A stretch of DNA of 32,000 bases from Eikenella halliae (GTDB lineage Bacteria; Pseudomonadota; Gammaproteobacteria; Burkholderiales; Neisseriaceae): the NCBI RefSeq assembly GCF_001648475.1, contig NZ_LXSQ01000017.1, positions 18,298 to 50,297 of the forward strand, read 5' to 3'. Positions 1-32,000 of the stretch are shown piece after piece; the first letter of the stretch is position 1, and every line of letters begins with the position of its first letter. Under the pieces are notes generated by a model. It made no database searches. It worked only from the letters and a program-made list of their open reading frames with translations, and had not been told where the DNA came from. Both the position numbers and the translations under genes were made by a program.

Positions 1-519
1 CTGCAACAGGCCGACCCCGCCACCGCCGCCCGGCTCAAGCCCGGCGACAGCCAGCGCATCGAACGCGCATTGGAAGTGTGGCTGCTCACCGGCCGGCCGC
101 TCAGCCAACACTTTGCCGAGCAGCCCGGCGCCGCGCCGTCGCTCTCCCTGCGCAGCATCGCCCTGATTCCAGCGCAACGCGAACGGCTGCACCGCAATAT
201 CGAACAACGCTTCCACGCCATGCTGGAGCAAGGCTTCCTCGAAGAAGTGCGCCGGTTGCAAGCGCAATATCCCGAGCTCAATCCCGACTACCCCGCCGTG
301 CGCTGCGTGGGCTACCGCCAAGCCTGGGCGCACCTGCGAGGCGAAACCGACCGCAACACCTTCATTGCCCAAGGCATCGCCGCCACCCGACAGCTCGCCA
401 AGCGCCAGCTCACCTGGCTGCGTAAACTGCCCGCCGATTTGGTGATCGACCCGTTTTCAGGTAGCCTCCGGCAACACAGTCAAACCATTCATTCTTTTTA
501 CCAACAACACTTCGCATGA
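1..519 (+). CDS. miaA: tRNA dimethylallyltransferase, C-terminal part (5' end outside window)
   Basis: Frame-1 ORF is open from base 1. RCVGYRQAWAHL and ATRQLAKRQLTWLRK match the conserved MiaA C-terminus. The stop overlaps the next start (ATGA at 516-519). Confidence 0.9.
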   Translation: MQQADPATAARLKPGDSQRIERALEVWLLTGRPLSQHFAEQPGAAPSLSLRSIALIPAQRERLHRNIEQRFHAMLEQGFLEEVRRLQAQYPELNPDYPAVRCVGYRQAWAHLRGETDRNTFIAQGIAATRQLAKRQLTWLRKLPADLVIDPFSGSLRQHSQTIHSFYQQHFA

Positions 520-1040
520 GCATTCCTGCCCCCGCCTCTTTCCGCCGCCGTTTCGCCGCCCTGTGCTACGAAGCCTTGCTGCTGGCCGCCGTAACCTGTG
601 TAGCCTTTATCCCTGCCGCCGCCGCCAATATGGCGTTGCATACTGTGCCGCTGCTGGCCGAAACGGCCGTAGCACTGATCATCCTAGCTGTGTGGTGGGG
701 CTATTTCCGCCTTTGCTGGCACAGCCCGCGCGGGCAAACCCTGCCGATGAAAGTGTGGCGGCTGCAGCTGCAAACCCCCACAGGCAGCCGCCCCAGTTTG
801 CGCCAACTGCGCCTGCGCTTCATCTGGGCCACCGTACTGCTTTTGCTGCTGCCGCTCGCCTCCTTCGGCATCCTGCGCCAGCTCACCCCCCTGCCGCCCC
901 GAACCGTGGCCGGCATGGCATTGGCGTGGTGGATATTGCCCATCGGCTTCGCCCTTATCCACCCCTCCCGCCAATTTCTCTACGACTACCTTGCCGGTAC
1001 GGTTTTAACGGGCAAAGGACGGGAAGAGCCCCTTCGCTGA
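516..1040 (+). CDS. RDD-family integral membrane protein
   Basis: 174 aa with several hydrophobic segments. The motif RGQTLPMKVWRLQL is typical of RDD-domain proteins. Translationally coupled to miaA. Confidence 0.7.
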   Translation: MSIPAPASFRRRFAALCYEALLLAAVTCVAFIPAAAANMALHTVPLLAETAVALIILAVWWGYFRLCWHSPRGQTLPMKVWRLQLQTPTGSRPSLRQLRLRFIWATVLLLLLPLASFGILRQLTPLPPRTVAGMALAWWILPIGFALIHPSRQFLYDYLAGTVLTGKGREEPLR

Positions 1041-1101
1041 ATACTTCCCTTCATACCGCTTGCCGCACTAGCCGCACCATACAAATAAAGGCACGATAGC
1101 A

Positions 1102-1140
1102 AAGGCTACCTGAAAACGCTTGGTTATTTTCAGGTAGCCT
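1102..1140 (+). terminator. Inverted DUS pair hairpin (AGGCTACCTGAA ... TTCAGGTAGCCT) followed by a T-run
   Basis: Exact 12-mers at 1102-1113 and 1129-1140, followed by ttttg. Lies downstream of the RDD gene stop. Confidence 0.65.
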
Positions 1141-1326
1141 TTTGCCCGCACCGGGCTTGCGCCTACAAGCTGCCCGCGCCGGTTATCGCCCAACCTGCTG
1201 CCTGCGGCTCACCGCCTCTTATCAACAGTTCAGTTGGCTTGCCTATATGCCTTCAAGCAACACCTCTTTTGGCAACAGCTCACCCTCCTACGCCAAACTC
1301 TCCATACGGGCAGAAACAGCAATAAA

Positions 1327-1366
1327 AGGCTACCTGAAAACACTCAATTGCATTTTCAGGTAGCCT
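1327..1366 (-). terminator. Inverted DUS pair hairpin, terminator of relA
   Basis: Exact 12-mers at 1327-1338 and 1355-1366. On the minus strand the hairpin is followed by ttttatt. Sits 20 nt after the relA stop. Confidence 0.7.
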
Positions 1367-1386
1367 TATCCCAGCAAACCGCCTGC

Positions 1387-3600
1387 CTACAGCCTGCTCA
1401 CGCCGATTACGCCTTTCACGTTGGCGAGGCTGGCGAGCACATGCGGCAGGTCGTCCACCTGATGTACTTCCAGCGTGAAGCGCAGGCTGGCCTGCAGGTT
1501 GCGCGATTGGGTTTGCACGGCGGTCACGTTGAGTTTGTGCCGCGCCAGCGCTTCGGAAATATCGCGCAACAGGCCGTTGCGGTCTTGGGCGGATACTTCG
1601 ATGTCCACGGCAAACACCTGCCCTTCCGGCACGCCCGCCCAGCAGGCCGGCACGACTTTTTCAGCCGCCTCGGCGGCGAGCTTCTGGAAAGCGGCACAGC
1701 CGATGCGGTGGATGGAAATGCCGCGCCCGCGCGTTACGAAGCCGGCGATTTCGTCGGGCGGGGCGGGTTTGCAGCATTTGGCCAGCGTGGTGAGCAGGCC
1801 GGATTCGCCGTCCACCAAAATGCCGCCTTTGCCGCCGGTTTCTTTGATGCGCGACTGTTTGACGATGCTCTCGGTGCTCACGGGCGCGGCAGGCGGCTCG
1901 GCCAGCAGGCCGCAGGCTTTCTGCACGGCGCGGGGCATGATTTCGCCGTGTGCCACGGCGGTGTAGAGTTCGTCCGGTTTTTTGAAGCCGAGCTTTTCGG
2001 CCAAAGCCTGCATATTGGGCTTGGGCTGGACTTTGAGCAGGGTTTTTTCCAGCTGCAGCCGGCCTTGTTCGCGCACACTTTCGGCGTTTTGGCGGCGGAT
2101 GTGGGCGCGGATTTTGGCGGCGGCTTTGCTGCTTTTCACCCAGCCTTCATACAGCCAGTTTACGGAGGGCTCGCCCTCTTTGGCGGCGATGATTTCCACA
2201 CGCTGTCCGTTCTCCAGCGGGGTGGAGAGCGGCACGATTTGGCCGTCTACCTTTGCGCCGCGGCAGCGGTCGCCCAGGCTGCTGTGCAGGGCGTAGGCGA
2301 AGTCGATGGGGGTGGCGCCCACGGGCAGGGAGAGCACCTTGCCGTGCGGGGTGAGCACATAAATGGTGTCGTTGAAGAGCTCGGTTTGGAAGGCGGCGGC
2401 GAGGTCGGCTTTGCCGCTCTCGGCCATGTTCTCGCGCCAATCCAAGAGCTGGCGCAGCCAGGCGATTTTCTGCTCGTATGCGGAATCACCTTTGCCGCCT
2501 TCTTTATAACGCCAGTGCGCGGCCACGCCGAATTCGTTGAATTGGTGCATTTCTTTGGTGCGGATTTGCACCTCGATGCCTTTGTCTTCCGGGCCGACAA
2601 TCACGGTGTGCAAGCTTTTGTAGCCGTTGCCTTTGGGGTTGGCGATGTAGTCGTCGAATTCGCCGGGGATGGGCTGCCACAAGCTGTGCACGATGCCCAG
2701 CACGGTGTAGCACTCGGGCACGCTGTTCACCAGCACGCGCACGGCGCGGATGTCGTAGAGCCCTTCGAAATCAAGCTTTTTCTTCACCATCTTGCGGTAG
2801 ATGGAGTAGATGTGTTTGGGACGGCCGGCCACGTCGTAATCGCGGATGCCGTATTTGGCCAGCTCGGCTTTGAGGATGCCGAGGAAGTGGTCGATATAGT
2901 GCTGCCGCTCAGGGCGTTTTTCGTCTAGAAGTTTGGCGATGCGGCGGTATTCTTCGGGGTTTTGGTGGCGGAAGCCGAGGTCTTCGAGCTGCCATTTGAG
3001 CTGCCACACGCCCAAGCGGTTGGCCAGCGGGGCGAAAATATCCAGCGTTTCTTTGGCAATGCTGCGTTTTTCCGGGCTGTCGGGGCAGCTGCCGAGGTAT
3101 TGCATGGTGCGGGTGCGCAGGGCGAGTTTGATCAGCACCACGCGGATGTCGGACACCATGGCCAACAGCATTTTGCGCATGGTTTCGGCCTGCGCGGCAC
3201 GCTCTTCAGGCGTGGCCAAGCCGTCCACGCGGGCGAAGTGGGTGAGCTTCTGCACTTGGTCGATACCTTGTACCAGACCGCATACGGTTTGGCCGCATTG
3301 CTCGGCTACCTGAAGCTGCCAATCCCCGCCCTGCTTAGACATGCCCGACAATATGGTGGCGGCCACGGCTTCGGGCAGCAAATCGAGCTGTGCCACCATC
3401 TGCGCCGCGCCCACGGTGTGCGGCAGCAGCGGCTCGCCGGCATAGGTTTGCGCGTCGGCAGGGTAGTGCGCCTCGGCCAATGCGAGCGCCTGCTGCAAAA
3501 GTACGCGGTCGGCCTCATTTTGCTGCGCGGCATAGTCTTTCAGCCAGGCCAAACATTCTTGCTGGCCGGTTATATGCGTGTCGGAATAGCCGGTCTCCAT
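1387..3600 (-). CDS. relA: GTP pyrophosphokinase, (p)ppGpp synthetase I (RelA/SpoT homolog)
   Basis: 737 aa with the RSH synthetase core (YKSLHTVI, IEVQIRTKEMH, GVAAHWRYKEG), a TGS region (IYVLTPHGKVLSLP) and a C-terminal ACT-like region. The N-terminal pseudo-hydrolase region lacks an obvious HD motif, which favours RelA over SpoT. Confidence 0.92.
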   Translation of the reverse strand: METGYSDTHITGQQECLAWLKDYAAQQNEADRVLLQQALALAEAHYPADAQTYAGEPLLPHTVGAAQMVAQLDLLPEAVAATILSGMSKQGGDWQLQVAEQCGQTVCGLVQGIDQVQKLTHFARVDGLATPEERAAQAETMRKMLLAMVSDIRVVLIKLALRTRTMQYLGSCPDSPEKRSIAKETLDIFAPLANRLGVWQLKWQLEDLGFRHQNPEEYRRIAKLLDEKRPERQHYIDHFLGILKAELAKYGIRDYDVAGRPKHIYSIYRKMVKKKLDFEGLYDIRAVRVLVNSVPECYTVLGIVHSLWQPIPGEFDDYIANPKGNGYKSLHTVIVGPEDKGIEVQIRTKEMHQFNEFGVAAHWRYKEGGKGDSAYEQKIAWLRQLLDWRENMAESGKADLAAAFQTELFNDTIYVLTPHGKVLSLPVGATPIDFAYALHSSLGDRCRGAKVDGQIVPLSTPLENGQRVEIIAAKEGEPSVNWLYEGWVKSSKAAAKIRAHIRRQNAESVREQGRLQLEKTLLKVQPKPNMQALAEKLGFKKPDELYTAVAHGEIMPRAVQKACGLLAEPPAAPVSTESIVKQSRIKETGGKGGILVDGESGLLTTLAKCCKPAPPDEIAGFVTRGRGISIHRIGCAAFQKLAAEAAEKVVPACWAGVPEGQVFAVDIEVSAQDRNGLLRDISEALARHKLNVTAVQTQSRNLQASLRFTLEVHQVDDLPHVLASLANVKGVIGVSRL

Positions 3601-3752
3601 GGTTTCCCCTTTTTTGCGGTATGAGACTTGATTGTAACCAAAAATCCGACAAGAAGGGTCTGGTTAATGCAGGGAGTTTGATGCAGGTGCAATTTTATTT
3701 GGAGAAATGGTAAGATTCGCGCTTCGCACAGGCTACCTGAAAGATACCCGCT

Positions 3753-4343
3753 ATGCTGTTCCATCCCGAAGTCATGACCGTTGAAATGCTGGCGCAGAAA
3801 ATCCGCAAAATCCCCAACTGGCCGCAGGAAGGCGTGCTGTTTCACGACATCACCCCCGTGCTGCAAAGCCCGGAATATTTCCGCCTGCTGGTGGATTTGC
3901 TCACCTACCGCTACATGACGCAAGACATCGATGTGGTGGCTGGGCTGGACGCGCGCGGCTTCATCATCGGCGCCGCGCTGGCCTATCAGCTCAACGTCGG
4001 CTTTGTGCCCATCCGCAAAAAAGGCAAGCTGCCCTTCACCACCCTTTCCGAAAGCTACGCGCTCGAATACGGCGAAGCCACCGTGGAAATCCACACCGAC
4101 GCCATTAAAGACAACGCCCGCGTGTTGCTGGTGGACGACCTCGTGGCCACCGGCGGCACCATGCACGCCGGCATCACGCTCATCCGCAAGCTCGGCGGGA
4201 ATGTGGTGGAAGCCGCCGCCATCCTTGAATTCACCGACCTGCCCGGCGGCGACCGCGTCCGCAACGAAGGCGTGCCCCTGTTTACCCTGTATCAAAACAG
4301 CGGCGCGGTAACAGAAGAGCATACCGCGCCGCAGGCCGGTTAA
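3753..4343 (+). CDS. apt: Adenine phosphoribosyltransferase
   Basis: Matches Apt through [31 protein letters not shown] and the PRPP loop [13 protein letters not shown]. The start is ambiguous: in-frame ATGs also at codons 8 and 12. Confidence 0.92.
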
Positions 4344-4361
4344 AAACCGCCCATACCCATA

Positions 4362-4398
4362 TCCGGCTTTCAGGCTACCTGAAAGTCGGATGGTTTTT
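4362..4398 (+). terminator. Hairpin built around a single DUS plus a T-run (apt terminator)
   Basis: tccggctttcagg-cta-cctgaaagtcgga forms a 13-bp stem with one G-T pair, followed by tggttttt. Confidence 0.6.
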
Positions 4399-4519
4399 GA
4401 TGGGGCAGCATTTTCTGCCGCCGTGATAAAACAACGCCGTATCGGCAGTATCAAAAGGCAGGGCAGTTCGCTATAATCGCCCACGCAGTATTTACCCGTG
4501 TTTTGATAAGGACCATGCT

Positions 4520-5089
4520 ATGAAACTGTATCTTCCCCTGATTGCCGCCGCCGCTCTGGCGCTGGCTGCCTGCGGCGGCGAAAACGCCCCCAGCGCGCCC
4601 GCTTCCGAAGCCCACCACGACCACGCTGCTTCCGCCGCCTCCGCCGCTTCCCAAGCCGCACCGGCCTCTGAAGCCGCCTCTGCTCCCGCCGCAGCTGCCG
4701 AAGGCTGCTCAACATTGGTGGAAACCGGCGACAGCATGCAGTACAACACCGCCGAAATCAACGTGCCCAAAGGCTGTACCGACTTCACCGTTACCCTCAA
4801 ACACACCGGCAGCTCGCCCAAAACCGCGATGGGGCATAACATCGTGATTACCGCTGAAGGCGACGTGAACGGCGTGAACAACGACGGCGTAGGCGCAGGC
4901 CCGGACAACGATTATGTGAAACCCGGCGACGAGCGCGTAATCGCCCACACCAAACTCATCGGCGGCGGCGAACAGGCCTCCGTTACCTTCCCCGTGGCCA
5001 AACTGGCCGCCGGCACCAACTACAAATTCTTCTGTTCCTTCCCCGGCCATGCCGGCGTGATGAACGGCGTGGTGAAACTGGCAAATTAA
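4520..5089 (+). CDS. laz: Lipid-modified azurin (H.8-type outer-membrane lipoprotein)
   Basis: Lipobox LAAC-G followed by an Ala/Ser/Pro-rich linker. The azurin cupredoxin domain shows MGHNIVI and the copper ligands [14 protein letters not shown]. Confidence 0.9.
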
Positions 5090-5117
5090 CATCCAACGGT
5101 TTGCCCAAACAGGCAAA

Positions 5118-5149
5118 AGGCTACCTGAAAATTCAGGTAGCCTTTTTTA
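5118..5149 (+). terminator. Inverted DUS pair plus T6 (laz terminator)
   Basis: aggctacctgaaaattcaggtagccttttttac, with 12-mers at 5118-5129 and 5132-5143. Confidence 0.75.
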
Positions 5150-5215
5150 CTGGCCGGATATGGATGCCAGAAGGCCGGTTTTTCAGGTAGCCTGATTTTG
5201 AAAGGCCGTGCCCGC

Positions 5216-5941
5216 TTACTCCGGCAGCACCTCTTCCGCCGCTTCCTGCACCAAGGCCGAAGCTGTTTCGATAACGGTTTGTTCGCCATTGGCTTCCAGC
5301 GGCAAACGAGCCAAAACAGTTTCGCTGGCACGCACTTTTTCGCCGATGGCCACTAGCGGCACGGCATCGGTGGGCAGATACACATCCACCCGCGAGCCGA
5401 AACGGATAAAGCCGTAGCGTTGGCCGCGCGTGATTTTTTCGCCCGGCTGCACGTAGCACAGAATGCGCCGCGCCACCAAACCGGCCACCTGCACAAAGGT
5501 CAGCTCGCGCCCACTTTGGGTGGTGGCGAACACCGCATTGCGCTCGTTTTCCGTGCTGGCCTTATCCAGCGCGGCGTTTACGAATTGGCCGGGGAAGTAA
5601 TCCACCTGCGTTACCGTGCCGTCAACCGGCGCGCGCTGGGAATGCACGTTGAACACGTTCATAAACACGCTGATTTTCAGCGCGGGCACTTTGCGGAACG
5701 GGTCTTCGGCACGCTCCACCACCACAATGCGCCCGTCGGCCGGGCAGAGCACGGCTTCCGGATCGGCCGGAATATCGCGCGCCGGATCGCGGAAAAACTG
5801 CACAGCAAACACGGTGAACACCCAAAACGGCAGCGACCACCAGCCGCAGCAAAAGCTCACCAGCACGCTCAGCAGCAGCCCGCCCAAAATAAACGGCCAG
5901 CCTTCCCGCGCAATCAGCGGATGGGGGTAGAAACGGTTCAC
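5216..5941 (-). CDS. psd: Phosphatidylserine decarboxylase proenzyme, short Asd-type
   Basis: 241 aa with an N-terminal membrane anchor. The self-cleavage motif FGSRVD lies near the C-terminal third, with conserved [16 protein letters not shown]. Confidence 0.85.
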
Positions 5942-6020
5942 GGCATATCCTTTTTGAATTGAGTTGGAATGGGGCGGGATTATACAAGATACGGGGTAGA
6001 GGGAAAGCGGCTTGCGCCAA

Positions 6021-6094
6021 ATCGATGAGGCTACCTGAAAGCATGAGCTTCAACGAAGTTAAAACAGCCCCGCCTGCATTTTCAGGTAGCCTCA
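6021..6094. repeat. DUS-bounded repeat unit, copy 1 of a direct-repeat pair
   Basis: atcgatgaggctacctgaaagcatgagcttcaacgaagttaaaacagcc...ttttcaggtagcctca. It recurs at 6453-6525 with about 5 differences. Confidence 0.85.
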
Positions 6095-6452
6095 TAGTTT
6101 TACTCATCTGCGTAGGTTAAATTTTTAGTAGCTTGTACAAAGCGCAGACGCCCTCTACGTTGATACCCTATTAACCTTTGCGCCTCATGCCGGCGCGGGC
6201 ACTTTCTTTTCTTTGCTTCGCTAAAGAAAAGAAAGCAAAAGAAAGGCAACTGCGGGCACGGGTTTGGCTTTGCCAAACTTCCCTCACTGCACACGGTTTT
6301 TCGGGCAGGCTCGCAACTTGCGGCTTCGCCGCTTCAAACATGCAAGCCCTTGTTTCCCGAAAAACCGTGCTCCGTTCGGCTGTGCCAGCAGAAGAGGATA
6401 TAGCCCAACCGTTTCCATTCAATATTCTGTGTTTGATTCAGCAAGAACTTTA

Positions 6453-6525
6453 ATCGATGAGGCTACCTGAAAGCATGAGCTTCAACGAAATTAAAACAGC
6501 CCGTCTGCGTTTTCAGGTAGCCTCA
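6453..6525. repeat. DUS-bounded repeat unit, copy 2; also the likely terminator of the 6534-7094 gene
   Basis: Same orientation and near-identical to 6021-6094. Inverted DUS at 6460-6471 and 6512-6523. Confidence 0.85.
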
Positions 6526-6533
6526 GTGCCCTT

Positions 6534-7094
6534 TCACCACTGCTCGCCGCGCTCGCCCGTGCGGTCGCCCCAGGTTTCGTCCGGTTCGTAGGGCAGCACC
6601 AGCATGGCCGTGAGCCAGCCGCCAACCGCAAACAGTGCGGGCAGCACATACCACGGCGGCGCGGCCATCAGCTGATTAATGGCCTCGGCGGGGAAAGGCA
6701 TTGCCTCGCCCAAAATGGCGGCAACCAGCCGGTTGAATTCCGGCAGCACATTCACGCCCGCCAGTTGCGGCAGGGCATACAATGCCGCCGTCAGCAGCGT
6801 CCACACCAAAGCCGACACCGCCCGCCCTTGCAGATTGTTTTGCCAACCCAGCCGCTGCGCCAGCGCGCCGGTGAGCAGGGCAGGCAGTGCGAGCAGCCAC
6901 AGGCCGTGGACAGCCGAGATCAGCACGATACTCGGCCCTTTAAGCCCCGCCAGACGCAGCAGCATGACCTGCGGCGACTGCCAGCCAGCCTTCCACAGCA
7001 GCGCCAGCACGCCGTAGAGCAGCCCGCAGAAAAACCCCGAACACAGCACATACCAAACCATCATTTTCCGCAGCGGCGGATTTTGCCGGCTCAT
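6534..7094 (-). CDS. Hypothetical integral membrane protein
   Basis: ORF with about 5 hydrophobic helices. I place the start at the ATG at 7092-7094 because AAGGAG lies 8 nt upstream. The track's longer start at 7127 has no SD. Confidence 0.65.
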   Translation of the reverse strand: MSRQNPPLRKMMVWYVLCSGFFCGLLYGVLALLWKAGWQSPQVMLLRLAGLKGPSIVLISAVHGLWLLALPALLTGALAQRLGWQNNLQGRAVSALVWTLLTAALYALPQLAGVNVLPEFNRLVAAILGEAMPFPAEAINQLMAAPPWYVLPALFAVGGWLTAMLVLPYEPDETWGDRTGERGEQW

Positions 7095-7127
7095 TTGCCC
7101 GCTCCTTAGATAACACAAAAGGCGCAC

Positions 7128-8623
<1,496 letters not shown>

Positions 8624-8639
8624 ACCCGGGCTGTATAGA

Positions 8640-8706
8640 AGGCTACCTGAAACGAAACTGCCGAAGGCAGCCGAGTTTCTGCGAAGCCAAGATTTTCAGG
8701 TAGCCT
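8640..8706 (+). terminator. Inverted DUS pair with an internal module (argG terminator; repeat family member)
   Basis: 12-mers at 8640-8651 and 8695-8706. The interior is homologous (as reverse complement) to 19181-19205. Confidence 0.65.
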
Positions 8707-8763
8707 CATCAACGAAAGGCTACCTGAAATTGCTTTCGGGCAGCCGCCTGCTCATGCGCTATA

Positions 8764-9981
8764 ATGCCGCATCTTCAATCCATTCCGCCTGATGCCATGT
8801 CGCGCCGCCCTCCTTTCCAGCCCGACAAATCCCTCAGCCGCCCCGAGCGCGTATTGCTGGTGGGCGTGATGCTGGCCGACAGTTTCTCCGGCAGCAACGA
8901 GCAGCGCGCCCGCGCTTTTCAAAACGTGTTGGACGAAGCCGCTGAGCTGGTGCGTGCCGGCGGCGGGGAGTTGGTGCACGTTTCCACCGCCCGCCGCGAC
9001 CGCCCCAGCGGCGCCTTGTTTGTGGGCACGGGCAAAGCCGAGGAGCTGGCGGCCGAAGTGCGGGCACACAATATCGAATTGGCCGTGTTCAACCACGAGC
9101 TCACGCCCACGCAGGAGCGCAACCTCGAAGAGAAGCTGCAATGCCGCGTGCTCGACCGCGTGGGGCTGATTCTCGCCATTTTCGCCCAGCGCGCGCAAAG
9201 CCAGGAAGGCCGCCTGCAAGTGGAGCTGGCGCAGCTCACCCACCTCTCCGGCCGTCTGGTGCGCGGCTACGGCCACCTGCAAAGCCAAAAAGGCGGCATC
9301 GGCCTCAAAGGTCCGGGCGAAACCCAGCTCGAAACCGACCGCCGCCTGATCGCCCAAAAAATCACCACCCTGAAAAAACGCCTTGCCGACGTGCGCCGCC
9401 AGCGTGCCACCCGCCGCAAAGCCCGCCAGCAGGGCAGCCTGCCCACTTTCGCCTTGGTGGGCTACACCAACACCGGCAAATCCAGCCTGTTCAACCGCCT
9501 CACCAAAGCCGACGTGCTGGCCAAAGACCAGCTCTTCGCCACGCTCGACACCACCGCCCGCCGCCTGTATCTCGACCGCGAGCACAGCATCATCCTCACC
9601 GACACCGTAGGCTTCGTGCGCGACCTGCCGCACCGCCTGGTGGCTGCTTTCTCCGCCACGCTGGAGGAAACCGCCCAAGCCGACGTCTTGCTCCATGTGG
9701 CCGACGTTTCCCAGCCCGACTACGAGCAGCGTATGGAAGACGTCAACCGTGTGCTGGCCGAAATCGGTGCCGCCGATGTGCCGCAGCTCTTGCTGTATAA
9801 CAAAATCGACCTCCTGCCCGCCGAACAGCAACAGCCCGGCATCCTGCGCAGTAAAAGCGGCCAAATCGCCGCTGTGCGCCTCTCCGTTACCCAAAGCCTG
9901 GGCTTGGACGACTTGCGCCAGGCATTGATTGAGTGGGCGGATACGCATAGCAAGGCATCAGGCGGCAAAGAGGCTACCTGA
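8764..9981 (+). CDS. hflX: Ribosome-associated GTPase HflX
   Basis: HflX N-domain (RVLDRVGLILAIFAQRAQSQEGRLQVELAQL) and G-domain (GYTNTGKSSLFN, DTVGF, NKID). The start may be the ATG at 8797, since a TATAAT box at 8759-8764 overlaps the first ATG. The stop TGA lies inside a DUS. Confidence 0.9.
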   Translation: MPHLQSIPPDAMSRRPPFQPDKSLSRPERVLLVGVMLADSFSGSNEQRARAFQNVLDEAAELVRAGGGELVHVSTARRDRPSGALFVGTGKAEELAAEVRAHNIELAVFNHELTPTQERNLEEKLQCRVLDRVGLILAIFAQRAQSQEGRLQVELAQLTHLSGRLVRGYGHLQSQKGGIGLKGPGETQLETDRRLIAQKITTLKKRLADVRRQRATRRKARQQGSLPTFALVGYTNTGKSSLFNRLTKADVLAKDQLFATLDTTARRLYLDREHSIILTDTVGFVRDLPHRLVAAFSATLEETAQADVLLHVADVSQPDYEQRMEDVNRVLAEIGAADVPQLLLYNKIDLLPAEQQQPGILRSKSGQIAAVRLSVTQSLGLDDLRQALIEWADTHSKASGGKEAT

Positions 9982-10131
9982 AAAAGCCTTAAACCCCTGT
10001 CATCCTGTTATACCGTTTTCAAGCAGCCCCTACCGCCATACAGGCTACCTGAAATTCGCTTTAGGCAGCCTCCTTTCCATTCCACCCCGCCGCCCCAAGG
10101 CCACCATCGCCCCCGTCCGAGGAATCCCACC

Positions 10132-12690
10132 ATGCCGCAATCCCCGCAGCTTTTGGCGCAAGAGCTGGCCGAGCACAAACGGCAAATCGTTGCCGACTAC
10201 CGCCGCCACCGCAGCCCGCAGCGTTTTTTTGCCGACCACACCGCCCTGCTCTCCCACACCGTTACCGCGCTGTGGCGGCAGATGCAGCCGACAGGGGAGC
10301 TGGCGCTGCTGGCGCTGGGCGGCTTCGGGCGCGGCGAGATGTATCCGCATTCCGATGTGGATTTGGGCATTGTGGCGGCCGATTCCCTGACTGAAACGCA
10401 GCAGCGGCAAATTGAAACTTGGCTGCAAACCTTGTGGGACATGGGGCTGAATCCCTCGCTGAAAACCGGCAGCGTGGCCGAGCTGTGCGCCGGAGCGGCA
10501 GAAGATTTAACCGGCGACACCTCGCTTTTGGAAGCCCGCCTGCTCCACGGCAGCCGGGAATTGTTTGCCCGCCTGTGCCGCGATTTAGACGTGCAGCGCG
10601 ACCTAACGGCCTTTGCCGAAGGCAAACTGCTGGAATTGCAGCAGCGGCACCTGAAAGCGCAAGCAGGCAGCAGCCTGGAGCCGAACCTGAAAACCTGCCC
10701 CGGCGGCCTGCGCGATATCCACACCATGCTCTGGCTGGCGCGGGTGCAGGGCATTTCGCCGCAACTGCACCGCCTCGCCCGCCAAGGCATCCTCACCCGC
10801 ACCGAAGCGGCCATGCTGCGCCGCAGCCACCGCAGCCTGGCACGCATCCGCATCGAGCTGCACCTGGCCGCCGGCAAGCCGCAGGAGCAGCTGCGTTTCG
10901 ACTTGCAGCCGCAGGTGGCCTACGCGCTGGGCTACACCGATGAAAGCAAACAAGTGCGCAGCGAGCGGCTGATGCACACGCTCTACCGCGCGGTGAAAAC
11001 CGTGAAGCAGCTGGGCGGCATCCTGCTGCCGATGCTGCGCGGGCGCATTTCCTCGCCGCTGCCGCGCGTGGTGCTGGATTTGGACGAGCACTATTTCCAA
11101 GTAAACAACCTCATCGCCGTACGCGACAAAACTCTGTTCCGCCGCGAGCCGCAGCATATTTTCAAGGTGCTGGAACGGTGGCAGCAATACAGCGACCTCT
11201 CCGGCCTCTCCCCCGAAACCCTGCGCTCCTGGTGGCAGGCCGTGCAAAAAATCGATGGCCGCTTTTATGCCGATCCGGCCAACCGCCGCCGCTTCGTGGG
11301 CTTCTTCCGCCACGGCGGCGGGCTCACCCACCTGCTGCGCTTCCTCAACCTCTACGGCGCGCTTTCGCACTACCTGCCCGAGTGGGGCAAAATCGTCGGC
11401 CTGCTGCAACACGACCTGTTCCACGTTTACCCCGTGGACGACCACATCCTGATGGTGGTGCGCAATATGCGCCGGCTGGCTCTGGAAGCGCACAGCCACG
11501 AGCTGCCTTTTGCCAGCGCCCTGATGCACGCCTTCGAGCGCAAACCCGTGCTGTATTTGGCCGCCCTGTTTCACGACATCGCCAAGGGGCGCGGCGGCGA
11601 CCACGCCGAACTGGGTATGGAAGACGCCCGCCGCTTCGCCGCCGACCATTTCCTGAGCCAATACGAAACCGACCTGCTCGTGTGGCTGGTGGGCAACCAT
11701 CTTTTCATGTCGCTCACCGCGCAGAAAGAAGACATCCAAGACCCGGCCGTGGTGGCCGCCTTCTGCCGCCGCGTGCAAACGCCCGAGCGGCTCACCGCGC
11801 TTTACCTGCTCACCGTGGCCGATATGCGCGGCACCAACCCCAAAATCTGGAATGCCTGGAAAGCCAGCCTGCTCGAAACCCTGTTCCGCTCCGCCCTGCA
11901 ATACTTCGGCGGCCAAACCACCAGCCGCGATATGGCCGTGAGCCGCCGCCAGCAAAAAGCCCGCCAGGCCTTGGCCGAAGCGGGCGTGGGCGAAGCGCAA
12001 AGCCGCGAACTGTGGCAACAGCTCGGGCAGGCCTATTTCGTGCGCCACAGCGCCGATATCATCCTGTGGCACTTGCCCCTGCTTGCTGCCGATGCCGCAA
12101 CGCCCCAAGCCCACATCCGCCCCCTAAGCGCAACCGGCGGCCTGCAAGTGATGGTGTTCATGCCCAACCGCGACCGCCTGTTTGCCGGCTTGTGCCGCCT
12201 GTTCGGCCGCCACCAGCTCGGCATCCTCGCCGCCCACGCCTACGTTACCGACCACCAATACATTCTCGACACCTTCGTACTGCAACTGCCCGCCAACTGC
12301 CTGCCCGGCGACATCGAGCGCATCGGCAGCCGCCTGCAGCAAGCATTAAACCAATTCGTGCACCACCCGCCTGCCGCCGCCGAGCCCGCCCCAGCCCCCC
12401 GCCAGATGAGCCGCCGCCTGCGCCACCTGCCCATCGCCCCGCGCATCACCCTCTCCGCCGAAGAAACCGCCGGCGCCTACACCCTGGAAATCATCACCGC
12501 CAACCGCGCCTTCCTGCTGGCCGACATCGCCGACGTATTCGCCCAACTCAACATCAGCCTCAGCTACGCCGCCATCGCCACCTTCGACGAACGCGTGGAA
12601 GACAGCTTCCTAATCCGCCACCCCCAGCTGGCCGACACCGCCTTCCAGCTCAAACTCGAACGGCTGCTGCTGGAGCGCATCGGCGGCTGA
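10132..12690 (+). CDS. glnD: Bifunctional [protein-PII] uridylyltransferase / uridylyl-removing enzyme
   Basis: 852 aa with a nucleotidyltransferase motif (LALGGFGRGEMYPHSDVDL), an HD domain (LFHDIAKGRGGDH) and two C-terminal ACT-like regions. Confidence 0.95.
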   Translation: MPQSPQLLAQELAEHKRQIVADYRRHRSPQRFFADHTALLSHTVTALWRQMQPTGELALLALGGFGRGEMYPHSDVDLGIVAADSLTETQQRQIETWLQTLWDMGLNPSLKTGSVAELCAGAAEDLTGDTSLLEARLLHGSRELFARLCRDLDVQRDLTAFAEGKLLELQQRHLKAQAGSSLEPNLKTCPGGLRDIHTMLWLARVQGISPQLHRLARQGILTRTEAAMLRRSHRSLARIRIELHLAAGKPQEQLRFDLQPQVAYALGYTDESKQVRSERLMHTLYRAVKTVKQLGGILLPMLRGRISSPLPRVVLDLDEHYFQVNNLIAVRDKTLFRREPQHIFKVLERWQQYSDLSGLSPETLRSWWQAVQKIDGRFYADPANRRRFVGFFRHGGGLTHLLRFLNLYGALSHYLPEWGKIVGLLQHDLFHVYPVDDHILMVVRNMRRLALEAHSHELPFASALMHAFERKPVLYLAALFHDIAKGRGGDHAELGMEDARRFAADHFLSQYETDLLVWLVGNHLFMSLTAQKEDIQDPAVVAAFCRRVQTPERLTALYLLTVADMRGTNPKIWNAWKASLLETLFRSALQYFGGQTTSRDMAVSRRQQKARQALAEAGVGEAQSRELWQQLGQAYFVRHSADIILWHLPLLAADAATPQAHIRPLSATGGLQVMVFMPNRDRLFAGLCRLFGRHQLGILAAHAYVTDHQYILDTFVLQLPANCLPGDIERIGSRLQQALNQFVHHPPAAAEPAPAPRQMSRRLRHLPIAPRITLSAEETAGAYTLEIITANRAFLLADIADVFAQLNISLSYAAIATFDERVEDSFLIRHPQLADTAFQLKLERLLLERIGG

Positions 12691-12747
12691 ACGCAGGCTA
12701 CCTGAAACCCTTAAGTACGGCTTCGCACCCGCCCTCCGCAACGGCAA

Positions 12748-12819
12748 AGGCTACCTGAAAACCAATATACGCGAACCGTATGCTTGTTTTCTCTGCTGCT
12801 TCCGATTTTCAGGTAGCCT
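12748..12819 (+). terminator. Inverted DUS pair downstream of glnD
   Basis: 12-mers at 12748-12759 and 12808-12819, followed by tttaag. An extra DUS lies at 12695-12706. Confidence 0.55.
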
Positions 12820-12938
12820 TTAAGGGCAAACAGCCCCCTGCCCTATCCGTCCCGGAGGCTGCCGGCCGCCAAACCGTCGTTGCCCCGGCCCGCCCGCTCC
12901 AGTAAACTGCCCGCGTTTGTATTTCTCCCCTCCACACC

Positions 12939-14054
12939 ATGCCCCAAGCCCTCAACCTCCGCAACGGAACCATCACCTACGACAATTTCTTCTGGCTGCT
13001 GGAGCACGCCGATAAAAACCCGGCCGACCTGCTTTTAAGCGAAGACCTGCTGCAAATCAGCTTTGGCGGCGGGCAATACCTGCTCGATGCGGGCTGGTAT
13101 GGCTTCGGCCCGCGCGGGCGGTTTGGCGTGATGCTGGTGGAAAACCAAGATTGGGAACATCCGCTGCGCCAAGAATACACCCGCGAAATCAGCCGCCTGC
13201 CTGCCCTGCTGCAGGAATGCATCGACTGGCTCTGGCACACCCGCATCGCCCCGGCCGAGGCCGATCCCCGCCCGCTGCTGCAAGTAGTGGCCGGCATTGT
13301 GTATAACGATCGCGGCGAGGTGCTGCTCAGTTCGCGCCCCGCAGGCAAGGCCTATGCGGGTTATTGGGAATTTGCCGGCGGCAAGGTGGAGGCGGGCGAG
13401 GGCGAACTGGCGGCATTGCGCCGCGAGTTTGCCGAAGAACTGGGCATTCAAATCCGCAGCGCCGTGCCGTGGCTCGCCAAAACCCACAGCTACGAACACG
13501 CCCATGTGCGGCTGCATTTTTTCCGCGTGCCGGCCGACGGCTGGCGCGGCGAATTGCAGGCGCGCGAAGGCCAACAATGGCGCTGGCAACAGCCGGGGCG
13601 TTATGATGTGTCGCCCATGCTGCCGGCCAATGCCGCGCTGCTGGCGGCGCTGGCTTTGCCCATGCAGTTTTCAGGTAGCCTGAATGAGGGTTTGCACGCG
13701 GCAGACGGTTTTTGCGTGCTGCCGCTTCATGCCGCCAACCCGCCGCCGGGCAGCCGCCTGCTGGCGGACTTAGCCGATTTGGCCGCCGACACGCCGGACG
13801 GTGTGCGCCGCTGGCCGCTGGTGCACTCGCCCGGCGGCCTTGCCGCCGCTGCCGCCGCCCAAGCCGAAGCCGCCGTGTGGCCGACAGATAACGCAACCGC
13901 GGCGGAACAAGCCTGCGCCGCGCTGGCCGAAGGCGTGCCGCTGCCGCTGGTGCTGCTGCCTGCCAATGCGGCGCTGGCAGCGCGTTATGCCGAGCGCTGG
14001 CTCGCGGCGGGGGCGCAGGCGGTGGTGCGCGGCAGTGAAGATAATTTCAGGTAG
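12939..14054 (+). CDS. mutT: Three-part Nudix protein: unknown N-domain, MutT-like 8-oxo-dGTP diphosphatase, and ThiE/TenI-like C-domain
   Basis: Nudix box [24 protein letters not shown] at about aa 147-170. The roughly 150-aa Ala-rich C-terminal part resembles the thiamine-phosphate-synthase-like domain fused to MutT in beta-proteobacteria. The first ~105 aa have no motif I recognise. The stop TAG lies inside a DUS. Confidence 0.8.
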
Positions 14055-14133
14055 CCTTTGCAATGCCTTTATAATGACGGCCGAAGTTTTTCAGGTAGCC
14101 TCCTCCCTTCCCACCACCTCACAAGGAATCCCC

Positions 14134-15717
14134 ATGCTCCCCACAATCAAACGCGCCCTCATCAGCCTTTCCGATAAAACCGGTGCCGTTGAATTTGCCC
14201 GCACGCTCGACAAGCTCGGCGTGGCCATCCTCTCCACCGGTGGTACGGCCAAGCTCTTGGCCGATGCGGGCATTCCCGTCATCGAAGTGTCCGACTACAC
14301 CGGCTTCCCCGAAATGCTCGACGGCCGCGTGAAAACGCTGCACCCGAAAATCCACGGCGGCATCCTCGGCCGACGCGATCTGCTTGATCACGTTGCCACC
14401 ATGGAAGAGCACGACATCGGCAACATCGACCTCGTGTGCGTCAACCTCTACCCCTTCGCCGCCACCATCGCCAAACCCGGCTGCACGCTGGAAGACGCGA
14501 TTGAAAACATCGACATCGGCGGCCCGACCATGGTGCGCTCCGCCGCAAAAAACTGGAAACACGTCGCCATCGTTACCGACACCGCCGACTTCCCCGCCAT
14601 CGCCGCCGAAATGGAAGCCAACGGCGGCGCGTTGAGCGACAAAACCCGCTTCAACCTGTCGCGCAAAGCGTTCAGCCACACCGCCCAATACGACGGCATG
14701 ATTTCCAACTACTTAACCTCGCTTTCAGACGGCGTCTTGAGCGGCACGCCCGAAGTCGGCGAATTCCCAAGCCAGTTCAACCAAAGCTGGATTAAAGTTC
14801 AAGACATGCGCTACGGCGAAAACCCGCACCAGCGCGCCGCGTTCTACCGCGATGTGTACCCCGCCGCAGGCAGCCTCGCCGCCTACAAACAACTGCAAGG
14901 CAAAGAATTGTCGTACAACAATATCGCCGATGCCGATGCCGCATGGGAAGCCGTCAAGTCCTTCGACGCGCCCGCCTGCGTGATTGTGAAACACGCCAAT
15001 CCGTGCGGCGTCGCCGTCGCAGCCGATACCTTGACCGCCTACAAACTCGCCTACGCCACCGACACCACCAGCGCGTTCGGCGGCATCATCGCCTTCAACC
15101 GCGAAGTGGACGGCGCAACCGTGAAACAGATTACCGACAACCAGTTTATGGAAGTCCTCATGGCGCCCAAGTTCACCGCCGAAGCCCTCGAAATCGCCGC
15201 CGCCAAGAAAAACGTGCGCGTGTTGGAAGTGCCGCTTGAAGCAGGCGCGAACCGCTTCGAACTCAAACGCGTCGGCGGCGGGCTGTTGGTGCAAACGCCC
15301 GACATCCACCGCATCAGCCGCGCCGATTTGAAAGTCGTCTCCAAACGCCAACCGACCAAACAGGAATGGAACGATTTGCTGTTCGTCTGGAACGTCGCCA
15401 AATACGTCAAATCCAACGCCATCGTGTTCGGCAAAGGTGGCCAGACCTACGGCATCGGCGCAGGCCAAATGAGCCGCGTGGACAGCACCCGCATCGCCGC
15501 CCGAAAAGCGCAAGATGCAGGCCTAGACTTACACGGCGCATGTGCCGCCTCTGATGCCTTCTTCCCCTTCCGCGACGGCGTGGACGTGATTGCCGAGCAA
15601 GGCATCAAAGCCATCATCCACCCCGCAGGCTCGATGCGCGATCAGGAAGTCTTCGACGCGGCGGACGAACACGGTATTGCGATGGTAGTAACGGGCGTGC
15701 GCCATTTCAGGCATTGA
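14134..15717 (+). CDS. purH: Bifunctional AICAR formyltransferase / IMP cyclohydrolase
   Basis: [17 protein letters not shown]... matches the PurH N-terminus and the protein ends in the typical RHFRH. The track ORF (13801) is over-extended into the previous gene. The ATG at 14134 gives about 527 aa. Confidence 0.95.
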
Positions 15718-15797
15718 GTTTTCAAATAGCTTTAATGTATGATAAGGCTACCTGAAAACTGTATTTCCTAACTTTTTTGATATTGATGGAGAAAAAA

Positions 15798-16526
15798 ATG
15801 GCAATAAAAAATCAGATTCCTTTATCGGATTATTCATGGCTGGATAAATGCAACAAAGAAACTTTTAAAACTTGGACAATTCCCAATCCAATTAAAAGCA
15901 ACTATACAGATGGGGAAAAAAGAGAGTTTCTGATTGAATTTAATGGATTTTCTTTTCATGATTATCTTTCCATTTCAAGCGGATGCGAAATTTACCTGCC
16001 ATCCCATCTTAGCCAAATTATCGAAACCGAGTGGGAGAGAGAGTCAACCATTTCCGTTGTTTTTACTGCGCTAGATTTATTGGGAAGTCCAAAAATAGGA
16101 GATAAAATCACCGACAGTAATTCTGCCAAAGGTTGGGATGTTCTACGTACTGCAAAAGTTCGACTCGGCCATGCTAAATTTAAAAAGGGGCTGACAGATT
16201 ATTGGGAAGATAAATGTGCTGTTCTTGGAATTAAAAATCCTATCGGCGGAAAATTTTTAATTGCTTCTCATATTATTCCTTGGTCAATTGCTAATGAAAA
16301 CGACAAGGTACAGCAATTTAACGGGCTATTATTATCTCCGCACCTAGATCGCCTATTTGATGCGGGCTATATTAGTTTTGATGATCATGGCAAGCTTCTT
16401 TATAAGCCAGAATATAGCGAATTATTGAAACAAATGGCTATTCCTTCCGCTAGTAAACTTCGAAAATTAGATAAACGGCATATCCCATTTTTACGGAAAC
16501 ATCGAGAAATTTTTGATTTTGAATAA
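15798..16526 (+). CDS. HNH nuclease (HNH_2 / restriction-endonuclease-like) with an unknown N-terminal domain
   Basis: The C-terminal motif CAVLG...ASHIIPWS...NGLLLSPHLDRLFDAGYISFDDHGKLL matches the HNH_2 family signature. GGAG lies 9 nt before the ATG at 15798, with alternative starts at 15777 and 15786. Very AT-rich: 18/60 and 19/60 G+C in two counted lines. Confidence 0.8.
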   Translation: MAIKNQIPLSDYSWLDKCNKETFKTWTIPNPIKSNYTDGEKREFLIEFNGFSFHDYLSISSGCEIYLPSHLSQIIETEWERESTISVVFTALDLLGSPKIGDKITDSNSAKGWDVLRTAKVRLGHAKFKKGLTDYWEDKCAVLGIKNPIGGKFLIASHIIPWSIANENDKVQQFNGLLLSPHLDRLFDAGYISFDDHGKLLYKPEYSELLKQMAIPSASKLRKLDKRHIPFLRKHREIFDFE

Positions 16527-16572
16527 AATAAAGGCTACCTGAAAACTTTATAGCGAATTAATTTATAAAAGG

Positions 16573-16600
16573 TTTTGTCGGATACAAGTATCCGACAAAA
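16573..16600. repeat. Perfect 13-bp palindrome (REP-like hairpin)
   Basis: ttttgtcggatac-aa-gtatccgacaaaa, nested between DUS at 16532-16543 and 16617-16628. Confidence 0.8.
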
Positions 16601-16641
16601 CTATGATTACTGCTTTTTCAGGTAGCCTCAAGAACAAACCC

Positions 16642-17358
16642 ATGGAACCTCAAGAACTCGATACCCTAGATCTCAACGAAGCCCTCGCCGAAATCCTGCA
16701 AGCCCACGGCTATGCCTGCCAAACGCGGGGCGACAAAATCCTGCCCGATTTCGCCGTGCCCGTGCAGCTCGAAACCTGGGTGTTTCCGCGCGAACACGCC
16801 AACGGCGTGGTGGTGAGCCGTTTCGATGTCGGCATCACCCTGCCCGACGGGCGCGAACTCTACGAATGCTGCGGCGACATCGGCGAGAATCTGGAAGAAG
16901 CCGTTTCGCGCAACCTGCACAGCTTCTGTACCAACAGCCTGCATGTTTTGCTGGACGCCTTCAACCCCAACGAAAACCATTGCCCGCACAAAATCTGGAC
17001 AGCCCGCAACGGCAACCGTTTCCAAGCCATTTTGGGCGACTGGACAACGAAAAAACTGGGCGAAGACACCGACGGCGATGATGCAGAAACCATCGGCAAC
17101 ATCATCCCCGAAGCGCTGGAAAGCACGCTGCAAACCATCATCTGTCATCAAAACCTCACAGCGCAGTATCACTTAATCCGCTTCTTCTACGCCCAATCGG
17201 ACAACGAAACGACGAACGTGGAATTTATGATCGACAACCAAGACGATGCCGCCGAAGAAGAACAACAGCTTGCCGCCCTCCCCTGGCCGCGCCGGGAAGC
17301 CTATTACAGCGTGCGCCGCTGCATCATGCTCAAGCCTTTGGATGAAGGCCGGGCATAA
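16642..17358 (+). CDS. Hypothetical acidic cytoplasmic protein
   Basis: 238-aa ORF with host-like GC and no recognisable motif. I use the start at MEPQEL because the longer track start runs through a DUS. Confidence 0.55.
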   Translation: MEPQELDTLDLNEALAEILQAHGYACQTRGDKILPDFAVPVQLETWVFPREHANGVVVSRFDVGITLPDGRELYECCGDIGENLEEAVSRNLHSFCTNSLHVLLDAFNPNENHCPHKIWTARNGNRFQAILGDWTTKKLGEDTDGDDAETIGNIIPEALESTLQTIICHQNLTAQYHLIRFFYAQSDNETTNVEFMIDNQDDAAEEEQQLAALPWPRREAYYSVRRCIMLKPLDEGRA

Positions 17359-17383
17359 GCCCCTATCGTTTTGCCATAAAGAA

Positions 17384-17411
17384 AGGCTACCTGAAATTTT
17401 TCAGGTAGCCT
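17384..17411. terminator. Inverted DUS pair, bidirectional terminator between convergent genes
   Basis: aggctacctgaaatttttcaggtagcctttt. Confidence 0.7.
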
Positions 17412-17437
17412 TTTGCTCAAATACGACTTACATCGGT

Positions 17438-18133
17438 TTAGTCTTCGCCGGCAAATGCCAACAGCAGGCGCAGGAGGCCGGTGAAGATGTTGTAGATGGC
17501 AACAAACAGCGTGAGCGCGGCGCTGATGTGGCTGTCTTCGCCACCTTCAATGATCACGCGCACCTGCCACATAATCAGCACGGAACTCACAATCACAAAC
17601 AGGGCGGATACAGTGAGCGAGAGCGCGGGAATCTGCAGGAAGAAGCTGGCTACCATAGCAATAGCGGCCACCACAAAACCCACGGTAACGAAGCGGGCGA
17701 TGCTGTTGGTTTGGAAGGTGGGCGATTTGGCCATGGCCGCCATGCTCAGGAACACAGCGGCAGTCATTACGGCGGCGATGCCAATGAGCTGGATGCCATT
17801 GGAAAGCGCCAGGCTGTAGTTCAAAATCGGGCCCAGCGTGAAACCGAGGCCGAAAGTGAGCACCATCAGCAGGGCAGCACCCACGTTGCTGTAGCGGTTT
17901 TTCTCAATCAGAAAGCTCATACCGTAGAAGAAGGCGAAGAAAATGCCCAGGGCAACCCAATAGTTGCCGGTGAAGCTGAACAGGCTCAGGCCGGTGGCCA
18001 TGGCGACGAACGCGCCGGCAGCCGCCGGAAGGAACGAGAGCCCGAGCAGGCCGTAGGTTTTGCGCAAAATGGTGCTTTGCGCGGAAACGCTGCCGCCCAC
18101 ATCGGTGTAATCGTAAACATTGCGCGGTTGCAT
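17438..18133 (-). CDS. Bax inhibitor-1/YccA family membrane protein
   Basis: 231 aa with 7 hydrophobic helices. The N-terminus ...STILRKTYGLLGLSF is typical of the BI-1/YccA family. AGGAG lies 9 nt upstream. Confidence 0.85.
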   Translation of the reverse strand: MQPRNVYDYTDVGGSVSAQSTILRKTYGLLGLSFLPAAAGAFVAMATGLSLFSFTGNYWVALGIFFAFFYGMSFLIEKNRYSNVGAALLMVLTFGLGFTLGPILNYSLALSNGIQLIGIAAVMTAAVFLSMAAMAKSPTFQTNSIARFVTVGFVVAAIAMVASFFLQIPALSLTVSALFVIVSSVLIMWQVRVIIEGGEDSHISAALTLFVAIYNIFTGLLRLLLAFAGED

Positions 18134-18337
18134 GTGGAAAAACTCCTATTAAATATCAATTAAAAGAAACGAATGTGGATTGTAGCAGCAAATACGCCGT
18201 TTGCAAAAAATTCAGCCGTCCGCCGCCGCTGCCTGCTTCAGCAGTCAAACAGCAAGATGGGGCAACAGGGCAGGTTTGCAAGCGTTGCAGCATATATTTG
18301 GCTATAATTCAGCACTTTCTATTCCCTGCCGCACACC

Positions 18338-19153
18338 ATGCCTGCTCCCCGCTACGCCGTTTTCGGCAACCCCGTGGCCCACAGCCGCTCGCCTGCCATC
18401 CACCAAATGTTTACCGCACAAGAAGGTACGGCGATCGAATATGAACGATTACTGGCCGAGCCGGGCTGCTTCGCCCAAGCTGCCGCCGCCTTTTTCGCTG
18501 ATGGCGGCGCGGGCGCAAATGTAACCGTGCCGTTTAAAACCGATGCCTGCGCCTGGGCAGACAGCCTTTCCGAACGCGCCCGTGCCGCCGGCGCAGCCAA
18601 TACCTTAATCAAACAAGCTAACGGCAAAATCCATGCCGACAATACCGACGGCATCGGTTTGGTGGCCGATATTAGCCACAATTTTCAGGTAGCCCTAGCG
18701 GGCAAACGTATCCTCATCATCGGCGCGGGCGGTGCAGCGCGCGGCGTGATACTGCCTCTCTTCGAATGCCACCCCGCCAGCCTCACCATTACCAACCGCA
18801 CCGCGGCCAAGGCGCAAGAGCTGGCTGCCATTTTCGGCATTCGTGCTGCCGAGTTGGGCGAGCTACCTGCCGCCGGTTTCGATATCATCATCAACGCCAC
18901 CTCCGGCAGCCTGAGCGGCCAAGTGCCCGCCATTGCCCCTGCCGTGTTCGCCCAATGCGAACTCGCCTACGACATGGCCTATGGGCGCGAGCCTACCGCC
19001 TTTATGCGTTTCGCTGCCGAAGCCGGCGCACAACGCAGCGCCGACGGCTTGGGCATGCTGGTGGAGCAAGCCGCCGAATCCTACCGCCTCTGGCGCGGCT
19101 TCTCCCCCGAAACCGCCCCCGTACTCGCCGCCCTGCGTGGGGGAGAAATTTAG
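18338..19153 (+). CDS. aroE: Shikimate dehydrogenase
   Basis: Matches AroE through YAVFGNPVAHSRSPAIHQMF, NVTVPFK, NTDGIG and the NADP loop IIGAGGAARG. Confidence 0.93.
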   Translation: MPAPRYAVFGNPVAHSRSPAIHQMFTAQEGTAIEYERLLAEPGCFAQAAAAFFADGGAGANVTVPFKTDACAWADSLSERARAAGAANTLIKQANGKIHADNTDGIGLVADISHNFQVALAGKRILIIGAGGAARGVILPLFECHPASLTITNRTAAKAQELAAIFGIRAAELGELPAAGFDIIINATSGSLSGQVPAIAPAVFAQCELAYDMAYGREPTAFMRFAAEAGAQRSADGLGMLVEQAAESYRLWRGFSPETAPVLAALRGGEI

Positions 19154-19167
19154 CGCGAACCTGCCAA

Positions 19168-19256
19168 AGGCTACCTGAAAACTTGGCCTCGCAGAAACTC
19201 AGCTTCCGGCGGAAACTGCATTTTAACTTCGTTGAAGCCGCGCTTTCAGGTAGCCT
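19168..19256 (+). terminator. Inverted DUS pair with two internal repeat modules (aroE terminator; repeat family member)
   Basis: 12-mers at 19168-19179 and 19245-19256. The interior combines the module shared with 8640-8706 and the ttttaacttcgttgaag module shared with the 6021, 6453 and 7128 units. Confidence 0.6.
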
Positions 19257-19290
19257 AAAAATCCTTTATAATCCGCCCCTTTTTCCAAAC

Positions 19291-19328
19291 CGCGGTTCGC
19301 AACCCTCCCGCGTTACCAAAACTAAGGA
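19291..19328 (+). promoter_or_regulatory. preQ1-I riboswitch (queF leader)
   Basis: CGCGG-UUCGCAACCCUC-CCGCG-UUACCAAAACUAAGGA is a 5-bp P1 with a 12-nt loop and an A-rich tail ending in the SD, 5 nt before the queF ATG. It has the same architecture as the B. subtilis aptamer AGAGGUUCUAGCUACACCCUCUAUAAAAAACUAAGG (from memory). A TATAAT box lies at 19267-19272. Confidence 0.8.
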
Positions 19329-19333
19329 CTCCC

Positions 19334-19804
19334 ATGCGCAACAAAGAAGAGCTCAGCGGCCTCTCCCTGCTGGGCAACACCGGCACGCAATATCCCTCAA
19401 CCTACGCCCCCGAAATCCTCGAAGCGTTCGACAACAAACACCCCGGCAACGACTACTTCGTCAAGTTCGTTTGCCCGGAATTCACCAGCCTGTGCCCGCT
19501 CACCGGCCAGCCCGATTTCGCCACCATCCTCATCCGCTATATCCCCGACATCAAAATGGTGGAAAGCAAATCGCTCAAGCTCTACCTCTTCAGCTTCCGC
19601 AACCATGGCGACTTTCACGAAGATTGCATCAACATCATCATGAAAGATCTCATCAAGCTGATGAACCCGAAATATATTGAAGTGTTCGGCGAATTCACCC
19701 CGCGCGGCGGCATTGCCATCCATCCGTTCGCCAACTATGGCCGCCCCGGCACACCGTTCGAGCAAATGGCGCGCGAGCGGCTGTTTAAATACGATAGGCA
19801 GTAA
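19334..19804 (+). CDS. queF: NADPH-dependent 7-cyano-7-deazaguanine (preQ0) reductase, type I
   Basis: 156 aa with the [17 protein letters not shown] active-site region and [15 protein letters not shown]. Confidence 0.95.
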
Positions 19805-20129
19805 GCCTGCGGGCTACCTGAAACTCATGCCGATTGCTGAAATTAAAAATCGTGCCGCCTCTCTTCCCCCGCTGGATAACGAAGCATTGGCTGCCGAAGT
19901 TCAGCGGCTGAAACAGCCCGGCGCGGCATTGCCGGCCTGTATTCCCTTTGTGTAAGCCAACCGCCGCATCAGCCTGAACGAAGCCAAATGACTCGCCCTC
20001 TCCCTGCTGGTTTTCGGCAATTTTTGAACAGGCCTGCCAAATCGTGCAGGCAGAGTTTGAGCAGGAAACATAGCAGCCATATTTTCAGGTAGCCTCTACG
20101 CCTATCTCCTAAAATTTATAGAAAACATC

Positions 20130-20552
20130 ATGCCCCACATCCTTCCCACCCACTACGCCGGCCAGCCCCTGCCAGCCGAATACCTCGCCATGATTAGTCA
20201 GGCACATGCCATCCAAGTGTATGAAACACCTGAAGGTAAAAATGTGGATTTCGAACCGCCTAGGCTATTGTGCAAAACAGACCACAATGGCCTGCCCTAC
20301 TACGCAGACCTTTCCGATCCCGAGTTCTACTTCAAAGCCACCGAAACCAGCAGCGATTGGCCGCAATTATCGCTGGAAGAAATACAGCAGGGCTTTACCA
20401 TCGGCAGCCACAACGAAGGCCGCTTGTTCCTCCTGCCCAACCAATCCGTTTGGCTGATTTACAGCGATTTGTTCTACCAAAAAATTGCCGACCACTTCAG
20501 CCAATGGTTTGCCGGCCTCAGCTTTTCCTTTGAAGCAGGCGGCGGAGATTAA
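20130..20552 (+). CDS. Hypothetical protein, possibly SMI1/KNR4 (SUKH)-like
   Basis: 140-aa ORF with an ATG start. The pattern LPAEYLAMI ... IGSHNEGRLFLL ... VWLIYSD ... FSQWF resembles SUKH immunity-type proteins. The family call is tentative. Confidence 0.55.
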   Translation: MPHILPTHYAGQPLPAEYLAMISQAHAIQVYETPEGKNVDFEPPRLLCKTDHNGLPYYADLSDPEFYFKATETSSDWPQLSLEEIQQGFTIGSHNEGRLFLLPNQSVWLIYSDLFYQKIADHFSQWFAGLSFSFEAGGGD

Positions 20553-20632
20553 GTTTCTCCATCTAAGGCTACCTGAAAATAAAGCCTTAACGTGGTTACC
20601 TAAAAAGTCCAAGCTCCTGCGGATATGGAACA

Positions 20633-21253
20633 ATGAAACCAACAGTCTACGAAACGGTACGCCTCCTGCAGCAAACCATCCCGCTGCCGGTTCAGGCGGT
20701 ATTGGCTCTGCTCAAGCAACACGGTAGTCCTGAAGCCGCCCGCGCCGCCTACCGTGCCGACCAAATCGCCCATATCAGCCAAACTGCCGGTTGCAGTGAA
20801 ACCGAAGCTGCCGAACACTACGACAAACACCAAGGCAACACCGAACGTGCCATCCGAGCCATCCTCCGTACCCCCGTTTATTTGGGCGAACCCGTTATCA
20901 ACGGTGAAAAATCCGGCTACGCCATCACGCCCTTGGATGAAAAAGGCAACGAGGCTGCGGGCAGGCATGCCTTTATCCAATCCGAAAATTTCGAGCCGGT
21001 CAAGCCTCTGTTTGCGCCGTATTTCCCACGGCAATGCCCGCTTTCTGGCCAAGAAGAGCACGGTTTGAACCCCACGTCGGACAACTATTTCCCGGCCGCC
21101 CAATGCCTGGAAATCGCCGACCGGCTGCGTCAAACCGCCTCCGGGATGCCGGATAACGGAACCACCCGCTTATTCCTAGCCGTTGCCGCCTATTTGGAAA
21201 CATCCTGCCGCCAAGCCGATTGCCGCTACCTCGACTTTTACGGTACGCTGTAG
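20633..21253 (+). CDS. Hypothetical protein with two UBA/EF-Ts-N-like helical motifs
   Basis: 206-aa ORF. LALLKQHGSPEAARAAY and ETEAAEHYDKHQGNTERAIRAIL resemble tandem UBA-like motifs. The C-terminal ~130 aa are unknown. Confidence 0.5.
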   Translation: MKPTVYETVRLLQQTIPLPVQAVLALLKQHGSPEAARAAYRADQIAHISQTAGCSETEAAEHYDKHQGNTERAIRAILRTPVYLGEPVINGEKSGYAITPLDEKGNEAAGRHAFIQSENFEPVKPLFAPYFPRQCPLSGQEEHGLNPTSDNYFPAAQCLEIADRLRQTASGMPDNGTTRLFLAVAAYLETSCRQADCRYLDFYGTL

Positions 21254-21297
21254 CCTGTCGGGAAGGCTACCTGAAAACCAACCCCTTCCCCAACCCC

Positions 21298-21350
21298 GCG
21301 CGGTTCGCAACCCTCCCGCGCAGATTTTTATCTAAACCAAAACTAAGGAC
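21298..21350 (+). promoter_or_regulatory. preQ1-I riboswitch (yhhQ leader) with an extra hairpin
   Basis: GCGCGG-UUCGCAACCCUC-CCGCGC, then AGAUUUUUAUCU, then AAACCAAAACUAAGGAC, 5 nt before the ATG. The core cgcggttcgcaaccctcccgcg is identical to the copy at 19291. Confidence 0.75.
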
Positions 21351-21355
21351 CATTC

Positions 21356-22075
21356 ATGCAAAACTACCGCTTCACCCCCGCCCAACAGCAGCAAGCCCTC
21401 CGTTGGCTCGTTTTCTTCCACATCCTGGTGATTGCTGCCAGCAACTATCTCGTGCAGTTCCCCTTCAGCGTCACCCTGCCCAACGGCTTCGAAGTGCATT
21501 CCACCTGGGGCGCGCTCAGCTTCCCTTTCATCTTCCTCGCCACCGATTTAACCGTGCGCATCTTCGGCCAAAGCCTCGCCCGGCGCATTATCTTCTTTGT
21601 TATGTTCCCCGCCTTGCTCGTTTCTTATGCCTTTTCCGTGCTGTTTCAAGAAGGCGCGTGGACAGGCTGGAGCGCGCTTGCCGTGTTCGTGATGCCCGTG
21701 TTCCGCATCGCCCTGGCCAGCTTTGCTGCCTATGCCGTCGGTCAAATTCTCGATATTGTCGTGTTCAACCGCCTGCGCCAGCTGAAATCTTGGTGGATCG
21801 CCCCCACCGCCTCCACCTTCGCCGGCAACGCCGTGGATACCGTGCTTTTCTTCTCCATCGCCTTCGCCGGCAGCAGCGATGCCTTTATGGCCGCCAACTG
21901 GCCGCACATCGCCTTTGTCGATTACCTGTTCAAACTCGTGATCGGTACACTCTTCTTCCTACCCGCCTACGGCCTCATCCTCAACATCCTCACCCGCAAG
22001 CTCACCACCTTGCACCAAGCTGTTGCCACCGAAGCCGTATCCGCCCAGCCGGAAGCCGCCGGCCAATCCAATTAA
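21356..22075 (+). CDS. yhhQ: Queuosine precursor (preQ0/preQ1) transporter, YhhQ/DUF165 family
   Basis: Collinear with E. coli YhhQ: SNYLVQ, TWGA(L/F)SFPFIFLATDLTVRIFG, GQILDI, VFNRLRQ, WW(I/L)APTAST. Confidence 0.93.
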   Translation: MQNYRFTPAQQQQALRWLVFFHILVIAASNYLVQFPFSVTLPNGFEVHSTWGALSFPFIFLATDLTVRIFGQSLARRIIFFVMFPALLVSYAFSVLFQEGAWTGWSALAVFVMPVFRIALASFAAYAVGQILDIVVFNRLRQLKSWWIAPTASTFAGNAVDTVLFFSIAFAGSSDAFMAANWPHIAFVDYLFKLVIGTLFFLPAYGLILNILTRKLTTLHQAVATEAVSAQPEAAGQSN

Positions 22076-22078
22076 ACT

Positions 22079-22115
22079 TTCAGGTAGCCTTTTGTTTGTT
22101 CAAAGGCTACCTGAA
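22079..22115 (+). terminator. Inverted DUS pair (reverse copy first) after yhhQ
   Basis: ttcaggtagccttttgtttgttcaaaggctacctgaa. Confidence 0.55.
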
Positions 22116-22279
22116 ACTAAAACCGTAGGCCGGGCATTCATGCCAAACAACTGTCAGGCGAAAATATCGGGCATAAGCCTGCCAGCCGTCGGCTGATGTG
22201 GCTGCACCGGTATAAATATTTTCAGGTAGCCTAAGGCTACCTGAAACCATATTCCCTTACACCAATCCTAAAACCCGCC

Positions 22280-22957
22280 ATGCCCCTCCTCACCCACACC
22301 CTCGCCAACGGCCAAACCATCCAACTCCACCTCAGCCGCCGTGCCAAGAAAAACATCATCCTGCGGGCGTACAGCGAACACAGCCTGCGTCTCAGCATCC
22401 CTCCACAGCTAAGCATGCCCGAGTTGCGCCGCTGGCTACAACACAACGAAACCGCCCTGCAGCAAATGCTCCGGCGCAGCCCCGCCCCAGCTACTGCCCC
22501 CAGCCACCTCTGGCTCTACGGCCAGCCGCACCAACTGCAATCCCACGCCCAAGCCGCCATCCAAATCCAGCCCGGCCGCATCCTCCTGCCCGCAGCCGAA
22601 TGGACGCAACAGCAAGCCCTCCTGCGCCAACACCTCCAGCCGCTGGCCGAAGCCTACCTCCTCCCCCGCCTCGCCACACACGCCCAGCGCCTGCAACTCA
22701 TTCCCGAGCACACCGCCCTCAGCCGCGCCAAAACCTTCTGGGGCGTATGCCGCCGCCGCAATATCCGCCTCAACTGGCGGCTCGTCGGCGCGCCCGAATA
22801 CGTGGCCGACTATGTTTGTGTGCACGAACTCTGCCACCTGCGCCATCCCAACCACAGCCCCAACTTTTGGGCAGAAGTCGAACAACACACCCCGCACCGA
22901 CCCGCCGCTACCGACTGGCTCAAACAGCATGGCCGCGATTTATTCCTACTGGGCTAA
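22280..22957 (+). CDS. YgjP-like (DUF45/M48-related) metal-dependent hydrolase
   Basis: 225 aa with the zinc motif HELCHLRHPNHSPNFWAEV near the C-terminus. Confidence 0.85.
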   Translation: MPLLTHTLANGQTIQLHLSRRAKKNIILRAYSEHSLRLSIPPQLSMPELRRWLQHNETALQQMLRRSPAPATAPSHLWLYGQPHQLQSHAQAAIQIQPGRILLPAAEWTQQQALLRQHLQPLAEAYLLPRLATHAQRLQLIPEHTALSRAKTFWGVCRRRNIRLNWRLVGAPEYVADYVCVHELCHLRHPNHSPNFWAEVEQHTPHRPAATDWLKQHGRDLFLLG

Positions 22958-22991
22958 AACAATTTTCAGGTAGCCTTTCCGTTGCTAAATT

Positions 22992-23068
22992 TGTAGGGTG
23001 CGTGCGAAACGCACGCACGCGGTTGGAATAACAGCAACGGCGTTCGCGTCTGCGGCGCACACCCTACA
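22992..23068. repeat. REP-like composite palindrome
   Basis: tgtagggtg (22992-23000) pairs with caccctaca (23060-23068). An inner perfect hairpin gtgcgtgcg-aaa-cgcacgcac lies at 22998-23018. Confidence 0.7.
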
Positions 23069-23101
23069 CGCCCCCCAAGCAGCCGATAAATCGGATGAAG
23101 A

Positions 23102-23128
23102 AAGGCTACCTGAAATTTCAGGTAGCCT
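23102..23128. repeat. Inverted DUS pair
   Basis: aggctacctgaaatttcaggtagcct. Confidence 0.85.
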
Positions 23129-23139
23129 TTGCGTTGCAG

Positions 23140-24420
23140 ACAAACACGGCGGTTTAAAAGCGCAGCAAGAGTAGCAACTGTATTTTTCACCCCGTCGGGC
23201 AAAAATACCAAAACTCAAATCAAGCCGTTTGGATACCGTTTTCGGTGGTACCGTTTTCGGCAAAGTAATCACGCATCCGGGCATTCAATATCGTCAACAG
23301 TTTGCGCATACATGCCGTAACGGCAACCTTATACGGCTTACCCTTGGACAACAGGCGCTGGTAAAAATCCCGAATAAGCGGTTCAAAACGTGTCGCTAAC
23401 ACGGTGGCCATATACAGCGCCTTACGCACCGCAGACCTTCCGCCAAAGCAGCAGCTTTTGAATTTGGTTTCCCCGCTCTCCCTCGGGTGCGGGGCAATAC
23501 CGACCAGACTCGCTATCCGTTTGTGGTTCAGCCGTCCCAATTCGGGCAGCATCGCCATCAGCGTAGCCGTCGTTATCGAACCGATGCCTTTGATTTGTTC
23601 CGCCACTTTGGCTTTGCCGTCAAAATGTGTGTGGGTGTGGTCATTGATTTGTTTGTCCAAGTCGTCAATCAGCCGGTCAAAATGGGCAATCAGTTGTTTG
23701 ACGCTTTCGACTTGCGTTTCGTGAACCTGATGCAGACGGTTTTTCTCGGCCGTCCGCATATCCACCAGCTGGTTGCGGCGGTTGACCAATGCTTCCAACA
23801 CTTCTTCCGCTTCGGTGGGCGGTTGGTAGAGCATGGTTTGCCAACCTTCTTTCTGTGCCGTCATCTGTGCGAAGAAGGCGAGCATTTGGGCATCTTTGGC
23901 ATCGGTTTTGGTCAGCGACTGTGATTGGGCAAACTGATGCGTCTGACGAGGGTTGGCGATGATCACGGCTATGCCTGCGCGGTGGATGGCTTTGGCGGCG
24001 GGGATTTCGAGACCGCCGGTACTTTCCATGGCGACGAGGGCGACCTTGTGTTTTTTAAGGTATTCGACGGTATGGGCGATTCCTTTGGGGTTGTTGGTTT
24101 CGGTTTTGGTTTTAGACAAAGACGAAACGGCGATGACGAAGTTTCGTTTGGCGATGTCGATGCCTGCGTAATTGTGTTGGGTACTCATCATAAACCTGCC
24201 TTGCATTCGGTTGTGTTGTCTGGCAACTGTCCGGTTGTGTCGATGGGTTGCCCGACCGCTCCCTGAGCTACGCAACGGTTGTTTGCCTTGGTCGGATGCG
24301 GGCGGCGGCGGGCGGTTTGTTGCTAGGATACGGAAGTTCCGATATACAAGGTTGGGTTAGCCGCTGGCGTAACCCGACAAATAAAGTGGAATGTTGGGTT
24401 TACCAACCCAACCTACCGAC
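23140..24420 (-). mobile_element. IS110-family insertion sequence (ends approximate)
   Basis: A single transposase ORF with about 80 nt non-coding 3' and about 229 nt non-coding 5' of it. No terminal inverted repeats are evident, as expected for IS110. It lies between the DUS pair at 23102-23128 and the stop of the 24420-24920 gene. Confidence 0.6.
23220..24191 (-). CDS. IS110-family transposase (DEDD recombinase)
   Basis: The N-terminus has AGIDIAK ... VAMESTGG (DEDD/RuvC-like). The C-terminus has IKGIGSITTATLMAMLPELG...IASLVGIAPHPRESGE...RKALYMA (the IS116/IS110/IS902 domain). Start at the tandem ATGs at 24186-24191; the track's longer start is unlikely. Confidence 0.9.
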   Translation of the reverse strand: MMSTQHNYAGIDIAKRNFVIAVSSLSKTKTETNNPKGIAHTVEYLKKHKVALVAMESTGGLEIPAAKAIHRAGIAVIIANPRQTHQFAQSQSLTKTDAKDAQMLAFFAQMTAQKEGWQTMLYQPPTEAEEVLEALVNRRNQLVDMRTAEKNRLHQVHETQVESVKQLIAHFDRLIDDLDKQINDHTHTHFDGKAKVAEQIKGIGSITTATLMAMLPELGRLNHKRIASLVGIAPHPRESGETKFKSCCFGGRSAVRKALYMATVLATRFEPLIRDFYQRLLSKGKPYKVAVTACMRKLLTILNARMRDYFAENGTTENGIQTA

Positions 24421-24920
24421 TACCGACTGCGTCTGCGGTAATCCGTATCGTCATCGCTGTCTTCATCTTCGTCATAATCTTCATACTGATTTTCGCGGCG
24501 CGCCTTCACCACCGTCATGACAATAAAGCCGTATGCCACCAGGGCGGTCAGGAACGATTGCCAAAGGCTGGCGTCCGCCCCGTTTTGGCAGCGGACGCGT
24601 TTGGGGTTGTTCGGCAGATAAAGGCACTCGATATCCTCGCCCGCTTTCAGTTTGTCCAACTCGCCGGTGCTGATGCTGATGTTGTTCACCGTTACCGGCG
24701 TGCCTTCCGCCGTGGTGTAGTTCAAAGACACGGTGTAATACACTCCGCCGCCCCTGCGTTCCCTGTGTTCGGTGTATTCGTTGGTGGCGGGCGTGAACAT
24801 GGCCCTTTGCCCTTTTTCGCGGAATTGGCTGTTTTCCTTCATCGAGTGGAAGCCCATATACAGGAACACTGTGCCAAGCACAAAAGCGAGCACGCAATAT
24901 AAGGTTGACTTTGAATTCAT
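24420..24920 (-). CDS. Small membrane protein, DUF3592-like, with an acidic C-terminal tail
   Basis: 166 aa: an N-terminal TM helix, a central beta-rich segment, a second TM helix, then YEDYDEDEDSDDDTDY. The stop TAG abuts the IS arm. Confidence 0.65.
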   Translation of the reverse strand: MNSKSTLYCVLAFVLGTVFLYMGFHSMKENSQFREKGQRAMFTPATNEYTEHRERRGGGVYYTVSLNYTTAEGTPVTVNNISISTGELDKLKAGEDIECLYLPNNPKRVRCQNGADASLWQSFLTALVAYGFIVMTVVKARRENQYEDYDEDEDSDDDTDYRRRSR

Positions 24921-25024
24921 AAATGATACCTAATTGATTTTTTTAGAAGTTTAAAAGCGCGCGATTATAACAGATTTCGGCACGGCAACAAGTGCAGGCT
25001 GCCTTATTCAAGCCGAATGGGGAA

Positions 25025-25050
25025 AGGCTACCTGAAATTTCAGGTAGCCT
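25025..25050 (-). terminator. Inverted DUS pair, terminator of the rtcB-prfH operon
   Basis: aggctacctgaaatttcaggtagcct lies 19 nt after the prfH stop and is flanked by ggaa/tttcc extensions. Confidence 0.7.
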
Positions 25051-25068
25051 TTCCCATTGCCCGCGCCA

Positions 25069-25683
25069 TCAAGCCTGTTCGCGGAAATCTTCCCCCTTAA
25101 ACACCCGCCTCGGGTTGCCGCGCTCCACTTGGTAGAGCGATTTGTGCGCATCGGCAGCGTGTTGGCGCAGGGCGGTTTGGTGGTGTTCGGCCAGCTTGAG
25201 CGCGAGCAGTTCCAGCGCGCGTTTTTTGTTGGCGTGCTGGCTGCGCTCGCCCTCGGCGCGTACGGCGATGCCGCTGGCAAGGTGGACGGCGCGCACGGCG
25301 GATTCGGTTTTGTTCACGTGCTGCCCGCCTTTGCCGCCGGCGCGGCAGGTTTGGAATTCGATGCCTTCGTTTTCCGGCAGCACGGGAATTTCAGGTAGCC
25401 TGAACACGCCGATATACCAGTTTTTGCGCGGGTGCTGCGGCCGCAGCGGGCTGGGGCACACCCATTGCAGCGTGCCCTGCCAGCTTGCGGCCAGGCTTTC
25501 GGCACGGCTGCCGGAGAGCTTGAGCACGGCGGAGAGGATGCCGTGTTTGCTCGGGGTTTGTTCCAATATTTCGGCCGCCACGCCAGCCGCTTCGGCCTCG
25601 CACAGGATTTTTTGCAGGGCAAAACGGGCAAACATCTGGCATTCGGCCGGGCCTTGGGCGGTGGAAATTTGCAGATAAATCAT
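25069..25683 (-). CDS. prfH: Peptide chain release factor H (RF-H)
   Basis: 204 aa and collinear with E. coli PrfH: STAQGPAEC, LQWVCPSPLRP, RKNW, GGKGGQHVNKTESAVRAVHLASGI, ERSQHANK, ERGNPRRVF. Lacks RF domain 1. Confidence 0.92.
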   Translation of the reverse strand: MIYLQISTAQGPAECQMFARFALQKILCEAEAAGVAAEILEQTPSKHGILSAVLKLSGSRAESLAASWQGTLQWVCPSPLRPQHPRKNWYIGVFRLPEIPVLPENEGIEFQTCRAGGKGGQHVNKTESAVRAVHLASGIAVRAEGERSQHANKKRALELLALKLAEHHQTALRQHAADAHKSLYQVERGNPRRVFKGEDFREQA

Positions 25684-25686
25684 GGT

Positions 25687-26352
25687 TTACTTCCTTTTCA
25701 TCTTTGGCCGGAACAAATGCTTGGCATCGAAGCCTTTGTTGCCGATTTTGTCTTGGTCGGGCACGCTCGGGCTGGTTTCGGCCTCGTTTTTGAGCTGCGA
25801 GAGGTATGCGCAAAGGTGTTGCCACACGATATCGGGGTCAATGTAGATACCGAGTGCGGAGAGCTGGGGGTTGGCGTAATAGGCAAACCTGCCTTCCTGC
25901 CAGCTGCGCAATCCGGTTTCGCACTCCAGCAGCAGCGGCGCGGCGGGCAATTCCTCCCGCGAGACTACGGTTTCGGCCTGGAATTTTTCGTTTGCACTCA
26001 ATAAGTAGTCTCCATATTGCGGCAGGCAATATTCGCCGCCGTCGTGAAAACGGATTTGGGGGTAAATATCCCGGCCGGGATGCGACGGGCGGCGGATCAC
26101 CTCGGCCACGTCGAACGAGGTGTAAACGCGCGCGCCCGTGTTGAACAAATACACGCGCAGCCTGCCCACATACAGCGCCGACATGGTCACGCACGCGCCG
26201 TATTCCTTCTCCCACCCGGCGGGCGGCTCGGGCAGGCCGTGCGGGATTTCGGCATCCGGGCTCTGGCGGCGGTCGAACACCAGCACGGGGTCGATGCCGT
26301 ATTTGGCTACTTTGTGGTCGTAAAAGTCTTTAAATTTACTGATGATTTTCAC
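25687..26352 (-). CDS. Unknown protein X' (paralog of 26357-27052) inside the rtcB-prfH operon
   Basis: 221 aa with a GTG start and AAGGAAA upstream. It starts 4 nt after the previous stop, and its TAA lies 3 nt before the prfH ATG. No recognisable motif. The C-terminus is basic (FRPKMKRK). Confidence 0.8.
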   Translation of the reverse strand: MKIISKFKDFYDHKVAKYGIDPVLVFDRRQSPDAEIPHGLPEPPAGWEKEYGACVTMSALYVGRLRVYLFNTGARVYTSFDVAEVIRRPSHPGRDIYPQIRFHDGGEYCLPQYGDYLLSANEKFQAETVVSREELPAAPLLLECETGLRSWQEGRFAYYANPQLSALGIYIDPDIVWQHLCAYLSQLKNEAETSPSVPDQDKIGNKGFDAKHLFRPKMKRK

Positions 26353-26356
26353 GGCA

Positions 26357-27052
26357 TCATTTCCTTTTCATTTTCGGCCGGAACGAATACTTGGCATCAA
26401 AGCCTTTGTTGCCGATTTTGTCTTGGTCGGGCACGGGCGGGCTGGTTTCGGCCTCGCTTTTGAGTTGCGAGAGGTATTCGCAAAGGTGCTGCCACACGAT
26501 ATCGGGGTCGATATACACGCCGAGGCCGGAGAGTTGCGGGTTTTCGGCAAAACTTTGGCGGCTGTTGAGCCGGGTGGGCCGGTTTGGGTCGGCGTAATAG
26601 GCGAGCAGCAGCGGCATATGGCGGTATTTGGCGATGATGGGATGGCTACGGCTGCAGCGGCGGGGGCTGAAGTCGGGCGTTTGGCTGTGGCGATACCCCG
26701 GCCAGTAGTAATTATGGCATTGCGGCAGGCAGTATTCGCTGCCGTCGAGGAAGCGCACCATGCTCAAGGGAAATCGGTGGCGGCGGTGTTGCAGATACAC
26801 GGTATCAATGTCGTATGAGCTGTACACCTGCTTCTCGACGGCAAACAGGAACACGCGCAGATTGCCGATATACAGCTCGGACACCACGGCGCACGCGCCG
26901 TATTCCTTCTCCCACTCGGCAGGCGGCTTAGGTAGGCTGCGCAGGATTTCAGCATCTGGCGGTTGGCGGCGGTCAAAAACCAGCACGGGGTCGATGCCGT
27001 ATTTGGCCACTTTGTGATCGTAAAAATCTTTAAATTTACTGATGATTTTCAT
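26357..27052 (-). CDS. Unknown protein X (paralog of 25687-26352) inside the rtcB-prfH operon
   Basis: 231 aa with an ATG 4 nt after the rtcB stop and GGGGAG upstream. The first 30 aa are identical to X'. No recognisable motif. Confidence 0.8.
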   Translation of the reverse strand: MKIISKFKDFYDHKVAKYGIDPVLVFDRRQPPDAEILRSLPKPPAEWEKEYGACAVVSELYIGNLRVFLFAVEKQVYSSYDIDTVYLQHRRHRFPLSMVRFLDGSEYCLPQCHNYYWPGYRHSQTPDFSPRRCSRSHPIIAKYRHMPLLLAYYADPNRPTRLNSRQSFAENPQLSGLGVYIDPDIVWQHLCEYLSQLKSEAETSPPVPDQDKIGNKGFDAKYSFRPKMKRK

Positions 27053-27056
27053 GCCA

Positions 27057-28196
27057 TCACTCCCCGCAGCCGCCGTTGGTTTTGTAGGTGAGCACCGGCT
27101 TGAGGCGGGCTATCGGCTCGATCAGGCCGGTCTGCCGCATGGCTTCGATGATGCTGTCGATGTTTTTGTAGGCCTGAGGGGCTTCTTCAAAAATCAAGGC
27201 TTTGTCGGCGCACACCACGATGCTGCCGAAAGTGGTGCGGCGCAGGCTGTCGGCACTGTATTTGTGCGACAGGCGGCCTTTGCATTCGCCGCGCTGCCAT
27301 TTCCGCCCCGCACCGTGGGCGAGCGAATTGAGGGAGACCGTGCAATCAGCGGCCGGTTCGACTAAATAGCTGTAGTCGCCGCGCGAGCCGGGAATCAGCA
27401 CCAGGCCGCAGTCGGACGGGGTGGCGCCTTTGCGGTGCAGCCAGCCGGTTTCGCCGCCGATTTCGGTGTGCTGCAGGAAGTTGTGGTGCACATCGAGCAG
27501 GCGGCGACCTTCGGCATGCCACCGCTCAAACATGCGCTCGGCAATCAGCAGGCGGTTGGCGCAGGCAAAGGTCAGCGCATCGTCGTGTTCGGCCAGGTAG
27601 GCGGCGGCCTCGGGGCTGTTTTCAGGTAGCCCTTGATGGCCGTGCGCGTCCACATGGCGGCGCAAAACCTGCTGGCCGAGCCCGCGCGAGCCGCTGTGCA
27701 CGAACAGTTGCAGGCAGTCGGTATTGAAGTTTTCAGGTAGCCTTTCGGGGCGGTAAACAGTATCTACGGTTTGCAGCTCGGCAAAATGGTTGCCGCCGCC
27801 GATGGTGCCTAAGGCTACCTGAAAAGGATGCTGCGGCAGGATGCCGTTAATCCGTACCTGCCAGCTTTCATTCAGCGGCGCATCAATGCTACCGAGCTGT
27901 TTGGCCAACTTGGCGGGTTTGGCTTTGTGTGCAGGCAAATCGGTTTGCCACAGCGCCATGCCGCAGCCGATGTCGTTGCCGATGAGCGCGGGATAAAAAC
28001 GGCCGAGGCTGAAAAATGCCGCGCCGATGGGATAACCGCGCCCGGCGTGCAAATCGGGCATACCGGCCACCCGGCGCATCTGCGGCAGGCGGGCGGTGGT
28101 TTGGAGTTGTTGGACGGCGTTGCCTTCAATCCAGGTGTTTGAATCGGCTATTAAAACAATGTTTTCAGAAATGATTTGGGGATTTTGTGTGCCCAT
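27057..28196 (-). CDS. rtcB: RtcB-family RNA 3'-phosphate ligase (RtcB2-type, PrfH-associated)
   Basis: MPDLHAGRGYPIGAAF, GNDIGCGM, GGGNHFAE, HSGSRGLG, and HNF...HRKGAT are all RtcB signature blocks. I place the start at the ATG at 28194-28196 (MGTQNPQ). The track start at 28283 adds 29 non-conserved residues. Confidence 0.92.
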   Translation of the reverse strand: MGTQNPQIISENIVLIADSNTWIEGNAVQQLQTTARLPQMRRVAGMPDLHAGRGYPIGAAFFSLGRFYPALIGNDIGCGMALWQTDLPAHKAKPAKLAKQLGSIDAPLNESWQVRINGILPQHPFQVALGTIGGGNHFAELQTVDTVYRPERLPENFNTDCLQLFVHSGSRGLGQQVLRRHVDAHGHQGLPENSPEAAAYLAEHDDALTFACANRLLIAERMFERWHAEGRRLLDVHHNFLQHTEIGGETGWLHRKGATPSDCGLVLIPGSRGDYSYLVEPAADCTVSLNSLAHGAGRKWQRGECKGRLSHKYSADSLRRTTFGSIVVCADKALIFEEAPQAYKNIDSIIEAMRQTGLIEPIARLKPVLTYKTNGGCGE

Positions 28197-28584
28197 AATG
28201 TACTTTCTTGCGGCGGATAAATCCGTTTGCGCACGGCTCTGCCAAGCACGCGTAAACGCGGCGGCAACAGCTCGAAACGGCAAATAAATTTATCCGCAGA
28301 ATGCAAACAGCAGGCGCGGCAAAGCAGCGCATCAAATGCAGTTTGTAAAATAGGGAGAAAGCAGCCCGAAGCGGGCGGCACAGAAAAAGGGAATGGCCTT
28401 AGGCTTCTGAGCTGCAAAGGATTGAGCGGAGGATTGAAGTGTACGGCATAGCCAGCTCCTTTCTTTGCAGTGGTGAATGAATCATGAAAACCCGCGCATA
28501 GTAGCGGCCGGATACCGGCTGCGGCAAGTGCACGGCAGAAAAGGCGGGAGGATTGTTGTATTTTTCCCGCACCATACCAGGTGT

Positions 28585-28630
28585 AGAAAACAATAAAAAC
28601 CGGCTGTCTAATCCATCAGACAGCCGGTTT
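28585..28630 (-). terminator. Rho-independent terminator (not DUS-based)
   Basis: aaaccggctgtct-aatccatc-agacagccggttt is a 13-bp perfect stem. On the minus strand it is followed by ttattgtttt. It lies 13 nt after the stop of the 28643 gene. Confidence 0.7.
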
Positions 28631-28642
28631 CGAATATGGCAA

Positions 28643-28999
28643 TTAGCCCAAGTTGCGTTCGGCGTTAATCAGGGAACGGCGAGCCAGAGCCAAGTTGGCT
28701 TTGCTTTTATCCAATACAGAATACAGGAAGAGGCCGTCATGACGCGGCAGCGGGCGCAGCAGGTGGTACTGGGTGCCCAAAGTCATCAAAATGTCTTCAA
28801 CTTCATCCTTCAAACCAAGCATCTGCATGGTTTTCTTTTTGGCACGAATTACCTCAGTGTTACCTGCGGCAGCAATTTCCAAATCGATTGAGGGGCTGCC
28901 GCCGCCGGCCAACAACATGCCGCTGGAGTAATCCACGACTGCGGCAGCCAGAGCGCCATCCACGTTCAACATTTCCGCTACGGTTTTATCGTAATTCAT
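28643..28999 (-). CDS. Small cytoplasmic protein, Roadblock/LC7 (MglB-like) fold suspected
   Basis: 118 aa from the ATG at 28997-28999 (a GTG alternative lies at 29017). The pattern VDGALAAAVVDYSSGMLLA...DILMTLGTQYHLLRPL...LFLYSVLD resembles Roadblock/LC7 proteins. The family call is tentative. Confidence 0.6.
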   Translation of the reverse strand: MNYDKTVAEMLNVDGALAAAVVDYSSGMLLAGGGSPSIDLEIAAAGNTEVIRAKKKTMQMLGLKDEVEDILMTLGTQYHLLRPLPRHDGLFLYSVLDKSKANLALARRSLINAERNLG

Positions 29000-29511
29000 T
29001 TTCGACAAGATCTCCACAAAAACAAAATAAAAACAAATAATTTAAGCTTCCCGAAACCAATTCATACTCTCTACTTTGTAACTCAGGAAGGTTTGGCAGG
29101 CTTTATTATCCAAACAACATCGCCCACTTCTATTAGTGAGTTGGACTAGGCAGCTGGCTGAAAAAGCTTTTCCGCCCTGCCCAACGCTGAATCGCAGTAT
29201 ATGCCTTTTGCTTTTCAAAGTAAATATTAACACCGACATAATTGTATGTATTTGATGCATGACAATTTCGGGCACACCCACCTTGGCATCATAATATGCT
29301 TGTTTTTTATCCCATAAAGCCAAAACTGCCCATACGTTTGCCACCGTCAAACACTGCCCGGACAGCCTATCTTTTACACGACATAACCGTTTTTCCAGCC
29401 CGTCCCACTCCCCATCCGCCACTCCCCCATCTCTACCCTAGCACGGCAAAGAAGACCTTTGCACCATGCAGGCTTATAATTCCGCTTTCCTTCTTTTTCA
29501 GGTAGCCTCAC

Positions 29512-30354
29512 ATGACACAACCCACCTGGCAAGCCGGGCGTTTCCGCATCGACTTATCCGCGCCCAAAATCATGGGCATCGTCAACCTCACCCCCGATTC
29601 CTTCTCCGACGGCGGCACTTATTCCCGCAGCGCCCGCGCCGCCCTCGCCCATGCCGAACGCCTGCTGGCCGAAGGCGCGCACATTCTCGACATCGGCGGC
29701 GAATCCACCCGCCCCGGCGCCGCCCACGTTCCCCCCGAAGAAGAATGGGCGCGGCTGCAGCCCGTTGTGGAAGAAATCGCCAAATGGAACGTCCCCCTCA
29801 GCGTGGACACCCGCCGCAGCACCATCATGCAACGCCTGCTTGGCGACGGCCTCTCCGACATCATCAACGACATATCCGCCCTGGCAGACGGCGGCGCCAT
29901 CGAACTGCTCGCCGCCCACCCCGACACCGGTATCTGCCTGATGCACATGCAGGGTTTGCCCGAAACCATGCAAAACAACCCGCAATACCAAGATGTGGTG
30001 GCCGAAGTGGCAGGCTACCTGAAAGCCCGCGCCCAAGCCTGCCGATCCGCCGGTATCCGCTCCGAACGCATTGTGCTCGACCCCGGCATCGGCTTCGGCA
30101 AAAACCTCCAACACAACATCCAACTCATGCGCCACCTGCCCGATTTGCAAGCGCAAACCGGCCTGCCCCTGCTCGTCGGCGTATCGCGCAAACGCATGAT
30201 CGGCGAAATCACCGGCGAGGCCGAACCCGCCCAACGCATCCACGGCAGCGTGGCCGCCGCCCTCTATGCCGCAGAACGCGGCGCCGCCATCCTGCGCGTA
30301 CACGACGTGAAAGCCACTGCCGACGCGCTGAAAGTGTGGCAGGCTTTGCGTTAG
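29512..30354 (+). CDS. folP: Dihydropteroate synthase
   Basis: Matches FolP through [47 protein letters not shown] and LRVHDV. Confidence 0.95.
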
Positions 30355-30371
30355 GCTGTTCCAGCATTAAA

Positions 30372-30404
30372 AAGGCTACCTGAAAACCATTTTTCAGGTA
30401 GCCT
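30372..30404 (+). terminator. Inverted DUS pair (folP terminator)
   Basis: aggctacctgaaaaccatttttcaggtagcct. Confidence 0.7.
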
Positions 30405-30430
30405 CTTTCCTGCTAATCAGCCCGCCGAAC

Positions 30431-30555
30431 TATAGTGGATTAAAATAAGAATGGGACAAGGCGGTAAGAATGGGACAAGGCGGCGAGCCGCAGACAGTAT
30501 GAGTAATACGGCAAGGCGAACCAACGCTGTAGCATTCTTATTTTAATTCACTATA
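30431..30555. mobile_element. Correia-like miniature inverted-repeat element (about 125 bp)
   Basis: Terminal inverted repeats tatagtggattaaaataagaat and attcttattttaattcactata. The interior ggacaaggcgg...cgagccgcagacagta...tacggcaaggcga resembles the short Neisseria Correia element (from memory). A 19-bp tandem duplication lies at 30446-30464 and 30465-30483. Confidence 0.8.
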
Positions 30556-31785
30556 TCTTTCCGAACCGTATTCAAACAGCTGCCCGCTGAAGGCGAAGGC
30601 GGCGCACACCAGCAGCGCCAAGACTGCCGCCACGCTGTAGGAAGCAGGATAGCCCCACTGTTCGGCCAGGCGCAGGCCGGCGAAGCCCGCGGCGTAGGTG
30701 CCGGCCAGCAGCACGGAGAATTGCAGGCTGCTATCCAGCGCGGCGGTGGCGGGCTCGGATTTGTCCATCATCAGCGCCAGCATCACGGGCAGCAGCAGGG
30801 TGTAGCTCAGGCTCAGCGCCACGATTTGCAGCGGCGGCAGCCAATGGTGCAGCGCGGCGGCACGGTCTATCCAGGCAAAGGACGCCACCAATGGCAGTTG
30901 CAGCGCGCACAGCGCGGTTACGATGCGCCGCCGCGACTGCTTGCGCGCCAGATAGCCCGCCAGCGGCGTAACCGTCATGCAGGCAAGCGGGATGGCCACG
31001 GCCAGAATCGTGCCGGTTTGCGCGGGGCTGAAGCCCAAATCGCCCAGCTTGGGCACGAAGGTGGCGGCAATCCAGGCATAAGGCGTGGCGGAGGCGGCCA
31101 AAAGCAGCAGCCAGCGCAGGCCGCGCCCGGGAAGCCGCCAGAAGCCGAGCATGCGGGCAAACAGCGTGCCGAACCCGGCGGTGGGCGGCGTATCGGCCTC
31201 CGGCTCGCGGTAAAACCACACTTGCAGCAGCAACAAAACGTTGAACAGCAACACCAGCCCCATGGCGGCCTGCCAGCCCAAGCGGCGGAACACCAGCAGC
31301 ACCAGCGCGCCGCCAATCATTTTCCCGGCGCGGGCGGCAACGGTTTGAATCACGCCGCCGAAACCGCGCTCGCGGTAGGGCAACAAAACGCAGCTTAAGC
31401 CGAGCACAGCGCAGCCGTAGAGCGTGCCGCAGGCGCACAGCAGCAGGCAGGCGGCGGCCAGCGGCGGGAAGCTATGCAGCGGGTTGATGGCGAGCAACAC
31501 CAGCAGGGCCAGGCCGATGCCGCCGAGCGACACCAGCATCCAGCCGCGAAAGCGCCCGCAGCGGCCGATGCGGTAGCGCTCGATCAGGGTGGAAAACAGG
31601 ATTTTGCCGCTCTCCACGCTGCCGATCAGGTAAATCCAGCCTAGCTGCTTCAGGTTGAAGCCGCCGCTTTTGAGGATGGTCATCAGCGCCACCAGATAAA
31701 AGCCGATGAGGGTGAATTTGTAGGTGCCGGCGGTGGCGAGCAGCAGCCAGTCGCGCCGGTTCGGACGGGATGAATCGTGTGCCAC
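30538..31785 (-). CDS. MFS transporter (12-TM type)
   Basis: 415 aa and hydrophobic throughout. GTG start with GAGGAGG 6 nt upstream. The last 5 codons and the stop lie inside the Correia-like element. Confidence 0.85.
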   Translation of the reverse strand: MAHDSSRPNRRDWLLLATAGTYKFTLIGFYLVALMTILKSGGFNLKQLGWIYLIGSVESGKILFSTLIERYRIGRCGRFRGWMLVSLGGIGLALLVLLAINPLHSFPPLAAACLLLCACGTLYGCAVLGLSCVLLPYRERGFGGVIQTVAARAGKMIGGALVLLVFRRLGWQAAMGLVLLFNVLLLLQVWFYREPEADTPPTAGFGTLFARMLGFWRLPGRGLRWLLLLAASATPYAWIAATFVPKLGDLGFSPAQTGTILAVAIPLACMTVTPLAGYLARKQSRRRIVTALCALQLPLVASFAWIDRAAALHHWLPPLQIVALSLSYTLLLPVMLALMMDKSEPATAALDSSLQFSVLLAGTYAAGFAGLRLAEQWGYPASYSVAAVLALLVCAAFAFSGQLFEYGSERYSELK

Positions 31786-31796
31786 GGGCGGCCTCC

Positions 31797-32000
31797 TCAG
31801 GCTTTTTCCGGCCTGAAGGCGGCCAGCGCGGCTTCGGCGCTGCGGATGGCGGCGGCGTAGTCGGCTTCCACAATGTAGTTCACGCCGAGCGTGGGCGCCA
31901 TTTTGCCCGACTGCTGCCGCATCAAGTCCAGCTGTTGGGCATCGGGCTCGATCAGCAGCATGGCGGCGCAGCGTTCGTCCAGCAGCGGGCGGTGGGCGCG
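31797..32000 (-). CDS. 3' end of an unidentified gene (5' end outside window), probably co-transcribed with the MFS gene
   Basis: My own translation of the minus strand from 32000 gives an open frame, RAHRPLLDERCAAMLLIEPDAQQLDLMRQQSGKMAPTLGVNYIVEADYAAAIRSAEAALAAFRPEKA-stop. The TGA at 31797-31799 overlaps the SD of the MFS gene. Confidence 0.5.
   Translation of the reverse strand, partial: RAHRPLLDERCAAMLLIEPDAQQLDLMRQQSGKMAPTLGVNYIVEADYAAAIRSAEAALAAFRPEKA

Follow-up and report, generated by a model that had tools for sequence, protein, structure and literature searches.

Members of an uncharacterised gene family with a variable centre lie between rtcB and prfH in Eikenella and other Neisseriaceae

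To our knowledge, no system other than RtcB-PrfH both rescues ribosomes that ribotoxins have cut and mends them. RNA ends bearing a 2',3'-cyclic phosphate and a 5'-OH can be joined by RtcB without a healing step. The reference system is the RtcB2-PrfH operon of Escherichia coli ATCC 25922, and in described rtcB-prfH operons the pair lie side by side or overlap (PMC9304027, PMC9223846, PMC1586002), as they likewise do in Ralstonia annotations. The two-gene E. coli system suffices for both rescue and repair (PMC9304027, PMC9223846). We found no mention in the published literature of a third gene in rtcB-prfH operons, nor any account of the four-gene arrangement described here, which a sequence-only reading of this DNA had also not known from earlier description.

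In the window, the whole 32,000-nucleotide stretch of Eikenella halliae DNA that was analysed, two genes of an uncharacterised family, X and X', stand between rtcB and prfH. All four lie on the minus strand in the order rtcB-X-X'-prfH with gaps of 4, 4 and 3 nt: rtcB (27057..28196, ATG start, 379 aa), X (26357..27052, ATG start, 231 aa), X' (25687..26352, GTG start, 221 aa) and prfH (25069..25683, ATG start, 204 aa). The junctions read rtcB TGA-tggc-ATG X, X TGA-tgcc-GTG X' and X' TAA-acc-ATG prfH, and Shine-Dalgarno-like purine-rich runs (GGGGAG, AAGGAAA, AAGGAAG) are found 6-10 nt 5' of the starts; on both points, and in describing a tightly coupled unit of rtcB, prfH and two unfamiliar paralogues, the sequence-only reading was right. 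The unit is limited upstream by an intrinsic terminator (28596..28631, minus strand; 16-bp stem, 4-nt loop, T-run) belonging to a Roadblock/LC7-like gene (28643-29017, a weak PF03259 match), much where an independent terminator had been proposed, and from there a leader of about 400 nt (28197..28595, minus strand) runs to the rtcB start. Downstream of prfH, exact copies of the 12-mer AGGCTACCTGAA at 25025-25036 (plus strand) and 25039-25050 (minus strand) form an inverted pair (25025..25050, unstranded) whose hairpin is the likely end of the operon; the 12-mer occurs 53 times in the whole window against 0 expected. What had been called a DUS-pair terminator thus stands as an inverted pair and hairpin, but it has no T-run and was for that reason missed by the terminator scan. 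The scan returned no promoter-like site or strong terminator between the four genes and no sigma-70-like site in the leader, and Rfam gave no match over 24000-29500, the rtcB leader included. GC3 is even over rtcB, X, X' and prfH (0.72-0.75).

The outer genes are rtcB and prfH, as first read, since both products score above curated NCBIfam cut-offs. RtcB reaches 541.7 bits against TIGR03073 release_rtcB (cut-off 271.8), which places it in the PrfH-associated RNA ligase subfamily (RtcB2 type), and matches PF01139 at E 1.3e-71. The 204-aa PrfH reaches 237.7 bits against TIGR03072 release_prfH (cut-off 166.65), an equivalog-level assignment to peptide chain release factor H, and matches PF00472 at E 4.5e-24; it lacks RF domain 1 and carries its GGQ motif within ...AGGKGGQHVNK.... 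The Eikenella operon therefore agrees with the RtcB2-PrfH operon in its release_rtcB and release_prfH subfamilies and in having rtcB followed by prfH on one strand with translational coupling. It differs in that rtcB and prfH are 1,370 bp apart with two extra genes inside, whereas half of the close relatives have the directly adjacent form.

X and X' are 58% identical, with ends that are almost alike, centres that differ and a common C-terminal FRPKMKRK. Neither matches Pfam, NCBIfam or PADLOC, and Pfam gave no match, Imm, SUKH, SuFu and ankyrin families included, on 107 diverse members of what is a very large family of about 5,700 clusters at 50% identity. The two proteins do match phrog_4243, a PHROGs v4 family of unknown function: X aligns over residues 1-228 with positions 1-231 of the 232-position profile at E 2.6e-12, X' matches at E 1.5e-10, and the phrog_4243 member gp021 of Cellulophaga phage phi4:1 is 23% identical over 98% of X by tblastn. 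The AlphaFold2 model of X has a pLDDT of 90.8, with conserved termini above 90. Foldseek searches of two models against the PDB found no relative (best E ~0.06, TM 0.15), and the predicted fold is apparently a previously unsolved one; against viral models the sole match was the homologue from Cellulophaga phage phi17:2 (E 2.9e-5). A family profile searched against PDB sequences gave nothing significant, the best being a 30-residue resemblance to uL5 at the N-terminus (E 0.15), and hhalign of that profile against 31 neighbour families gave no relationship (probabilities <=2.5%). The view of X and X' as unrecognised paralogues with a basic tail thus held through profile and structure searches, which led to no characterised family, only to phrog_4243. 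Several identities were considered and rejected: 1) MdcG_N for X', a sub-cut-off, chance-level Pfam match (E 0.17); 2) archease, the known RtcB cofactor, which matched neither X nor the 107 relatives; 3) a SWIM zinc finger, the label on one UniRef homologue, as the C-x-x-x-C-H of X is missing in X' and unconserved; and 4) a homing endonuclease or transposase, since X lacks such motifs and its borders are host uptake sequences and not element-specific repeats. Pairwise dN/dS is 0.0-0.3 for X and 0.2-0.9, on few substitutions, for X'; purifying selection on both copies (dN/dS 0.0-0.4) indicates real genes.

The divergence between the paralogues is concentrated in a central cassette. DNA identity between X and X' falls from 26-29 matches per 30 nt at the ends to 9-16 per 30 in the centre, a drop that delimits a variable centre at about aa 66-170 of X (26543..26857, minus strand) and about aa 66-160 of X' (25873..26157, minus strand). 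Throughout the family, about 65 N-terminal and 60 C-terminal residues are strongly conserved, and some 11 polar residues vary little or not at all between phyla (S5, K8, D9, Y11, D12, D21, R28, D219, K221, S223 and R225), a pattern more suggestive of an active site, or of a conserved ligand site, than of a simple scaffold. At least six central types occur among operon-embedded copies. The X' type is found alone in Neisseria elongata-like operons (L013, L133-L136, L146), and Eikenella corrodens-like genomes carry two types in tandem. Operons L129 and L133 match at 95-100% identity save for about 300 bp inside X (45-47%); as rtcB and prfH stay this similar across a change of centre, variation in the centre is uncoupled from that in the repair proteins. 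Positive selection was not found in X, pairwise dN/dS being below 1 in every segment and 0.1-0.4 in the centre, and its variability is, on these comparisons, one of old, exchanged types rather than of demonstrable positive selection.

The gene itself is also optional. X is missing from 24 of 47 rtcB-prfH operons closely related to that of the window, in which the spacer is 11-111 bp and often holds an uptake sequence, and its presence is patchy on a tree of RtcB and PrfH. In Kingella, Neisseria and Alysiella (L018, L019, L020/L176, L021, L022/L156), X lies between direct repeats of its host's uptake sequence, with one copy at empty sites. Decayed copies of X are frequent. The whole rtcB-X-prfH arrangement has also been passed on as a unit (L003, L016) and occurs in Dentiradicibacter with an RtcB identity of 87%, and the three-gene unit is kept in Eikenella, Neisseria, Kingella and Alysiella although X has diverged to 43-47% identity. 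The minimal mobile elements of Neisseria, reportedly described by Saunders and Snyder as gene cassettes that transformation exchanges at sites with conserved flanks, offer a parallel in the presence/absence and allelic replacement of X between rtcB and prfH flanks and in the uptake sequences at X borders outside the window. The differences from such elements are that X is a single small gene and that the window junctions are tight (3-4 nt) and free of uptake sequences. The association of X with rtcB-prfH in Neisseriaceae could partly be due to an uptake-sequence hotspot in the spacer.

Most members of the family are found elsewhere. X homologues lie between rtcB and prfH at 18 of 80 genomic loci, every one of them in Neisseriaceae or in a recent recipient of the operon, and away from both genes at the other 62; within Neisseriaceae, 18 of 21 loci with X are in the rtcB-prfH spacer, with junctions of several kinds, some tight and others of 40-140 nt that hold uptake sequences. 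In Capnocytophaga and other Flavobacteriaceae, X sits in same-strand arrays of ankyrin, SMI1_KNR4/SUKH and DUF4272 genes at 17 of 18 loci, and in one oral member of that family (L032) SUKH-like and DUF4304 genes separate prfH from rtcB, with a copy of X 2.6 kb downstream. Fusobacterium has 1-4 tandem copies and carries X inside a cobalamin operon, Campylobacter has it after a peptidase S49 gene, and Cardiobacterium and Kingella have it at differing housekeeping sites (proS-truD, an MFS gene, pepN). A weak Imm10-like gene neighbours X in Kingella, and DUF4299 does so in Campylobacter and Fusobacterium; members of the DUF4299 family are known from the variable T6SS effector/immunity region of C. 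jejuni (PMC8285248). Pfam detected no toxin domain beside X at the sampled Capnocytophaga, Kingella, Cardiobacterium, Neisseria, Leptotrichia and Campylobacter loci. The sole return from a plasmid collection was a mis-filed Fusobacterium chromosome, so X is not plasmid-borne. Family members are also present in phage contigs of 100-600 kb, where, unlike the copies in the window, they lie among replication and nucleotide-metabolism genes and never near rtcB or prfH (0 of 29 viral loci). Their neighbours include ribonucleotide reductase, Thy1, DHFR, dUTPase, NUDIX, NAPRTase, Tpt1, Thg1, CCA-adding enzyme and RlaP; in one phage-like contig NUDIX, CCA-adding enzyme, Thg1 and RlaP are all within 5 kb of the homologue, and in a jumbo-phage contig Gad2 is two genes upstream.

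X is thus an optional, mobile gene with a variable centre, subject to purifying selection and mostly located away from rtcB and prfH. It resembles a captured gene of conflict or immunity type more than a fixed component of the repair pathway. We tentatively favour, at a probability somewhat short of even, the reading that X and X' are facultative mobile accessory gene types, captured conflict proteins that add a second layer of protection against RNA-targeting toxins. The two would then be allelic types of one horizontally mobile gene that Neisseriaceae have captured, or kept, between rtcB and prfH, that is stacked in tandem in Eikenella corrodens-like genomes and that is translated from one transcript together with the genes for ribosome rescue and repair. 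A constant core would be built from the conserved termini, recognition of the toxin or target would depend on the variable centre, and RtcB and PrfH would repair damage that slips past X, which would itself not be a core step of their reaction. This reading draws on the optional and mobile nature of X, its variable centre, its conflict-gene neighbours, the parallel at L032 and the tandem paralogues of Fusobacterium. A shared role of X with RtcB-PrfH in defence against RNA-targeting toxins is plausible: the three-gene unit is both inherited and passed on together in several genera, and at L032 prfH and rtcB are likewise interleaved with immunity-type genes.

SUKH and ankyrin proteins are recognised immunity superfamilies, and the orphan immunity-gene arrays of polymorphic toxin systems (such as Imm-SUKH and Imm-ank; PMC3482391) are a close point of comparison. 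X resembles them in its place within the Capnocytophaga arrays, in its tandem diverged paralogues, in a variable centre exchanged between strains and in its spread among bacteria of one niche, the mouth, as well as in phages. Array position, polymorphism and exchange are accordingly seen in X; a toxin-adjacent position and membership of the Imm, SUKH, SuFu or ankyrin families are not. X differs from such proteins in lacking sequence or profile similarity to Imm families, in having no cognate toxin alongside and in being a basic protein with strongly conserved termini and many invariant polar residues. Several observations argue against the conflict-gene reading: no recognisable toxin gene lies directly beside X at any locus examined; X has no homology to Imm families or to its neighbour genes; the family is mildly basic (median pI 8.6, with a Lys/Arg tail), and classical nuclease immunity proteins are usually acidic; the invariant polar residues are numerous; dN/dS of the centre is below 1; the phage neighbourhoods are chiefly those of nucleotide metabolism; and a hotspot of uptake sequences could explain part of the rtcB-prfH association.

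The sequence-only reading had instead taken X and X' to be extra components of the repair pathway, and we now consider it unlikely that they are dedicated RtcB-PrfH parts, such as a damaged-ribosome sensor or adaptor or a ligase regulator, acting through the conserved termini. Tight translational coupling points in this direction, as do the persistence of the three-gene unit across four genera despite the divergence of X and its movement as a unit; the basic character and Lys/Arg tail of the family may be compatible with RNA or ribosome binding, the weak and non-significant uL5 resemblance lies at the N-terminus, and in one phage-like contig a homologue has tRNA-repair enzymes as neighbours. 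Against such a role, the 62 of 80 genomic homologues away from rtcB/prfH, a majority of the kind that the sequence-only reading had itself named as refuting it, are joined by all of the viral ones found, about half of the close operons dispense with X, two genes are sufficient in E. coli (PMC9304027, PMC9223846), the central type switches while rtcB and prfH remain unchanged, and copies of X often decay.

It is likewise improbable, in our judgement, that X is a hitch-hiking cassette unrelated to ribotoxins, for instance a phage-derived moron or a superinfection-exclusion or anti-defence gene, for which the rtcB-prfH spacer is just one permissive or uptake-sequence site. The direct uptake-sequence repeats with single copies at empty sites would fit such a cassette, as would the unrelated operons and sites occupied in Fusobacterium, Campylobacter, Cardiobacterium and Kingella, the phrog_4243 match with the large phage contigs, and the Gad2 neighbour. 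The concentration of Neisseriaceae loci in the same spacer, with varied junctions, nevertheless exceeds what would be expected of a random hotspot, and X is found near rtcB/prfH again in a second phylum. Moreover, its GC3 is fully host-adapted and it is under purifying selection, so X is kept for the host's benefit. That X is a new-fold enzyme acting on nucleotides or RNA ends (end healing, modification or NAD/ADP-ribose-linked chemistry) with the centre as a surface insert is very unlikely, for although invariant charged and polar residues cluster in both termini of a compact, confidently predicted fold and the phage neighbours include genes of nucleotide metabolism and RNA-end processing, searches gave neither a known catalytic motif nor a fold match, the ends joined by RtcB require no healing, and allelic swapping of a 100-residue centre is unusual in a housekeeping-type enzyme.

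The conflict-gene reading can be carried further, to a view that we regard as doubtful, in which the X family comprises new and widespread protective factors, with a previously unsolved fold, that complete a three-layer "shield, release, repair" defence with PrfH and RtcB. The constant core of X, made of the conserved termini, would dock on a universal RNA target, for example the ribosomal decoding region, and the exchangeable centre would block or recognise particular ribonuclease toxins; PrfH would provide rescue and RtcB re-ligation, and the phage copies would counter RNA-cleaving host defences. A ribosome-repair module known as two genes gains, in about half of the sampled Neisseriaceae versions, a co-translated gene with a variable centre, from a family that is very large yet has neither a Pfam model nor a solved relative. 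If X does not act in toxin defence, it offers a clean case of a single-gene cassette moving between uptake-sequence repeats in transformable oral bacteria. If it does, the family would count as a new immunity-like one, and X would show neutralisation and repair functions being assembled in single operons.

The Eikenella halliae locus is a variant of the rtcB2-prfH module, a two-gene operon in published work (PMC1586002, PMC9304027, PMC9223846, PMC12829566, PMC13166195) that is likewise adjacent in Ralstonia annotations. It differs from that module in two extra genes between rtcB and prfH, members of an undescribed family; our literature search turned up no account of a gene in between, nor of the family. 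Both outer genes belong to PrfH-linked subfamilies and lie far over the curated cut-offs: rtcB (27057-28196, minus strand) scores 541.7 with TIGR03073 (cut-off 271.8), and prfH (25069-25683, minus strand; 204 aa) scores 237.7 with TIGR03072 (cut-off 166.65). The intervening ORFs, X (26357-27052, minus strand; 231 aa) and X' (25687-26352, minus strand; 221 aa, GTG start), are co-oriented and tightly coupled with them. The four consecutive minus-strand ORFs and 3-4 nt junctions described in an earlier sequence-only reading are confirmed (rtcB/X TGA-tggc-ATG; X/X' TGA-tgcc-GTG; X'/prfH TAA-acc-ATG), as are the purine-rich, Shine-Dalgarno-like runs embedded in each preceding gene and the two hairpins bracketing the operon, namely two inverted copies of the 12-mer AGGCTACCTGAA (25025-25050) and a terminator with a 16-bp stem (28596-28631) that belongs to the upstream Roadblock/LC7-like gene. 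Neither a promoter-like site nor an Rfam match was found in the ~400-nt leader between this terminator and the rtcB start (28197-28595). Just downstream of the operon are genes for a DUF3592 membrane protein (24420-24920, minus strand) and an IS110-family transposase (PF01548 and PF02371; 23220-24275, minus strand).

X and X' are real genes, both under purifying selection, with dN/dS of X at 0.0-0.1 for the N-terminus, 0.1-0.4 for the centre and 0.05-0.4 for the C-terminus. The proteins are 58% identical, almost completely so over the first ~60 and last ~60 residues with a diverged centre, and have no credible match in Pfam, NCBIfam or PADLOC, in agreement with their initial description as paralogues without a recognizable motif. 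The profile and structure searches proposed at that stage matched both to phrog_4243, a phage family of function not known (X full-length, E 2.6e-12), and returned neither a characterized family nor a fold relative in the PDB. A profile search against 1.84 billion representative proteins gave a family size of 5,696 clusters at E <= 1e-3, including 1,956 at E <= 1e-10, and none of 107 diverse members matched a Pfam model. An AlphaFold2 model of X from a 107-sequence alignment is of high confidence (pLDDT 90.8, pTM 0.84) and has both termini well ordered; Foldseek found no relative of it in the PDB (best E 0.057, TM 0.15), and a Cellulophaga phage homologue was the only match of a first, earlier model among viral models. 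The only result of a profile search of PDB sequences was a non-significant, 30-residue resemblance to ribosomal protein uL5 (E 0.15), where X residues 11-30 (window ~26963-27022) carry a conserved motif, YD..(V/G).YG.D..LV.DRR, like a segment of eukaryotic/archaeal uL5. Across phyla, Y11, D12, G19, R28, F224 and R225 are invariant, and I3, S5, K8, D9, D21, P147, L174, G217, F218, D219, K221 and S223 nearly so. Family members are cytoplasmic, with no hydrophobic segment, and are mildly basic (median pI 8.6).

X is not a fixed part of the operon, being optional and mobile. A PrfH-anchored metagenome scan yielded 60 loci with PrfH 46-97% identical to that of the window, and 47 of them hold both rtcB and prfH. 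X lies between the two genes in 23 of these 47 operons, a few of which are disrupted, and is present in two copies in 2 of the 23, both Eikenella corrodens-like; the remaining 24 operons have no X and a spacer of only 11-111 bp. Its presence is patchy on a neighbour-joining tree of RtcB+PrfH, where an X-free operon (L137) nests among X-bearing Neisseria, two X-bearing operons (L022, L156) nest among X-free Kingella-type operons, and operons with the X and X' types of central cassette are intermixed. Decay products of the gene were also seen among Eikenella and metagenome proteins: a deletion fusion that joins the N-terminal half of RtcB to mid-X (P0072), a "mini-X" with the conserved N- and C-termini joined directly (P0112), a QueF-like protein with the X C-terminus at its end (P0111), and a frameshifted E. 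corrodens allele of X (P0030).

The 12-mer AGGCTACCTGAA, which we take to be the neisserial DNA uptake sequence in its Eikenella dialect (Frye et al. 2013), occurs 53 times in the 32 kb window (0 expected), and often two inverted copies follow a gene. Its sites include 25025-25050, 25390-25401, 27732-27743 and 27812-27823, with two copies in rtcB, one in prfH and none in X or X'. Two related dialects, AG-kingDUS (AGGCAGCCTGAA) and AG-simDUS, are documented in PMC7371117, and the closest protein matches come from Eikenella corrodens and other Eikenella. The spacer of X-free operons usually holds an uptake sequence, and direct repeats of the very uptake sequence seen in X-free spacers flank the X cassette of L156 and L022. 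X is likewise flanked by direct repeats in L018, L019, L020/L176 and L021, there in the dialect of the respective host; at all these loci the repeats stand within 3-25 nt of the X start and stop, and the corresponding empty sites (L143-L151, L020/L019) have one copy. This arrangement suggests that a single-gene X cassette may have been gained or lost via recombination at uptake sequences in other Neisseriaceae, insertion and precise loss both fitting the data. Unlike these loci, the window junctions around X and X' are tight and lack uptake sequences.

The X family is mostly sited elsewhere than between rtcB and prfH. The census that the sequence-only reading had called for, run as a pattern-plus-tblastn scan with each species represented by one genome, gave 80 loci, in which rtcB and prfH were located by tblastn and all neighbouring ORFs were clustered. 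Only 18 have the rtcB-X-prfH setting (Eikenella, Neisseria, Kingella and Alysiella and, with RtcB 87% identical to that of the window, Dentiradicibacter and a "Propionivibrio" MAG). X stands alone amid housekeeping genes (gloB-like, MFS, PHP and pepN, proS-truD) in 4 loci of Neisseria, Kingella and Cardiobacterium, occupies two fixed sites in 30 loci of oral Campylobacter, one of which immediately follows a peptidase S49 gene and faces a DUF4299 gene, and has other contexts in one locus each of Leptotrichia and Sutterella. DUF4299 is found in the C. jejuni T6SS effector/immunity variable region (PMC8285248). In Fusobacterium, 8 loci and L084 carry 1-4 tandem X genes between cbiC and cbiD of a cobalamin operon, with DUF4299 genes inserted nearby. 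The tandem paralogues there (L030, L040, L044-L048, L060, L084) have overlapping stop/start codons and lie between cbiC and GrpB/cbiD, the DUF4299 genes being inserted at other points of the same operon.

Long same-strand arrays make up 18 loci from Capnocytophaga and other Flavobacteriaceae, 17 of them with ankyrin, SMI1_KNR4/SUKH, SUKH-3/-6 or DUF4272 genes; both SUKH and ankyrin count among the recognized immunity superfamilies in polymorphic toxin systems (PMC3482391). In three Flavobacteriaceae loci the array begins with an RtcB gene. In an oral Flavobacteriaceae MAG (L032, 1-3400), prfH and rtcB are split by a frameshifted SUKH-like gene, an unidentified ORF and a DUF4304 gene, and an Ank-SUKH-DUF4272-X array comes after rtcB. 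This locus resembles the window operon, in a second phylum, in that other genes split rtcB and prfH, and its PrfH ends in the basic tail that has been reported for PrfH of Capnocytophaga (PMC12829566). The gene directly downstream of X in Capnocytophaga L023-L038 always belongs to one conserved family (f14, ~205 aa), for which no Pfam or NCBIfam match was found and whose N-terminus, by eye, looks similar to the UBA-like domain at the N-terminus of EF-Ts. Homologues also occur on 29 viral contigs, many of 100-600 kb, none with rtcB or prfH nearby; most of their neighbours are small ORFs of no known family or genes of nucleotide metabolism, and Tpt1 appears once. On one phage-like contig (L186, homologue at 1470-2132) a tRNA-repair set of NUDIX, CCA-adding-type nucleotidyltransferase, Thg1 and RlaP lies at 1-5 kb, and on another of 393 kb (L189, homologue at 9001-9675) the anti-defence protein Gad2 is encoded two genes ahead of the homologue. 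A plasmid search found no plasmid-borne X gene.

Variation among operon-embedded copies is concentrated in the centre of X. Two loci, L129 and L133, are 95-100% identical per 100-bp window across rtcB, prfH and the X ends, against 45-47% over ~300 bp in mid-X. Mean pairwise identity of 39 operon-embedded copies is 79% over residues 1-65, 37% over 111-170 and 78% over 171-231, and their centres form at least six types, of which window X has the commonest (23 copies) and X' the second (10 copies). Since N. elongata-like operons carry the X' type by itself, E. corrodens has stacked two pre-existing types, which is more than the duplication of one gene. A change of type leaves rtcB and prfH unchanged, so RtcB or PrfH is unlikely to be the partner of the variable centre. 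The same observation, together with the absence of X from 24 of 47 close operons and the siting of the family mostly elsewhere, makes it unlikely that X is a dedicated component of the RtcB-PrfH pathway, and the four-component repair pathway first proposed for this operon is not borne out.

We tentatively read X as a conflict gene that may neutralize a toxin or shield the toxin's target. Its neighbours (immunity-type arrays, DUF4299, Gad2 and RNA-repair genes) point this way, as do its tandem diverged copies, allelic types, frequent decay and oral-niche spread. We hold this at somewhat less than even confidence, since four observations oppose a classical immunity protein: a search of its neighbours found no toxin beside X, no Imm-family homology was found, X is basic, and its invariant polar residues look enzyme-like. 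The only known role of the rtcB-prfH operon is undoing ribotoxin damage, which suggests a complementary role for X; having been captured into such an operon, it would neutralize the toxin or shield its target. That X is a hitch-hiker with a function unrelated to ribotoxins seems unlikely, to about the same degree as a dedicated pathway component. A new enzyme, which the invariant polar residues might evoke, is less likely still. What makes the locus of interest is the size of the family, its apparently unsolved fold and its naturally competent hosts, in which the question can be tested; this interest is tempered in that the stronger claim of a four-component repair pathway is not supported.
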